From an uncultured Lachnospiraceae bacterium (lineage in GTDB: Bacteria > Bacillota > Clostridia > Oscillospirales > CAG-272), in assembly GCA_964570825.1 (NCBI GenBank), contig CAZMZJ010000006.1:70202-134201 (forward strand): a stretch of DNA of 64,000 nucleotides. Reading direction: 5' to 3'. Under the pieces are notes generated by a model. The model had not been told where the DNA came from and searched no databases. It worked only from the letters and a program-made list of their open reading frames with translations. The position numbers and the translations under genes are program-made. Shown here in pieces: positions 1 through 64,000 of the stretch; the stretch's first letter is position 1, and each line of letters begins with the position of its first letter.

Positions 1-863
1 GGGATATCTGCGCGCTGGCATTTGACGGGAAAATTCTATACGCCGGAGGCGCCGACGGACTTTATGAGATAGACACTGAAACATTTATGTCAAAAGAGGT
101 CGGCGGATTTGAATATATCAGGACGCTTTTCTGGGACGGCAAAGGCCTTTGGATAGGGCATGACGCGGGGCTTTCTTACCTTTCTGACACGGTATTTACC
201 TTCACCGCCAGTGACTTTCTGCCCGACAACCGTGTAAACGCGTTTATAATCGACAGTAAAAACCGAATGTGGATTGGCACATGGGGCGGAGCGGTGATGA
301 TAGACGGGGAGGATATCACTCTTTACAATACAGAAAACGGGCTGCTTGACAGCATGGTTAACGTTATTTTTGAAGACAGCTGGGGAGACATCTGGTTTGG
401 CTCATATGTAGCGCCGCGCGGCGGCGTCAGCGTGCTGACAGAATCTGGGTGGCAGTATTTCACAACCAGGGACGGCCTGCTTCATGCGAATATTACCTCG
501 ATAATTGAAACAGGGGGCGGCATGGTGATAGTCGGCGGCGGGCTTTACACAAAAGGCGGCGGAACGGGATTTGTTTATCAGGACGGACGCTTTATTAAAA
601 GCGGTGTTTTCACGGTGGAAAACGGTCTTGCGGGCGAGAAGATCCGCTCGCTGTTCGAGGACAGCGGAAACAGACTCTGGGTCGGCTCGGAATACGACGG
701 GCTGGCGGTGATTTACGGGGACAAGTCGATAATACTTGACAAGGCGCACGGACTATCTTGCGACGAGGTTAAAATTATCCGTGAGGACAGTTCCGGCAAT
801 ATGTGGATAGGCACGCGGAGCGGCGTCACGCGGATTATGAAAGGAGTTATTGCATATGAATAA
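1..863 (+). CDS. beta-propeller repeat protein (two-component-regulator-propeller / Reg_prop-like); 5' end lies outside the window
   Basis: The frame is open from nt 3 to the stop at 863, so the first ATG at 87 is probably internal. It shows repeated W(I/V)G..G(L/G) blades about every 45 aa (WIGHDAGLSYL, WIGTWGGAVMI, WFGSYVAPRGGVSVL, WVGSEYDGLAVI, WIGTRSGVTRI). Its end overlaps the next ORF by 14 nt. Confidence 0.6.
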   Translation, partial: DICALAFDGKILYAGGADGLYEIDTETFMSKEVGGFEYIRTLFWDGKGLWIGHDAGLSYLSDTVFTFTASDFLPDNRVNAFIIDSKNRMWIGTWGGAVMIDGEDITLYNTENGLLDSMVNVIFEDSWGDIWFGSYVAPRGGVSVLTESGWQYFTTRDGLLHANITSIIETGGGMVIVGGGLYTKGGGTGFVYQDGRFIKSGVFTVENGLAGEKIRSLFEDSGNRLWVGSEYDGLAVIYGDKSIILDKAHGLSCDEVKIIREDSSGNMWIGTRSGVTRIMKGVIAYE

Positions 864-2859
864 CGGACAGGCAAGGCAGGATGATTATCCGAGAAACACG
901 TGGCAGCTGATCAAATACATAGCAAAAAGAATTCCTGAAAGGCTGCTCAAGGCGCTTCCCATGACGATAGGAATGGGGCTGCTTTTCTGGCTGCTCCACA
1001 CATTTTTACTTGTCTATACGAACGAGGGCTTTAATCCCGACACATGGCTCGGGCAGAATATACTAAACGTAAGGGGCAGGCTGATCAGCTCCACGCTGTT
1101 GTGGATGATGCTTGGGGCGGTTGTGCCTATGATTATTTCCTTTATCAAGAAGAAACAAAGTCCGGCGAAGATGATCAGGGAAGCTGTTGGAATGCCGGGC
1201 AGGATACTCAAGACAAACAGGGAAAGCGGCGGGAAATTCCTGCCTGTGATGTGCTTTTCCTGCGCGGCGGCGCTGCTTCTGGAAGGCTTGCTGTCGGGGC
1301 TGACAAGTCTTGTCATGGGCGGCATTGTAATGAGTTCGGTGATAGCTTTTCTCACCGGCCGCGGCAGCATATTTATCCAGATACTGCGCATGGTGTTCCA
1401 GGACGTGCAGCTGTTTATCCTTAAGAAGCAGAAGCTCGGGCTTGACGGAAACAATGTTTTGATGATTGTAGGCGTATCGGGCGTCACGCTCTTTGCCGTG
1501 GGACTGCTGAAATCCCTGTTATACAGGTCGGTCATAATAATGGCGGTTATCAGCTGGCTCTGGGTTGTCGCAGTAATTCTTGGGATTGTGTTTGTTTACA
1601 GTAAGAAAAATATACCGAAACAGTTTGTCCTGTTACTCGGATTTTTTGGCATGTCGGCTGTTCTGGCGTCGCTTGCCGTCACAGGCGTATATGCCGATGA
1701 CGGCGGATGGGCCGAGGCGGGAGGAACCTTCAGCTCGTGGATTTCAAGCGAAGGTGCGGGTCAGGCGATATTCATGGGCCTGCCGCCTACCATCGGGGGC
1801 CTTGTAGGCTCATATGTTTCCTCGATCCTCACAGGGCTTTTTGAAGGCTTTACAGTGCCGGTGGCAGATGTTCCGATTGCTCCGCAGGTTCCTCCTGCCG
1901 TTCCGGCGGCCGGGCCGGGAGCTGCGGTGCAGGGGGATACATCCGGCGCGGATGTTTCCGCAAAGCAGAAGGACGAAGAGGAGAGAATCCGTAAAGAAAC
2001 CGAGGCGGCGCAGAGGGAATTTGAACGCCAGCGGCAGCTCAAAATCAAGGAGCAGGAGGAATTGCGCCGAAAAGCTCTTGATGACCTGAAAAAAGCCGAG
2101 CAGATGAGAAAAGAGAAACAGGCCTATATTGACAGGCTGTGTAAAAAATACAACTGTCAGCCCGATCAGCTCAAGCGAAGGATAAAGCAGGGCATGATCG
2201 ACGCGATGGCAGATGAGGCGGACGCGTGGAACCAGTGCGACAAGGAGATAGCCCGCCTTGAGGCGGCGGCGAAGATTACGCTTGTCGCTGCCGACACGGC
2301 TATAGACGGACTTGCAAACGCCACCGGACCGCTCGGCAGGGGAATTAGAGCCGGCTATAAAGTTGCGAAAGGCATCGGCACGGCATACGGAGAAGAAGGG
2401 GAATTGTCGGGCAAGGCGATTCTGACAGGAGCCGTCAAGGGCGGCGCTGACGCCGCGACAGACTATATGAAGACTAATACCGCGAAGAATATAACGTCAT
2501 TTACCGGTGAAGTGGTGGGCGGCTATATATCCGACGGAGGAAAAGGAGCCTGGGACGGCGCGAAAGGAGCGACGCTTAACATCCTGACAGGCACTGTAAC
2601 CGATAAGATTACCGGGAAAATGGGCGGCGGTGATTACGGCAATATGATGGATCCCGTGAATTTCAACAAGGACGGGACGGCAACAATCACGATGCTGAGC
2701 AACGAAACCGGCAAATGGGTGACAAAAAACGTCAGCGGAAAAGTGGCGATTCAGTTTATGGATAAAAAGATAAAGCAGCAGACGATATCGTCCGCCGGTA
2801 AAGGCGCAAACGGGCTGTTAAACGAGCTGGTGATAAAACCGGCTCTCGGAATGAACTGA
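850..2859 (+). CDS. multi-pass membrane protein with a Pro/Ala linker, a charged coiled-coil and a Gly/Ala/Lys-rich C-terminal region; function unknown
   Basis: This is a 669-aa ORF. The N-terminal ~330 aa contain multiple hydrophobic helices. A linker follows (PVADVPIAPQVPPAVPAAGPGAAVQ), then a heptad-like charged stretch (KQKDEEERIRKETEAAQREFERQRQLKIKEQEELRRKALDDLKKAEQMRKEKQ), then a Gly-rich tail. The start overlaps the upstream stop. Confidence 0.55.
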   Translation: MHMNNGQARQDDYPRNTWQLIKYIAKRIPERLLKALPMTIGMGLLFWLLHTFLLVYTNEGFNPDTWLGQNILNVRGRLISSTLLWMMLGAVVPMIISFIKKKQSPAKMIREAVGMPGRILKTNRESGGKFLPVMCFSCAAALLLEGLLSGLTSLVMGGIVMSSVIAFLTGRGSIFIQILRMVFQDVQLFILKKQKLGLDGNNVLMIVGVSGVTLFAVGLLKSLLYRSVIIMAVISWLWVVAVILGIVFVYSKKNIPKQFVLLLGFFGMSAVLASLAVTGVYADDGGWAEAGGTFSSWISSEGAGQAIFMGLPPTIGGLVGSYVSSILTGLFEGFTVPVADVPIAPQVPPAVPAAGPGAAVQGDTSGADVSAKQKDEEERIRKETEAAQREFERQRQLKIKEQEELRRKALDDLKKAEQMRKEKQAYIDRLCKKYNCQPDQLKRRIKQGMIDAMADEADAWNQCDKEIARLEAAAKITLVAADTAIDGLANATGPLGRGIRAGYKVAKGIGTAYGEEGELSGKAILTGAVKGGADAATDYMKTNTAKNITSFTGEVVGGYISDGGKGAWDGAKGATLNILTGTVTDKITGKMGGGDYGNMMDPVNFNKDGTATITMLSNETGKWVTKNVSGKVAIQFMDKKIKQQTISSAGKGANGLLNELVIKPALGMN

Positions 2860-2875
2860 GGAGGGAAAGAAAAAA

Positions 2876-3907
2876 ATGATACTTGCACCTAACGAAATAA
2901 CATATCTGTCGTCTTCCTTTAAGGGACAGAACCCGCTGAGTCTGTTTTCAAACATAACTAAAGCTCCGGAGGGGAACGAGTACAAGACTCTGTCCGACAA
3001 AGGGATAATTGTCAACAACGCGTATGAAGCAAAAGCGCTTGACCTTCTTATGCTTCTCACAAAGCCCGAGAAATGCTCGCGCCTCATCATCCGGAACCCT
3101 TTCTGCATAGTCGAAAAATACACCTACAGAGTCGGCGAAAGGCTTGTTTTGGCGGAGAACAATAACGGTAATTTTGAAATCAGCGAACTTAAGGATTTGA
3201 CAAAGCTCATAATTTCGGTGTCCGAGTTTGTGAGCATGTCAAAAATAAAGACAACCGATATTGCCGAACTGTTCACTCCGGACGAATTGCTTGCTCTGCT
3301 TGCGATTGTTGATATTTACCGTAAAAAGACGCTTGAGGGATACATCAAGGCGGTAGACACGGAAATCAAGCTGAATGAATATGAGATTTCCGAAGAACTT
3401 GCAAATGGCTTTGCAAACGGTCTTGCAAGAAGCTTGTCGAACAACTATAAGCTGAACAAACCGCAGACCGAGTTGCGCGGACTGCTTAAATCCCTTGCGC
3501 AGAAGGGATGCGTCAAAGACGGGGAGAAGATTGAGCTGACGCCGGTATGGTCGGTATTCGCAAAAAATTTCCTGATACCTGAAACGATGCTGCTCTATGA
3601 AATGTTTGAAATTGATGCGGACGGCAAGATGATGGCGGAGAGCACTCTTGCGGTAACGGCGGGGATAAGCGATATAATATCCTTTACGTTCGACAGGGAG
3701 ACATTCAAGGTTGAAACGCTTGCGGCGGCGGAACTGATAAGAGCGGTTGAGGCCACGCTCGAATGTCCGTCGTTTGAAAAAGAAGCTCCGGCGCCGGCCG
3801 CTCCCGAGGCGGCTTTAAAACCGGCGGCTGACGGAAGCTGGAGATGCCGGTGCGGCACGGAAAACAAAGGCAATTTCTGCATCAACTGCGGGTCAAGGAA
3901 GCCGTGA
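2876..3907 (+). CDS. hypothetical soluble protein with a C-terminal zinc-ribbon
   Basis: This is a 343-aa ORF. A GAGGAGGG Shine-Dalgarno sits 8 nt upstream of the ATG. The C-terminus WRCRCGTENKGNFCINCGSRKP is a CxC..CxxC zinc-ribbon preceded by a Pro/Ala linker. The gap to the upstream gene is 16 nt. Confidence 0.55.
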   Translation: MILAPNEITYLSSSFKGQNPLSLFSNITKAPEGNEYKTLSDKGIIVNNAYEAKALDLLMLLTKPEKCSRLIIRNPFCIVEKYTYRVGERLVLAENNNGNFEISELKDLTKLIISVSEFVSMSKIKTTDIAELFTPDELLALLAIVDIYRKKTLEGYIKAVDTEIKLNEYEISEELANGFANGLARSLSNNYKLNKPQTELRGLLKSLAQKGCVKDGEKIELTPVWSVFAKNFLIPETMLLYEMFEIDADGKMMAESTLAVTAGISDIISFTFDRETFKVETLAAAELIRAVEATLECPSFEKEAPAPAAPEAALKPAADGSWRCRCGTENKGNFCINCGSRKP

Positions 3908-3978
3908 GTAATATGTAACGGCAGCTTTTACGGATTAACATTCCGCGCCGAAAAAGGCGCGAAGCAAAAACACATAAA

Positions 3979-4006
3979 AAGGCAGGCGGCCGCCTGCCTT
4001 TTATAT
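3979..4006 (+). terminator. rho-independent terminator of the 1-3907 operon
   Basis: Perfect GC stem ggcaggcg/cgcctgcc (3981-3998) followed by TTTTAT. Confidence 0.7.
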
Positions 4007-4100
4007 TTTACAGATACATAAATATTTACTGTACGGGGTGTTAGGCATAAACTGAAGCAAAAGATATCAGCACTGAACCGGGATACCGCAAATGCGTGAA

Positions 4101-4153
4101 AAATATAAAAAATCCGAAATGCCCGGTAAATTAAAAATAAGGCAATTCGGATT
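4101..4153 (-). terminator. candidate terminator downstream of tRNA-Arg
   Basis: Arms aatccgaaatgcc (4111-4123) and ggcaattcggatt (4141-4153) pair with one mismatch. A U-run follows on the minus strand (A-run 4101-4110 on plus). Confidence 0.45.
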
Positions 4154-4163
4154 CTTCATTTTA

Positions 4164-4240
4164 TGGCGCGTCGTAAGGGACTCGAACCCCCGACCTACTG
4201 GTTCGTAGCCAGTCACTCTATCCAGCTGAGCTAACGACGC
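4164..4240 (-). tRNA. tRNA-Arg (anticodon ACG)
   Basis: The reverse complement reads GCGTCGTTAGCTCAGCTGGATAGAGTGACTGGCTACGAACCAGTAGGTCGGGGGTTCGAGTCCCTTACGACGCGCCA. It has a 7-bp acceptor stem, D-loop AGCTCAGCTGGATAGAG, anticodon loop CTACGAA, T-arm GGTTCGAGTCC and an encoded CCA. Confidence 0.92.
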
Positions 4241-4267
4241 ACACACCGTTTTTCAACGTGCCTTATT

Positions 4268-4296
4268 ATAATATCACAACACGCTGTTTTTGTCAA
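4268..4296 (-). promoter_or_regulatory. sigma-A type promoter for tRNA-Arg
   Basis: On the minus strand: TTGACA (4296-4291), a 17-nt spacer, then TATTAT (4273-4268), about 25 nt upstream of the tRNA 5' end. Confidence 0.5.
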
Positions 4297-4492
4297 TAGA
4301 AACAATACGAAATTTTCCGGAATTCCTCCTTGATTTTTTCGCTCCCGGCGTTTTGACTGAGAAATTTCGTTATATGTATATGATATTGATGAACTGAATT
4401 TATGTTCTGCATATTTACGGTATATTGCGGCATGGCTTTTACCACTGTTAAAAAAGCCGGGGACGGCAAAAGCCGCGCCGGCATGAAAACTA

Positions 4493-4963
4493 TTATTTTT
4501 TATATGACATAACAGCGCTTTTCCCGCCGCGCACGCGGCCGAGCCTTAAATCGCATGATTTGAGCCTTGTGCGGCCTGAAACAAGCACGGAAGCGATTGC
4601 CCTGCAGCCGTCGGCTTTTATCGCCGCTATATCGGCTTTGGCAATCAAATCTCCGGCGCGGACATTGTCGCCCGCATCGACAAGGCAGATAATTCCTTTG
4701 CTGCCGGAATTGGCGGTGCCAAGACCTATCTGCACCATTATGTCAAGACCGTCTTCAGCGCGGATTGAAAAAGCATCCTTGGTGTCGGCGACATATTCCA
4801 CTCTGCCTGATATGGGGCTGTATATAGTGCCGCGGATCGGTTCCACGGCGAAGCCGTCGCCGGGAGTTTTGGATGAAAAGACTTTAACCGGTACGTCGGA
4901 AAGTGGTATCGCTTCGCCGTCTGCAACGGCAAGCAGCTTATTGCCAGCGGATAAGAAAAGCAT
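4493..4963 (-). CDS. PTS EIIA(Glc)-family domain protein lacking both catalytic histidines (degenerate)
   Basis: The ATG at 4963 is preceded by AAGGAGG. The product aligns to Crr/EIIA-Glc (DVPVKVFSSKTPGDGFAVEP..SPISGRV..TKDAFSIRAEDGLDIMVQIGLGT). The positions of E. coli Crr His75 and His90 are Asp and Gln here. Confidence 0.7.
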   Translation of the reverse strand: MLFLSAGNKLLAVADGEAIPLSDVPVKVFSSKTPGDGFAVEPIRGTIYSPISGRVEYVADTKDAFSIRAEDGLDIMVQIGLGTANSGSKGIICLVDAGDNVRAGDLIAKADIAAIKADGCRAIASVLVSGRTRLKSCDLRLGRVRGGKSAVMSYKK

Positions 4964-5238
4964 ATTAACCTCCTTCGTTTCGGCTTCCTTATGCGGATAT
5001 TTTGAATTGGCACAGTGCTTATTTTGACGTGATGTGAGAAAAATATACATATTTTATAAAATATTCGTCGCGTCGGATTTTCTTTGAAGCGGTCTATTTA
5101 GCTGCGCCGCTGTTTCCTAAGGCTTTCCGCGTCTAATATTCCGCCTTGCGCCATATGCAATTTTCTGGTTAATATCAGTCCGGATTCTTATGGCTGGGCG
5201 GAAAGCATACGGCATGTGAAAAATATTGCCGAAATTGA

Positions 5239-5274
5239 GCAACGCACGTGGCTGATGATAGTCACGTGCGTTGC
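5239..5274 (-). terminator. hairpin downstream of the PHP/LTD lipoprotein gene
   Basis: A 12-bp perfect stem gcaacgcacgtg / cacgtgcgttgc. The U-tract is weak. Confidence 0.4.
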
Positions 5275-5324
5275 CTTGCGTATTTATTAAGGATTTGATG
5301 CTGCTTGAAAAGCGTTCCGCTTAC

Positions 5325-7997
5325 TTATTTTGTTACTGCTGAAGGAACCTGAGAAGACGTGACGGTTCCGGGAGTGGGCGAGGCGCTGTTAGAGGTTTGC
5401 ACCGAGGTCTGAGTATAGGTGTGGTTATAATCGAACGTTATAGCTTTGTCTGATTTGACCTCGGAGGGATTGTCTCCCCAGTTGTACCAGATGCGGTCGA
5501 CAACCGTTGAGTCTGACATAAGCTCAAGCTGCACCGCCTTTGAAACGGCGAGGGTCTTGGAGGCTGAAATAATCAGAAGATCCTTGCCCTCGACGAGCGA
5601 AGTGCCGAACTTCGCATTAAAGTCGGCGGCAGTCAGTTTTGTAGAAGTCTTGAACCATACCACAAGCGTACTGTGCGGTTGAATTGTGCCTGAGAGAGTC
5701 CATGTGTTTGCCTTGAGGTCGTCAGCGCTTGCGCCGGCCTTCGGGTAATAACGTATCGAATATGATGAGAGGTCAAGGACTGTGTCGCTGTTGTTGTAAA
5801 GCTCCATATAGCAAAACGGTATTGCGACGCCGTTGTATGCGGACATGGATGGGAGCACCTCGGTCATGTATAGAGGCGAAACCATTGTATACGAAGTATC
5901 GCTATATGACTTGCCGTCAATTTTGCCGGTAACCGTTACAGTTATCCGGTTGTTTGAAAGCGAGTATGACGTGAAGGCTTCCGCATATACTGTGGCTCCT
6001 GCCTGGACGGTGCCGAGATTGACTGTCGCAAAAGGAGAGGAGGTTATGTTGAAGCCGCCGAGAGGACTCTTATAGAACGATACGGTCACATCTGTCATCG
6101 CGGACTTCGCGCTGTTTGTGACGGCGGCTTTTACTCCGTAGTCGTTGTCGTCGCTGTTGTTCACAAGCAGGGACTGCTCAACGCTCGTGATATTTATGAG
6201 ATTGCGGTTCTCGATCCACACCGGAGCGGTTGCCGCCCAGTAGCTTGAATTTGAAACTTCGACATAATAATAATCATAATCGGGCGAGAGAGTGATGTTC
6301 CATATATAGCTTTTCTTCGGCCCGACGTTAACCGACGCCACAACGATATTGTCTTCGGTCACGATGCTGATTGTGCCTAATCCCACAGGGCGCTCCGTGG
6401 AAATTTCAACGCTGACATCAAGAGAGTCGGGATTATCAAGCCGCGAGCCCATCCATTCACCGTTTATCTTGAAATAAATCTTCATAGAACCGTCGGTCGT
6501 TGTGTATGTGCGGTTTTTGCGGAAGGCTTCAAGTATGTTTTCGCGTGTGAGGGCGGGAGCGAGGGCGTATCCGCAGGCCTCATAGGCGTTGCCCCAGTTA
6601 GCCTCATGGTTGTCTTCGTTGTACATAGGAGATACATGCCAGCCTTTTGTGAGTGAAAGTGCGTATGTAATGTCATAACCCGAGCCTTTTATTTCTGTGA
6701 GGGTCAGAATTTTGTCGATATCCTCGCTGTACTTATCGTAATCGAGGAAGTCGCCCCACGAGTATCCCGGATGGTTGAACTGAACGATGGCGTTTGTCTC
6801 TTTAGCCATAATTTTATAGAAAGCCGTGAGGTTGGCGCTGCTCTGCGTGGTGAATTTCAGCGTATTTAGAACATTGAGATGCCCGTAATAACCGGTGCTG
6901 ATGTTATATGTCTGTTCGAATCCGTAAAGAGCCACGAAGGTGCCGGGGTCATTGAACTGCTCGGCAATACGCGCGTGTGTATACTGAAGTATATCTTTGG
7001 TTATTGAGGATGAGTGGTCGGTAACTGCGTAAAAATCAAGTTTGGCGACGTCGCGCGCGTATGTGTAGGCGTCGGAAACAGAGCCGGCGCCGTCTGACTC
7101 CGAGGAGTGCGAGTGAACCTCGCCACGGTAGAGGTGCATCACCGAACCGTCGCCGCAGGAAAAGTTCTGGACGTGCTGATATGTGTTGCCGTTTGTGTCG
7201 CAGATCGTCAGCACTGCCTCATAGTCGCCGGCGGGGAAGGTTACGCCCGACAAGGTGACGCCTGAATCGCTCCAGACGGCTGATGAGGTGTAGTCGGTCC
7301 CGCTTATGACGAGTTTTGAAGCGTTCCTGTCAAGGGCGGGGCTGCAGATATAGCTGACATTCAGCACCGGCGTGTAGACGTCCTCATAGTAGTAATAATT
7401 TTCCGGCGAGTAGGATATTACCTCAGGGGGGGACTGGCAGAGATAGCTGAGATCCTTCGGCAGCGAGAGCGAGCTTTCAGTCATGTAATGCTCGATGAAA
7501 TAGTTGACTGCCTGGATCGTGCTTTCGTCAGAGCCGCCGCATATGACAAGTTTCTCGCCGACAAGCGCAATGGCATAATCTTTTTCCTTCAGCTGCGAGA
7601 GAATACTCTGCGTTTCCGCGCGGTTTGTTGTTCCGACGAGGATTTCGTGAGCCGGAATAGTGTCGCCTTCCTTGTACCAGTCGGTTGTTAACTTGAACGA
7701 GGTGGTTTTAACGCCGTATTTTGAAACGAAAAGCCTGTAGAAGTCGGATATCTGGGAAATCATTGCAGACGAGGCTTTTTCCGAGCGCACAAGCTGATAA
7801 TCGGTAGTGCCGTCAGACGAGATAATAGTGAAATTATCTGCGACAGACGCGGTTGTGCCGGAATCCGTGACCGACTGAGTCAGACTGTCGGTGCTGGTTT
7901 TCCCCCCGTCGCTGTCGCCGCCGTTATTGCAGGCGGCAAGCGTTACGAGGAGAATAAGTATCATGACTGTGAACAAAGAACATGCTTTTCTTCTCAT
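5325..7997 (-). CDS. secreted lipoprotein with a PHP (polymerase/histidinol-phosphatase) domain and a C-terminal lamin-tail (LTD) domain
   Basis: The start is taken at MRRKACSLFTVMILILLVTLAACNNGG (lipobox LAAC). The PHP motif is GEVHSHSSESDGAGSV...DFYAVTDHS. The C-terminus is LTD-like (CYMELYNNSDTVLDLSSYSIRYY...). The N-terminal module is homologous to that of the 18566-20374 protein. Confidence 0.7.
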   Translation of the reverse strand: MRRKACSLFTVMILILLVTLAACNNGGDSDGGKTSTDSLTQSVTDSGTTASVADNFTIISSDGTTDYQLVRSEKASSAMISQISDFYRLFVSKYGVKTTSFKLTTDWYKEGDTIPAHEILVGTTNRAETQSILSQLKEKDYAIALVGEKLVICGGSDESTIQAVNYFIEHYMTESSLSLPKDLSYLCQSPPEVISYSPENYYYYEDVYTPVLNVSYICSPALDRNASKLVISGTDYTSSAVWSDSGVTLSGVTFPAGDYEAVLTICDTNGNTYQHVQNFSCGDGSVMHLYRGEVHSHSSESDGAGSVSDAYTYARDVAKLDFYAVTDHSSSITKDILQYTHARIAEQFNDPGTFVALYGFEQTYNISTGYYGHLNVLNTLKFTTQSSANLTAFYKIMAKETNAIVQFNHPGYSWGDFLDYDKYSEDIDKILTLTEIKGSGYDITYALSLTKGWHVSPMYNEDNHEANWGNAYEACGYALAPALTRENILEAFRKNRTYTTTDGSMKIYFKINGEWMGSRLDNPDSLDVSVEISTERPVGLGTISIVTEDNIVVASVNVGPKKSYIWNITLSPDYDYYYVEVSNSSYWAATAPVWIENRNLINITSVEQSLLVNNSDDNDYGVKAAVTNSAKSAMTDVTVSFYKSPLGGFNITSSPFATVNLGTVQAGATVYAEAFTSYSLSNNRITVTVTGKIDGKSYSDTSYTMVSPLYMTEVLPSMSAYNGVAIPFCYMELYNNSDTVLDLSSYSIRYYPKAGASADDLKANTWTLSGTIQPHSTLVVWFKTSTKLTAADFNAKFGTSLVEGKDLLIISASKTLAVSKAVQLELMSDSTVVDRIWYNWGDNPSEVKSDKAITFDYNHTYTQTSVQTSNSASPTPGTVTSSQVPSAVTK

Positions 7998-8151
7998 TTT
8001 ACTTTTCCCCACTCCATAATTAATTTTCTTAAAAAGTATATCATAGCGCGGCAAGCGTGTCAATCATATTGAATATTTTTGTATATAATAGACATAAGGT
8101 TTGACGTTGAAAAGCTGTTATGAAACATATAAAAATTATTTTTAATACATA

Positions 8152-8180
8152 TTGACAAAAATTTATAAAAGTCTTATAAT
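8152..8180 (+). promoter_or_regulatory. consensus sigma-A promoter of the perR-rbr operon
   Basis: TTGACA (8152-8157), an exact 17-nt spacer, then TATAAT (8175-8180). AT-rich imperfect palindromes overlap the -10 and are a possible Fur/PerR box. Confidence 0.6.
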
Positions 8181-8208
8181 GAGATTAAATCCTAATAAGG
8201 AAGCACTT

Positions 8209-8670
8209 ATGATAAAACGCAATACAAAGCAGAAGCGTATAGTAATTGATATGCTTGGCAGAATGAATCATCCGTCCGCAACGGCGGTATATGAGGAAGT
8301 CCGCCGCCGTGATCCTGCGGTCAGCCGGTCTACTGTTTTCAGAGTGCTTGCCGACGCCGCAGAGGAAGGGATGCTGCTGCGGCTTAAAATCCCCGGTACT
8401 GACGACCGCTTTGATGCAACTCTGATTAAGCACAGCCACATATTATGCAGGTCCTGCGGAAGGGTGGATGACGTCAAAATTGCGGGATCGGTATTAAGAT
8501 CGGTGAAGGCGCTCGGGGAGGCAGGCGCGCGCGGATATAAAATCGAGGAATGCAGAGTCGAATTCATAGGCCTGTGTCCGGATTGCGCGGCGTTATTAAA
8601 GAAAGAGTATCTGCAAAAAAACAAAAAAACGGAGGAGAAAGAAAATGGAACTCAAGGGATCAAAAACTGA
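8209..8670 (+). CDS. perR: Fur-family transcriptional regulator (PerR-like)
   Basis: The ATG at 8209 lies downstream of the promoter and a TAAGGAAG SD. The product reads [37 protein letters not shown], with [10 protein letters not shown]...CPDC zinc motifs. The PerR call over Fur/Zur rests on the adjacent rubrerythrin gene. Confidence 0.75.
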
Positions 8671-9184
8671 AGCCAATCTCATGGCGGCATTTGCCGGCGA
8701 ATCGCAGGCAAGAAACAAGTATACCTATTTTGCTTCGAAAGCCAGAAAAGACGGATACGAGCAGATCGCAGCAATATTCGAGGAAACCGCCAAAAACGAG
8801 ATGGAGCACGCCAAGATCTGGTTCAAGCTTCTGCACAACGATGAGGTTCCCGGAACCGCCGATAACCTGAAAGCTGCCGCCGAGGGTGAAAACTACGAAT
8901 GGACCGATATGTACGCAGACTTTGCAAAGGTCGCGCGCGAGGAGGGCTTCAACCGCATCGCGGCGCTTTTCGAGGGAGTCGCCAAGATTGAAAAGGAACA
9001 TGAGGAAAGATACAGAAAACTGCTCGCAAATGTTGAGGAAGGCCTGGTCTTCTCGAAGGACGAGGATGTGATCTGGGTCTGCTCGAACTGCGGACATGTG
9101 GCGATCGGCAAGAAGGCGCCGGTTATGTGTCCGGTTTGTTCGCACCCGCAGAGCTTTTTCCATGTGAAGGCGAAAAACTACTGA
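8645..9184 (+). CDS. rbr: rubrerythrin
   Basis: The product begins [30 protein letters not shown] and has EExH di-iron motifs ([16 protein letters not shown]). A C-terminal rubredoxin-like CSNCGH...CPVC is present. A GGAGGAG SD precedes the start, which overlaps the perR 3' end by 26 nt. Confidence 0.9.
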
Positions 9185-9417
9185 TATTTCAGCTGTATCA
9201 GCATCAGACCGGCCGCCGCAATTTGCATTCATGCGGCGGTCGGATTGCATGCTTTAATCAGGCGTTGTCCGGCATAAGGCTGAAATTTACGCCTCATGAT
9301 GAGAATGATACGTTTAGTTGATAAAAATAAATAGATAAAAATTTAATTATTGTTCACATTTTTTTCAACAGTCGGTGTATAATTATTTTCTGTAAATTTT
9401 TTTTGGAGGTGCTGAAT

Positions 9418-10431
9418 ATGCCCGGAATGGGAGGCGGCCACAGCGGTGGCGGCGGAGGAGGAGGCTTCGGCGGAGGCAGAAGCTTTGGCGGCGGCGGAGG
9501 CTTTGGCGGCGGAGGAGGCTTCGGCGGCAGGCCGGGAGGCCCAAGAGGACCAAGAGGATTTTTCTGGGGCCCGGGCTGGGGCTGGGGCGGCTGGGGCTGG
9601 GGCGGCTGGGGCTGGGGCCCGAGATGGGGCTGCTTCGGCGGACTTTTTCTAATACCTGTAATAATATTTTTATTTATTCTTATAATGATAGGCTCGCTTT
9701 TCGCAGCTCCTGACAGCGCAGGAATCACGCGCTCCACAAAGCGGCGCGAACCCCTTGACGCATCGTATGTGACAGCCATCGACGAATATTACCACGACGG
9801 TCCGGGCGTCATTATGAGCGCGGCCGATCAGTACAGCCTTGAAAATTCGCTGAAGTCATTTTATCAGAAAACAGGGGTACAGACGTATCTTTATATCGAC
9901 GACGATCTGAACGGCAACACGAGACCGGGGTATGACGATGTCGAAAGCTTTATGTATGAGGAATACGCAGCTCTTTTTGGGAACGACGAGGGACATCTTC
10001 TTATACTTTATTTCGAGTATCCCAACGGCGAGTACAACACCTGGTATATGTGGGGCAATAACGCCCATAAGGTTATGGACGACGAGGCCTGCACCATACT
10101 TCTCGACTATATAGACTATTACTACAAGCAGTATAATGTCGGCAGCACGCTCAGATATACGCAGATGTTCACATCATCTTTCGATTCTGCGGCTGAGCGT
10201 ATTATGGGCGGGCGTACAAGCATTTTCGAAAATATGTCGGCAGGGACAATAATTCTGCTTGTGCTTGGCATAGCCGGCGTGATAGCGCTGATTGTGTATA
10301 TTGTAAAGCGTTACAGAGATACAGACCCGCGCCGCCGCGGCGGAGGAGACGGTTCCGGTACAGGCGGGGATGGATATATGAGCGAAGAGGACAGGAGAAA
10401 AGAAAAGTACAGACGCCGGTATGGCGGATGA
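9418..10431 (+). CDS. Gly/Trp-repeat membrane protein with a TPM-like central domain
   Basis: The ATG at 9418 follows GGAGG (9405-9409). The N-terminal ~70 aa are almost pure Gly with F/R/S/P, then (GWGWG)x3. A TM helix follows (LFLIPVIIFLFILIMIGSLF), then a ~170-aa domain resembling TPM/DUF477, a second TM helix and a basic/Gly tail. Confidence 0.55.
   Translation: MPGMGGGHSGGGGGGGFGGGRSFGGGGGFGGGGGFGGRPGGPRGPRGFFWGPGWGWGGWGWGGWGWGPRWGCFGGLFLIPVIIFLFILIMIGSLFAAPDSAGITRSTKRREPLDASYVTAIDEYYHDGPGVIMSAADQYSLENSLKSFYQKTGVQTYLYIDDDLNGNTRPGYDDVESFMYEEYAALFGNDEGHLLILYFEYPNGEYNTWYMWGNNAHKVMDDEACTILLDYIDYYYKQYNVGSTLRYTQMFTSSFDSAAERIMGGRTSIFENMSAGTIILLVLGIAGVIALIVYIVKRYRDTDPRRRGGGDGSGTGGDGYMSEEDRRKEKYRRRYGG
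9574..9618. repeat. perfect 15-nt tandem repeat x3 (ggctggggctggggc) inside the CDS
   Basis: Three identical back-to-back copies at 9574-9588, 9589-9603 and 9604-9618, encoding GWGWG x3. They sit within a wider GGC/GGA low-complexity tract (9420-9620). Confidence 0.9.
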
Positions 10432-10435
10432 GAAT

Positions 10436-10476
10436 AAAAAACGGCGTCCGGCCTTTGCGGCCGGGCGCCGTTTTAA
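10436..10476. terminator. bidirectional rho-independent terminator between convergent genes
   Basis: The sequence aaaaacggcgtccggcc-tttgc-ggccgggcgccgtttt has A/T runs on both sides. Confidence 0.65.
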
Positions 10477-10581
10477 TATTTTGTGCGGCATGTCTTGATG
10501 TTAAAGCTTCAATTCTTTAACACGTTTCAGAGGAAATCAGCAAATACCTGACGGCATGCTGAAGATGTCCTCGGCAGGATT

Positions 10582-11904
10582 TTATTTATACTCCGGGAGC
10601 CAGCCCTTGTGAGCTTCGATGAGGTCGTCGCAGAGCGAGATTATGTCGTCAATTGACAGCTCGGCTGCGGTGTGCGGCTCGAGCATGGCGGCCTGATAGA
10701 TGACTTCCTTTTTCTTTGTTACGGCGGCTTCGATGGTGAGAAGCTGGGTGTTTATGTTCGTCATGTTCATGGCGGCGAGCTGCAGTGGAAGTTTGCCGAC
10801 ATAAGTGGGGCGCACTCCGTATTTGTCTACAAGGCAGGGAACCTCGACACAGGCGTCGGTCGGCAGATTTGTGATGAGTCCGGTGTTAAGCACGTTTCCG
10901 CCGATGCGGTATGGCTTGTCCGTAACGACTGCTTCCATGATGTATGAGGCGTACTCGTGGGTGCGTGTATGTGTAACATCGTTTGTCAGATACTTTGCGC
11001 GGTCGCTTTCCCAGCGCGTGATCTGGTCGATGCAGCGGCGCGGATACTCGTCGAGCGGTATGCGGTAACGGCTGATGAGCTCGGGATAACGGTTTTTGAT
11101 AAATAGGCAGTTATACTCGGCGTTATGTTCGCTCGATTCGGTGCAGTAATATCCGAAGCGGCGGATATACTCTAATCTGACAAGATCCTTGAAGCCCTCG
11201 GGCGGGTTGTCAAGAATTTCGCATGCACGGCGGCGGATTTCCGGATAGAGATCGACACCGTCGGCATCCTCGATTTCAAGCAGCCATGCCATGTGGTTGA
11301 TACCGGCGATCAGCTCTTTTACCGGACGTTTCGGCTCCATGCCAAGTTTCTTGAACAAACTGCTTGAGCAGACCTGAACGCTGTGGCAGAGGCCGACGGT
11401 CTTGATTCCGGTATATCTCTGCATATATCCCGAGAGGATAGCCATGGGGTTTGTATAGTTCAGGAAAAGAGCGTTCGGGCAGACCTTGGCCATATCCTCG
11501 GCAAAGTCCTCGAGCACGGGAATTGTGCGCAGCGCGCGGAAAATGCCGCCGATGCCGAGCGTGTCGGCGATAGTCTGGCGGAGGCCGTATTTCTTTGGTA
11601 TTTCGAAGTCGGTGATTGTGCAGGGATCATAGCCGCCGACCTGAATAGCGTTGACGACGAAATCTGCGCCTCGGAGCGCCTCCTGCCGGTTTTCAACGCC
11701 GAGATGCTTGGTTATTTTGGCGCGTCCCTCGTTTATGTTGCGGTTGAGCGAATCTATCATAATATATGATTCCTCAAGGCGCTTGGCGTCGATATCATAA
11801 AGAGAAATTTCGAAGTTCCTCAGAGCTTCCGTGAGCATCGAGTCGCCGAGCACGTTCTTGGCAAAAATCGTGCTGCCAGCTCCCATAAAAGTTATTTTTC
11901 CCAT
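10582..11904 (-). CDS. glycoside hydrolase family 4 alpha-galactosidase/alpha-glucosidase (NAD/Mn-dependent)
   Basis: The N-terminal Rossmann motif is MGKITFMGAGSTIFAKNVLGD. GH4 hallmarks NYTNPMA and GLCHSVQ are present, and the length is 440 aa. Confidence 0.85.
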   Translation of the reverse strand: MGKITFMGAGSTIFAKNVLGDSMLTEALRNFEISLYDIDAKRLEESYIMIDSLNRNINEGRAKITKHLGVENRQEALRGADFVVNAIQVGGYDPCTITDFEIPKKYGLRQTIADTLGIGGIFRALRTIPVLEDFAEDMAKVCPNALFLNYTNPMAILSGYMQRYTGIKTVGLCHSVQVCSSSLFKKLGMEPKRPVKELIAGINHMAWLLEIEDADGVDLYPEIRRRACEILDNPPEGFKDLVRLEYIRRFGYYCTESSEHNAEYNCLFIKNRYPELISRYRIPLDEYPRRCIDQITRWESDRAKYLTNDVTHTRTHEYASYIMEAVVTDKPYRIGGNVLNTGLITNLPTDACVEVPCLVDKYGVRPTYVGKLPLQLAAMNMTNINTQLLTIEAAVTKKKEVIYQAAMLEPHTAAELSIDDIISLCDDLIEAHKGWLPEYK

Positions 11905-12169
11905 TTTATTTTTCGCGGCACAGCCGCATTCCTTTCAAGTATTATCCTGTCAAAGTATAATATATTTTTCAACTTAAGTCAATATAATAAATACCAATTT
12001 TTATTCTAATATTTAAAATCCAAAGTAACATTTCCGATAAATCGGCAAAATACCGCCCGAATTAAATTTCGTTTTTTTTAAGGGCTTAAAAATTGAGAAG
12101 AAATTCAAAAATTCTATTGCATTTTTACTGCAATTAGGTTACCATATATAAAAATGCCTGCGGGAGGTC

Positions 12170-13048
12170 GTGTTTGTGTTCGGATATGTGCGGGCATATG
12201 TGCCCGAGCTGAAAATGCGTGAATATGAATATTACCGTGCCGTGTACTGCGGCCTTTGCAGGGCAAACGGACGGGCGACAGGCTGTATGTCGCGTTTTTC
12301 TCTCAGCTATGATTTTGTGTTTCTCGCGCTTGTCCGGATCGCGCTGAGCGGGATTACTCCTAAGTTCCGGTACCGCCGCTGCGCTGCGCATCCGGCAAAA
12401 AAGCGCAATGAAATGCTTCCGAACACAGAGCTTGAATACTGCGCGCGTGCAGGTGCGTTGCTGACATATCACAAGCTGCGCGACGACCTTAATGACGAGT
12501 TTGGAAGGCGCAGACTGAGAGCGAGGGCGGGACTTGTTTTTGCACGCGGGATGAGGCGTCGTGCTTCTAAGGATCTGCCGGGACTTGAGGAAAAAATCAA
12601 GTCCGGGCTTAACAGGCTTGCAGAACTCGAAAAGTCCGGCGTTGCGTCGGTGGATATTCCGGCTGAGGTTTTCGGGAACATCACGTCAGACATTCTTTCG
12701 TACGGGCTGGAAGACAAAAAGAAAACAGTGGCGAAGCAGATAGGGTATCACGTCGGGAAGTGGATTTACATTGCAGACGCTCTCGACGATTACCCGGAAG
12801 ACGTTGCGCGGGGACGCTACAACCCTTTTGCAAAGCTCTGGAACGGCGGAATTCCGGACGAGAGCAGAGAGGGAATCAGGGCTGCGCTGACACACGAGCT
12901 GATTAACGCCGGACTTGGTTTTGACCTCATAGATTACGGGAACAGCGATACGCTGCGCGGCGTCATATCAAACATTATATATTGCGGGATGCCGCGCCGG
13001 ATTGACGACATAATGCAAAAAGGCGGCAAGATACAAAAGAAAGGTTAA
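12170..13048 (+). CDS. DUF5685-like protein (family recalled from memory)
   Basis: The product begins [53 protein letters not shown]. The start is a GTG at 12170 or 12176, after GGGAGG. Confidence 0.5.
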
Positions 13049-13065
13049 AGCGGAAAAAGATATAT

Positions 13066-13683
13066 ATGAATGATCCATATAAGGTGCTCGGCGTCTCGCG
13101 CGACGCAAGCGACGAAGATATAAAGCGCGCCTATCGGGAGCTGGCGAAAAAATATCATCCCGACAAGTACAAGGATTCGGATTTGTCTGACCTTGCGAAT
13201 GAGAAAATGAAGGAAATAAACGCCGCCTATGATCAGATTCAAAAAGAGCGCGCGGCGGGCGGCGGCAGCGGATCGGACGGCGGCGACTATTCCTTTGGAA
13301 CATATACCGGCAGCAACGAGCTATACGCGCGTGTGCGCCGCTGCATCAATACGGGATATACGGAAGAGGCAGACAGACTGCTCCGCACCGTGCCCGAAGC
13401 CGACCGCGATGCGGAGTGGAATTTTCTATTCGGCTGCGTTGAGGTCAGAATGGGGCATTATGTCGACGCGCAGCGGTATTTCGACCGTGCCTGCAACATG
13501 GATCCCTATAATATGGAATACAGAACGGCGCGCGACCAGCTGAACCGTCAGGCTAACGGTTACGGAGGCGGCTATACAACATACGAGCCACGCACCTGCT
13601 CCGGCTGCGACATCTGCACGGGGCTCATGTGTGCCGACTGCTGCTGCGAGTGCATGGGCGGCGACCTGATTCGCTGCTGCTAA
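13066..13683 (+). CDS. J-domain protein with a TPR-like middle region and an extremely Cys-rich C-terminus
   Basis: The J domain is [31 protein letters not shown], with the HPD motif. The C-terminus [28 protein letters not shown] has 10 Cys in 28 aa. Confidence 0.85.
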
Positions 13684-13849
13684 GTAAAGGAAGCAAAAAT
13701 AATTCGGAAGATTTTTTGAGAACCCTCCCAAAATCCTGCAAAAGCAAAAGACGTCTGATATTGTTGACCGCTTTTGGCAAGGTCAAGAAGCAGTATGATT
13801 ACGCGCGTCACAAAAGAAACATACTAAAACGGAAGGAGAAAGAACTCGC

Positions 13850-14383
13850 ATGTCCGGCGGTATAAAAAAAAGCACAAAGCGACTGACCTTGTGCGCTGTC
13901 ATGGTAGCCCTCGGAGTAGTCATTCTTTCGCTCGGCTCGCTTATCGAGGTGCTTGACCTGACGACATCTGCTTTCGCGGCAATGCTTGTGGTTTTAATTG
14001 TGATTGAGGTCGGCGGTTTCTGGCCGTGGCTCGTATATGCCGCGACGGGGCTTTTAGCTTTGCTTCTGCCGCTGAAGCTTGCGGCGGCGTTTTATCTTCT
14101 GTTCACAGGATATTACCCGATAATAAAAGAGAAAATCGAGAAGCTGGGAAGCAGGGTGCTGCAGTGGGCGATAAAGCTCGCTATACTGAACGCCGCGCTG
14201 ACTTTGGCAATTCTGGCTGGTAAATATATATTTACGGCCGCAGACACTGAGTTTGATTTCACATGGATGCTGTATCCGGTCGGCAATGCCGCGTTCGTGC
14301 TGTTTGACGTCGCGCTGACAAGGCTGATCTCGCTCTATATCTTCAAATGGAGAAAGAAACTCAGAATCACGGATTTGAAATAG
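13850..14383 (+). CDS. integral membrane protein, function unknown
   Basis: This 177-aa ORF follows a GGAAGGAG SD and has about 5 hydrophobic helices. Confidence 0.5.
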   Translation: MSGGIKKSTKRLTLCAVMVALGVVILSLGSLIEVLDLTTSAFAAMLVVLIVIEVGGFWPWLVYAATGLLALLLPLKLAAAFYLLFTGYYPIIKEKIEKLGSRVLQWAIKLAILNAALTLAILAGKYIFTAADTEFDFTWMLYPVGNAAFVLFDVALTRLISLYIFKWRKKLRITDLK

Positions 14384-14404
14384 CGGTTCAATCTTTTGTA
14401 AATC

Positions 14405-14440
14405 AAAAGGGGGGAAAACTGATGTTTTCTCCCCTTTGCG
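14405..14440. terminator. bidirectional terminator hairpin
   Basis: aaaggggggaaaac-tgat-gttttctcccctttg, lying between convergent genes. Confidence 0.55.
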
Positions 14441-14461
14441 CGTTTACATATAATGCGTGTT

Positions 14462-15502
14462 TTATTGCAATTTCATATCCCCGGGTTTAATCCATTTGAT
14501 TTTGCGGAGAAGCTCGCAGATAGCGACAGACAGCAGCGCAGGGAGTACGAAGCAGATAAGTATTAGAGCAATCCAGTCTATTGCGGTGACCGAGTCGGGG
14601 TAGGTGCCGCCGAACCAGCCGAGAATAATGCCGATGGGACCGAGCAGGCCGCAGGTGCCCATTCCGGAGTTGATCGCCTCGCCGTACATTCTGAAATTGA
14701 ATACGACGGTGGCGAGAGGCCCGGTTATAAGCGAGGCGATTGTGGGCGGCAGCCAGATGAGAGGATTTTTAACTATGTTCGGCATCTGAAGCATGCTGGT
14801 GCCGAGCCCTTGAGAGAGCAAGCCGCCCCAGCCGTTTTCACGGAAGCTCATTGTAGCGAATCCGACCATCTGTGCGCAGCAGCCCGCGACAGCGGCGCCG
14901 CCTGCGAGAGCAAGGCCGGGGTCTCCGTTGGCTCCGGTAAGCAGGAGTGCCGCGCAGATAGCCGCGCTGCTGATAGGAAGCGTCAGCGCCATTCCGATGA
15001 CGACCGAGACTATCATGCCCATGACAAACGGCTGGCAGGTCATCGCCCACGAGATGAACTTGCCTATATAGCCGACGGCCGTGCCGATATAGGGAGCGAT
15101 GAGAATCGAGAGCGCGCCGCCGGTAAATACGGTTACAAATGGTGTGACGATAATGTCAACCTTTGTTTTCTTTGAAACGAGCATGCCGATTTCGGCGGCG
15201 GCAATAGCTATGAAAAGCACCGCCAAGGGGCCTCCGGCGCCGCCCTTGGCGTTAGCGGCATATCCGACTGCCGCGGAGGAGTAGATAACAAGGGGATGGG
15301 CTTTAAGAGCGTATGCAATGGCTACCGCCATAGCAGGTCCGGCTACCGCCTTTGCAAAGCCGCCTATGTCCTTAAAGAAAGAAAAGCCGGGGATAAGACC
15401 GATTGCGGAAAAGATTGCTCCGATAAGAAGCGACGCGAAGAGGCCGTGCGCCATGGCGCCCATGGCGTCGATGAAGTAACGTTTCATGAGTTTTTTGAAC
15501 AT
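14462..15502 (-). CDS. PTS EIIC-like permease (PTS_EIIC_2 family, from memory)
   Basis: This is a 346-aa polytopic membrane protein. Its N-terminus MFKKLMKRYFIDAMGAMAHGLFASLLIG is typical of the short stand-alone EIIC_2 proteins. No EIIB, EI or HPr gene is nearby. Confidence 0.55.
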   Translation of the reverse strand: MFKKLMKRYFIDAMGAMAHGLFASLLIGAIFSAIGLIPGFSFFKDIGGFAKAVAGPAMAVAIAYALKAHPLVIYSSAAVGYAANAKGGAGGPLAVLFIAIAAAEIGMLVSKKTKVDIIVTPFVTVFTGGALSILIAPYIGTAVGYIGKFISWAMTCQPFVMGMIVSVVIGMALTLPISSAAICAALLLTGANGDPGLALAGGAAVAGCCAQMVGFATMSFRENGWGGLLSQGLGTSMLQMPNIVKNPLIWLPPTIASLITGPLATVVFNFRMYGEAINSGMGTCGLLGPIGIILGWFGGTYPDSVTAIDWIALILICFVLPALLSVAICELLRKIKWIKPGDMKLQ

Positions 15503-15541
15503 AGCGGTTTTCTCCTTGACAGTTAAATGTTGAAAATAAAA

Positions 15542-16393
15542 TTATTCCTCTTTGGTCTTAAGAAGGATCTGCTTTAGAATTTTTTCGCGGGCGCCGGGGA
15601 GGAGGTTCTCCCGTATTTGTTCTATTTCTCCTTTGTCGCACAGCGACGCCACCTCGGGGTCGAGCGGGATCCGTCCGAGCAGCTCCACGCCGTACTCATT
15701 GGCGGTTTCGGCGACACGGCTTTTGCCGAAAACAGCTATTTCGCGTCCGCAGTCCGGACATTTGACATAACTCATGTTTTCGACTATTCCGAGCACCGGA
15801 ATGTTCATCTGCTTGGCCATGTTGAGCGCTTTTTCGACTATCATTGAAACAAGCTCCTGAGGGCTTGTGACAATGACTATCCCGTCAAGCGGGATGCCTT
15901 GGAATATTGTCAGCGGCACGTCTCCTGTTCCGGGTGGGCAGTCTATGAAAAGGAAATCAATGTCATGCCATACGACGTCCGACCAGAACTGTCTGACAGT
16001 GCCTGCGATTACCGGACCGCGCCATATGACCGGCCGCTTTATGTCATTCAGCAGCAGATTGACCGACATGACGTCGATACCGCCCTTCGTCTTTGGAGGA
16101 AAAATGCCTCTGTCGTCGTAATCGACGTCGGCGGACAGCCCGAACGCTTTGGGAATCGAGGGGCCGGTGATGTCGGCGTCCATGATGCCGACTTTATAGC
16201 CGCTGCGCTTGAAGTCCACTGCCAGCGCCGAGGTTACAAGCGATTTCCCGACGCCGCCCTTGCCGCTGACCACCGCGACAGTGTGGCGGACCGAGCTTAG
16301 CGGGTTTAGGGGGAAAAACTGACGGTCTTTTTTGTTTGCGGACGGGCATGAGCTGCCGCAGCTTGAACAGTTGTGGGAACATTCTTCTGACAT
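15542..16393 (-). CDS. Mrp/NBP35-family Fe-S cluster carrier ATPase (ApbC-like)
   Basis: It has a deviant Walker A VAVVSGKGGVGKS, a CPxC motif (VKCPDCG) and an N-terminal Cys cluster CSHNCSSCGSSC. The start is uncertain: ATG at 16393 or TTG at 16429. Confidence 0.85.
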   Translation of the reverse strand: MSEECSHNCSSCGSSCPSANKKDRQFFPLNPLSSVRHTVAVVSGKGGVGKSLVTSALAVDFKRSGYKVGIMDADITGPSIPKAFGLSADVDYDDRGIFPPKTKGGIDVMSVNLLLNDIKRPVIWRGPVIAGTVRQFWSDVVWHDIDFLFIDCPPGTGDVPLTIFQGIPLDGIVIVTSPQELVSMIVEKALNMAKQMNIPVLGIVENMSYVKCPDCGREIAVFGKSRVAETANEYGVELLGRIPLDPEVASLCDKGEIEQIRENLLPGAREKILKQILLKTKEE

Positions 16394-16573
16394 ACTGAAA
16401 ATAATACCTTTACCTTTCGAATATTGCAAGTCCGCGCCGGCATATTTGTGACGCGGCGGAAATTCCGCCGTCTTTTACGGTACGGCGTCGGTTCAGGCTC
16501 TGCAGGATCCGAGCTGACCCGCATGGAAAAATATCTTTAAGACCCTGACCGGCTGCTGAAATAAATTGCTCAT

Positions 16574-16602
16574 ATTATACACCTGTCAATTAAATTTGGC
16601 AA
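16574..16602 (-). promoter_or_regulatory. candidate sigma-A promoter for mrp
   Basis: On the minus strand: TTGCCA (16602-16597), a 17-nt spacer, then TATAAT (16579-16574). This implies a 140-175-nt leader. Confidence 0.45.
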
Positions 16603-16691
16603 GTGTAAAGTTCAAATATCTCGGAAATGCACAATTATTATGCCCGGGCGTCCGAAGAAATGTAAATAATTCCGAAAATTCGGCGCCGCTC

Positions 16692-16720
16692 TTGAAATAA
16701 TCGGGAAAAAAGGATATACT
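16692..16720 (+). promoter_or_regulatory. candidate sigma-A promoter for gpmI
   Basis: TTGAAA (16692-16697), a 17-nt spacer, then TATACT (16715-16720). Confidence 0.45.
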
Positions 16721-16753
16721 AATATTTTGGAATGTAATAAAAAAGGAGTTTTT

Positions 16754-18409
16754 ATGTCAAATAAACTTCAGAAGCTCGATAAATTCAAGGGAGTCGGCGG
16801 ACCTGTCCTGACAGTTGTCATGGACGGTGTCGGAATCGCTCCCGATTCAATCGGAAACGCTGTAACCGGGGCGTATGCCAAAACGCTTGAGATGCTTATG
16901 CAGAAGTACCCGATGGTAAAGCTCAAGGCCCACGGAACGGCGGTGGGGCTGCCGTCTGACGAGGACATGGGCAACTCCGAGGTCGGGCACAACGCGCTTG
17001 GCGCGGGACAGGTCTTCGCTCAGGGAGCGAAGCTTGTCAGCAATTCGATTGAGTCCGGCAAGATGTTCGCCTCAGCTACATGGCGCGAGCTTGTCTCAAA
17101 TGTAAGGAACAGCGGCGGAACGCTGCATTTTCTCGGACTCTTCTCTGACGGAAACGTTCACTCGCACATCGATCACCTCAAGGCGATGATAGTCGAGGCT
17201 AAGGCTGAGAATGTTCGCCGAGTTAGAATTCATATACTTATTGACGGACGCGACGTCGGAGAAACCTCGGCGCTTGAATATATAGAGCCGTTCGAGGCAT
17301 TCTTGTCCGGGCTGCGCTCGGCTGATTTTGACGTTATGATAGCGTCGGGCGGCGGAAGAATGAAGATTACGATGGACAGGTACGAGGCCGACTGGGGCAT
17401 GGTCGAGCGCGGCTGGCACGCCCATGTGCTGGGCGACGCGCGGCAGTTCGCGTCGGCATCCGAGGCGGTAAAGACGTACCGCGCCGAACTGCACGTGATT
17501 GACCAGGATCTTCCCGCGTTCGTTATCGCGAAGGAAGGAAAGCCGGTCGGCACGATAAACGACGGTGACAGCGTGATTTTCTTCAATTTCCGCGGCGACC
17601 GCTCGATTGAAATTTCAAAGGCATTTGACAGCGCAGAGTTCGACAAGTTCGACAGGGTGCGCTATCCGAAGGTTATGTACGCCGGAATGCTCGAGTACGA
17701 CGGTGACCTGCACATACCGAAGAGGTTTCTTGTCAACCCGCCTGAAATATCAAACACCATGGGTGAGTATCTTGCGAATACAGGCATAAAACAGCTTGCT
17801 ATTTCCGAAACGCAGAAATACGGGCATGTGACATACTTCTGGAACGGAAACAAGTCTGGCAAGTTTTCGGAGGAGCTTGAGACATATATTGAAATTCCAT
17901 CCGACCGCGTACCGTTCGAGCAGCGTCCGTGGATGAAGTGCGCCGAGATAACCGACAAGCTCATCGAGTGCATAGAGTCGGGAAAGTACCGTTATCTGCG
18001 TGTAAACTATCCGAACGGAGACATGGTGGGACACACCGGATCTCTTGAAGCTACCCGCTGCTCTATCGAGGCGCTCGATCTGCAGCTCGGAAGGCTTCTG
18101 GCTGCGGTTGACAAGGCAGGCGGCGTGGCGCTTATCACGGCAGACCACGGCAATGCCGACGAGATGCTCGAACTGGATAAGAAGACAGGCCTTCCTAAGC
18201 TGGACAAGGAAGGGCGCTTCAAGGCAAAGACCAGCCATACTCTCAATCCCGTGCCCTGCATTATCTACGACAATGTGACCTCTGGCGCATATAAAGTTAA
18301 GGAGGACCGGGGGCAGTTCGGACTTTCGAATGTCGCCGCGACTATGGTCAACCTTATGGGGTACAAGGCTCCGGAAATGTGGGACGAGTCTATAATTGAC
18401 GTTAAATAA
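16754..18409 (+). CDS. gpmI: 2,3-bisphosphoglycerate-independent phosphoglycerate mutase (long, plant-like class)
   Basis: The ATG at 16754 follows AAAAGGAG. Motifs include VMDGVGIAP, AHGTAVGLPSDEDMGNSEVGHNALGAGQVF and TADHGNADEM. The product is 551 aa. Confidence 0.9.
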   Translation: MSNKLQKLDKFKGVGGPVLTVVMDGVGIAPDSIGNAVTGAYAKTLEMLMQKYPMVKLKAHGTAVGLPSDEDMGNSEVGHNALGAGQVFAQGAKLVSNSIESGKMFASATWRELVSNVRNSGGTLHFLGLFSDGNVHSHIDHLKAMIVEAKAENVRRVRIHILIDGRDVGETSALEYIEPFEAFLSGLRSADFDVMIASGGGRMKITMDRYEADWGMVERGWHAHVLGDARQFASASEAVKTYRAELHVIDQDLPAFVIAKEGKPVGTINDGDSVIFFNFRGDRSIEISKAFDSAEFDKFDRVRYPKVMYAGMLEYDGDLHIPKRFLVNPPEISNTMGEYLANTGIKQLAISETQKYGHVTYFWNGNKSGKFSEELETYIEIPSDRVPFEQRPWMKCAEITDKLIECIESGKYRYLRVNYPNGDMVGHTGSLEATRCSIEALDLQLGRLLAAVDKAGGVALITADHGNADEMLELDKKTGLPKLDKEGRFKAKTSHTLNPVPCIIYDNVTSGAYKVKEDRGQFGLSNVAATMVNLMGYKAPEMWDESIIDVK

Positions 18410-18422
18410 TTTATATAAGAAC

Positions 18423-18453
18423 AAAAGGCGGCTCTTGGCGGAGCCGCCTTTTG
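18423..18453 (+). terminator. rho-independent terminator after gpmI
   Basis: aaggcggctc-ttggcg-gagccgcctt followed by TTTGA. Confidence 0.6.
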
Positions 18454-18565
18454 AATTATATCCTGATGATTGCCGAATAACTGGATTCCGTGTGTTGACA
18501 CCGCCGATAATAAATGGTAAAATACTATACGGGTAAAGGCCGCATTGCGGCATGGAGGTTGAAAA

Positions 18566-20374
18566 ATGAGAAAAAAGCACTTTATTGCACTATTGCTTGT
18601 TCTGGTTATGCTCGCCGCATCATCCTGTAACGGCAGCGGGGAAGGCGTCGGAAGCAACACTGATACCTCAGCTTTATCGTCCGGCGTGACGGAAGACACA
18701 ACTGTGGCCGAAGCGGTGCGTTTGATTGAGAACGGCGGAAGCCGCTTTGTTGTGACAAGACCCGACAATTCGGGAGAATTAGTGATTGAGGCGATGAAAA
18801 CAGTAATCAACGGTATAAACGATAAAACCGGCGTCAGCCTGTCGCCGAAGACAGACTGGCTCAACAGCTCCGCCGGAGAAACGGCTCCGGAATATGAAAT
18901 TCTGATCGGCGCAACAAACCGTCCCGAGACCGCGGAGGTGACTGCAAAAATCAATGGAGAATTCGACTATCGCATCGAGGTTGTGGGAAAAAAGCTTGTT
19001 ATTGCGGGCGGGAGCGATCTGGCCACGCTGCGTGCGGCCGAATATTTTATAAATAATTTATTTTCGAATGATTTTGCTGTAACTTCCGGAGTTCTTTATG
19101 CCGGGCAGTGCTCGGAAGAAGACAGGATAGTACTGCTTGACGGCGAGGTTTCCCGGAAGGTAACAGAGCTGTATTCCGGAGTTACAAGCACGCACTATGT
19201 GCTTTCGGCTGACAGCAAATACGGACAGCAGGATTTCACAGTGGTTGAGTTCAATCCCAAGCAGGCTGATCTGTATTTTGATGTGGTGATGGGCGGTACA
19301 TACGCGACGACACTGAAAACGGTAAAAGCCACGGTCGAAGGCTTTGCAAATAGCAACGGCGCAGGAAAGACTCCGATTGCCGCGATAAACGGCGACCTGT
19401 GGATGGTTTCATACGCCCACGCGCGTGTTCTCGGCAGTACAACCACATATAAGAACTACAGCGATCCGGTTGTTACGAAGGCTCTGACCGTGCCGCGCGG
19501 CTTCAATATGTACAACGGTGAAATAATAACATCAGCACATATGACGCAGGAGACTCCGTACGAAGGCACTTTTTATGCTTTCGGAATCACCGAGGACGGT
19601 GTGCCGGCTCTCGGCAATCCGCAGGTGGGAATCAGCATAAAGGACGTGACTCAGAACACGACCACGACGGCGGACGGGCTTAACCGTCTGCCCGCTAACA
19701 ACGCGCTGGTTATGTACTCCGACAAGCTGTCAAACAATTATTCTCTTGACGAGGCATACGAGGTAATTATAGACTGCTCGTATGATTATGTGGTATGCCA
19801 CGGGGCCGTGATAACTGGAACGGTGACGGCTGTGACAAAGCCTGGCGAGGCAAAGCAGGCATTTACAGCGAACCGAATTGTCTTGACGGCACGCGGAAAC
19901 AGGATTGATAGAATTAGCGGGATAAAGGTGGGCGATATAATCGAAATATCGATTACTGTAACCGACAAAATGGGCAACAGCGCCATCTGGCAGAAGATGA
20001 AGAACGCCGTGGGCGGCCATATACCGGCGGTTATCAAGGGCATATCGCAAAATTCGTCCGACTCGACGCAGTATCCCATGAGCGTGATCGGCATCAAGAG
20101 AAACGGGAATGTCGTGATGCTGACGAATGATGGCCGTCAGTCGGGCTACAGTATTGGCATAAAAATCAGCCAGCTTGACGAGCTCTGCGCCGACCTTGAT
20201 ATCGTAACCTGCCTTCTGCTTGACGGAGGCGGCAGCGCTTCTATGGTGCAGCTGCTTGGCGGAACCTATACGCTTGTCAATCGTCCGAGCGACAAGTTTG
20301 CCGACGGAACCTATGGCAGCCCGCGCAGCGTTGTGAATACGGTGATACTCTCATACGGGCCAAAGCGGAGCTGA
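18566..20374 (+). CDS. lipoprotein with a C-terminal phosphodiester glycosidase (NAGPA/DUF2233-like) domain
   Basis: The signal/lipobox is MRKKHFIALLLVLVMLAASSCNG. The C-terminal motif LLLDGGGSASMV is typical of phosphodiester glycosidases. The N-terminal module (EILIGATNRPET...GKKLVIAGGSDLATLRAAEYFINNLF) is homologous to the 5325-7997 protein. Confidence 0.65.
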   Translation: MRKKHFIALLLVLVMLAASSCNGSGEGVGSNTDTSALSSGVTEDTTVAEAVRLIENGGSRFVVTRPDNSGELVIEAMKTVINGINDKTGVSLSPKTDWLNSSAGETAPEYEILIGATNRPETAEVTAKINGEFDYRIEVVGKKLVIAGGSDLATLRAAEYFINNLFSNDFAVTSGVLYAGQCSEEDRIVLLDGEVSRKVTELYSGVTSTHYVLSADSKYGQQDFTVVEFNPKQADLYFDVVMGGTYATTLKTVKATVEGFANSNGAGKTPIAAINGDLWMVSYAHARVLGSTTTYKNYSDPVVTKALTVPRGFNMYNGEIITSAHMTQETPYEGTFYAFGITEDGVPALGNPQVGISIKDVTQNTTTTADGLNRLPANNALVMYSDKLSNNYSLDEAYEVIIDCSYDYVVCHGAVITGTVTAVTKPGEAKQAFTANRIVLTARGNRIDRISGIKVGDIIEISITVTDKMGNSAIWQKMKNAVGGHIPAVIKGISQNSSDSTQYPMSVIGIKRNGNVVMLTNDGRQSGYSIGIKISQLDELCADLDIVTCLLLDGGGSASMVQLLGGTYTLVNRPSDKFADGTYGSPRSVVNTVILSYGPKRS

Positions 20375-20397
20375 TAGACGTATTGCGGAGGGACAGA

Positions 20398-20649
20398 ATG
20401 CGTACAAAGTGGATAATCGAAACCAGTGACGGGGAACATACTGTCGAATACAGAAGGTCGTTGTTTGGAATTGTCAGCGTGACCATCGACAATGACAGCT
20501 TCAGGCTGGGGTTTGTCAGCCTGTTTGCCCGGAGAAGCGAGCCGTTCAGAGTCGGAGACGAGCAATGCGTGCTGACGATAAAACGCGGGGGTAAGGCTGA
20601 GATATCAGCCTCCGCCTGCGAAGTTAAGAAGGTAGGCGCCGGTACATAA
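20398..20649 (+). CDS. small hypothetical protein (83 aa)
   Basis: The ATG at 20398 follows GGAGGG, 24 nt downstream of the preceding stop. A terminator follows the ORF. No family was recognised. Confidence 0.4.
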   Translation: MRTKWIIETSDGEHTVEYRRSLFGIVSVTIDNDSFRLGFVSLFARRSEPFRVGDEQCVLTIKRGGKAEISASACEVKKVGAGT

Positions 20650-20654
20650 AAGCG

Positions 20655-20679
20655 CGCCCTGCCGCAAAACGGCAGGGCG
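20655..20679 (+). terminator. terminator hairpin after the small ORF
   Basis: cgccctgccg-caaaa-cggcagggcg. Confidence 0.55.
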
Positions 20680-20699
20680 GTAATCGGCGGATTAAAAGT

Positions 20700-20729
20700 C
20701 CGGCGGAACATTTTATAAAGTTCCGCCGG
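20700..20729 (-). terminator. terminator hairpin after gap
   Basis: ccggcggaac-attttataaa-gttccgccgg, followed on the minus strand by a T-rich sequence. Confidence 0.5.
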
Positions 20730-20740
20730 GCATATTTTTA

Positions 20741-21757
20741 TTACTTAAGTTCTGCGAAGTACTTTATTGTGCGGACCATCTGGCTGGTGTAGCTGTTCTC
20801 GTTGTCATACCAAGCAACGACCTGTACCTGATAGGTGTTGTCGTCGATCTTTGTGACCATTGTCTGTGTTGCATCGAACAGCGAGCCGTATGTGATGCCG
20901 ATAATATCGCTGGAAACGAGTTCCTCCTCGGTATATCCGAAAGACTCGGAGGAAGCAGCCTTCATTGCGGCGTTGATGCCTTCAGCTGTGATATCCTTGC
21001 CCTTTACGACAGCGACGAGGATTGTTGTGGAACCTGTGCGAACCGGAACTCTCTGAGCAGAACCGATGAGCTTCTTGTTCAGTTCAGGGATAACAAGGCC
21101 GATAGCCTTAGCGGCGCCGGTGCTGTTCGGCACGATGTTCTCTGCTGCGGCGCGTGCGCGGCGGAGGTCGCCTTTTCTGTGCGGTCCGTCAAGAACCATC
21201 TGGTCGCCCGTGTAGGCATGAACGGTGGTCATGATGCCGCTGACGATCGGAGCGTAGTTGTTGAGCGCCTTAGCCATGGGAGCAAGGCAGTTTGTGGTGC
21301 AGGAAGCGGCGGAAATAATCTGGTCGTCCTTTGTAAGTGTCTTCTCGTTGACGCTGTAGACGATGGTCTTGAGGTCGTTTCCGGCGGGAGCGGAAATGAC
21401 AACCTTTTTGGCGCCGGCTGTGATATGAGCCATAGCGGCATCCTTCGAGGTATAGAAGCCTGTGCACTCGAGCACGACGTCAACGTTAAGAGCGCCCCAC
21501 GGGCAATCCTTTGCGTCCTTTATAGCGAAGATTTTGATTGTTTTGCCGTCGACAGTGATGCTGTCTGCGCCTGCGCTGACCTTGTCCGCGAGAGCGTATC
21601 TGCCCTGTGCGGAGTCATACTTAAGAAGATGAGCGAGCATGGCGGGGCTTGTGAGGTCGTTAATTGCGACTATCTCATAGCCGGGAGCGCTGAACATCTG
21701 TCTGAAAGCAAGGCGGCCGATGCGGCCGAACCCGTTGATTGCAACTTTTACTGACAT
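20741..21757 (-). CDS. gap: type I glyceraldehyde-3-phosphate dehydrogenase
   Basis: The product begins [20 protein letters not shown] and carries the active site [12 protein letters not shown]. It is 338 aa. Confidence 0.95.
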
Positions 21758-21983
21758 TTGGGAATCCTCCGTTTATATAATATTTGATTTTCTTTTTGTT
21801 TTTGCGTCTGGGAATACTTCCCACAGCCCACACAGATATATTTTATCGCAAAATCGACAAATATACAAGTCATTTGCGGAAAAATTATCAAATTTGGAAG
21901 TTTGCAGATTTCATAAAGCGAAATAAGAAATTTTGTGTGCAATATCACAATAGAATCGCAAAAAATCCGGGTGTCTTTCGGGA

Positions 21984-22802
21984 TTAGACGTCTGAGGGAG
22001 GGAAATCCGAGGGGGAGACGCGAGGAGAGCGTTTCAGACGGCGCTTCTCGCGCAGGGTGAGGAGCACAAAGGCGGGGAGCGCGGCGGACCGCTTAAGGCG
22101 CGAAGGATTCCGGGCGATTCTCCAGAACCATTCAAGGCCCGCGGCTCTGAGGAGCGAGGGAGCGCGGCGGACATTTCCGGACCAGACGTCGATGGAGCCG
22201 CCGAGTGCCATGATGACTTTAACGCCGGCAAGGCTTGAACGGCTTGCGGCAGTCCATTCTTCCTGGCGGGGGAACCCGAGGCAGACGATGAGAAGGTCGG
22301 GAGAAGCGGTGTTTATATCGTTGAGTATTGAGGCATTTTCCTCACCGGTCAGGCTGAAATAACCATGTCTTGCGCCGCAGATGACAAGTCCGGGGAAACG
22401 CGAGGCGAGGCGTGACGAAGCTTTTTCAGCGACACCTGGCTTTCCGCCCAGCAGGAATACACGTATGCCGTCAGGTCGGCACATTTCGAAAACAGTCTCG
22501 GCAAGCTCGATGCCGGGTACGCGGCAGGGAAGCGGGGAGCCGAGTTTTTTGGAAGCCCAGAAAGCGCCGATGCCATCGGGGACATTGAGGCTGCCGGAAT
22601 TTATCAGGGAACAGAGACGGATGTCCTTTGAACAGCGGTAAATAATCTCGGCGTTTGGCGTGAACACCGTGTAAGGCGTGCGTGGCGTGCCGTTTTGCCG
22701 GAGCAGTCCGGCGATGTGCAGAGCGGCGCCGGATAAATCGACCCGGTCAAGCCGGACGCCGTGAATACTGACAATATTGAAAGCCTCGTTTGATTTTTCC
22801 AT
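21984..22802 (-). CDS. WecB/TagA/CpsF-family glycosyltransferase
   Basis: Motifs FTPNAEII, LNVPDGIGAFWASKKLG, VFLLGGKPGVAEKA and LGFPRQEEW. Confidence 0.8.
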   Translation of the reverse strand: MEKSNEAFNIVSIHGVRLDRVDLSGAALHIAGLLRQNGTPRTPYTVFTPNAEIIYRCSKDIRLCSLINSGSLNVPDGIGAFWASKKLGSPLPCRVPGIELAETVFEMCRPDGIRVFLLGGKPGVAEKASSRLASRFPGLVICGARHGYFSLTGEENASILNDINTASPDLLIVCLGFPRQEEWTAASRSSLAGVKVIMALGGSIDVWSGNVRRAPSLLRAAGLEWFWRIARNPSRLKRSAALPAFVLLTLREKRRLKRSPRVSPSDFPPSDV

Positions 22803-22857
22803 GCCGCCTTTACCTCCGGATTATGATAACGCATCTCTCCAATTATTTACTTTTTGC

Positions 22858-22886
22858 TTGACAATAATACTGTGTTGGGATATAAT
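22858..22886 (+). promoter_or_regulatory. consensus sigma-A promoter of proS
   Basis: TTGACA (22858-22863), an exact 17-nt spacer, then TATAAT (22881-22886). Confidence 0.6.
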
Positions 22887-22937
22887 AATCATTAAAATAA
22901 TTAGAACTGATGAGCTGCAATTGAAAGGAATCGCAAA

Positions 22938-24377
22938 ATGTCACAGGATAAGAAACTGGTCGAGCAGATAACCCCGATGGATGCTGACTTTGCCCAGTGG
23001 TATACGGATATTGTAAAAAAGGCTGAAATGGCGGACTATTCTGGAGTCAAAGGCTGCATGATAATCCGGCCTTACGGCTATGCCGTATGGGAGAATATTC
23101 AGCGCGACCTCGACCAAAGGTTCAAACGGCTCGGACATGAGAACGTATATATGCCGATGTTCATTCCCGAAAGCCTGCTGCAGAAGGAGAAGGACCATGT
23201 GGAAGGATTCGCGCCCGAGTGCGCTTGGGTGACAATCGGAGGGCAGAACCAGCTTGCGGAGCGGCTCTGCATCAGACCGACGTCCGAAACTCTTTTCTGC
23301 GAGCATTTTAAGGATATAATCCACTCATACCGCGACCTGCCTAAGCTTTACAATCAGTGGTGTTCAGTCGTGCGCTGGGAGAAAACCACGCGTCCTTTCC
23401 TGCGCACATCGGAATTTCTCTGGCAGGAGGGACACACGATGCACGAAACCGAGGCCGAGGCGCGCAGTGAAACAATTAGGATGCTCAAGTGCTACGAGGA
23501 TTTCTACCGCGAAACACTTGCGATACCTGTTGTGACCGGACGCAAGACCGAGAAGGAGAAATTTGCCGGGGCGATGGAAACATACACCGTTGAGCCGATG
23601 ATGCACAACGGCGTGGCGCTTCAGGGCGGCACCTCGCACTATTTCGGAGACGGATTTGCTCGTGCGTTTGAAATAACCTATACCGACCGCGAGAACCGGA
23701 TTAAGTACCCGCATCAGACCTCATGGGGAGTATCGACCAGGATGATCGGCGCAATTATTATGACGCACGGCGACGACTCCGGGCTTATCCTGCCTCCGGG
23801 AGTGGCTCCGGTTCAGGTTGTCATAATACCTGTCGCTCAGCACAAGCCGGGCGTGCTTGAGGCGGCGGCGAAGCTGCGCGACACCCTTGCGGAGAAATAC
23901 CGTGTCAGACTTGATGACAGCGACAACTCGACGGGCTGGAAATTCAGCCAGTATGAGATGAAAGGCGTTCCGCTGCGTCTTGAGCTGGGTCCGCGCGACA
24001 TAGAGAACAATTCTTGCGTTCTTGTCAGCCGCGTGACAAGGGAAAAGACGGTTGTATCGCTTGACAATATCATAAGCGAGATCGGCAAATCTCTTGCCAA
24101 GGTTCACGACGAGCTGTACGCTCGGGCGGAGCAGAACCTTAAAAACAAAACCTTTGACGCGCACTCATATGACGAGTTTCTCGACATCGCCGCGAACCAT
24201 CCGGGCTTTATCCGCGCCATGTGGTGCGGCGATTCGGAGTGCGAGGACAAACTGAAGGATGTTACCGGCGGAGTGAAATCGCGCTGCATACCTTTCCATG
24301 AAGATCACCTTGCCGACACCTGCGTATGCTGCGGTAAGCCGGCAAAGCACATGGTCATCTGGGGCAGACAGTATTAA
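22938..24377 (+). CDS. proS: proline--tRNA ligase (archaeal/eukaryote-like short form)
   Basis: The product begins [38 protein letters not shown]. It has class II motifs, a C-terminal Zn-like CGDSECEDK...CVCCGK, and is 479 aa with no INS editing domain. Confidence 0.9.
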
Positions 24378-24396
24378 GCAGTATTAAGAATAAAAT

Positions 24397-24428
24397 AAAG
24401 GCTGTTGAATTATTAACAGCCTTTTATT
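24397..24428 (+). terminator. rho-independent terminator after proS
   Basis: aaaggctgtt-gaattatt-aacagccttt followed by TATT. Confidence 0.6.
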
Positions 24429-24531
24429 AAAAGCTTTATTTTTGATTTTCATTCGCGAGGCGCTTATCTTAAAAGCGCCGTATTCCCAAATCCGGGGGCG
24501 GGGCCCCTGTTATTATCTCACGGAGGGCGGG

Positions 24532-25665
24532 ATGAGGAAGTTCAGGGATATTGCCGGAGAATTTTTTGCGACGTTAAAGCTGATGGATTTCTGGCTGCTC
24601 GGCGCGACTGCCGCGCTCTCGCTTGCAAGCATTGTCACTCTTGCGGGAGGGTATTCCGTATTCGGGCTTAAGCGGATACTGATGCAGCTCGGCGCCACGC
24701 TTGCCGGTTTTGTGTTCATGTTTCTAATTGCGGCGCTTGATTACCGGACGCTTTCCGAGAAACTCGGACTGATACTGTACGGCGGCGCGGTTCTGCTGCT
24801 TGCCGTCACCCTTGTTTTCGGGACAAACGAGGGCGAGAACCGCAGCTGGCTTTACATACCCGGAGTTCCGTTCGGGATACAGCCGTCTGAATTTGTCAAA
24901 GCGGTGTTTTTCCTGACTTTTTCATTTCATCTTTTCAAGGTAAAAAAACGGATAAACAGGCCGAAGACATTATTCTGGCTGCTTGTTCATGCCGGTATCC
25001 CGGTCGGACTCATACTGCTTTCCGGAGATCTCGGCGTTGCGCTTGTGTATGCTGGCATAATTGCCGTCATGCTGTTTTATGCGGGGCTTAGCCTCTGGTA
25101 TTTTCTCGGCGCAGCCGTGGCGGGCGTTGCGGCATGGCCGCTTGTCTGGCATTTTCTGCGAGAGGACCAGAGAATCAGAATTCTCGTCGGTTTCAACCCG
25201 GACCTTGACCCCGAGGGCAAGGGATTCCAGCCGATCTTGTCACGTTCGGCTGTTGCGAACGGAGGATTTTTCGGGCAGGGGATTTTTGAGGGAAGCGTGT
25301 TCAAAAAACTGCCGGCGGCGCACACGGACTTTATGTTCGGAACATACTGTGAAAAATTCGGGTTTATCGGGGCGGTTGTACTGATAGGGCTGCTTGTGTT
25401 TATCGTAGTCCGGGTGGTGAAGCTTTCAAGGCTGACCCGTGGGGACTGCGGCACCTTCATATGCGTAGGATTTGCAGGCATGATAATTGTGCAGTCCATT
25501 GAAAACATCGGCATGTGTCTTGGTATGCTGCCAGTCATAGGCATTACGCTGCCGTATATGAGCTACGGCGGGTCGTCGGTGCTTGCCATCTATATAATCA
25601 CCGGAATAGTACAGAGCGTGGCGGTGCACAGGAACCGGCTTCATATTGATCTTGAAAATTACTGA
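24532..25665 (+). CDS. FtsW/RodA/SpoVE-family SEDS peptidoglycan polymerase
   Basis: The ATG at 24532 follows GGAGGG. The product is a ~10-TM protein with the motifs QPSEFVK and PYMSYGGSS. Confidence 0.85.
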   Translation: MRKFRDIAGEFFATLKLMDFWLLGATAALSLASIVTLAGGYSVFGLKRILMQLGATLAGFVFMFLIAALDYRTLSEKLGLILYGGAVLLLAVTLVFGTNEGENRSWLYIPGVPFGIQPSEFVKAVFFLTFSFHLFKVKKRINRPKTLFWLLVHAGIPVGLILLSGDLGVALVYAGIIAVMLFYAGLSLWYFLGAAVAGVAAWPLVWHFLREDQRIRILVGFNPDLDPEGKGFQPILSRSAVANGGFFGQGIFEGSVFKKLPAAHTDFMFGTYCEKFGFIGAVVLIGLLVFIVVRVVKLSRLTRGDCGTFICVGFAGMIIVQSIENIGMCLGMLPVIGITLPYMSYGGSSVLAIYIITGIVQSVAVHRNRLHIDLENY

Positions 25666-25756
25666 AAGCAAAATTCAAAAGCGGAATATTTGTCCTCACC
25701 GCACAATATAATTGCAACAGGAAAGTCGCAATTATCTGTGCGGGAGGATTTTACAT

Positions 25757-26254
25757 ATGTTCATTTATTCGGTGCGAGCCTCGACACTTAGATTTTTCGG
25801 GGTGCTCTGCGTCGCACTGGTGACGCTGATAACACTTTTGACATTCGTTCCTGCGATTGACGGCGGCGCTGCAAATACTTCTGCCGGTGTGGCGTCATCA
25901 GGCTCTAAGTCAATCAGATACGATAAAATCAAGAGCGCCGCCGACGCGGCAGAGTTTCTCAGCCAGTTTGGCTGGGAGGTAAACGCGACGCCGGTTGAGG
26001 AGACCGACGTGACCATACCTTCCGAGTTCGACCGTATTTTCACGAGCTACAACGAGATACAGAAGCAGCAGGGGCTTGACTTGTCGAAATACAAGCATAA
26101 GACTGTCACCCGCTATACCTTCGAGCTGACCAACTATGACGATTACAACGGAAAGGTTTACGCCAATGTCTTGGTTTACAGAAACAGGGTCATAGGCGGT
26201 GATATATGTTCCGCTGACATGACGGGGTTCATGCACGGATTTGACATAAACTGA
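25757..26254 (+). CDS. DUF4830-like membrane-anchored protein (from memory)
   Basis: The ATG at 25757 follows GGGAGG. An N-terminal TM helix is followed by FLSQFGWEV...IPSEFDRIFTSYNEIQKQQGLDLSKYKHKTVTRYTF...IGGDI. Confidence 0.5.
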   Translation: MFIYSVRASTLRFFGVLCVALVTLITLLTFVPAIDGGAANTSAGVASSGSKSIRYDKIKSAADAAEFLSQFGWEVNATPVEETDVTIPSEFDRIFTSYNEIQKQQGLDLSKYKHKTVTRYTFELTNYDDYNGKVYANVLVYRNRVIGGDICSADMTGFMHGFDIN

Positions 26255-26257
26255 AAA

Positions 26258-26291
26258 GAAAAACGGCTTCCGTCGCGGAGGCCGTTTTTGT
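26258..26291. terminator. bidirectional terminator
   Basis: aaaacggcttccg-tcg-cggaggccgtttt, with T-runs on both strands. Confidence 0.6.
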
Positions 26292-26347
26292 GATGCGGTT
26301 ATGAATTTTTCAGTGGGTAAAGGAAACGGGAGTCAATCCGTATTATT

Positions 26348-27115
26348 TTATAATTCTTCCTCTTCGGAATACACTTTAATGCCGTCGAGTCTGCCTGCTT
26401 CGCGGAAACCTGAGATTTCTCCGCGCTGGAGAGCCCCGAAGATGCGGTATCGGAGTCCTTTGTTACGGCGTTCAAGGTCTAAAAGAAGTTTTTTCATCTC
26501 GGCCCGTTCGGTATTTCCGTTGGCGGGACAGGATGATTCGACGACAGGGAGGCTGACTTTGGAGGCGAAATAACGTATGTCCTTTTCGGGCATATAAATC
26601 ATAGGGCGGATAAGATAGAGGTCGCGCCGCGAGAGGTATGTCACGGGCTGGAAGCAGCCGATGCGGCCCTCATAGAACAGATTGAGCATAAAGGTTTCGA
26701 CGGCGTCGTCGAAGTGGTGGCCGAGAGCGACTTTGCCGCAGCCGATGTCCTTTGCGGCGGCGTGGAGCGCTCCGCGGCGCATTTTTGCGCAGAGCGAGCA
26801 GGGGTTTGATTCCTTGCGCACCTCAAAAATGATTTTTGAAATCTGAGTCGGTATTATGTGATAAGGGACGTCAAGAGCCGCGCAGAGTTCGGCGATTTTT
26901 GAAAAGTCGGTATTTTCAAAGCCCATGTCTATTGTAATTGCGTGAAGTTCAAACTTTTTCGGATAGAAACGCCTCATTTCCGAGAGCGCGCAGAGAAGAG
27001 TGAGCGAGTCTTTGCCGCCCGAGACGCCGACAGCGATTTTGTCGCCGTCTGTTATCATTGAGTAATCGTCGACGGCGCGGCGGACGAAGCTGAGCACGCG
27101 TTTTATATTTTCCAT
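26348..27115 (-). CDS. ttcA: PP-loop ATPase, TtcA-like tRNA 2-thiocytidine synthetase
   Basis: The start is taken at MENIKR (27115). The PP-loop is VGVSGGKDSLTLL, and Cys motifs CSLCAKMRRG and SCPANG are present. Confidence 0.75.
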   Translation of the reverse strand: MENIKRVLSFVRRAVDDYSMITDGDKIAVGVSGGKDSLTLLCALSEMRRFYPKKFELHAITIDMGFENTDFSKIAELCAALDVPYHIIPTQISKIIFEVRKESNPCSLCAKMRRGALHAAAKDIGCGKVALGHHFDDAVETFMLNLFYEGRIGCFQPVTYLSRRDLYLIRPMIYMPEKDIRYFASKVSLPVVESSCPANGNTERAEMKKLLLDLERRNKGLRYRIFGALQRGEISGFREAGRLDGIKVYSEEEEL

Positions 27116-27143
27116 AATCAAGCTAATCCTTAATACAATCCTT

Positions 27144-27914
27144 TTAGAGCAGGCAGGTGTTGTAAACCGCCGCGGCGCGGTCGGTATAGACGCGCGGGCG
27201 CACATCAGGTCCGTCGCGGTAAATAATCAGAGGAGGAGTGATGTCGAGCGAAGGAGAACCGCCGAGGCGCGATTCGACAAGGACAATCGACGGAGGCGAG
27301 GCGGCGTCTGACTGTACGAAGGTCATGCGTTTAGGCTCGAGCCTGCTGTTTCTCAGTGCGGACATAAGATCGGCGAGCCGGTCCGGGCGGAATACCGAGT
27401 AAAACCTTCCGCCGAATCTGAGCAGCCGCGCGGCAGCGGCGCAGAAGTCGTCGATGCCGCCGTTTTCTTCGTGTCTGGCAATGCTTTTCATGTCGCTGCT
27501 GCAGCGTTTCCCGTGTCCTTTATGCATATAAGGAGGATTTGCATACACCACGTCAAGCTCTCCGCCTGTGTCGCAGGACTTAATATTTCTGATGTCTGTG
27601 CAGAGTTGCGTGATTATCGTTTCGAAACCGTTGGCGGAAATATTGCGGCGGCCGAGCTGCGCAAAATCGGGCTGGATTTCGACGGCGTATATATGTCCGA
27701 GTTTGCCGCGCGCGGCGCAGAGAAGCGAAACGATGCCGGTGCCGCTGCCGAGATCCGCCGCGCGCGCACGCGGCTCGGGGCGCACAAAAGCGGCGAGCAT
27801 ATACGCATCGGTGCCGAAGGTAAGCCCATCCTTTTTTTGAATAAGCCTGATTTTTTCATTAACCTCGTCGATTCTCTCGCCGTCGAGGGGCGGTGTAGGG
27901 GGGCAGCTGTTCAC
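27144..27914 (-). CDS. SAM-dependent methyltransferase, tRNA1(Val) (adenine37-N6)-methyltransferase-like (YfiC/YabB type)
   Basis: SAM motif DLGSGTGIVSL and the NPPY motif (VVYANPPYM). Confidence 0.7.
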   Translation of the reverse strand: MNSCPPTPPLDGERIDEVNEKIRLIQKKDGLTFGTDAYMLAAFVRPEPRARAADLGSGTGIVSLLCAARGKLGHIYAVEIQPDFAQLGRRNISANGFETIITQLCTDIRNIKSCDTGGELDVVYANPPYMHKGHGKRCSSDMKSIARHEENGGIDDFCAAAARLLRFGGRFYSVFRPDRLADLMSALRNSRLEPKRMTFVQSDAASPPSIVLVESRLGGSPSLDITPPLIIYRDGPDVRPRVYTDRAAAVYNTCLL

Positions 27915-27998
27915 ATTAGTCCTCCTGTTCTCTATAACAAAACGGAGCAGCCGAAAGGCTTCCCCGTTTGTTTTCCGGACAGAATATATGTAGCCGGA

Positions 27999-28169
27999 TT
28001 ATTCTGCCTTGGGTGCTCCGACGGGACAAACGTCCGCGCAGGATCCGCAGTCTATGCACTTATCGGGGTCTATAACGTATTTGCCGTCTTTTTCGCTTAT
28101 AGCCTCGACAGGACACTGATCGGCGCAGGTTCCGCATGCGATGCAGTCGTCTGAAATTTTGTAAGCCAT
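27999..28169 (-). CDS. fdx: 2x[4Fe-4S] clostridial-type ferredoxin
   Basis: The 56-aa product is MAYKISDDCIACGTCADQCP...CIDCGSCADVCP. The SD is GGAGGT. Confidence 0.9.
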   Translation of the reverse strand: MAYKISDDCIACGTCADQCPVEAISEKDGKYVIDPDKCIDCGSCADVCPVGAPKAE

Positions 28170-28201
28170 CTTAGTATACCTCCGAGTAATTGTATGATTA
28201 T

Positions 28202-28230
28202 ATTGTAACACAGCAATGTGGTTTTTGCAA
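28202..28230 (-). promoter_or_regulatory. candidate sigma-A promoter of the ferredoxin gene
   Basis: On the minus strand: TTGCAA (28230-28225), a 17-nt spacer, then TACAAT (28207-28202). Confidence 0.5.
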
Positions 28231-28379
28231 TCAAAAATTAAAAAATTATAGGCCGGCGAAGAAAATTTTACCTGATTTTCTCTGCGTCCGGCCTAATATA
28301 TGTCAAAAAAACAATAAAATCCCGCCGGCTGCAAATGCAGAAAATCAAAAAACAGAAAACTATCGGTCAGGCTGGGATA

Positions 28380-29537
28380 TTACTCTTCCTTCTCGCCTTC
28401 CTCGCTGGTTTTGTCCTTATCCTTATCGTTATCCTTGTCGCGGTCGCTGGCCTGCGGGCGCGACAGCACCCTGACGTCGGCACGGTTGAATGTCTTGGGA
28501 GGATTGTCCTGTTTGTCGGAAAGTCTGACTTTAATCATGCCGGAAAGCGGGTTGATTTCGGTTACCACGCCGTCCCCGTCGGCGGTTCTGACCACGGAAT
28601 CGACGGGAGGAGTCTGCCTGATTTCATCCACATATGTGTCGTATTCATAGCGCAGGCAGCACATGAGCCGGCCGCAGCAGCCGGATATTTTATTTGAGTT
28701 GAGCGAAAGATTCTGCTCTTTCGCCATTTTAATCGAAACCTGAACGAAATCAGAGAGGAAAGTCGAGCAGCAGAGCGGGCGGCCGCAGGCTCCGATTCCG
28801 CCGAGCAGTTTAGCTTCGTCGCGAATTCCGATCTGCCGCAGTTCTATTCTCGTGCGGAAAACAGAGGCGAGGTCCTTGACCAGCTCGCGGAAATCGACGC
28901 GTCCGGCCGAGGTGAAGTAAAACAGCAGCTTTGAGTTGTCGAAGGTGTATTGAGCGTCTACAAGCTTCATGTCAAGCTCGTGCTTGGCGATTTTTTCAAG
29001 ACAGATATTGAAGGCTTCCTTTTCGCGCTTATGGTTCTGTTCGTTATGCTCGGCGTCCTCTCGGGTAGCTATTCGGATTAGCGGGCGCAGCGGCGGAACT
29101 ATGTCTTTTTCAGCGACCCGGCGGTTGGGGAGGTGGACTTCGCCGTATTCCGGCCCGCGCGCTGTTTCAACGATAACAAAGTCCCCTTGCTGAACTTTTA
29201 TTCCGCCCGGGGCGAAATAATATACTTTTCCGGCTTGTTTGAACCTGACTCCGATCACCTCTACGGAACCGGCGGCATCAGAGGCTGTCGGCACGGCTTG
29301 TTTTCCGGCATCGAAGTCAAAAGAGGAAAAGTCCGGCATCCTGTTCGCCTGCACCCCGCCGGGGACATCAGCAGAGGTTTTTTCAGTTTCGCCTGCTTCC
29401 TTAGCGACAGGAATTTCCCAAACAGGCTGCGGCGCCAGTGTTTCGGCTGAATCGTTGGCATCAGTTCCTTCTTTTACGGAAGGCTCGTGCTCGCCGCTGC
29501 CGCTGGGAACTGCGTTCTTGTTCTGTATATCGTCCAT
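28380..29537 (-). CDS. ricT: PSP1-domain protein (YaaT/RicT-like)
   Basis: The product contains VIGVRFKQAGKVYYFAPGGIKVQQGDFVIVETARGPEYGEV and the Cys cluster CGRPLCC...CCGRLMCCLRYE. It carries an ~90-aa N-terminal extension and an acidic DKDNDKDKDK tail. Confidence 0.85.
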   Translation of the reverse strand: MDDIQNKNAVPSGSGEHEPSVKEGTDANDSAETLAPQPVWEIPVAKEAGETEKTSADVPGGVQANRMPDFSSFDFDAGKQAVPTASDAAGSVEVIGVRFKQAGKVYYFAPGGIKVQQGDFVIVETARGPEYGEVHLPNRRVAEKDIVPPLRPLIRIATREDAEHNEQNHKREKEAFNICLEKIAKHELDMKLVDAQYTFDNSKLLFYFTSAGRVDFRELVKDLASVFRTRIELRQIGIRDEAKLLGGIGACGRPLCCSTFLSDFVQVSIKMAKEQNLSLNSNKISGCCGRLMCCLRYEYDTYVDEIRQTPPVDSVVRTADGDGVVTEINPLSGMIKVRLSDKQDNPPKTFNRADVRVLSRPQASDRDKDNDKDKDKTSEEGEKEE

Positions 29538-29594
29538 TATTTTAGCATTCCTTTCAGTATGTGCCCGCCGCCGTTATTCGGGCTGACGGTGCGC

Positions 29595-30614
29595 TTAGCT
29601 TATTAAGATCAAATTCAATAACGTCAGGCGGAGGTTGGCGTTCCTTTCAAGCATCATAGAAGCTCCGTCTGTTTTTTCGCGGAGCGAAAGCAGGCCCGAA
29701 AGAGAAAACCGGCATGATATGTCGAGCGCTTCCTCGCGGTCAGGCCAGAACAAAAGGGGAGCGTTATCTGATTTTTTCAGCACTATAAGGTCACGCAGCG
29801 CGTCTGACGCGGAAGAAAGCACGGCTGCGGCGTCCTCGCGCTTTTGCGGAAATAAAGATATGATTTGAAGCCTTTCAGACGCCGAAACTGAGGGAAGGAA
29901 AGCGCTGATAAAGCTTTTGGCAAGGCGGCGGCGTTCAATGACAGGCTTGCGGGCTTCTGGGTCGAGCAGGCAGAGCGCCTTTCCGATGCAGCCGCCCGAT
30001 ACGCTTATGATTTCCGCCAGCTCGTCCGGGGAAGAGGCCGACAATTCCGCGGCCCTTTTGTCATGCGTGACGATGTATTCTGAAACCGTACGAGTGTCAA
30101 GCAGGCTGGTGCGAAGAACCGGAGCGCGGCTTCGGACTGTTTCGAGCAAGACCGACGCTGACTGGCAGATAAGAAAGAAGACCGCGTATTCCGGCGGTTC
30201 CTCAAGCGTGAGCAGAAGGGCGTTCTGCGCCTGCGGAGTCATTTTATCGGCATCTTCAATAATATATACTTTATTTGCAAAATCATTCGGGACGGCGAGC
30301 ACATCCTGCCTGATAAAGCGCGCCGAGTCAACTCCGACGGTGGATTTGTCTTTCTCCACAGTAATCCTTATCACATCCGGAGTTTTACCTCCGAATATTT
30401 TCCGGCAGGCCGCACATTCGAAGCATGGAAGTCTGCCGCAGGATTTTTTTTCGCAGGATAATGCCGCGGCGGCCGTGAGAGCGAGCGTTTTTCTCCCGCT
30501 TCCCGGCGGGCCTTCAATAATATAAGCGTGAGGGAAGCTGCCCTTTAGTATTTCTTCCGCAAGGCGCAGACGGAGCGGGATGTTTCCGGCGATATTTGAA
30601 AAATATCCGCTCAT
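29595..30614 (-). CDS. holB: DNA polymerase III delta-prime subunit
   Basis: The product contains PHAYIIEGPPGSGRKTLAL, the Zn module CGRLPCFECAACRK, NALLLTLEEPP and SRA. Confidence 0.8.
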   Translation of the reverse strand: MSGYFSNIAGNIPLRLRLAEEILKGSFPHAYIIEGPPGSGRKTLALTAAAALSCEKKSCGRLPCFECAACRKIFGGKTPDVIRITVEKDKSTVGVDSARFIRQDVLAVPNDFANKVYIIEDADKMTPQAQNALLLTLEEPPEYAVFFLICQSASVLLETVRSRAPVLRTSLLDTRTVSEYIVTHDKRAAELSASSPDELAEIISVSGGCIGKALCLLDPEARKPVIERRRLAKSFISAFLPSVSASERLQIISLFPQKREDAAAVLSSASDALRDLIVLKKSDNAPLLFWPDREEALDISCRFSLSGLLSLREKTDGASMMLERNANLRLTLLNLILIS

Positions 30615-30819
30615 ATCGCTTCCGCAGCCTCCTATAAAACAATTATTATATATTATATCAAATCATATACCCCATGTCAATCATCACCCGGCGTCACGTC
30701 TTAAATATAACCGGAAGGGATGTATCATTGTATTCCGCATTTTTCTTTATATGAGCAGCAAAACGCGGGCTTTGACATATAATGCTATTGGTTTACTTAA
30801 TTTATCCGAGGTGATTTAT

Positions 30820-31464
30820 ATGAACAAAAACAATGTCTGGCCCTGCTATGCCGAAATGCCGGTAGTATCAGACTCGTATGTAAGGCTTTTGCATGCCTCT
30901 CCCGACGCGCCGCCGGTGGACGTTTATGCGGACGGCAGCCTTATAGCCAGGAATCTTGCATACAAACAGCTTACCAACTATGTTCCGGTAATGCCCGGAG
31001 AATATAATATTCAGGTATTTCCGGCAGGGCAAAAGCAGGCTCCTGTAATTAACTCAAATCTTGTAATACCGCCCGAGAGCAGCATTACTGTCGCCGCTTC
31101 CGGCATGCTCTCCGACATTAGTCTTTTGCCGATACGGGAGGCATATATGCCGATGGTCGACAGGCGGAGCTCATATGTCAGGTTTGCGCATCTGTCGCCC
31201 AACGCCCCCGCCGTCGACATTACGCTTCCCGACGGGACAAAACTGTTTTCCAACATAGGCTTCAGACAGCATTCAAACTATATTTCCGCAAATCCCGGCA
31301 CATATACCCTGCTTGTAAAGCCTGCCGGCTCAGACAAGACCGTGCTAACAGTACCCGGCGTAAGGCTTGCGCCCGGAACGATCTATACTGTATATGCCGT
31401 CGGGCTGTTAAACGAAGAACCGCCTCTTGACACAATAATTGCCGTAGACGGGGATTATACATAA
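30820..31464 (+). CDS. DUF4397 domain protein
   Basis: The ATG at 30820 follows GAGGTG. The domain is duplicated: VRLLHASPDAPPVDVYADG and VRFAHLSPNAPAVDITLPDG. Confidence 0.6.
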   Translation: MNKNNVWPCYAEMPVVSDSYVRLLHASPDAPPVDVYADGSLIARNLAYKQLTNYVPVMPGEYNIQVFPAGQKQAPVINSNLVIPPESSITVAASGMLSDISLLPIREAYMPMVDRRSSYVRFAHLSPNAPAVDITLPDGTKLFSNIGFRQHSNYISANPGTYTLLVKPAGSDKTVLTVPGVRLAPGTIYTVYAVGLLNEEPPLDTIIAVDGDYT

Positions 31465-31492
31465 GCCGGTCAGGTGCTGGTGCAAAATGCAG

Positions 31493-31530
31493 ACGAACGG
31501 CGAAAAAACGTTTGAGTTTTTCGCCGTTCG
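31493..31530. terminator. 15-bp perfect hairpin, a bidirectional terminator between convergent genes
   Basis: acgaacggcgaaaaa-(8 nt)-tttttcgccgttcgt. Confidence 0.6.
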
Positions 31531-31567
31531 TAGTTCGTAGTTCGTAGTTCGTAGTTCGTCTTTCGTA
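31526..31567. repeat. heptanucleotide tandem repeat (GTTCGTA)x4 plus 2 degenerate units
   Basis: gttcgta occurs at 31526, 31533, 31540 and 31547, then gttcgtc and tttcgta. The array starts inside the right arm of the terminator hairpin. Confidence 0.9.
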
Positions 31568-31590
31568 CCGGTACCTGTTGGCGCCCGATA

Positions 31591-32319
31591 TTAGCCGCAG
31601 TTTTCCCAGTTGTGATAAACCTCAAGGACATCGTCGTAATTCTCAAGATTTTCAAGCAGAAGATTCATATGTCTTATGTCATCCTCGTTTTCAAGCGTGA
31701 CATAAGTTGAAGGGATTTTATCCTTCTCTGCCGACTCGATTTCATATCCGGCAGCCTTAAGGGCGTCTCTGACAGCGTAGAGATCGTCAGGTTCGGTGTA
31801 GATTTCAAATCCGTCATCGTTCGCCACAAAATCGGCGGCTCCGGCCTCGAGCGCGTCCTCCATCAGCTTATCCTCGTTTTTGACGTTTTCGCGCAGAATA
31901 AATATTACGCCCTTGTCCGAGAACAGAAAGCTTACGCAGCCGACCTGTCCGAGGTTTCCGCCGAACTTGTCGAAATAATGGCGTATTTCCCCGGCCGTGC
32001 GGTTGCGGTTGTCTGTAGACGCCTCGACTATGACGGCGATTCCGCAGGGGCCGTAGCCCTCGTATGTGACCGGCTCGTAGTTTGCGCCCTCTCCGCCCAG
32101 CGCCTTTTTAATAGCGCGTTCGATGTTTTCGTTAGGAATATTGTTGTCCTTGGCCTTTGCTATGGCGTCGCGGAGCTTGGAGTTTGAAACTGGATCCCCG
32201 CCTCCGGCTTTGACCGCCATCGCGAGCTCTTTTCCTATTTTTGTAAACACACAGGCGCGCTGCGCGTCGGTTTTTTCTTTTTTATGCTTTATGTTTGCCC
32301 ATTTGCTGTGTCCCGACAT
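31591..32319 (-). CDS. yebC: YebC/PmpR-family DNA-binding regulator
   Basis: The product begins MSGHSKWANIKHKKEKTDAQRA and is 242 aa. Confidence 0.9.
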   Translation of the reverse strand: MSGHSKWANIKHKKEKTDAQRACVFTKIGKELAMAVKAGGGDPVSNSKLRDAIAKAKDNNIPNENIERAIKKALGGEGANYEPVTYEGYGPCGIAVIVEASTDNRNRTAGEIRHYFDKFGGNLGQVGCVSFLFSDKGVIFILRENVKNEDKLMEDALEAGAADFVANDDGFEIYTEPDDLYAVRDALKAAGYEIESAEKDKIPSTYVTLENEDDIRHMNLLLENLENYDDVLEVYHNWENCG

Positions 32320-32345
32320 ATGACTGTACCTCTAAATATATAAAA

Positions 32346-34067
32346 TTAAATTTTTGACATTTTTTTAAGGCAGATAAGGCCGAACGCGCGGCCGAGAACA
32401 ATATTGACGGCCTCTGTGAGCCTGATTCTTGTCGTTCTTACCGTCTCGTCCTCTTCATTCAGAATGCGGCAGTTGTGGTAGAAGCGGTTGAAAGCCGACG
32501 CTGCATCGAGTATGAAGCGCGTGACGTAGAAAGGTTCGTAATCTGCGAGCGCCGATTCGCAGCTCTCGCGGAAGCGGCATAGAATTTTCAGCAGGTCGCT
32601 CTCCTCGCGAGCGGTCAGCCTGAACGCGCAGTCCTTAACGCTGCCGGCTTTTTCAAGGATCGAGCAGGTGCGCGCGTAGGTGTACTGCACATACGGTCCG
32701 GTGTTTCCGTCGAAGGAGAGGGCGTCCTCCATTATGAAGTTGATGTCCCTCATGCGGCTGCCCGACAGGTAATAGAAGACAATCGCCCCTACGCCGACCG
32801 CCTCGGCGGCCTCGGCTTTGTTAGGCAGATTAGGGCTCTTTTCGTCCATTATGGCCGAAACCTTTTCTATCGCCAGAGCGAACAGATCCTTGAGCAGTAT
32901 GACGTTTCCTGTGCGTGTGGCGAGCTTTTCGCCGTTGATGCTGACAGTTCCGTAGGGTACGTGAACCAGCTCGTCCGCCCAGTCGTAACCCATCAGTTCG
33001 AGCACCTTGAACCACTGACTGAAGTGCAGGCACTGACCGGCTGAAGTGACATAAATACATTTGTCGAAATTGTAATGCTCCTTGCGGTAGACGGCGGCGG
33101 CAATATCGCGCGTCGGATATAGCGTCGAGCCGTCGCGCTTAAGAATCAGGCAGGGCGGCATGCCGTATGCCTCAAGGTCGACGATAGACGCTCCGTCGTC
33201 AATTTTGAGCAGTCCTGACGCTTTCAGCTTTTCGACCTGCGCGGGCATTTTATCCGTGTAGAAACTCTCGCCGTTGTAGCTGTCGAAGGTGATTCCGAGC
33301 TGCTTATAGGTTTTCTGATATTCCTTAAGGCTGATTTCCACGAACCAGCGCCATAGGGCGAGGTTTTCCGGATCGCCGGTTTCGAGCTTATGGAACTCCG
33401 CCCTTGCCTTGTCTTCGAGCGTCGGGTCTTTTTCAGCCTCGGCGTGGAATTTTACATAGAGCGAAACGAGCTCGTCGATTTCCTTTTTTTCGACTTCCTC
33501 GCGGCTGCCCCAGAGCCTGAACGCCACGATCAGCTTTCCGAACTGCGTTCCCCAGTCGCCGAGGTGGTTTATGCCTACGCACTCGCACCCGGCGAACTCA
33601 AAGAGCTGTTTTAGCGAATGGCCTATGACGGTCGTCCCGAGGTGTCCGATGTGAAAAGGCTTAGCCACATTCGGCGACGAGTAGTCGAGTACGATTTTCA
33701 TGCCTGCATAACCTTCGGGCGCGCCGTATTTTTCGCGCTTTTCAAGTATCTCGGGCAGCACGCTTGCAGCAAGATAGCTGTCGGATATTCTGATGTTGAG
33801 ATATCCATTGACTGCGCTGGCCATGCCGCAAGGGCCGGTGCTTTCCGTCGATTTCAGAGCGTCCGCCAGCGCCGAAGCAATCTGTACCGGAGAGCGGCGC
33901 AGGAGTCTGCTCAGCTTGAAGCATGGAAGAGCAAGGTCTCCGAGCGAGGTGTCGGGCGGATACTCAAGCATTCCCAAAATATCGCCCGAGGACACAGCCG
34001 CGCCCGGAAAAGCGCCTGCCGCGCACTCCGCGATTTTTTCGGAGATAAGTTTTTTGATTGTCTGCAT
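32346..34067 (-). CDS. argS: arginine--tRNA ligase
   Basis: The start is taken at MQTIKKL (34067), after AAGAGGAA. The product has the HIGH motif (PFHIGHLGTTVIGH) and a C-terminal DALR anticodon-binding region. Confidence 0.9.
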   Translation of the reverse strand: MQTIKKLISEKIAECAAGAFPGAAVSSGDILGMLEYPPDTSLGDLALPCFKLSRLLRRSPVQIASALADALKSTESTGPCGMASAVNGYLNIRISDSYLAASVLPEILEKREKYGAPEGYAGMKIVLDYSSPNVAKPFHIGHLGTTVIGHSLKQLFEFAGCECVGINHLGDWGTQFGKLIVAFRLWGSREEVEKKEIDELVSLYVKFHAEAEKDPTLEDKARAEFHKLETGDPENLALWRWFVEISLKEYQKTYKQLGITFDSYNGESFYTDKMPAQVEKLKASGLLKIDDGASIVDLEAYGMPPCLILKRDGSTLYPTRDIAAAVYRKEHYNFDKCIYVTSAGQCLHFSQWFKVLELMGYDWADELVHVPYGTVSINGEKLATRTGNVILLKDLFALAIEKVSAIMDEKSPNLPNKAEAAEAVGVGAIVFYYLSGSRMRDINFIMEDALSFDGNTGPYVQYTYARTCSILEKAGSVKDCAFRLTAREESDLLKILCRFRESCESALADYEPFYVTRFILDAASAFNRFYHNCRILNEEDETVRTTRIRLTEAVNIVLGRAFGLICLKKMSKI

Positions 34068-34129
34068 TGTTATTCCTCTTTTGATATGTGATGTCCTTCC
34101 GGATAATACGTATATAAAAAAGCTGATTG

Positions 34130-34603
34130 TCAATTATAAGTTAACCGGCATACCTTCGCGCCGATAAAAGAAACAAGCTTTGCTCTGTCAATATAGAGCT
34201 GCGCCCCGCGCACGCCCGCGCTGACGGTGATTTTTTCGTGTTTTTCCGCGCTCTCGTCAAAGAATGTCGGGAAAGCCTTTTTCATGCCTATCGGTGAGCA
34301 TCCGCCTCTGATGTATCCTGTCAGTCCGAGCAGGTCTTTGACATGCACCAGTTCCACCCGTTTGTTTCCGGTCGCCGCGGCGGCGGTTTTAAGGTCTATC
34401 TCCTTGTCAACCGGTATGCAGAAAACCACATATCCGGTTTTATCTCCCTGCGCCACAATCGTCTTGAAAACCACCTCGCAGGGCAGATTTATCTGTTCGG
34501 CAATGTGTATGCCGGATAGGTCGTTCTCGTCGACCTCGTATTCGAGCACCTGATATTCGATTTTTGCCGTATCAAGCCGGCGCATCGCGTTTGTCTTGTT
34601 CAT
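34130..34603 (-). CDS. ybaK: Cys-tRNA(Pro)/Cys-tRNA(Cys) deacylase YbaK
   Basis: The product begins MNKTNAMRRLDTAKIEYQVLEYEV and contains GGCSPIG. It is 157 aa and its start overlaps the upstream stop by 4 nt. Confidence 0.8.
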   Translation of the reverse strand: MNKTNAMRRLDTAKIEYQVLEYEVDENDLSGIHIAEQINLPCEVVFKTIVAQGDKTGYVVFCIPVDKEIDLKTAAAATGNKRVELVHVKDLLGLTGYIRGGCSPIGMKKAFPTFFDESAEKHEKITVSAGVRGAQLYIDRAKLVSFIGAKVCRLTYN

Positions 34604-35127
34604 TGTATTCTGTCGTGCCTTTCGTCGGTACTCATGTTATGTATTTTTTCCTGAGCGTACCCGTCGGCCGCACCCGGCTTTTTCGTGCCGGATAAAATTT
34701 CCCGGTAATGCTGGAGCACCGACTTACGGGTTATGATTCCCATGAACATCCCCCTGTCGTCAACCACGGGTACAAAGTTCTGCTCGGTCACGCGCACAAT
34801 CAGCTCATCCATCGTGGCCCGTATATTCACCGCGGGGTTCCAGCCTTTCCGCAGTATCGAAGATATATGATAATTTTCCTGTTCCTTCAACGTACTCTCG
34901 CCGCTGTCTATTATATGCCAGAGGAAGTCGCCTTCGCTGACGGTTCCCGCATATGTGCCGTCGTCGTCTATCACCGGCATTGCGGTATAGCCGTGATGTC
35001 TCATTTTTTCGAGTCCCTGCCGCAGTGTCGCGCGGCTGTTGAGAAACGCAACCGATGATTTGACGGTTATAAGAAATATAATATTGTTCTTTCCGCCGAC
35101 CATTTTGACCGCCTTTTCTGTATTCAT
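34600..35127 (-). CDS. CBS-domain pair protein
   Basis: Two CBS-like units are present (HGYTAMPVIDDDGTYAGTVSEGDFL; QNFVPVVDDRGMFMGIITRKSVL). Confidence 0.7.
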   Translation of the reverse strand: MNTEKAVKMVGGKNNIIFLITVKSSVAFLNSRATLRQGLEKMRHHGYTAMPVIDDDGTYAGTVSEGDFLWHIIDSGESTLKEQENYHISSILRKGWNPAVNIRATMDELIVRVTEQNFVPVVDDRGMFMGIITRKSVLQHYREILSGTKKPGAADGYAQEKIHNMSTDERHDRIQ

Positions 35128-35209
35128 TATATTTGTGCCTTGAGCTGAAGTATCTATATTGGGTAAATGCCGAACGGCTGCTTTCGCCCAGCCGTTTTGT
35201 TTTCTGCGC

Positions 35210-36913
35210 CTATTCGCATTCAGGCGAGCGCCCCTCCTCGATCATTTCCTTCGCGGCTTTACGCTGCGTGTCGGTTATGCTTATGCCTCCGAGGATACGT
35301 GCGATCTCGTTTATGCGGCCTGCCTCGTCAAGCGTCGTGACCGTGGTTTCCGCGCGCCCGTCCTTTTCGGATTTTGATATAAGCATATGCTCGTCGGCAA
35401 GCGACGCAATCTGAGCTGAATGTGTGACGCAGAGCACCTGCGCTCCTTTTGCGATTTTTTTCAGCTTGATCCCGATCTTGCGCGAAGTTTTGCCCGAAAC
35501 ACCGGAGTCCACCTCGTCAAATATCATAGTTGATATTCCGTCGTTTGCCGAAAGAACGCACTTAAGCGCCAGCATGATCCTCGAAAGCTCTCCGCCTGAC
35601 GCGATTTTCACAAGAGGCATCGGCATTTCTCCCGGGTTTGGGGCAATTAAAAATTCCACATCGTCGGCTCCGTCCGCTCTGAGCTCTGGGGCGGGCGTTA
35701 CGCTTATTTCAAATTTAACACCCGGCATATCAAGGTACTGCAGCTCGCCGCACACCTCCTTTGACGCTGTTTCCGCATATCTGCGCCTTGCCTCTGAAAT
35801 CTCACCGGCCGCGGCTCGTGCGGCCGTGTTTAACTTATGAATTTTCTCGGTCAGTTCTTTTATCCGTTCCTCTGAGTTTTCAAGCCTGTCGAGCTGAGCC
35901 GCGGCATCGTCCCTGAATTTAAGTATCTCGTTTATGCCGGCTCCGTATTTCCGCCCGAGCCGCCTGATTATCTCAAGCCTGTCTTCGATTTTATCAAGCC
36001 GCGCCGTCGGGTCTTCGTCGCCTATGTCTGTGTATGAGCGCAGCGTTCCGGCTATGTCCTCTATTTCGTATTTGAAGCTTTCGAGCTTGTCGGCTATCTC
36101 CGCCGCCTCTGGGATGACGCCGGAAAGCTGGCTTAGTGCCGCTGCAGATTTGCCGAGCAAGAGGAAGACCGAACCCTTGTCGCTCCCGTAAAGCGCTCTG
36201 TAAGCAAAATCAGTCTGCTTTGCGATTTTCTCGGCGTTTTCAAGGCGCAGCCTCTCGGCATTAAGTTCTTCTTCCTCGCCGGGCTTCAGCTTGGCGGCGT
36301 TGATTTCGTTTATCTGGTATTCCAGCATATCGCGCATGCGCATTTTTCCGGCTTCGTCACACCGCAGCGACTCAAGCTCTTTTTCGGCGTTCCGCAGTTC
36401 GGAATACACCGCCGCATAATCAGCAAGTTTTTCGGATATTCCCGCATAAGCGTCAAGCAGCCGTAGATGGCTTGATTTCTGCATAAGCTTCTGGTTGTCA
36501 TGCTGGCCGTGAATGCTTATCAGTGTTTTTCCGACTTCGCGCAGCATTGCCTGCGTCACAGCCTGACCGTTAATTCTCGCCGAGCTTCTGCCGTCAATGC
36601 CTACCGTTCTTGTGAGAAGCAGGCATCCGTCCGAACAGTCAATGCCGCCCGTATAATCTATTCCGTATTCGGCGAGAAGGGCGAGAGTTTCCGCTCCTGC
36701 GCCGTCGAACAGCGCCGTGACCGACGCCTTATCCTCTCCGTTTCTTATCAGGTCGCGCGGAGCCCGGCTTCCGAGGAGCAGCCCGATGCTGTCGATTATA
36801 ATAGACTTGCCCGCGCCGGTTTCGCCGGTGAGCGATGTAAAGCCGCCGGAAAATTCAATATCCGCCGATTTTATCACCGCGATATTTTTTATCTGCAACG
36901 ATTTCAGCATCAC
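35210..36913 (-). CDS. recN: DNA repair protein RecN
   Basis: The N-terminus reads LKSLQIKNIAVIKSADIEFSGGFTSLTGETGAGKSIIIDSI. A long coiled-coil follows, the C-terminal motif is ASGGELSRIMLALK...IFDEVDSGVSG, and the length is 567 aa. Confidence 0.9.
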   Translation of the reverse strand: MMLKSLQIKNIAVIKSADIEFSGGFTSLTGETGAGKSIIIDSIGLLLGSRAPRDLIRNGEDKASVTALFDGAGAETLALLAEYGIDYTGGIDCSDGCLLLTRTVGIDGRSSARINGQAVTQAMLREVGKTLISIHGQHDNQKLMQKSSHLRLLDAYAGISEKLADYAAVYSELRNAEKELESLRCDEAGKMRMRDMLEYQINEINAAKLKPGEEEELNAERLRLENAEKIAKQTDFAYRALYGSDKGSVFLLLGKSAAALSQLSGVIPEAAEIADKLESFKYEIEDIAGTLRSYTDIGDEDPTARLDKIEDRLEIIRRLGRKYGAGINEILKFRDDAAAQLDRLENSEERIKELTEKIHKLNTAARAAAGEISEARRRYAETASKEVCGELQYLDMPGVKFEISVTPAPELRADGADDVEFLIAPNPGEMPMPLVKIASGGELSRIMLALKCVLSANDGISTMIFDEVDSGVSGKTSRKIGIKLKKIAKGAQVLCVTHSAQIASLADEHMLISKSEKDGRAETTVTTLDEAGRINEIARILGGISITDTQRKAAKEMIEEGRSPECE

Positions 36914-36989
36914 TTAACCGTCCGATGTATATAAAATTTAAGAGGGAAGGGAGAACACAAAATGCGGATTTCGATGCCGCCCGCGGATA

Positions 36990-37445
36990 TTATGCTCTCA
37001 GCTTCTGCTCGCGGTAGCTTCCGCAGAAATTTCTTGCGGTTTCCTCGCTGCGAGTTACAATAATTATCGTGTCGTCACCGCCGACGCATCCGAGAATGCC
37101 CGGAGTCTTCGCGGCATCGATTCCGGCGGCGACAGCCTGCGCCATTCCGGGGTAAGTTGTGACGACAATCAGATTGTTTGCATAATCGATATTTGTGATC
37201 GCTCCGAGCAGGGTTTCGTTTATTTTTGTGATTGCCTCCGCCCCCGAGCTCATCGGGATCACATAGCGGTATGAACCATCGCTGGTCAGAATTTTTGTGA
37301 GCTTCAGTTCGCGTATATCGCGGGAAACTGTCGCTTGTGTCACACAGTAGCCGAGCATTCTGAGCTTATTGATCAGTTCCTCCTGAGTTTGCACCGACTG
37401 CTCGGATACAAGCTTTAGAATTGATTCCTGTCTTGAGGATTTCAT
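36990..37445 (-). CDS. argR: arginine repressor
   Basis: The product begins MKSSRQESILKLVSEQSVQTQEELINKLRMLGYCVTQATVSRDIRELKL and has the C-terminal GTIAGDDT-like motif (LGCVGGDDTIIIV). Confidence 0.9.
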   Translation of the reverse strand: MKSSRQESILKLVSEQSVQTQEELINKLRMLGYCVTQATVSRDIRELKLTKILTSDGSYRYVIPMSSGAEAITKINETLLGAITNIDYANNLIVVTTYPGMAQAVAAGIDAAKTPGILGCVGGDDTIIIVTRSEETARNFCGSYREQKLRA

Positions 37446-37484
37446 GTTATTTCAGCCTTTCTGAATATTATACTCGGGTGTTTT

Positions 37485-38369
37485 TCAATGTCCGCCTGTC
37501 ATTTTCTGACTGAGCACATTATAGAATCCGCGGTCTTTGAGAGTGATAAGGCGCGTGGTCTTATCCGATTTTGTAATCCGCACCACCTCGCCGCGGAAAA
37601 GCTCGTAGTTGATTCTGCCGTCTATTGTCAAAAAGAGATTTCGCTCGCGCTCGCAGATGTTCTTGACGTCGAGCACCGCGCTGTCGGGGAAGATGAGCGG
37701 ACGAGCCGTCAGCGAGTGCGGGCATATAGGGGTTACGCAGAAGCATTTGAGCCGCGGGTCTGTTATCGGGCCTCCCGCCGCCATGGAGTAGGCGGTTGAG
37801 CCTGTGGGTGTCGCGATTATCAGACCGTCCGCGCGGTATGTAGTCACCTGCGCGCCGCCCTCGGCAAGTTCGAGGTCAACTATCCGCGCGATCGAACCGT
37901 TTGAGATGACCGCGTCGTTGAGCGCGAAGGACGATATTTTTTTCTGCCCGTTTGCATCGAGCATAGTAACCGCAAGCATCGAGCGCTCGTCTATCGAATA
38001 GCTGCCGTCGAACAGCTTTGACAGCATTCGTATCTCGTCCATTTCAAGCTCGGTCATATAGCCGAGCCGGCCAAGGTTGATGCCTAAAATCGGGGTTTTG
38101 TTGATCGCGGCCCGGCGCGACGCCTCAAGAATTGTTCCGTCCCCTCCGAGCACCGCCAGAATATCTGCGCGGGCATAAACCTCGTCAATCGGCAGGTAAA
38201 CAAATTCGCGCCGCGAGCGTCTTGCCCTGCTCAGCTTTTCTCTGGCTGATGAAGCGATAAGCACTTCGCAGCCGAACTTAATAAATCTGTCTGCGACAGC
38301 CATTGCTGCGGAAGCTTTTTCGCTTATATTGAAATTAGTTATTATGCCGACTTTTTTTATTTCATTCAT
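37485..38369 (-). CDS. nadK: NAD(+) kinase
   Basis: The product contains the GGDGT motif (VLGGDGTILEA) and NDAVISNG, and is 294 aa. Confidence 0.9.
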   Translation of the reverse strand: MNEIKKVGIITNFNISEKASAAMAVADRFIKFGCEVLIASSAREKLSRARRSRREFVYLPIDEVYARADILAVLGGDGTILEASRRAAINKTPILGINLGRLGYMTELEMDEIRMLSKLFDGSYSIDERSMLAVTMLDANGQKKISSFALNDAVISNGSIARIVDLELAEGGAQVTTYRADGLIIATPTGSTAYSMAAGGPITDPRLKCFCVTPICPHSLTARPLIFPDSAVLDVKNICERERNLFLTIDGRINYELFRGEVVRITKSDKTTRLITLKDRGFYNVLSQKMTGGH

Positions 38370-38414
38370 GAATTACCCTTTCTCCGCCTCTAAACCTTTC
38401 TGCCCGCAGTCCAT

Positions 38415-39209
38415 TTACCGTCCCAAGCCGGCAATCTCTTTGATTTTTACGTCCGAAAGCCCGGGCGAGTCAATTCCGAGCCTGAAGGCCGCAAGATATT
38501 CGGTGTTTCCGTCACCGCCGGTCACCGGCGATTTTATAACTCCAAGACATCCGAAACCCGACGCCAGAGCGCAGTCAAGCACTTTTTTTATGGCAGCGGC
38601 ATGAAATCTTCTGTCTTTTACTATTCCGCCGCGGCAAACCGCCTCGCGCCCCGCCTCGAACTGCGGTTTGATAAGGCTGACAAAATATCCGCCGCCGCGC
38701 AGTATCTGAGGAAGTCCCGGGATTATATAAGTCTGCGAAATGAACGAAACGTCCATTGTGACGATATCGAATCCCGAGCCGAGCCCGCCGGTATCGCCCT
38801 CTGCAAGTCTGCGCGCGTTAAATTTTTCTATTGAAGTAACTTTGCCGTTCGCCCTCAGCCTGATGTCAAGCTGCCCGCAGCCCGAATCGACCGCCGTGAC
38901 GTGCGCCGCGCCGCGCTGAAGCAGGCAATCGGTAAAGCCGCCCGTCGAGGCTCCGATGTCAGCCGCCCGCATACCGGATACGTCAATGCCAAAAGCTTCA
39001 AGCGCCGCCTCAAGCTTCAGCCCGCCGCGCGACACATATCTGTCGCTTCTCAGCACTAAAACCTCATGCGCCAAAGTTTCGTCAACCGGTTCGGACGGTT
39101 TTTCAGCCGTATGCCCGTCGATTATCACCGAGCCGTTCTCAATCAGTATTTTAGCCTGCTGACGGCTCTTTGCGTGTCCGCGGGTGAAAACATAAAGGTC
39201 AGCCCTCAT
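38415..39209 (-). CDS. tlyA: TlyA-family rRNA (cytidine-2'-O)-methyltransferase
   Basis: An S4-like N-terminus (MRADLYVFTRGHAKSRQQAKILIENG) is followed by the FtsJ-type SAM motif DIGASTGGFTD. Confidence 0.85.
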   Translation of the reverse strand: MRADLYVFTRGHAKSRQQAKILIENGSVIIDGHTAEKPSEPVDETLAHEVLVLRSDRYVSRGGLKLEAALEAFGIDVSGMRAADIGASTGGFTDCLLQRGAAHVTAVDSGCGQLDIRLRANGKVTSIEKFNARRLAEGDTGGLGSGFDIVTMDVSFISQTYIIPGLPQILRGGGYFVSLIKPQFEAGREAVCRGGIVKDRRFHAAAIKKVLDCALASGFGCLGVIKSPVTGGDGNTEYLAAFRLGIDSPGLSDVKIKEIAGLGR

Positions 39210-39250
39210 TTATTCACCCCCTGTTGTGCATTTGTTCTTTGCCTGCAGTT

Positions 39251-40159
39251 TCAATGATCTCTGTCAAGCAGGTAATAGGCAAGCGCGCACAGCATCTCGC
39301 TGCCGGGATATGCGGATATTGCGGAAACAGCAATATCAGTCAGCTCCGCGGCATATTTCTTTGCGTCTTCCGGACTGAAGTATGTCATGAAAGTAGTCTT
39401 GTGGCGCGCGGCGTCCTTGCCGCAGTTTTTCCCGAGCAGTCCGGAGTCGCCGGTCACATCGAGAATATCGTCTATTATCTGGAATACAAGCCCGATTTTT
39501 TCGGCGTAGTTGGTCGCTGCGAGTGTTTTCGCGTCTCCCTTGTCAAGGCCGGCCGCCATGCAGCCGAGCAGAGCCGAAGCACGTATGAGGGCACCGGTCT
39601 TTAGCTTGTGCAGGCGCAGCAGCGTTTCAAAATCGAGATCGGCCCGCTCGCCTGCCATATCGAGTATCTGCCCTCCGACCATACCGAAGCTCCCGGCCGC
39701 TTTTGCAAGCGCGACGACAGCCGACGCAGCGGTAAGATCGCTTACATATCTGTTTTGGGCGGTGATTTCAAAAGCATATGTCAGGAGGGCGTCGCCGGTA
39801 AGCATGGCGTTCGCCTCGCCGAAAGCCTTGTGGCAGGTCGGGCGCCCGCGTCGCATATCGTCGTTATCCATGCAGGGCAGGTCGTCGTGTATTAACGAAT
39901 AGGTGTGTACCATTTCCACAGCCGAGGCGAAAGGCAATGCCGCCCGGTCGTCTCCGCCGAATAGCCGGCAGAATTCAATGACAAGCGCGGGCCTTATACG
40001 TTTTCCTCCCGCGAAAACGCTGTAGCGCTCGGCGTCGAGCAGCACCTGCAGCTGCCTGTCGTTTGCCGCGAGATAACCGTGAAGGGCATTCTCGGTCAGT
40101 TTCGCGTCAGCTTTTAGCAGTTCGTCAACTGCCGAGTAATCCATAAATTCGGTCTTCAT
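39251..40159 (-). CDS. ispA: polyprenyl (farnesyl/geranylgeranyl) diphosphate synthase
   Basis: The start is taken at MKTEF (40159), after GGGAGGG. The first DDxxD motif is LIHDDLPCMDNDDMRRG and the second is FQIIDDILD. Confidence 0.85.
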   Translation of the reverse strand: MKTEFMDYSAVDELLKADAKLTENALHGYLAANDRQLQVLLDAERYSVFAGGKRIRPALVIEFCRLFGGDDRAALPFASAVEMVHTYSLIHDDLPCMDNDDMRRGRPTCHKAFGEANAMLTGDALLTYAFEITAQNRYVSDLTAASAVVALAKAAGSFGMVGGQILDMAGERADLDFETLLRLHKLKTGALIRASALLGCMAAGLDKGDAKTLAATNYAEKIGLVFQIIDDILDVTGDSGLLGKNCGKDAARHKTTFMTYFSPEDAKKYAAELTDIAVSAISAYPGSEMLCALAYYLLDRDH

Positions 40160-40205
40160 TATAACCCTCCCAGATATGCCGGGGCTTGTTCCCCGGGTAT
40201 TTTGT

Positions 40206-40463
40206 TCAAACGTCGGTTTTTTCCGATGTAAAATCAAACGCTTTCATGTTCATGCTTCCGTCGGCGGTATTCTGCAGAATTTTAATTTTTGCTTCGGTTT
40301 TGTCAAGCTCTTCCGAACATATGCGTATAAGGCCGACGCCTTCCTCATATAGCTTCAGAGATTCGTCAAGTGAGAGACTTCCGCTCTCGAGCAGGCGCAC
40401 TACTTCCTCAAGCCGTGCGAGCGACTCCTCAAAGCTTTTTTTCCCGTTATCCAAGACTTCCAT
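40206..40463 (-). CDS. xseB: exodeoxyribonuclease VII small subunit
   Basis: The 85-aa product contains SFEESLARLEEVVRLLESGSLSLDESLKLYEEGVGLIRIC. Confidence 0.85.
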   Translation of the reverse strand: MEVLDNGKKSFEESLARLEEVVRLLESGSLSLDESLKLYEEGVGLIRICSEELDKTEAKIKILQNTADGSMNMKAFDFTSEKTDV

Positions 40464-40465
40464 AA

Positions 40466-41680
40466 TCAGACCTCTGTATTTGTATTCTCAATTACGGCCC
40501 GCGCCGAGCCGCTTCTGAACCTGATATTTACGCTATCGCCCCTTGACAGCGCAGACGCGTTTGTCACCGCCCTGCCGTGAGCATCGGACACAACGGCGTA
40601 GCCGCGCGCGAGCACCGCAAGCGGGCTGAGCGCCTCAAGGCGGGCGGCTCTGGTATTCAAGCCCTCGCGCAGCGAGCTGATTTTTCTTTCTCCGGCTTTT
40701 CCAAGCTGTTCGAGCAGGCCGTCAAGCTCGATTCTGCGGTCGGCGGTAATGCGCCCCGGGTTTGAAAGTATTCTTGACCCCGCAAGGCGTTCGATTGTGC
40801 GCCGCCGCTCGGCGAGCATTCTCGGCAAAGCCGACTCGCAGCGCCCTGAGAGCATATTTAACTTTGCCTTCATCTCAAGCCTGTCAGGCACGGCAAGCTC
40901 TGCGGCGGCAGACGGCGTCGGGGCCCGCAGGTCGGCGGCAAAGTCGCAGATGGTAAAGTCGGTTTCATGTCCGACAGCTGAGATAACCGGAATTTCCGAG
41001 CTGGCGACGGTACGCGCCAGCGTTTCATTGTTGAAAGCCCAGAGGTCCTCGAGCGAGCCGCCGCCTCGCCCGATAATAATTGTGTCGACTCTGAATTTTT
41101 CGTTGAAGTACCTGATTCCGGCGCACAGCTGCCCGGGAGCTGACGCCCCCTGCACCTGCGCCGGGTATATGAACACCTCGGCTGCCGGCCAGCGGCGTCC
41201 GAGAACATTTTTCATGTCGCGTATCACCGCCCCGGTCGGAGAGGTGACAATTCCGATTTTTTTAGGGAAGCGGGGGATCGGACGCTTGCGCGAGACGTCG
41301 AAGATTCCTTCTTCCTCAAGCTTTTTCTTCAGCTGCTCGTAAGCGAAGTAAAGCGCCCCGACGCCGTCGGGCTGTATGTCGTCGGCGTAGATCTGATACA
41401 CTCCGTCGCGCACGAATGCGGAAACCCGCCCGTGAACGACCACCTTCATCCCGTCTTCCGGAACAAAGCCGAGATTTTGCGCGTCAGAGCGGAACATTAC
41501 CACTTTAATCGCGCTTTTCTCGTCCTTGAGAGTGAAATAATAATGACCTGTATAATGGTTTTTGAAGTTTGAGATTTCCCCTCTGACATAAAGTCCCGAG
41601 AAAAACGGCACGCTGTCGAAAACGGCCTTTATATACTCATTGAGCTGCGAGACCGATATCAGATTTTTATTTTCCTGCAA
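40466..41680 (-). CDS. xseA: exodeoxyribonuclease VII large subunit
   Basis: The probable TTG start at 41680 (LQENKNLISVSQLNEYIK...) follows GGGGAG and overlaps the upstream gene by 14 nt. An OB-fold N-terminus and the catalytic region GRGGGSLEDLWAFNNE are present. Confidence 0.85.
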   Translation of the reverse strand: MQENKNLISVSQLNEYIKAVFDSVPFFSGLYVRGEISNFKNHYTGHYYFTLKDEKSAIKVVMFRSDAQNLGFVPEDGMKVVVHGRVSAFVRDGVYQIYADDIQPDGVGALYFAYEQLKKKLEEEGIFDVSRKRPIPRFPKKIGIVTSPTGAVIRDMKNVLGRRWPAAEVFIYPAQVQGASAPGQLCAGIRYFNEKFRVDTIIIGRGGGSLEDLWAFNNETLARTVASSEIPVISAVGHETDFTICDFAADLRAPTPSAAAELAVPDRLEMKAKLNMLSGRCESALPRMLAERRRTIERLAGSRILSNPGRITADRRIELDGLLEQLGKAGERKISSLREGLNTRAARLEALSPLAVLARGYAVVSDAHGRAVTNASALSRGDSVNIRFRSGSARAVIENTNTEV

Positions 41681-42638
41681 CCGAGCCACTCCCCTCGAGG
41701 TATTTTGCCCTGCATAAGAGAGCCGTTCCCGCCGCGTTGTCCGACAAGAAAGCCGGCTCTGAAAAGAAAACATTTCCAAGACTGTGCAGCATGGATTTGA
41801 TTATTGAATTGCTCATCACGCCTCCGGCGTAAAGCACCGGCGTGTCGGGATACTGCGACCGCAGATTTTTTGAAAGCTCCAAAAGCGTCGCGCCCACGAA
41901 ACGCAGCACATATGCTGCGGTCAGGTTCCTGTCGCCTGTGGTTTTGAGCATCCCCGCCGCAAGGTTTTCAAGACCAGAAAGGTTGCATTCGAGTTTGTTG
42001 ACCGCCACGCGAGGCTTCGGCACCGGCAGGGTGTTTGAGAGCGCCAGCTTTTCAAGCTCCGGGCCGCATGGAAATTTCAGCCCCATCGCAACGCCCGCGC
42101 GGTCGATCGCCTGTCCGGCGTTCAGATCTTTGGTTCCGCCGAGCAGCTTTATTTCAAATCCGCCCGGCTTGGGAGTCGCAAAAACGATTTCCGTAGTCCC
42201 GCCCGACACATGGAAAGCGCAGAAAGCGCCGTTCAAAAGCGTGGCAAGCGCGCCGGACGAATATGCGGCTGCCATAATGTGACCGTCCTGATGCGAAAAA
42301 CCGAACACCGGGATACCGAGACCCGCCGCAAATGAGTGCGCCGCAGCCTCGCCTGTGAGGAAGCAAGGCATATACGACCCTTCCGCGTCACGCGGGGCAA
42401 CCGAGCAGCCGACCGCCGCAGGCTCAAATCCGTCGAGCGCCGCACGCAGCCGCTCCATAAGCGGCGGCAGATTTTTCACATGGGCGAAAACCGCGTCGCT
42501 CTGGCGCAGCCCCGCCTCGCCTTCTTTTACGGGGAGGGGGATTTTGATGTTTGCCGTGACAATCCCGTCCGCGCCGCAGACAGCCGCCGAGGTGGTGTAG
42601 TTGCTCGTGTCAATTCCGACAAAGCAGACCTTTTTCAT
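41667..42638 (-). CDS. divergent Kae1/TsaD-like (ASKHA-fold, peptidase M22-type) protein
   Basis: It has the phosphate-1 motif VGIDTSNYTTSAAV and a metal-site-like FSHQDGHIMAA, but not the canonical TsaD GGVVPE segment. It is 323 aa. Confidence 0.55.
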   Translation of the reverse strand: MKKVCFVGIDTSNYTTSAAVCGADGIVTANIKIPLPVKEGEAGLRQSDAVFAHVKNLPPLMERLRAALDGFEPAAVGCSVAPRDAEGSYMPCFLTGEAAAHSFAAGLGIPVFGFSHQDGHIMAAAYSSGALATLLNGAFCAFHVSGGTTEIVFATPKPGGFEIKLLGGTKDLNAGQAIDRAGVAMGLKFPCGPELEKLALSNTLPVPKPRVAVNKLECNLSGLENLAAGMLKTTGDRNLTAAYVLRFVGATLLELSKNLRSQYPDTPVLYAGGVMSNSIIKSMLHSLGNVFFSEPAFLSDNAAGTALLCRAKYLEGSGSVAGK

Positions 42639-42709
42639 TATTTGACGATACCTTTCTGCCGACCGTAAGTGCCGCGCCGGGACGGGCGCGACACCCGCAG
42701 ACTTGAAAA

Positions 42710-43144
42710 TTATTTTCCGATCTTTTTCTCGCCGTCCCGGGCGGCTTCTTCTATTGCGTCCTTTGTGGCGTTGAGAACTCCGTTGACGAACGGCCGGGCC
42801 TTTTCGTCGTCGTATTTTTTAACCAGCTCAATGGCCTCGTTTATGGAAACGCTGTGGGGAATGCTGTCCATATAAAGCATCTCCCAGATGCAGAGGCGGA
42901 TGGCCGAGCGTGAAATACCCGACATACGGTATGTTTTCCATCCATGGGAGTGCTCGCTTATCATTTTGTCAATTTCCGCGAGGTGTTCAATCACGCCGAA
43001 ATAAGCGGCGCGGACATAGCTGTCCTCGCCGATCTCCCGGGCTTCGGTGGAAACGCTGAAAATTCTGTGGGCGCTGTCGTCGGGGTGGAAATCAGTTTCA
43101 AACAGCAGTCCGAGCACTGCCTCTCTCGCTTCACGTCTTGTCAT
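42710..43144 (-). CDS. nusB: transcription antitermination factor NusB
   Basis: The product begins MTRREAREAVLGLLFETDF and contains VSINEAIELVKKY. It is 144 aa. Confidence 0.9.
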   Translation of the reverse strand: MTRREAREAVLGLLFETDFHPDDSAHRIFSVSTEAREIGEDSYVRAAYFGVIEHLAEIDKMISEHSHGWKTYRMSGISRSAIRLCIWEMLYMDSIPHSVSINEAIELVKKYDDEKARPFVNGVLNATKDAIEEAARDGEKKIGK

Positions 43145-43386
43145 TTGTTTATGGAATCCTTTCGCACATCAGGCCTTACGCATATTTGTCCATTTTATGT
43201 CATTATACATTTTAGCGGGGATAAAGTCAAGATAAGAGTGAATAATTCCTCTGAATGAATGAATATTTCACGCCTGTCCGTGTATTTTTAATCTATATTA
43301 ACAAATGATATACCATATAACGGTGTTATATTCCGCATGCGGCTCCGCATAAACTTATTCAGTAAATAAAACAGGTGGTATACGGC

Positions 43387-44397
43387 ATGAACATGAAAAA
43401 GAAGGTATGCTGTTTATTGATAGTCGCTCTTGCGCTTGCCGCATTGTCGCTCTGCGCTGCCTGCGGAAGAAAAAGCGATGAGGATTCGGTTTATGCCGAG
43501 GGCGGGTATATAAAGTATATTAACTTTGATGTTCCATTTTGCGCGATGCGCGACGCGCTTGCTGCCGACATATCTTCATACGGCGCTGCGAATCATATCT
43601 GCTGGATAGAAATTCTCGCCTATCTCGCATCGAAAAACGGCGGGAATTTCTCGTCATATAAATCTGCCGACGTAAAAAAACTCATGGGAAAGCTGTCGGA
43701 CGGGAGCGCCGTCGCTTCGCATGTCAGCAACACAAAGCTGTATAACTATTACATTGAAGCCTACGGCGCGATACTTGGCGGCATGGTGGGTGAATATACC
43801 GAGGTGAAAGTATCGGGCGACGGCGCCGAGACGCGCACTGAAAAATACGGCCTGCGTGTATTCTCGCCAATCGCCGCAGGATATTATTACAGCGACTTCG
43901 ACGATTTCGGGGCGTCGCGCTCATACGGCTACCGCCGCGAGCATCTCGGCCACGACCTGATGGGCAGCATAGGGACGCCTGTTATCGCGGTTGAGAGCGG
44001 ATATGTCGAGGCGTGCGGCTGGAACCAGTACGGCGGCTGGCGGATCGGCATCCGTTCCTTTGACGGTCTGCGCTACTATTACTATGCCCATCTGCGCAAA
44101 AGCCACCCGTACAACGATATGTATGCCGGTAAAATTGTCAACGCGGGCGAGGTAATAGGGTACCTCGGAATGACGGGATACAGCACAAGGGAAAACACGA
44201 ACAACATTGACACTCCGCATCTTCACTACGGCCTGCAGATAATTTTCGATCCATCCCAGAAAGACGGCTGGAACCAGATCTGGATTGATATGTACGAACT
44301 GACGCGCTTTTTCACCGCCAACCGCGCGCAGACGGTGAAAAAGGACGGGGAATCGTATTCAAAAATATATTACATATATCCCGAAACGCCGGACTGA
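43387..44397 (+). CDS. M23-family metallopeptidase (lipoprotein)
   Basis: A lipobox LSLCAACG is present. The M23 motifs are HLGHDLMGSIGTPVIAVESGYV and TPHLHYGLQI. The start could be 43375, 43387 or 43393. Confidence 0.8.
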   Translation: MNMKKKVCCLLIVALALAALSLCAACGRKSDEDSVYAEGGYIKYINFDVPFCAMRDALAADISSYGAANHICWIEILAYLASKNGGNFSSYKSADVKKLMGKLSDGSAVASHVSNTKLYNYYIEAYGAILGGMVGEYTEVKVSGDGAETRTEKYGLRVFSPIAAGYYYSDFDDFGASRSYGYRREHLGHDLMGSIGTPVIAVESGYVEACGWNQYGGWRIGIRSFDGLRYYYYAHLRKSHPYNDMYAGKIVNAGEVIGYLGMTGYSTRENTNNIDTPHLHYGLQIIFDPSQKDGWNQIWIDMYELTRFFTANRAQTVKKDGESYSKIYYIYPETPD

Positions 44398-44554
44398 CTG
44401 TCCGGGCGGACGCGTCGGCTATTGTGAAAACGGGGCGTAACCATGATCGGCATAAGAAAAACCGAACGGCGAGCGTTCCGCTGACGGCGGCAGGACTGCG
44501 CAGAGAGCGCAGGACAAGCATGTCAGAATTAGCCCCAAAATCCGGAAAATCATA

Positions 44555-44583
44555 TTGCAATAAAATCAAAAGTATGATAAAAT
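44555..44583 (+). promoter_or_regulatory. candidate sigma-A promoter
   Basis: TTGCAA (44555-44560), a 17-nt spacer, then TAAAAT (44578-44583), 34 nt upstream of the 44617 start. Confidence 0.5.
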
Positions 44584-44616
44584 AATATATATCAAAAAGG
44601 AACGGAACTTGAAAAA

Positions 44617-45042
44617 ATGAAGAATTTCGCCAAACGCATCGTAATACGGACAAGCATATTCTTCACTGTCCTCACATTCGCATACGCATTTTTGGTGCTG
44701 GCTTTATACGGCGGTCTTATTTCGTCCCTGCGCACGGTCATGTTTTTTGTGTTTTCCATGGTTTTCGCGCTGGCAAATGAAATGCTCCACTCTCCTTCTC
44801 GCCGCGGCCTCTGGATTGCGATTCACGCAATTATAACGGGAGCGGCTTTTTACCTTTTCATGCTGCTCCCCGCAAAGTATGAGGACACTGCGAACTGGAG
44901 CGCCGGCAACACAATGATGGGGATGTTTATATTTTATCTGATATACGGCATTGTTGCCGCGACGTTTTTAGTCTGCCTGTCGCAGGCGGAGAAAAAGAAA
45001 AACCGCGAGAAGGAATATCATTCGGTTTTTGGGAAACGCTGA
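44617..45042 (+). CDS. small integral membrane protein, unknown function
   Basis: This 141-aa ORF has 4 hydrophobic helices and a GGAACGGAA SD-like sequence upstream. Confidence 0.45.
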   Translation: MKNFAKRIVIRTSIFFTVLTFAYAFLVLALYGGLISSLRTVMFFVFSMVFALANEMLHSPSRRGLWIAIHAIITGAAFYLFMLLPAKYEDTANWSAGNTMMGMFIFYLIYGIVAATFLVCLSQAEKKKNREKEYHSVFGKR

Positions 45043-45147
45043 TATTTCCTGATGCGGAGTAAACTGTAAACTTGCGTATTATTTTATTCATACCTGAAAG
45101 CGTCAGCGCATAATCTGCCGCAAAAGGGAAGGAAATGAAAGTTAACA

Positions 45148-46032
45148 ATGCGGAGAATATATAACGACGTAACAGACCGCCGGCGTAGCCGCGCGGAAAA
45201 TATTGCGAATTCAGCCGTAATAATTATACTCATATTGTTAGCCGTATGCTTAATCGAGTTGGCCGTTCTTGCGATTCTGAACGTGCGGCTGCGCGCAAGA
45301 GGGCTTGACAATCCGGAGAGCGGGAAACAGCCTGAAACGACGGCGGCATCGGATTCAACGACGGCGGCACAGAACGTCAATATTCCGGGGTATAACTCGG
45401 CATATCTTGACCTAACCCCGGATTACGGGCAGGGATACATCGATAAAATAATATTTGTCGGCGACAGTACGACATATGGAATGAAATCGAAGAATTACGC
45501 ATGCCTGACCGGCGGAACGGAAACGAAACAGGTCTGGACGCCTGAGAGCGGCACTCTTTCTCTTGACATCGATATTGCGAACGCTCTAATCGTCTACCCG
45601 CGGACCGGGACGAATATGACGATAGCGGAAGCCGCCGCGCTTGAAAAACCCGAGTATATGGTGATAACTTTGGGGCTTAATAACGGCGTTCCTTTTCTGA
45701 ACGAGACGCAGTTCAAGCAGTGCTACCGCAAGCTGCTCGACGCGATCGTCAAAGCCTCGCCCGGCACAAAAATCATGCTCCAGTCGATTTATCCTGTAGC
45801 AAGCAACAATACAAAAGAAACAATAACGAATGAAAAGATCGACCGTGCGAACGTCTGGGTGTCGGAGCTCGCGCTAGAATACGGGCTCAGATATCTGAAC
45901 ACCAATCCCTCTCTCAAGGGCGCCGACGGCTATCTCAATATGAGCTACCAGAACGGAGACGGCATACATTTCAACAAATCGGGGTTTGAAGCGGTGCTCT
46001 ATTATATCAGAACACACGGCTATCCGTCGTGA
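45148..46032 (+). CDS. membrane-anchored SGNH/GDSL hydrolase
   Basis: An N-terminal TM helix is followed by block I IIFVGDSTTYG and block V GDGIHFN. Confidence 0.7.
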   Translation: MRRIYNDVTDRRRSRAENIANSAVIIILILLAVCLIELAVLAILNVRLRARGLDNPESGKQPETTAASDSTTAAQNVNIPGYNSAYLDLTPDYGQGYIDKIIFVGDSTTYGMKSKNYACLTGGTETKQVWTPESGTLSLDIDIANALIVYPRTGTNMTIAEAAALEKPEYMVITLGLNNGVPFLNETQFKQCYRKLLDAIVKASPGTKIMLQSIYPVASNNTKETITNEKIDRANVWVSELALEYGLRYLNTNPSLKGADGYLNMSYQNGDGIHFNKSGFEAVLYYIRTHGYPS

Positions 46033-46090
46033 AAGCGGGTTAAACCGATATTTTCTTATGCTGATAACAAAAATATTACGGAGATAAATT

Positions 46091-46594
46091 ATGAAGTATG
46101 CTGCAATAAAAACGATCTGTATTTTTGCCGCGTTTGTATTCGCGCTCTCGGGGCTTTCCTCATGCGGGGAAAAAACGTCGTATAAAAACGACGTGCCGGC
46201 AAGCACCGTCTGCGATGCTGCCGAGGCCTGCATCCCGACCGCCGACGGCTATTATTCCGCCGACAGCGATTATCTCGGCTTTTATTTCGACGGAGCCGAC
46301 GTATTGATAGAGGAATACGGCATCCGTTTTGCCCGCTCCAGCACGAACATAAACGAGTTCGGCGTATTCAAGGTCAAGGACGGGCAGGCAGCTGCGATGG
46401 AAACTCTCTGCAAGAGCTATCTTGAACTCAAGCTTGATCGCTGGGTGGCGCAGGCGGATTATATAGAATCCGAATATCCTAAGATGCGTGACGCGGAGGT
46501 TAAGGTTTACGGCAATTATGTGGTTTATGCGATACTGACAAAAAGCGACAGGGCGTCGGTGTTCAGCGCGATCGAAAGCCTGCTGAAAAAATAA
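46091..46594 (+). CDS. DUF4358-like lipoprotein (from memory)
   Basis: A lipobox LSGLSSCGEK is present, and FGVFKVKDGQAAAMETLCKSYLE...VKVYGNYVVYAIL. Confidence 0.45.
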   Translation: MKYAAIKTICIFAAFVFALSGLSSCGEKTSYKNDVPASTVCDAAEACIPTADGYYSADSDYLGFYFDGADVLIEEYGIRFARSSTNINEFGVFKVKDGQAAAMETLCKSYLELKLDRWVAQADYIESEYPKMRDAEVKVYGNYVVYAILTKSDRASVFSAIESLLKK

Positions 46595-46602
46595 AAGCAG
46601 AT

Positions 46603-46636
46603 GAAAGAGGGCATCAAAATGATGCCCTCTTTTTTA
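46603..46636. terminator. bidirectional terminator overlapping the ldh stop codon
   Basis: aagagggcatc-aaaat-gatgccctctt followed by TTTTT. Confidence 0.65.
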
Positions 46637-47578
46637 TATATTCAGCTGCGAGATAACCTCTTTGAGGCTTGCCGCGCATTTTTTCAGCAATTTGCGCTCC
46701 TGATCGTTTATGTTAGTCTCAAGCCTTCCCTTGACGCCCTCCTTGCCGATAACTGTAAGGACGCTAAGGCATACGTCGTCGATGCCGAATTCGCCGCGGA
46801 GCATGCTTGAAACCAGCAGAACCGTGTCGGTTCCGCTGACAATGCATTTGCAGATGTGGGCCGCCGCAATGGCGACCGCATAGAACGTGGAGCCTTTGCG
46901 CTCGATCACCTTGGCGCCGGACGTACGGATGTATTCCGCGACCTCGTCAAACTCAAGCGGCGTCTTTTCCTTTTCCTTAAGATATGTGTCGTTGTAGTTG
47001 ACAAGGTCGATGCTTGAGATTCTTGCGACGGACCAGGGAATGAACATACTGTCCCCGTGCTCGCCGAAAACATATGAATGCACGTTTGCCTTGTTGACCG
47101 AGAAGTGCTCGGCGATATACGAGCGCAGGCGCGCGGTGTCAAGTATTGTGCCGGTGCCGAGTATACGGTTCTCAGGGAGCCCCGATATTTTGCAGAACAC
47201 ATAGGTAAGCACGTCGACAGGATTGCTGACAATAATATAGACAGCGTCCGGCGCATGCTTCACTATCTGCGGTGTGATGTCCTTGAGAATGTTGACGTTT
47301 GCCTGCGCAAGATCGAGGCGGCTCTGACCGGGCTTGCGCGCCATGCCGGAAGTGATGACGACAATGTCCGAGTTTTCCGCGTCGGCATATGTGCCCGAGC
47401 GGACGATGACGGGATCGCAGAACGCGGTTCCCTGATCGATATCCATAGCCTCGCCGGCAGCCTTCTCCTCGTTAATATCAATTAGAAGAATTTCGTTGAC
47501 ATCTCCGCTGATGGCAAGCGTATACGCGATTGTTGAGCCGACATTGCCGGCGCCTATGATTGTAACTTTCCGTTTCAT
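46634..47578 (-). CDS. ldh: L-lactate dehydrogenase
   Basis: The product begins MKRKVTIIGAGNVGSTIAYTLA and contains GEHGDS, GTILDTARLR and the catalytic His context. It is 314 aa. Confidence 0.9.
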   Translation of the reverse strand: MKRKVTIIGAGNVGSTIAYTLAISGDVNEILLIDINEEKAAGEAMDIDQGTAFCDPVIVRSGTYADAENSDIVVITSGMARKPGQSRLDLAQANVNILKDITPQIVKHAPDAVYIIVSNPVDVLTYVFCKISGLPENRILGTGTILDTARLRSYIAEHFSVNKANVHSYVFGEHGDSMFIPWSVARISSIDLVNYNDTYLKEKEKTPLEFDEVAEYIRTSGAKVIERKGSTFYAVAIAAAHICKCIVSGTDTVLLVSSMLRGEFGIDDVCLSVLTVIGKEGVKGRLETNINDQERKLLKKCAASLKEVISQLNI

Positions 47579-47865
47579 AGCAGTACTCCTTTACCGTTGC
47601 ATCTGTATTTCAAATTGCAAATATTATTCTGCCTGTTTTGGCCAAGCTGCCAAGCTTGATTTGAGCTTCAAAAAGAAATTACAAATATTGTATCACAATA
47701 CTGAAATCGGCGCAAGTACTACTGTCAAAAAAATCACAATAGAAATGAATAAACTTTTTCACAAATGCGGGTGTGAAAGTTGTATATTCTGTCAAAAACC
47801 AATTATAAAAATGAATATTTCCGTCATCGGGTTTTGACGCTGATTTCAGTTACAGGCGGCAGAAT

Positions 47866-47905
47866 CACAAAAAGGCGGCATCCGTGTCCGGAGACCGCCT
47901 TGCCT
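47866..47905 (-). terminator. rho-independent terminator after eno
   Basis: On the minus strand: aaggcggtctccggacacggatgccgcc followed by TTTTTGTG. Confidence 0.55.
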
Positions 47906-47921
47906 TTTATTCATACCGCTC

Positions 47922-49211
47922 TTAACCTGAGCCGTTTTTTTTCGTTTCCCCAAAAACCGCGTCTGAACCTATCGCCGATTCGATTCTGAGCAGCCTGTTG
48001 TATTTTGCTACCCGTTCGCTCCGGCAGGGTGCGCCGGTCTTGATGAATGGGGAGCAGACAGCCACCGCGATGTCAGCGAGAGTTGTGTCCTCTGTTTCTC
48101 CCGAGCGGTGAGACAGGATGAATTTGTATCCCGCCTCCTTAGCAAGGTCAATGACCTGCAAAGCTTCCGTGAGGGTGCCGATTTGGTTGGGCTTTATAAG
48201 AATTGCGTTTGCCGCCTTCTTTTCGATTCCCTCGGAGAGCCGTTTTTTGTTTGTTACGAACAGATCGTCGCCGACAAGCATGACTCTGCCGCCGAGGCGC
48301 GCTGTCAGCGTCTGCCAGCCGGCGTAATCCCTCTGGTCAAGCGCGTCCTCAAGAGAAATTATCGGGTATTTACCGATAAGCGTTTCCCAGTAATCTATCA
48401 GCTCCTCGCGCGTCTTTTTCTCTTTCCGCTTGGGCAGAAAATACCAGCCTTCCTCGCTGTACCACTCGCCCGAAGCCGCGTCAAGAGCAATCTTAACCGT
48501 ATCGGTGTTATACCCGGACTTTTCAATCGCCTGAATTATAAGCTGTATTGCTTCCTCGTCGCTCGCAAGATCCGGAGCGAATCCCCCCTCGTCGCCTACT
48601 GTGGTTGTTTTGCCGTCGGTTTTCAATATCATGCCGAGCGTATGGGTTATCTCGCTGCATATCCTGAGCGCCTCGGAGAAGTTCTGCGCCCCTGAGGGCA
48701 CTATCATGAATTCCTGAATTTCAATATTATTCGATGCGTGCGCCCCGCCGTTGAGGATGTTCATCATCGGCACCGGCAGGCGGTTCGCATTGGCTCCGCC
48801 GAGATAACGGAAAACCGGCATACCGTACCAGTTTGCCGAGGCGCGCGCAACGGCAAGGGACACGGAGAGGATTGCGTTGGCTCCCAGCCGGCTCTTGTTT
48901 TCTGTGCCGTCCAGCTCTATCATTTTTCGGTCAATCTGCGCCTGCTCGGTGGCGTAAAGCCCCATAAGGGCCGGCGATATTTCCTTTATAATATTCTTTA
49001 CCGCGCCGAGCACGCCTTTGCCGCCATATCTTAGCGGGTCGCCGTCGCGCAGCTCGTGAGCTTCATATATACCCGTCGACGCGCCCGACGGCGCAGCGGC
49101 AACTCCCACCGTACCGTCGTCAAGCAGAACCGTGGCTTCGACAGTCGGATTTCCGCGTGAATCGAGAATTTCACGCGCGCTGCATCTGATTATCTGCGGT
49201 TTGTTCATCAT
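47922..49211 (-). CDS. eno: enolase (phosphopyruvate hydratase)
   Basis: The product contains [22 protein letters not shown] and [14 protein letters not shown]...[10 protein letters not shown]. It is 429 aa. Confidence 0.95.
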
Positions 49212-49344
49212 TCATGTCAACTCCTTTACGTTTATTTAGTATCTGCAGACACGAAGGCAAATATTCAGCTTGATTTTCGTGCCGTTAACGCACCGCGCTC
49301 TGTCCGGCATATACTGAAAATGATATTTTATAAAGGAGATAACA

Positions 49345-50646
49345 ATGGTAATATATACCGTTAAATCCGGCGACACGCTTTACAGCATCGCCCGCCGCTA
49401 CGGGACAACCGCTTCGCGGCTTGCTTCCGACAATGCGATAATGAATCCCGCGGCATTATCTGTCGGGCAATCGCTTGTCATACTTCAGCCGACGCTGACG
49501 TACTCTGTCAGACCCGGCGATACGCTCTTTTCGGTCGCGCGCCAGTTCGGCGTCAGCATCAATCAGCTCTGGCGCAACAATCCGTTTCTTCAGGGAAAAA
49601 TCGAAATTGTTCCGGGACAGGTGCTTTTCGTCACGCTTCCGGCGCCCGAACTCGGACGCGGTGCTGAAGTGACCGGATACGCCTATCCCTTCATAGACCG
49701 CGGGATCTTGCGCGCCGCTCTTCCGTATCTTACATATCTGTCGGTTTTTTCATACGGAATGAGGTCTGACGGGACGCTTATTCCGATTGAAAACGACGAC
49801 GAGCTGATATCTCTTGCAAGAGAATACGGCGTCGCGCCGATAATGATGATTTCCTCGCTTGGCGAGGGCGGCAACTTTTCGCCCGAGCTTGTGGTGAAGG
49901 TACTGTCAGACCCGGCGCTGCAGGAGACTCTTGTCGGCGATATTGAAAAAACCGTGAGCGAAAAGGGATATTCCGGAGTGGAATTTGACCTTGAGTATAT
50001 TGACGCGGCCTTTGCGGGCGAGTACGCGTCTCTTGTTAAAAAAACGCGGGAACGCTTAAATCCCGGCGGCTATCTTGTTTTTGCCGATCTCGCCCCCAAG
50101 GAAAGCGCCGTTAAACGCGGACTTCTCTACGAGGGGCACGACTATTCGGCTCTCGGCGAGGCAGCCGACCGCCTGCTGCTGATGACATACGAATACGGTT
50201 TTACATACAGCCCGCCCATGGCGATAGCTCCCGTCCCTCAGGTCAAGGGGGTGCTCGATTACGCGGTATCCGCCGTTCCGCCGGTGAAGCTTCTGCTTGG
50301 GGTGCCGAATTACGCCTACAACTGGACGCTGCCGCACGTCAAGGGAGTATCGAAAGCCGAGTCGATGACAAATCTTGAGGCGGTAAATCTTGCGGCGCGC
50401 AAGAAAGCCATGATACAGTATGACGCATATTCCGAGGCGCCGTATTACAACTATTTCGACCGCACGCCAAAAGGCCCTGTCGAGCACGAGGTCTGGTTTG
50501 GCGACCCGCGCAGCTACAACGCGTCCTTCAGGCTGATAAAAGAATATAATCTCGGGGGCACGGGCATATGGACGATAATGGGATATCTGCCGCAGCTCTG
50601 GCTTGTGCTGAACTCGCTGTACTCGATCGATAAGGTGCTTGAATAA
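49345..50646 (+). CDS. 2xLysM + glycoside hydrolase family 18 protein (YaaH/SleL-like cortex-lytic type)
   Basis: Two LysM repeats are present (YTVKSGDTLYSIARRYG; YSVRPGDTLFSVARQFG), together with the GH18 catalytic block YSGVEFDLEY. Confidence 0.8.
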   Translation: MVIYTVKSGDTLYSIARRYGTTASRLASDNAIMNPAALSVGQSLVILQPTLTYSVRPGDTLFSVARQFGVSINQLWRNNPFLQGKIEIVPGQVLFVTLPAPELGRGAEVTGYAYPFIDRGILRAALPYLTYLSVFSYGMRSDGTLIPIENDDELISLAREYGVAPIMMISSLGEGGNFSPELVVKVLSDPALQETLVGDIEKTVSEKGYSGVEFDLEYIDAAFAGEYASLVKKTRERLNPGGYLVFADLAPKESAVKRGLLYEGHDYSALGEAADRLLLMTYEYGFTYSPPMAIAPVPQVKGVLDYAVSAVPPVKLLLGVPNYAYNWTLPHVKGVSKAESMTNLEAVNLAARKKAMIQYDAYSEAPYYNYFDRTPKGPVEHEVWFGDPRSYNASFRLIKEYNLGGTGIWTIMGYLPQLWLVLNSLYSIDKVLE

Positions 50647-50712
50647 ACTCATTATAATAATACCGTTTTGCGCGGGTATGCCGCATACCGGCTCAATAAA
50701 CTCAAACGAAAG

Positions 50713-50752
50713 ACCGGGCGACGGGTATTAACTCCCCGTCGCCCGTTTTATT
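50713..50752 (+). terminator. rho-independent terminator
   Basis: cgggcgacggg-(9 nt)-cccgtcgcccg followed by TTTTATT. Confidence 0.65.
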
Positions 50753-50830
50753 CTGATTTATTGCCTGTCAACGGCAAATCGATGCCGAACACGGCGTCGC
50801 TGTATAGTTCTTTCAAGTTATAATTTTTTA

Positions 50831-51301
50831 TCAGCCATCCGTTCCGGGTTCGCCTTTCAAATTTGTTTTAAGCTTGTTAAGTTCCTTGAGAAAGGTATCA
50901 AGATCCTTGAACTCGCGGTAGACCGAGGCGAATCTGACATACGCCACCTCGTCGCGCGCCTTTAGCTTATCCATCACCATCTCGCCAAGCTCGCGCGACG
51001 TTACCTCAAGCCGCAGCGAATTTTGAAGCTCGGCTTCGATCTCGGCGACTATCTCCTCGGCGTTGACCGGACGTTTCTGGCAGGCCTTGAGGATTCCCGA
51101 GAGCAGCTTGTTCCTGTCGAACAGCTCTTTTGAGCCGTCTTTTTTTATGACGACAATCTGAACCGACTCGACGACCTCAAACGTGGTAAAACGTTTCGCG
51201 CAGGAAAGGCATTCGCGGCGCCGCCTTATGCTGCTGCCGTCGGAAACCGGTCTGGAATCAATAACCTTACTGTCAGGATATCCGCAGGATGGACATTTCA
51301 T
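50831..51301 (-). CDS. nrdR: transcriptional repressor NrdR
   Basis: The product begins with the zinc ribbon [42 protein letters not shown], followed by an ATP-cone. Confidence 0.95.
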
Positions 51302-51501
51302 ACTTTCAGCAGCCGCGTCAGCGGCATCATTCCTTTCATTTTATTTGCTCAGAATACTTGTTTCTGATTTATATTACCACAATATCTGCCGAAAGTAAAG
51401 TAAAATTTTTGATATTGCCACAATATTTTGATCGTCATGTAAAATCTCGCCGGTTGGAATCTTTTATGTTGTCAGGCCGAGCTTTAACGGAAAAGCGGCA
51501 A

Positions 51502-51531
51502 TAAAAAAGCCGCCACGGCATCCCGCGGCGC
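51502..51531 (-). terminator. candidate terminator downstream of the 51599-51946 ORF
   Basis: On the minus strand: gccgcgggatgccgtggcggc followed by TTTTTT. Confidence 0.5.
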
Positions 51532-51598
51532 ATAACACAATGATTTTTCATCACTTCGGGTGCGCGGGTGCGGAATATGACGGCTTTCGAACCTGTTA

Positions 51599-51946
51599 TC
51601 AGTTAAAGGCAAAGATCTGCGCTGCGTCGGCCTCCTCCTCAGCGGCGTCGGGAAGCAAGTCTTCCATAATAAACGGAAGCGTGCAGGGAGTCACGCAGCC
51701 TCTTGCAACAATCGCGAAGATGTTTTCGGCCTGGTTTCTGTCTCTTCCCGCATAACAATAAACTTTTTCACGCTTGTAGCCGGCATAGACCTGATAAACA
51801 GCCGTGCCGTCGCGTCTGGTTTGGTATAAACGATAGATGACCTCGCTGCCGAGCACCGTAGACGTGCTTTGCATGATAAGTACCCGGCCCTTTTGTTGTT
51901 TTGTGGTTTCGGCTTTTGCTGAAGCGCTTGAAACAATGTAGCTCAT
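51599..51946 (-). CDS. small hypothetical protein (115 aa)
   Basis: The ATG at 51946 follows AAGGAG. The protein is acidic at its C-terminus. It possibly belongs to a clostridial DUF family, but that is not verifiable here. Confidence 0.45.
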   Translation of the reverse strand: MSYIVSSASAKAETTKQQKGRVLIMQSTSTVLGSEVIYRLYQTRRDGTAVYQVYAGYKREKVYCYAGRDRNQAENIFAIVARGCVTPCTLPFIMEDLLPDAAEEEADAAQIFAFN

Positions 51947-52284
51947 GGGCGTCTCCTTATGTTTATTATTATTTGTGCCAATTATATCATGCGAACAAAT
52001 GATCCGCATGATTAAGGATGATATTAGGTATAATATTAAAATTACCATAATTTAACATAGTGTTATTAAAAAAACTGCCGCGCCAGAAATTTAATGTAGA
52101 ATAATGTTCATAAATTTGTTATACTGAATATGAAAAAATTCATCTGTAATACAAAAAAGGCCCGAGTAGAAAATTTGTTCGCATTTAATTAAAATTTCAT
52201 TTTTTTAATTTATTAACATGGTACATGATAACATATTATCAAATGACCATATTTATACAATATGTCTAAAAAAGGAGAATAGAT

Positions 52285-52572
52285 TTGAAAAATACATACA
52301 AAAATCGAAAAGGCGGTTTTCGCTGTCTTGGTCTTGCCGGGCATCTGAGCCGTATGTCGCGCCGTTCGCTGCTGGCGCTTAACATCTGCCTTCCGATAAT
52401 ACTTTTGGTGCTCATAGCGATGATTTTCAAACTTGACGAAGCGGTTCGGGAGCATCCCGAAACGGTGACGCTTATCTACCATAAGATGCTCGAGTACATA
52501 ATCGCCGCCCTTGCCATCGCGATTTCCGGCGCGCTTCTGCTTGACGCGGCGGAGAAAAAGGACAAAAAATAA
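52285..52572 (+). CDS. small two-TM membrane protein (95 aa), TTG start
   Basis: An AAAAGGAG SD sits 7 nt upstream of the TTG. Two hydrophobic helices are present and a hairpin follows the ORF. Confidence 0.35.
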   Translation: MKNTYKNRKGGFRCLGLAGHLSRMSRRSLLALNICLPIILLVLIAMIFKLDEAVREHPETVTLIYHKMLEYIIAALAIAISGALLLDAAEKKDKK

Positions 52573-52610
52573 AAACCAAAAGGAGAGCCTTGTTAAAAGC
52601 TCTCCTTATA
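52572..52610. terminator. terminator hairpin shared by the helicase operon (minus) and the small ORF (plus)
   Basis: aaggagagc-(10 nt)-gctctcctt, with a strong U-run on the minus-strand reading (ccttttggttttt). Confidence 0.55.
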
Positions 52611-52723
52611 GCTTATAGAGTTTTTATTAAACCGCTCGCGCCTTAACCGAAGCCGGCAGCATTGTCCGTCATGCCTTCCGCCGGCCTCGTTCCTCATGCG
52701 CCGCGGATATATGATGCGCGATG

Positions 52724-55051
52724 TCAGTACTCCGCAAGCATTTCATTTAGCCTTCTCTCCGCCTCGTCGGCGCGGAGCCTGTCGGCCGCGTATGCCTTTC
52801 TCAGCAGTTCTCCCGGTATGAAGTCGTCATACTTGTCAAACACCGGGAGCTCACCCGCTGAAACGAGCGCCTCGCAGTCGATTCCTTCGGTTCTTGCTTT
52901 GTCTGCAAGAGCTTTTATAAGTTCGTAATCATTGCCCCGCTCCATGCGGAACGTCATATAGCAGCAGCCTTCAAAATCAAGGTTTGAAATTTTGAATTCC
53001 TTTGAATTCTGCGCAAGGTACTTGCGCAGCGTTCTGAACGAACGCGTGCCGAGCCACGGGAAAAGGCACCACGAGTATCCTCCGAGGCAAACCATCGAAT
53101 GCTCGAGCATCCCTGTGTTCCGCGCAAGATGCCGCGCCACATCGAGCCTCTGAACGGCATTCGGCTTGAGGTACGGATAAACCGTGTCCTCGGCGAGCAC
53201 TTTTTTCATCCTCTCAAGGATCCGCGTGTGAATTTCGCCGTAGTCGCCGGGCCATGCGATCTCCATCTTGCCCTCGACGCCCCTGACGTAAATCAGCTTG
53301 CGCTTGATGTCAAGCTCCTCGACCTCCCAGACGCGTCCGGCGAGAGCGAATCTGTCTCCCACAGGGGGCGGGGATGTGATGACTCCTATTTCGTCCGAGC
53401 CGCAGCGCACGGTATAGTCCTCGGTATCTTTGAAAACGGCGTAAAACCTGAAGCTTTTCATTAGTTTCTCGCCTTCAAGGCCAACAATAAGCCCTTTTTC
53501 CTCGGTCATCTCCAAAAAGCCGTCTTTCAGCATGGAAAGAATCAGGGTTTTGTAATCCTCCTTGCTCACCGCGGCGAACGGAGGCAGCGCAAGCACCCGG
53601 TCGGCAAGCCGTTTCGGCGTCAGCTCGCCCGACGCGCCGAGAATGCTCAGCGTCTGCTGGAACAGTAGCGAGAACGGCAGCTTCCGCACAAGCGGAGGCT
53701 CGATAAACCTTTCCTCGATGTACAGTTGTATTATCGCTATGGCCCTGAGCAGCCCCCATGGAATCAGCTGCGGCAGGGGAGTATTCGGCAGCGGATTTTC
53801 TTCGCGGAAAACCATCATCATCTCCGGTGGCTGTCCGCGGCGTCCCGAGCGACCGAGCCGCTGCAGGAAGCTTGAAACTGAGCTTGGCGCGTCGTTGTGC
53901 AGAACTCTCTCAAGCCGCCCGATGTCGACTCCAAGCTCAAGAGTGACGGTTGCGCAGGTGACGGCCTGAACGTTTTCGTCCTTCATTTTAAGCTCTGCTT
54001 CCTCGCGTATTGACGCGGAAAGGAATCCGTGATGAATCAGGAAGATATCCGGCTCGCCGCGCCGCTTGGCAATCTGCCTGAAGGTGGCGCAGATATATTC
54101 CGTTTCCTCGCGTGAATTTGAAAAGACAAGAGATTTCTTGTCCTTAACGCAGTCGTACATATATTCGTATCCCGCGTCAAGCTCCGCGGCAGCCGGCTGT
54201 TTCTGCCCGTTTGTGCTTTCCGCCGCCTCTGACGTCTCTCCGCCGTTCACTCGTGTTGCCGGAAGGCAATTTTTTTCGCTGTCAGCAATCGCGGGACGGT
54301 TTTCGTAGCTGCCGCGGTCTGTCTGGTCTTCCTTAAGGTTTTGAATATAAAAATGCTCAAGGCCGAGTCTCCAGCGGAGCTTTTCCTCTTTGAACAGCGG
54401 GATATCGGTCTTACGCATGGTTCCGGCCGACAGCCAGGCCGCTGCCAGCTCCGGGTCGCCGACAGTCGCTGAAAGTCCTATGCGGCGTGGCGTCCGGCCT
54501 ATAATGCGCGCGATCCGGCACAGCTGGCAGATTATCTGGTTGCCACGGTCGGCGCCTGTCAGGGTATGAATTTCGTCTATAATTATATATCGCAGGTCGC
54601 AGAAAAGCCGCACTATGTCGTTCGAGCGGTTGAGCAGCATAGACTCGAGCGACTCCGGCGTTATCTGGAGAATTCCGGACGGATTTTCGAGTAGTTTTCT
54701 CTTGTGTGAAGCTGCCACATCACCGTGCCAGTGAGTGACCCTGATGCCGGTCTGTTCGAGCAGCTCGTCGATTCTTGCAAACTGGTCGTTGATGAGGCTT
54801 TTCAGCGGCGCGATGTAAAGAACGCCGACCGATGCGGGCGGATTTTCCCATATGTCGGTGAGCACGGGGAAAAAGGCCGCCTCGGTCTTGCCGCTTGCTG
54901 TCGACGAGGTGAGAAGCAGGTTGTGGTCGGTTTCAAATATCGAATGTGCCGCCGCAATCTGGACAGCGCGAAGGCTGTCCCAGGAATGCGAGTAAATGAA
55001 TTCCCGTATGAAATCCGGAAATCTCTCGAAAATCATGTCGGCTTCCGTCAT
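52724..55051 (-). CDS. Lhr-like superfamily-2 DExH helicase with a C-terminal DEAD-associated region (third gene of a Shango-like module; BrxHI-like)
   Basis: Motif I is SSTASGKTEAAF, motif II YIIIDEIHTL, motif III GLSATVG and motif VI QRLGRSGRRG. The product is 775 aa and the SD is GGAGGTGGG. Confidence 0.85.
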   Translation of the reverse strand: MTEADMIFERFPDFIREFIYSHSWDSLRAVQIAAAHSIFETDHNLLLTSSTASGKTEAAFFPVLTDIWENPPASVGVLYIAPLKSLINDQFARIDELLEQTGIRVTHWHGDVAASHKRKLLENPSGILQITPESLESMLLNRSNDIVRLFCDLRYIIIDEIHTLTGADRGNQIICQLCRIARIIGRTPRRIGLSATVGDPELAAAWLSAGTMRKTDIPLFKEEKLRWRLGLEHFYIQNLKEDQTDRGSYENRPAIADSEKNCLPATRVNGGETSEAAESTNGQKQPAAAELDAGYEYMYDCVKDKKSLVFSNSREETEYICATFRQIAKRRGEPDIFLIHHGFLSASIREEAELKMKDENVQAVTCATVTLELGVDIGRLERVLHNDAPSSVSSFLQRLGRSGRRGQPPEMMMVFREENPLPNTPLPQLIPWGLLRAIAIIQLYIEERFIEPPLVRKLPFSLLFQQTLSILGASGELTPKRLADRVLALPPFAAVSKEDYKTLILSMLKDGFLEMTEEKGLIVGLEGEKLMKSFRFYAVFKDTEDYTVRCGSDEIGVITSPPPVGDRFALAGRVWEVEELDIKRKLIYVRGVEGKMEIAWPGDYGEIHTRILERMKKVLAEDTVYPYLKPNAVQRLDVARHLARNTGMLEHSMVCLGGYSWCLFPWLGTRSFRTLRKYLAQNSKEFKISNLDFEGCCYMTFRMERGNDYELIKALADKARTEGIDCEALVSAGELPVFDKYDDFIPGELLRKAYAADRLRADEAERRLNEMLAEY

Positions 55052-55151
55052 AAAATGCCCACCTCCGGAATACGCAAAGCGCGGGGCACCGCCCCGAACC
55101 TCCGATAATCGATAATATTGATGAAAATTTGTAAAAAATCGCAGAATGCCT

Positions 55152-56612
55152 TTAGAATATTATATCTTCGGGATTAAAATCCGGCTTTCCTCTGCCGTCG
55201 GAATCATCGGATTCAGGCGTGGAAACGTCTTTGCCGCCGTCACTGCCGATTTTGTTGTCGGTTTTATATTTACCATTGTTTTCGTTTTCATTTTCGTTGT
55301 TATTTTCATCTTCATCAGCTTCGCCGGCGGTTTTGAGCGTCACCGCCGTCCCGACAATGTCGTTGAACGACGCCGACGGGTTTTGCATGAGAATGTTGAG
55401 GACCGTCATATAATCCCTCAGCATTTCGCGCGGAGTTATCATCGCGTTGGCCCCGGCGCGCTCAAGGCAGATGTTGAGAAACCGGACCATTTCCTCGTCG
55501 GTAATTCTCGGCGTCCAGTTATAATTCTGCGAATAAAGCCGGGTGATTCTCACTATAAGCGCCAGCAGCTCGTCGTCTGAGAGCCGCCGCAGGCGTATGA
55601 CCGGGCCGATAAGATTTTTATATCCTTCAAGCGCGAACCGGCTGTCGCAGAGCCTTGACCTCAGGGCCTCGTAGCTGAACAGTCCCCGCCGGGTATCCTC
55701 GAGAAACTGCGGAGTTCCGCCGAGTATTATTTCAAGTCCGGGCGCGCGCCCCTGAAGAGTGTCGTTGAACATCGAAAGGATTTTCTCATAGTTGTTCTCA
55801 CGGCTTACGCGGTGCGTGATTTTATAGAGGTTCACGCATTCGTCGATGAATACGACAAGCCCGCGGTATCCCATCCGCCGTACGAGAGCCGCCCAAAGCT
55901 TTATGAAATCGTACCAGTTGTCGTCGTCGATTATCACCGACACTGAAAATCCGAGCGATATGCGTGCCTCGGTTTTTGTGGTATATTCTCCGCGCAGCCA
56001 TCTGATGCAGGCGCTCTTGATATCCTCATCTCCGGCGGTGTAAGCCCGGTAATATTCCGCGACCACCCTGGCAAAATCAAAGCCGCCGACGAGGAACTCG
56101 ACCTCGCGCAGCTCGTCCATCACTTTTGAGCCGAGCCTGCGTGTGAATTCCGCGCTTCCAGCTTCGATTCCTTCGGACGCTAAATCAGCCTGCAGCGCGC
56201 TTATCCAGCGGGCGATGATTTTCGGCAGAGCGCCGCCGTCGGGAGAGGACTTTGAGGCGAGGTTTTTCATCAGCTCGCGGTAAGTCGCGGCGCCGCTGCC
56301 GCCGCTGCCGTAAAGCCGGCGTTCTGGCGACAGATCGGCGTCTGCTGTAATAAAGTCCCGCTCGAGAGCATACCCGCGTATCAGTTGCATAAGGAAGCTC
56401 TTGCCGCTGCCGTACCGGCCGATGAGGAAGCGCATCGAACCGCCGCCCTCATTGACAGCCTCAAGGTCTGAGAGCAGCGCCGCGATTTCGTCCTTGCGTC
56501 CTATTGCGATATACGGTGCTCCGGCGCGCGGCACAACTCCGGCGGAAACCGACGCGAGCAGCGAGGCGAGTATTCTTTTGGGAACATTTGGTGTGCTGCT
56601 TATATCAGTCAT
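55152..56612 (-). CDS. DUF2791 / BrxD-type P-loop ATPase (second gene of a Shango-like module)
   Basis: The ATG at 56612 follows AAAGGAAG and overlaps the upstream stop (ATGACTGA). The product reads ILASLLASVSAGVVPRAGAPYIAIGRKDEIAALLSDLEAV..GGGSMRFLIGRYGSGKSFL (Walker A), with Walker B LVVFIDEC and an acidic/Asn-rich tail. Confidence 0.8.
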   Translation of the reverse strand: MTDISSTPNVPKRILASLLASVSAGVVPRAGAPYIAIGRKDEIAALLSDLEAVNEGGGSMRFLIGRYGSGKSFLMQLIRGYALERDFITADADLSPERRLYGSGGSGAATYRELMKNLASKSSPDGGALPKIIARWISALQADLASEGIEAGSAEFTRRLGSKVMDELREVEFLVGGFDFARVVAEYYRAYTAGDEDIKSACIRWLRGEYTTKTEARISLGFSVSVIIDDDNWYDFIKLWAALVRRMGYRGLVVFIDECVNLYKITHRVSRENNYEKILSMFNDTLQGRAPGLEIILGGTPQFLEDTRRGLFSYEALRSRLCDSRFALEGYKNLIGPVIRLRRLSDDELLALIVRITRLYSQNYNWTPRITDEEMVRFLNICLERAGANAMITPREMLRDYMTVLNILMQNPSASFNDIVGTAVTLKTAGEADEDENNNENENENNGKYKTDNKIGSDGGKDVSTPESDDSDGRGKPDFNPEDIIF

Positions 56613-58119
56613 CAAAAACTTCCTTTCTGTAATCTTCAATAAATGAATAACCCTCGCCATCCTCGGCGAGTATAACGTCGCCTATTGTTCCGGCTGAAAT
56701 TTCGTTTATCCGGTCGGCTATATAGTCGGGCAGCATGCCGCGCTCCGAGGCGAAGCTGAGCTGGCCCGAATAGTCGCGCCTGTCGGCAAGACGCACGAAT
56801 TCAATGAAGTCGCCGAGCCGCTCCGCGAGAGTGAGGCATTGTTCGCCAGCCGCCTTATGCACGTCTTTATCGCCCTGATTTTCCGGAGCGGTTGAAGATC
56901 TGCCCGACATCTCGTCAAACATCTCGTCGACAGGCGACCTCAGGCCGCCGTCATTATTGACAGAAGTCCCCTTTTCCTCAAATGCCGCGGCGAGGCGTTC
57001 GGTGGTCTCCCACGAGGCCTGCTCAATTTCGGCCGCGCGTTCGTGCGATGCGCCTTTAATCGGAAGGTTGTAATATTTGTCGTAATCGTGGATTTCAGGC
57101 TCGGCGGCTTTTCGCTTTTTCGGCAGAGCGCCGGCAAAGTACTCGTCTATGCACGCGCGCATCGGGGCGGGAAGAGCGAAGACGCTGAGTCTTGACTTGA
57201 TGCCCAGATAAGCGCGGATTTTATTTTCGGAATACTTTATAATGTCGGTCACCAGAAAACGAAGCTCGTGGGTGCGGGAGAACGAGCAGTAATCCGCCTC
57301 GATTTTTTTCTTGACCTCGTACGAGCACAGAGCGCCCGCGAAAGCATCGCGGATGATATGGCTGTCCTCAAGGCCGGCGCCCGAAAGAAGCTGTCCGCTG
57401 TCGTTTGAAAAGCGTTTTACCGTCGCCGCAAGTGAATTGCGAATGTGGGTGTCGAAAAGGGGCAGCGCGTCGCCTCTTGCGAATTTGCTGGTTTTGTAAT
57501 CGTAATTTGTGCAGAATGTGAGCAGCATATTGCAATATCCGTCCTCGGCGCCGTCCTTTGACGACATAAAGAATTCTTTCAGCGTGCAGGACTGCACCGC
57601 CACGGCAGGTATTCCGTATGACTTGATATCAGGCGGCGGCAAGTGGAAAATCAGCGAAAAATCGCATATCCATTCGCCGAGCATACGGTCGAATCTTGGA
57701 AATTCTTCGCGGTACGCCTTCCAGACGCCGCAAAGCTGGCTCTGTCCCCATGCGGGGTTTCCGTGCCCTCCTGTGTTGATTATCTCGTATATGAAAAGAA
57801 GTATATAGCTGTAGTCGCTTTTGAGGTAGCGTCCGGAGATCGCGCAGGTGCGCCACCACAGGTACCATTGCAGCTGCTGCCGCGAAAGCTGCGAAAACTG
57901 CGGGACATATGAAAAGAATGGTACCGGCTGGCACTCGGAGCTGGCGATATTGTTAATTTTCCTCGCGTGGCGAAGGAACTGTTCATAATAATTGTAGCTT
58001 GTTTTCCAGTTAAAAATCCTTACCTTGTGAATCAAGCTGTGGGCCGGCGCGTACTCGTCGTCGGGCTTCGGCGGTGAGGCGAACTCCTGCGCGGTGTGCG
58101 GAGGAATGAATTTTTTCAC
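56605..58119 (-). CDS. TerB-N / TerB-C domain protein (first gene of a Shango-like module); true 5' end unresolved
   Basis: TerB-N-like sequence is PFFSYVPQFSQLSRQQLQWYLWWRTCAISGRYLKSDYSYILLFIYEIIN. TerB-C-like sequence is LPDYIADRINEISAGTIGDVILAED. The listed start is a GTG with no SD, and the frame stays open upstream to 58389. Confidence 0.75.
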   Translation of the reverse strand: MKKFIPPHTAQEFASPPKPDDEYAPAHSLIHKVRIFNWKTSYNYYEQFLRHARKINNIASSECQPVPFFSYVPQFSQLSRQQLQWYLWWRTCAISGRYLKSDYSYILLFIYEIINTGGHGNPAWGQSQLCGVWKAYREEFPRFDRMLGEWICDFSLIFHLPPPDIKSYGIPAVAVQSCTLKEFFMSSKDGAEDGYCNMLLTFCTNYDYKTSKFARGDALPLFDTHIRNSLAATVKRFSNDSGQLLSGAGLEDSHIIRDAFAGALCSYEVKKKIEADYCSFSRTHELRFLVTDIIKYSENKIRAYLGIKSRLSVFALPAPMRACIDEYFAGALPKKRKAAEPEIHDYDKYYNLPIKGASHERAAEIEQASWETTERLAAAFEEKGTSVNNDGGLRSPVDEMFDEMSGRSSTAPENQGDKDVHKAAGEQCLTLAERLGDFIEFVRLADRRDYSGQLSFASERGMLPDYIADRINEISAGTIGDVILAEDGEGYSFIEDYRKEVFDD

Positions 58120-58383
58120 GAGCAGGCGGCTGTCGTCGGACGCGCTTGCCGCGGAGGCGTTGTTATTCTGCGGTCCGCGCGGCTCGACAGTTATTTCAAC
58201 AGTATCGGTTGAACGCTGCGGGTGCTGAGGGCAGCTTTTTCTTATGGGCAGCAGAGTCTCAATATTCCAGAACCCGTCAAGCTCCTTCTGCCTTTCTTTA
58301 TTTGAATCTTCCGTGGGAACACGCCTCCTTTCCGGTAGAGTATATATTATTAGGATGATATGTTTCGTATTCTTTAACGATAC

Positions 58384-58412
58384 ATTATATCACTATATAT
58401 GTATATTGTCAA
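58384..58412 (-). promoter_or_regulatory. consensus sigma-A promoter of the TerB/ATPase/helicase operon
   Basis: On the minus strand: TTGACA (58412-58407), an exact 17-nt spacer, then TATAAT (58389-58384). Confidence 0.6.
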
Positions 58413-58471
58413 TCGGGAGGCGTTTTTTATGGAAGACATATGTGCCATGTATATAAAAATTAACGCCGTTG

Positions 58472-58500
58472 TTGACAAAATACGCGCGTAGTGATAAAAT
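58472..58500 (+). promoter_or_regulatory. sigma-A promoter of the pyr operon
   Basis: TTGACA (58472-58477), a 17-nt spacer, then TAAAAT (58495-58500). It is divergent from the previous promoter. Confidence 0.55.
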
Positions 58501-58535
58501 ATAAAAAATAAATAAAGCGGGGCGGAACGGGAGAT

Positions 58536-59804
58536 ATGGACTTGCTGCTGAAGGGCGCGTATGTGTTTAATGAGAACGGCTTTGACAAGGGCGACGTGTT
58601 CATTTCAGACGATTCCGCCGCCAGTTTTTCCGGATTGTCCGGAACCCGCGTCAGGGAAATTGATTTCTCCGGCAGGTTTGTTTTCCCCGGCTTTACAGAT
58701 GTGCACGTTCATCTGAGAGAGCCGGGTTTTTCGTATAAGGAGAGGATAGCGACCGGGACGCTTGCGGCGTCCCGCGGAGGGTTCACCACTGTTTTTGCCA
58801 TGCCGAACCTCAATCCCTCGCCGGACGGGCGTGCGGGGCTTGACGCCGAGCTTGCGGCGATAGCCGGCGGAGCGTTGATCCGCGTACTGCCGTATGGCGC
58901 GATAACAAAGGGCAGCATGGGCAAAGAAATGGCGGATTTTGAAGCGATGCCGGATGCCGTGGCGTTTTCCGACGACGGAAAGGGTACGGCTCCTGAAGTG
59001 CTGGAAGAAGCGATGCTCCGGGTTAAAAAAACGGGAAGGATAATCTGTTCGCACTGCGAGGATGCGTCGCTCAAGGGAGGAGACCATATCGCCCAAGGCT
59101 CACCGTATGCGAAAAAGCTCGGCATTTCCGGCATCAGCTGTGAGAGTGAATATCTGCAGCTTGAAAAAGAACTGAGCGCCGCGCAGAAGACAGGCTGTCC
59201 GTATCATATGTGCCACATAAGCTGCCGCGAGAGCGTCGAGCTTATAAGAAAGGCAAAAGCCCGCGGACTTGACGTCACCTGCGAGACGGCTCCGCACTAT
59301 ATCGCGCTTGACTACAACAGCGTGACGGAGGATGACGGCCGGTTCAAGATGAACCCGCCCCTGCGCTCACCGGCTGACCGTGCTGCGATAATCGAAGGGA
59401 TAGCGGACGGGACGATAGACATGATTGCAACCGATCATGCGCCGCACTCGGCTGCTGAAAAGGGGAAGGGGCTTGCCGGGAGTGCGATGGGGGTGGTCGG
59501 GCTTGAGACGGCGTTCGCCGTCTGCCATACCGCGCTTGTCAGGACGGGGATAATCAGCCTGCACCGGCTGGTGGAGCTGATGAGTATATCTCCGGCGAAG
59601 CGTTTCGGGGCGGGAAGCGTTACTGTCAGGTCGGGGAAAGCGGCCGACTTTACCGTGTTTGACGTCGGAAGCAGATATAAAATAAACCCCGATGACTTTT
59701 TATCGATGGGAAAGAGCTCGCCGTTTGCGGGGCGCGAGGTATATGGCGAGTGCCTTATGACAGTCTGCGGCGGAAGAATAGTTTACATGAAGGACGGTCT
59801 ATGA
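58536..59804 (+). CDS. pyrC: dihydroorotase
   Basis: The product contains GFTDVHVHLREPGFSYKE, MPNLNP and ATDHAPH. It is 422 aa. Confidence 0.9.
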   Translation: MDLLLKGAYVFNENGFDKGDVFISDDSAASFSGLSGTRVREIDFSGRFVFPGFTDVHVHLREPGFSYKERIATGTLAASRGGFTTVFAMPNLNPSPDGRAGLDAELAAIAGGALIRVLPYGAITKGSMGKEMADFEAMPDAVAFSDDGKGTAPEVLEEAMLRVKKTGRIICSHCEDASLKGGDHIAQGSPYAKKLGISGISCESEYLQLEKELSAAQKTGCPYHMCHISCRESVELIRKAKARGLDVTCETAPHYIALDYNSVTEDDGRFKMNPPLRSPADRAAIIEGIADGTIDMIATDHAPHSAAEKGKGLAGSAMGVVGLETAFAVCHTALVRTGIISLHRLVELMSISPAKRFGAGSVTVRSGKAADFTVFDVGSRYKINPDDFLSMGKSSPFAGREVYGECLMTVCGGRIVYMKDGL

Positions 59805-60535
59805 AACAAAGCATATTCATAGTGAAAGAGAATAAGAAAATTGCCGAAAACACATACCTGATAAGGCTTTTGGGCGACACCTCGGAAACCGGCAGGCCGG
59901 GTACATTCGTAAACATAAAGCTCGACGGTTTTTTCCTGCGCCGTCCGATATCTGTCTGCGACAGCTGCGGCGGCACGCTTACGCTGATATACAAAACAGT
60001 CGGCGAGGGCACCGCGGCGCTTTCGGAGATTAAGCCGGGCGCAGGGCTTGACATTCTGACAGGGCTCGGGAACGGGTACGATATATCGGCATGCCGGAAC
60101 AAGCCGCTGCTTATCGGCGGCGGATGCGGGGTTCCTCCGCTTTATCTGCTTGCCAAAAAACTTATTACGGCGGGGAAGCCCGTGTCGGTCATACTCGGCT
60201 TCAACAGAGCAGGCGAGGTGTTTTTCGCCGATGAATTCAAAGCTCTCGGCGCGGATGTGCGCATCACGACGGCAGACGGTTCATGCGGGATAAAAGGCTT
60301 TGTCACATCTGCGATGGCGGATATTGACTACGATTATTTTTATACCTGCGGGCCGGGTCCAATGCTTCGGGCGGTGTACGACAAAAGCGGGGAGGTTTCC
60401 GGCCAGTTCAGCTTTGAGGAACGCATGGGCTGCGGCTTCGGAGCCTGCATGGGCTGTTCATGCAAAACAAAGTACGGCAGCAAGAGGATATGCCGTGACG
60501 GTCCGGTGCTTGTCAAGGAGGAGATAATATGGTAG
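59801..60535 (+). CDS. pyrK: dihydroorotate dehydrogenase electron-transfer subunit
   Basis: The ATG at 59801 overlaps the pyrC stop (ATGA). The FAD/NAD-binding fold ends with the 2Fe-2S motif CGFGACMGCSC...C. Confidence 0.9.
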   Translation: MKQSIFIVKENKKIAENTYLIRLLGDTSETGRPGTFVNIKLDGFFLRRPISVCDSCGGTLTLIYKTVGEGTAALSEIKPGAGLDILTGLGNGYDISACRNKPLLIGGGCGVPPLYLLAKKLITAGKPVSVILGFNRAGEVFFADEFKALGADVRITTADGSCGIKGFVTSAMADIDYDYFYTCGPGPMLRAVYDKSGEVSGQFSFEERMGCGFGACMGCSCKTKYGSKRICRDGPVLVKEEIIW

Positions 60536-61443
60536 ACACAAAGGTAAGCCTCTGCGGGATAACGCTTGACAACCCTGTTATCCCGGCATCGGGAACGTTC
60601 GGCTACGGATATGAGTTTGCCGAGCTTTACGATATAAATATACTCGGCACATTTTCCTTCAAGGGGACGACTGCCGGGGCGCGCTTCGGCAATCCCACGC
60701 CGCGCATTGCCGAAGTGCCGGGCGGGATGCTCAACGCCGTCGGGCTTCAGAACCCCGGCGTAAGGGCGGTTGTGGAGGAAGAGCTGCCTCGGCTTGCGAA
60801 GGTGTTTTCAAAGCCGGTGATGGCGAATATCAGCGGATTCTCGCCGGAGGAGTACGAAAGCGTCGCCGAGCAGCTTTCCGTATGTCCCATGGTCGGCTGG
60901 CTGGAGGTCAATATAAGCTGTCCTAATGTGCACGGCGGCGGCATTGCGTTCGGAACAGATCCGAAAGCGGCGGCCGAGGTGGTGCGCAGGGTTCGGAAAG
61001 TAACGAAAAAGCCGCTTATAATAAAGCTTTCGCCGAACGTTGCGGACATTGTCGAGATGGCAAAGGTGTGCGAAGCGGAGGGGGCGGACGCGGTGAGCCT
61101 GATAAACACCCTTGTCGGGATGCAGATTGACTTGAAGACAAAAAAACCGGTTTTGAGGAATATTACCGGCGGATATTCGGGTCCCGGTGTTTTTCCGGTG
61201 GCGCTCAGAATGGTTTATCAGGTATATGAGGGCGTAAAGATACCGGTTGTCGGGATGGGAGGGGTTGCCTCAGCCGCGGACGTGCTGAAGATGATGGCGG
61301 CGGGGGCTGCGGCGGTGCAGGTGGGCGCGGCTAACCTTGTCAACCCGTATGCCTGCCGGGACATTATAAACGACCTGCCGCGCGTCATGGAAAAATACGG
61401 GATAGAATCGCTGTCCGGGCTTACCGGGGCGGCGCACAGGTAA
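60529..61443 (+). CDS. pyrD: dihydroorotate dehydrogenase B catalytic subunit
   Basis: The product contains LDNPVIPASGTFGYG, EVNISCPNV and GGYSGPGVFPVALRMV. Its start overlaps the pyrK end by 7 nt. Confidence 0.9.
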   Translation: MVDTKVSLCGITLDNPVIPASGTFGYGYEFAELYDINILGTFSFKGTTAGARFGNPTPRIAEVPGGMLNAVGLQNPGVRAVVEEELPRLAKVFSKPVMANISGFSPEEYESVAEQLSVCPMVGWLEVNISCPNVHGGGIAFGTDPKAAAEVVRRVRKVTKKPLIIKLSPNVADIVEMAKVCEAEGADAVSLINTLVGMQIDLKTKKPVLRNITGGYSGPGVFPVALRMVYQVYEGVKIPVVGMGGVASAADVLKMMAAGAAAVQVGAANLVNPYACRDIINDLPRVMEKYGIESLSGLTGAAHR

Positions 61444-61514
61444 ATTCAAGTGGAAAAAATACCGCTTCCGCGGAGCAGACGCAACGGAGGCGGATAAAAT
61501 TAAGGAGAAATATT

Positions 61515-62210
61515 ATGGGTAAAGACGTGATAATCGCGTGTGATTTTTCATCCGGCAGGGAGTGCCTTGACTTTCTCGGAAAGTTCGGAGAGGCAAGGCC
61601 ATATGTAAAGATAGGCATGGAGCTGTTTTACGCCGCGGGCCCCGACATGGTTCGCGAGCTGAAGTCAAGAGGGCATAAGGTGTTTCTCGACCTGAAGCTG
61701 CACGATATCCCGAACACGGTAAAACGTTCGGCGGCGGTGCTCGGGAAGCTGGGCGCCGATATGCTCAACGTGCATGCCGGAGGCGGTTCGGCAATGATGG
61801 CGGCGGCAAGGGAGGGGATAGCCGAAAGCGGCTGTCCGACGCTGCTGATTGCCGTGACGCAGCTGACTTCGACCTCGCAGAAGATGCTTGAGGACGAGCT
61901 GCTGATAAAGCTGCCGGTTGACGAGGTGGTTGCGTCTTATGCGGAAAATGCCCGGAGATCGGGACTTGCGGGCGTCGTCTGCTCGCCGCTTGAGGCGGGA
62001 AAGGTCCATGCGGCGTGCGGCTGCGGATTTATAACCGTGACGCCCGGCGTTAGGTTCGCGGACGGGGAAGCCGGCGACCAGAGCAGAATAGCCACTCCGG
62101 CAAAAGCCAAAGAGATGGGCGCGGACTATATTGTAGTAGGGCGTCCGATAACTGCGGCGGCTGATGCGGTAGGGGCTTATAAAAGATGTATGAAGGAATT
62201 TGTCGGTTGA
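61515..62210 (+). CDS. pyrF: orotidine-5'-phosphate decarboxylase
   Basis: The product contains VKIGMELFY, FLDLKLHDIPNTV and IVVGRPIT. Confidence 0.9.
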   Translation: MGKDVIIACDFSSGRECLDFLGKFGEARPYVKIGMELFYAAGPDMVRELKSRGHKVFLDLKLHDIPNTVKRSAAVLGKLGADMLNVHAGGGSAMMAAAREGIAESGCPTLLIAVTQLTSTSQKMLEDELLIKLPVDEVVASYAENARRSGLAGVVCSPLEAGKVHAACGCGFITVTPGVRFADGEAGDQSRIATPAKAKEMGADYIVVGRPITAAADAVGAYKRCMKEFVG

Positions 62211-62298
62211 AGCAGGCAGAAATTCCGCGGCGGCTGATATGCGCGCGGAAACAAAGCCGAAAAAATATTTTTAACATTTGCAGAGGAGAAATGTAAAA

Positions 62299-62943
62299 AT
62301 GGATTACAGAACAGAAACAGCGAAGCAGCTTCTGAAAATAGGAGCGGTATTCTTCCGTCCCGACGAACCCTTCATATGGGCGAGCGGCATCAAAAGTCCG
62401 GTTTACTGCGACAACCGGCTGACGCTGACCTCGGTGGAGGCGAGAAACATTGTCGAGGAAGCGCTTGCGCAAGAGGTAAAAAAGTATTATCCCGAGGCTG
62501 AGGTGCTGATGGGGACAAGCACGGCGGGCATAGCGCACGCGGCGATTGTAGGACACCTGCTCGGTATGCCGATGGGATATGTACGGGGCAGCGCGAAGGA
62601 TCACGGACGACAGAACAGGATCGAGGGCAGGCTTGTTCCGGGGCAGAAGACGGTTATAATCGAGGATCTCATTTCGACGGGCGGCAGCGTTATCGAGGTA
62701 GCCGACGCGCTGCGCGAGGAAGGCGCCGTCGTGCTCGGGGTTGTAAGCATATTCACATATAACATGAAGAAAAGCGCCGAAAAGCTGTCGGCGGCATCTC
62801 TTGAGAATCACAGCGTGACCGACTTTGACACTGTCGCGTCGGTGGCGGTGAGCGAGGGATATATCAGGCCCGGGGATGTCGCGCGTCTTTTGGCTTTCCG
62901 CGACAACCCGTCGGACGAGAGCTGGATCGGGTCAAAGAGCTGA
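62299..62943 (+). CDS. pyrE: orotate phosphoribosyltransferase
   Basis: The start is taken at MDYRT (62299), after GAGGAG. The PRPP-binding motif is VIIEDLISTGGS. Confidence 0.9.
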   Translation: MDYRTETAKQLLKIGAVFFRPDEPFIWASGIKSPVYCDNRLTLTSVEARNIVEEALAQEVKKYYPEAEVLMGTSTAGIAHAAIVGHLLGMPMGYVRGSAKDHGRQNRIEGRLVPGQKTVIIEDLISTGGSVIEVADALREEGAVVLGVVSIFTYNMKKSAEKLSAASLENHSVTDFDTVASVAVSEGYIRPGDVARLLAFRDNPSDESWIGSKS

Positions 62944-62958
62944 AGATCGGGGCGCGGT

Positions 62959-64000
62959 ATGAAGGATATTATAAACATTCTTGATCTCACGACAGAGGAG
63001 ATAGACGAGCTTATAAACACGGCCGAGGATATTCGCATGCACCCGGGAAGATACTCCGAGACCTGCCGCGGCAAGACGCTGGCCACGCTTTTCTTTGAAC
63101 CGTCGACCCGCACGCGCCTTTCTTTTGAGGCGGCGATGTACGGACTCGGCGGCAACTGCCTCGGCTTTTCGCAGGAGGGATCAAGCTCGGTATCAAAGGG
63201 AGAGAGCATCTCCGACACGGCGAGAATTGTCAGCATATACTCGGATATTATTGTAATGCGCCACTACACCGAGGGCGCGCCCTGCGCTGCCGGACTTGCG
63301 GCTACAGTGCCGGTAATCAACGCCGGCGACGGAGGGCATTATCACCCGACGCAGACTCTTGCCGACCTTTGCACAATCCGCCATGAGCTTGGAAGGTTTG
63401 ACGGGCTGACGATCGGAATATGCGGCGACCTCAAGTACGGGCGCACCGTTCACTCGCTGATCGCGGCCATGTCGCGTTACAGCAACGTGCGCTTTGTGCT
63501 TATCTCGCCGGCTTCACTTGCCCTTCCGGAGTATGTGAAACGCGAAACGCTCGGCGGCAAAGGCGCATCTTTCATTGAAACGACATCCCTTGACGAACAC
63601 ATGGGGGAGCTTGACATACTGTATATGACGCGCATCCAGAAGGAGCGCTTCAGCGAGAGTGAAAGAGCAAATTCGGGCACTTACGATAAATATATACTTA
63701 CTCCCGAAAAGCTCTGCGCGGCGAAAAAAGGCATGCGTGTGCTGCATCCGCTGCCGCGCGTGGACGAAATCTCGGTGTCTGTCGATTCCGACCCGAGGGC
63801 GAAGTACTTTGAGCAGGCCGAGAACGGCAAGTATATCCGCATGGCGCTGATTCTGAAGCTGCTTGCTGACAGATCGCCGAAAAAGGCGCCCGTGTGCGGA
63901 AGGTTCGACGGGAAGAAATGCAGCAATCCAAGGTGCATATCTGTAACCGAACCGACTCTTGCGCAGCGCATATTCAACGGCTCGGACGGAAGTCTGCGCT
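62959..64000 (+). CDS. pyrB: aspartate carbamoyltransferase catalytic chain with a fused PyrI-like zinc domain; 3' end outside the window
   Basis: The ATG is at 62959, and I translated the frame by hand with no stop to 64000. ATCase motifs FFEPSTRTRLSFE, HPTQ and HPLPR are present. After the usual C-terminus (YIRMALILKLL) the frame continues into VCGRFDGKKCSNPRCISVTEPT. Confidence 0.85.
   Translation, partial: MKDIINILDLTTEEIDELINTAEDIRMHPGRYSETCRGKTLATLFFEPSTRTRLSFEAAMYGLGGNCLGFSQEGSSSVSKGESISDTARIVSIYSDIIVMRHYTEGAPCAAGLAATVPVINAGDGGHYHPTQTLADLCTIRHELGRFDGLTIGICGDLKYGRTVHSLIAAMSRYSNVRFVLISPASLALPEYVKRETLGGKGASFIETTSLDEHMGELDILYMTRIQKERFSESERANSGTYDKYILTPEKLCAAKKGMRVLHPLPRVDEISVSVDSDPRAKYFEQAENGKYIRMALILKLLADRSPKKAPVCGRFDGKKCSNPRCISVTEPTLAQRIFNGSDGSLR

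Follow-up and report, generated by a model that had tools for sequence, protein, structure and literature searches.

Three co-directional minus-strand genes lie between the core genes nrdR and pyrC of an uncultured Lachnospiraceae bacterium, in the 64,000-nucleotide stretch of DNA analysed here (the window), and raise the question of what this operon is, how it came to be there and what it could do for the cell. A preliminary description had seen in them a Shango-like accessory module, a defence islet set into the core genome. The best explanation, which we consider somewhat probable, is a long-resident, vertically inherited chromosomal operon of the Shango family in this uncultured Clostridia lineage, with a loader-plus-helicase mechanism.

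Operon signals and the start of sngA

The layout first described for the operon, with its three genes, perfect promoter, closing hairpin, overlap of genes 1 and 2 and GC hairpin between genes 2 and 3, is borne out by the ORF list and the sequence (Table 1). An identical promoter consensus is found by alignment 5' of sngA in three related loci (L082, L084 and L085). A spacer of exactly 100 nt separates the stop of sngB (55152) from the ATG of sngC (55051) and is missing from L084 and L085; the stem of its hairpin is kept in L081, L082 and L171, with a variable loop, no T-run follows this stem, and an Rfam search gave no match. The consensus sigma-A promoter would give a single transcript ending at the intrinsic terminator, on which sngB translation would be coupled to that of sngA and sngC would be initiated from its own Shine-Dalgarno sequence.

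Table 1. Coordinates of the operon, its signals and its flanking genes within the window
Feature	Position	Strand	Remarks
sngA, gene-caller version	56605..58119	-	504 aa from GTG
sngA, extended version	56605..58314	-	569 codons counting from ACG
sngB	55152..56612	-	486 aa, ATG inside ATGACTGA
sngC	52724..55051	-	775 aa, ATG at 55051
Sigma-70-type promoter	58384..58412	-	TTGACA, 17 nt, TGaTATAAT; 12/12 matches plus TG extension
Shine-Dalgarno GGAAAGGAGG of sngA	58324..58333	-	9 nt 5' of ACG; read from sequence, aligned with relatives
sngA/sngB overlap ATGACTGA	56612-56605	-	sngB start overlaps sngA stop
GC hairpin CGGGGC-GGT-GCCCCG	55082..55096	-	inside sngB-sngC spacer
Shine-Dalgarno GGAGG of sngC	55066-55062	-	own ribosome-binding site
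Intrinsic-terminator-like hairpin	52580..52607	-	closes operon; 12-bp stem, 4-nt loop, T-rich tail TTGGTTTTTA
Small membrane ORF	52285..52572	+	downstream block; context only, outside system
DUF6514-like ORF	51599..51946	-	downstream block; context only; Pfam
nrdR	50831..51301	-	downstream block (50831..52572); Pfam-confirmed
pyrC	58536..59804		other flank; Pfam-confirmed

The annotated GTG start of sngA has, however, to be revised. The frame stays open and homologous to relatives over 65 further codons, up to an ACG (58314-58312) that is aligned with the ATG or GTG start of the relatives, and there is no in-frame ATG, GTG or TTG between the upstream stop and the GTG at 58119. From these comparisons, the true start is predicted to be this non-canonical ACG, behind a strong Shine-Dalgarno sequence. 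The extended translation is 97-100% covered by homologs, and the added codons hold every invariant family residue (D13, F15, W16, I18, L21 and P23). A second strain, known from an independent assembly (L171) and differing by 18 SNPs, has the identical ACG; the two strains differ in sngA by 5 SNPs, all of them synonymous, and over the whole operon by 12 synonymous versus 4 non-synonymous differences and one in-frame indel. Judging from these differences and from the invariant family residues, which are all retained in the trio, the three genes appear to be functional.

Family membership and the three proteins

The best PADLOC models of the three proteins, matched over nearly their full length, are SngA (4e-44), SngB (8.5e-168) and SngC (1.4e-235), and Pfam finds TerB_N (1e-16) and TerB_C (5e-8) in the first, BrxC_BrxD (PF10923, formerly DUF2791; 2e-157) in the second, and DEAD (1e-27) and Helicase_C (5e-15) in the third. 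The Shango assignment of the preliminary description therefore holds, and the motifs that it quoted are all present in the translations (FFSYVPQFSQLSRQQLQWYLWWR, YILLFIYEIIN and DYIADRINEISAGTIGDVIL, together with the ATPase and helicase motifs given below). Sequence similarity firmly places the trio in the Shango family (SngA-SngB-SngC). When the trios of Pseudomonas aeruginosa and of a plasmid are run beside it as a calibration, the PADLOC bit scores for SngA/SngB/SngC are 401/622/964 and 212/620/927, respectively, versus 150/557/782 for the window. The window trio is a genuine yet divergent version of Shango, a known anti-phage trio whose activity has been demonstrated by experiment in P. 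aeruginosa PA14, with EOP effects of 10-100-fold (Johnson et al. 2023, PMC10250203), and in E. coli (Millman et al. 2022, bioRxiv 10.1101/2022.05.11.491447).

As in the Shango of P. aeruginosa PA14 and E. coli, a TerB_N/TerB_C protein, a BrxD-like ATPase and a DExH helicase follow each other in this order; the A-B-C order is common to the window, P. aeruginosa, Aeromonas and Clostridium estertheticum, and the A-B junction of P. aeruginosa is overlap-coupled as well. The window SngB and SngC are 43% (full length) and 31% (end to end) identical to their P. aeruginosa counterparts. The P. aeruginosa SngA (L172) is barely alignable to that of the window (BLASTP E 0.016 over 61 residues) and has a TerB domain proper (PF05099), which Pfam does not detect in the window SngA, so that the earlier discussion of TerB as a sensor is not applicable here. 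The ACG start is a further difference from the validated systems, as is the N-terminal FW peptide, which is clade-specific and lacking in the SngA of both P. aeruginosa and the plasmid. The plasmid trio (C. estertheticum pCF002-344, NZ_CP086238.1) has the same gene order, a SngB 49% identical to that of the window and a short, 533-aa SngA limited to TerB_N and TerB_C. Both reference trios also differ in their setting: that of P. aeruginosa lies in an integrative element/defence hotspot, with an integrase and TraI adjacent, and that of the plasmid adjoins relaxase and IS110 transposase genes, whereas the window trio is chromosomal, in housekeeping synteny with core neighbours.

In SngA, a conserved N-terminal peptide (ELDxFWxIxxLLP) is joined by a disordered linker to a core that contains TerB_N, and a second linker leads on to TerB_C. 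By homology, SngA would be a non-enzymatic protein; its AlphaFold2 model (pLDDT 84.5) has no structural neighbour of the well-folded core in the PDB. SngB, with intact Walker A (GRYGSGKS) and Walker B (VVFIDEC) motifs and a disordered, acidic, Asn-rich tail, is by homology a predicted AAA+ ATPase of the BrxC/BrxD family. According to Foldseek, the fold of its moderate model (pLDDT 66) resembles the AAA+ ATPases Orc4, archaeal Cdc6/Orc1, STAND and BrxC (PDB 9zdx), with a probability of 0.97-1.0 for Orc4, Cdc6/Orc1 and BrxC, a weak E of ~1e-3, a TM-score of 0.3-0.44 and ~10% identity, and Pfam gives an AAA_16 match; the likeness of SngB to ORC/Cdc6-type initiators and helicase loaders does not go beyond a functional analogy and does not make it a member of that group.

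SngC, in which the SF2 DExH motifs are all intact (GKT, DEIH, SAT and QRLGRSGRR), is assigned by homology to the SngC/BrxHI/Lhr-like DExH helicases; a published tree of helicases places SngC with BrxHI, DruE and DpdJ (PMC12278908). Its closest solved relatives by sequence are the DNA-repair helicases YprA/MrfA (6znp, 1e-28) and Lhr (5v9x, 8e-28), which it resembles in the RecA-like core and a weak WH_Lhr signal, but the similarity is mostly limited to the helicase core, and NCBIfam Lhr-type models give 203 bits, far under their 850-bit cut-off. What is left of the Lhr-type C-terminal region described earlier is this WH_Lhr match, below the Pfam threshold; the C-terminal region is family-specific and aligns with SngC and BrxHI.

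Genomic context and inheritance

The same A-B-C trio is present in ~85 related loci (L081-L087 and ~80 metagenome loci), in lineage-specific housekeeping contexts (holB/PSP1, nrdR, ribF/ireB, mnmE/rplS, addAB, dnaE, ftsK) and with no recurrent mobile-element genes around it; these loci were gathered by searching with Sng proteins, which implies an ascertainment bias. The nrdR-side synteny is kept with the trio in L081, L084, L085, L123, L125-L127, L129 and L145, and the small ORF, the DUF6514-like ORF and nrdR come after sngC in L081, L123, L125-L127 and L129. L081, the nearest relative, has an AbiD/Abi_2 gene inserted directly 3' of sngC. No cassette comparable to the trio lies upstream of pyrC in related GTDB genomes (0/80). 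On this side, the holB block, a neighbour of sngA in relatives, is found at 28.4-30.6 kb of the window, and the trio of JAAYHB01, which has the closest PyrC, is on a different contig; the pyrC-side junction appears to differ through rearrangement, not insertion.

There is no integrase or transposase among the genes neighbouring the trio in the window, the nearest tRNA of the window is at 4164-4240, and the GC content of the trio is that of its flanks. No phage-borne copies of the trio were found, and just a few of the 150 proteins encoded nearby match defence models, mostly generic ones. Identities to relatives are 80-87% for SngC and 78-81% for SngB, compared with 85-87% for NrdR and 85% for PyrD; with mean identities of 78% versus 74%, SngB and SngC are at least as conserved as NrdR, and Sng and NrdR identities co-vary (Spearman 0.64-0.85), which points to co-divergence. 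SngB is also highly conserved (~75%) among proteobacterial mobile copies. The synteny, the identities, the GC content and the lack of phage-borne copies suggest that the trio is not a recently acquired island and that it has passed by vertical descent through a large group of uncultured Clostridia. The core flanks and the lack of integrase, transposase or nearby tRNA reported initially are thus confirmed, but not the accessory, defence-islet status; the housekeeping synteny of the ~80 metagenome loci and nearest relatives, with no defence-island association, is part of what the preliminary description had itself named as evidence against its claim.

Alternative explanations and possible role

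That the trio is a recently acquired defence islet is very improbable, and synteny and co-divergence appear to have largely refuted this reading already. The 0/80 count and the mobility of the Shango family in other taxa would speak for it, but the pyrC-side difference is better read as a rearrangement, in view of the kept nrdR-side synteny, the displaced holB block and JAAYHB01, and neither GC content nor neighbouring genes point to insertion. The likeness of the ATPase and helicase to BrxD and BrxHI, noticed from the start, is real but secondary, and that they form a fragment or variant of type 2 BREX can practically be dismissed. BrxD (2.5e-50) and BrxHI (8e-123) are the second-best PADLOC models, Pfam names PF10923 'BrxC_BrxD' and BrxHI is the nearest defence-helicase relative (PMC12278908); the Sng models nevertheless score much higher (557 vs 170 bits and 782 vs 409 bits), NCBIfam BREX_BrxD gives 168 bits, under its 350-bit cut-off, and genes for PglX, PglZ or BrxA/B/C-like proteins are lacking beside the trio, both in the window, where its neighbours are nrdR and pyr genes, and in related loci. 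We also judge improbable, if slightly less so than an islet, that the operon is a decaying relic in which the sngA start was lost by an ATG to ACG change and SngA silenced or truncated. The lack of a canonical start where relatives have ATG or GTG would fit decay, and initiation at ACG in E. coli reporters reaches only about 0.1-1% of that at AUG (bioRxiv 10.1101/063800), which makes SngA expression uncertain; the ACG shared by both strains despite 18 SNPs, the predominance of synonymous differences, the invariant residues ahead of the GTG and the Shine-Dalgarno sequence 9 nt before the ACG all argue against it.

A more serious alternative, although still a rather unlikely one, is that the trio serves in this clade not for immunity but as a domesticated or ancestral housekeeping module of genome maintenance. 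Stalled forks, R-loops or damaged DNA would then be the sites where the ATPase and its adaptor load a repair helicase, and Shango homology would mean common descent, not common biological role. The stable, lineage-specific synteny, with many neighbours serving DNA replication or repair, is consistent with it, as are the NrdR-level conservation and co-divergence of SngB and SngC, the promoter kept in relatives, the repair helicases closest to SngC, the few defence-model matches nearby and the lack of a nuclease or toxin effector. However, all experimentally tested Shango members are anti-phage (PMC10250203; bioRxiv 10.1101/2022.05.11.491447), the same architecture is carried by plasmids and integrative elements elsewhere, as in C. 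estertheticum and P. aeruginosa, an AbiD/Abi_2 gene such as that of L081 is often found in defence loci, the context data carry the ascertainment bias, and SngB is similarly conserved among mobile copies.

In the preferred reading of a resident Shango operon, SngA would be a sensor or adaptor and, together with the ORC/Cdc6-like ATPase SngB, would recognise abnormal DNA or an abnormal replication state. Using ATP, SngB with SngA would load the SngC translocase or license it, thereby gating the helicase on DNA. The DNA that SngC would then unwind or strip would most plausibly be a replication intermediate of a phage or of other foreign origin. As the mechanism of Shango is still unexplained even in validated systems (bioRxiv 10.1101/2025.09.30.679545), we infer this loader-plus-helicase model from the folds. 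Several related lineages have SngA-SngB without an adjacent helicase, which speaks against a machine that always needs all three parts. As the trio has no nuclease or toxin domain, interference would be direct or exerted via host nucleases, and not by abortive cell killing. The ACG start would hold SngA at low abundance. Finally, the deep, core-like synteny and slow evolution of the trio are atypical of immune systems, and a housekeeping role fits equally well.

Layout and family assignment of the trio

The three minus-strand ORFs described for this locus are borne out by translation of the window, as are all the peptide motifs quoted for them, and their coordinates are collected in the table below. 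The genes lie next to one another in one orientation, in the A-B-C order that is also found in the P. aeruginosa trio and in two trios of other taxa (L169, and L170 on a C. estertheticum plasmid). The claimed perfect promoter and hairpin terminator are both recovered by a scan, the gene 1/gene 2 overlap ATGACTGA and the 100-nt spacer with its GC hairpin are present in the sequence, and nrdR and pyrC are confirmed as flanks. The spacer hairpin is not a terminator; its stem is kept and its loop is variable in the near relatives L081 and L082 and in the second strain L171, while the entire sngB-sngC spacer is missing from two other near relatives, L084 and L085. An Rfam search of 51.2-58.6 kb, this hairpin included, returns nothing credible. 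On the other side of the operon, the 220-bp sngA-pyrC intergenic region holds back-to-back near-consensus promoters within 58384-58500. The arrangement of a small membrane ORF and a DUF6514-like ORF between the trio and nrdR is kept in L081, L123, L125-L127 and L129.

Coordinates of the trio and of associated features in the window
Feature	Position	Strand	Remarks
tRNA	4164-4240		sole tRNA in the window
PSP1-holB block	28380-30614		about 26 kb from the trio, inverted relative to 52724-58314
DUF6514-like ORF	51599-51946	minus	~110 aa, immediately upstream of nrdR
Small membrane ORF	52285-52572	plus	~90 aa
Terminator-like hairpin	52607-52580	minus	same scan as promoter
Gene 3 (sngC) ORF	52724..55051	minus	775 aa
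SngC low-complexity insertion	54200-54290		residues ~225-300, between the two RecA-like domains
GC hairpin	55096-55082	minus	cggggc-ggt-gccccg, inside the exactly 100-nt sngB-sngC spacer
Gene 2 (sngB) ORF	55152..56612	minus	486 aa from ATG within the ATGACTGA overlap
SngB tail	55152-55330	minus	disordered, low-complexity, Asp/Glu/Asn-rich (…EADEDENNNENENENNGKYK…)
Gene 1 (sngA) ORF	56605..58119	minus	504 aa, called mechanically from GTG; product P0001
Putative sngA start (ACG)	58314-58312	minus	9 nt after GGAAAGGAGG (strong SD)
Promoter TTGACA-17-TATAAT	58412-58384	minus	TG extension; 12/12 in promoter scan
Promoter	58472-58500	plus	11/12 with TG; sngA-pyrC intergenic, opposite the 12/12 promoter

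Pfam and PADLOC searches both place the three genes in the Shango family, in agreement with the initial proposal. Gene 1 matches the PADLOC SngA profile at 4e-44, over positions 75-523 of 528. The TerB character attributed to it stands as regards TerB_N (about 1e-16) and TerB_C (about 5e-8), both found by Pfam, and fails as regards TerB proper (PF05099), which gives no match in the window SngA even at E <= 1, against 6e-12 for P. aeruginosa SngA. As the short-form SngA of the plasmid likewise lacks PF05099, and as the 528-position PADLOC profile treats the TerB region as an insertion, this domain is probably not strictly defining for a Shango SngA. Gene 2, with intact Walker A (GRYGSGKS) and Walker B (VVFIDEC) motifs, matches Pfam BrxC_BrxD (PF10923, 2e-157) and, over its full length, PADLOC SngB (8.5e-168; runner-up BrxD, 2.5e-50). 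Gene 3 carries Pfam DEAD and Helicase_C domains with intact SF2 motifs, and matches PADLOC SngC at 1.4e-235 over profile positions 5-714 of 720 (runner-up BrxHI, 8e-123). Its C-terminal region, previously described as Lhr-type, scores 21 bits on WH_Lhr, below the 27-bit cut-off; PADLOC coverage and end-to-end alignment with P. aeruginosa SngC indicate a family-specific, SngC-type region instead. The window SngC also stays far below the curated cut-offs of Lhr and ligase-associated DExH helicases, with 203 bits against 850 on TIGR04121 and 174 against 849 on PRK13767.

For calibration, two other trios were scored with the same PADLOC models. The P. aeruginosa trio, which adjoins an integrase and a TraI relaxase, gives 401, 622 and 964 bits for SngA, SngB and SngC, respectively; the C. 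estertheticum plasmid trio gives 212, 620 and 927 bits, and the window trio 150, 557 and 782 bits. By BLASTP against the P. aeruginosa proteins, the window SngB is 43% identical and SngC 31% identical end to end, while only a 61-residue TerB_N motif of SngA matches (E 0.016). Judged from these profile and alignment scores, the trio belongs clearly to the Shango family, though as a divergent member, and the locus would be called Shango by standard defence-annotation HMMs. It is set apart by a deep vertical inheritance within housekeeping synteny, by an N-terminal SngA peptide specific to the clade and by a conserved ACG start.

Translation start of sngA and variation between strains

The annotated sngA appears to be incomplete. 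Homologs cover 97-100% of its translation when this is extended by 67 codons upstream of the GTG, and their N-termini (MD...ELDxFWDIxxLLPxR) align with the window open frame ...TEDSNKERQKELDGFWNIETLLPIRK, in which all the invariant N-terminal residues of SngA are kept. The extension contains no in-frame ATG, GTG or TTG, and the codon matching the ATG or GTG of the relatives is an ACG. The same ACG is found in L171, another strain that was assembled independently (Logan). A frameshift or assembly error at this position was considered and rejected, as the out-of-frame GTG at 58322 opens just a 26-codon ORF and the second-strain assembly is identical at this point. Translation of sngA thus most likely begins at the ACG, as read from these alignments, and the annotated 504-aa SngA (P0001) probably lacks 65 residues, as ACG is not among the starts that gene callers consider. 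In E. coli reporters, ACG initiation reaches ~0.1-1% of that of AUG (bioRxiv 10.1101/063800). The locus raises the question of whether an ACG start is a means of keeping the adaptor SngA scarce.

Over 4813 bp the two strains share 99.5% identity and differ by 18 SNPs and a single in-frame indel of 6 nt. The coding differences are synonymous in sngA (5 versus 0 non-synonymous) and in sngB (2 versus 0), and sngC has 5 synonymous and 4 non-synonymous ones, 3 of the latter in its low-complexity insert. The indel falls in the SngB tail, whose length also differs among homologs. This pattern points to purifying selection; we concluded that the ACG represents a genuine allele and the trio genes are functional, which makes a decaying pseudogene an unlikely reading of the locus.

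Genomic neighbourhood and inheritance

Related loci were retrieved through the Sng proteins. In the four nearest relatives, L081 (GCA_016294925), L082 (GCA_012727435), L084 (an ENA assembly) and L085 (GCA_965355565), the trio is divergent from holB-PSP1, and three of them share with the window a small ORF and nrdR after the trio; in two more distant genomes the trio lies between mnmE and rplS. GCA_012727435 also encodes the closest PyrC (L001, 73%), so that a nearest neighbour chosen without bias has the trio. Across 80 metagenomic loci with SngB 58-83% identical, the A-B-C order is found in a few recurrent contexts, namely PSP1-holB, addB-addA, dnaE, uppP-ftsK, alaS, and PBP5-ribF-ireB upstream with nrdR downstream. 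Metagenome loci of more distant lineages (L134, L139, L140, L143, L146 and L150-L156; SngB 63-69%) have sngA-sngB followed directly by housekeeping genes (uppP-ftsK, alaS or others), and sngC was not found within up to 10 kb of the pair, showing that adaptor and ATPase can exist without an adjacent helicase.

In a set of 150 non-redundant neighbouring proteins, taken from two genes upstream of the trio and three downstream, housekeeping genes supply the most frequent Pfam families, and no recurrent integrase or transposase is found. PADLOC matches in this set are few and mostly generic (AddA as GajB, a partial mad2 domain). In L081, the closest relative, a real Abi_2/AbiD abortive-infection gene (L081:15906-16826) lies between sngC and the nrdR block, the sole clear defence gene adjoining the trio in ~85 loci. 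A DUF5131 gene is present downstream of nrdR in several relatives (L081:18865-19584, L084:16618-17340) and also a few kb from the plasmid Shango of C. estertheticum (L170:15517-16389), which may be a coincidence.

The PSP1-holB block directly adjoins sngA in relatives, and its separation from sngA in the window implies that the chromosome has been rearranged, with a breakpoint in the intergenic region between holB and sngA; as the block is both displaced and inverted, the pyrC junction is a rearrangement and not an insertion. A comparison of the pyrC side across 80 GTDB genomes is uninformative on an empty site, upstream synteny being unconserved (closest PyrC 73%, the rest <=61%); nrdR is close by in L044 alone, which lacks the trio.

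Relatives compared with the window show identities of 80-87% for SngC, 78-81% for SngB and 50-66% for SngA, alongside 85-87% for NrdR, 85% for PyrD, 73% for PyrC and 56-70% for HolB. Over 10 genomes, Sng and NrdR identities are correlated (Spearman 0.64-0.85), and the mean identity of SngB and SngC (78%) exceeds that of NrdR (74%). At 51-57% GC, the trio matches its flanks. The SngA lineage comprises 432 clusters (50% identity) at E <= 1e-30, the best 150 of the 432 being mostly near full-length. A phage or prophage origin was rejected, as GenBank phages hold no copy and IMG/VR yields one weak partial match (40% over 150 aa).

The preliminary description saw here an accessory defence islet in the core genome. 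Given the housekeeping synteny in relatives, a GC content equal to that of the flanks and the co-variation of Sng with NrdR, this reading fails, and a recently acquired islet is unlikely, even though the Shango family is clearly mobile in other taxa: SngB-like genes occur on 697 plasmids, trios elsewhere adjoin a relaxase, IS110 or an integrase, and SngB is ~75% conserved among mobile proteobacterial copies too. Defence islands and mobile elements are the typical, though not the defining, setting of Shango, whereas the window and the ~85 related loci have housekeeping neighbours.

Proposed mechanism and alternative readings

The SngA model, which is confident (pLDDT 84.5), starts with a short N-terminal helix that bears an invariant FW motif; a disordered linker leads from this helix to an alpha/beta core (residues ~80-445), and beyond a second linker comes TerB_C as a small C-terminal domain. 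Neither the PDB (best E 0.35, TM ~0.1) nor the BFVD viral structures contain a neighbour of SngA, no catalytic motif was identified in it, and sequence searches of the PDB with SngA and with SngB give no match. The SngB model, of moderate quality (pLDDT 66), is similar to ORC/Cdc6 initiators, to STAND ATPases and to BrxC, an ATPase of BREX. Among solved structures, MrfA/YprA and Lhr are nearest to SngC, which a published tree groups with BrxHI, DruE and DpdJ (PMC12278908). In the proposed mechanism, SngA would serve as adaptor or sensor and SngB as an ATP-gated loading or licensing factor, with SngC as the DNA translocase acting on the target. As the trio proteins showed neither a nuclease nor a toxin domain, direct interference or recruitment of host nucleases would be expected rather than abortive infection. 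Published Shango systems give a modest, 10-100-fold protection.

A fragment of a type 2 BREX system is unlikely despite the BrxD and BrxHI runner-up matches, and was discarded: the Sng models lead those of BrxD and BrxHI, and the window ATPase scores 168 bits on the NCBIfam BrxD model (NF033438) against a cut-off of 350. Moreover, the trio is flanked by nrdR, small ORFs and pyrC/K/D, with no pglX, pglZ or other brx genes, which are likewise missing at the related loci examined. The main rival to a long-resident, vertically inherited Shango-family operon is a housekeeping role in DNA maintenance within the clade, which we consider possible but rather improbable. Synteny, the conservation of the Sng proteins and the repair-helicase relatives of SngC speak for it; the experimental record of the family and the AbiD neighbour in L081 speak against it. 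Within the family, resistance to phage has been demonstrated solely in the P. aeruginosa and E. coli systems. A more specific proposal, which we hold to be doubtful, is that the clade trio has no immune role and is instead a fixed machine for genome maintenance that evolves slowly: its ORC/Cdc6-like ATPase, together with the adaptor, would load a repair or restart helicase. The trio would be co-inherited with holB, nrdR, dnaE and addAB, and natural use of the ACG would tune its dosage.

The anti-phage activity of Shango has been validated. The vertically inherited operon favoured here belongs to a large and diverse Shango-like lineage residing in fixed housekeeping neighbourhoods, with an ATPase and a helicase as conserved as core genes, and the SngA lineage, of at least 150 clusters (50% identity), offers deep co-evolution data for the SngA-SngB-SngC interaction. 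HMM-based calls of defence systems may take in core-genome modules. The locus finally raises the question of whether Shango is ancestrally a DNA-maintenance machine: if the maintenance reading were true, either mobile Shango would be an exaptation of a housekeeping DNA-processing module or, conversely, the clade trio would be a defence system that has been domesticated to the core.
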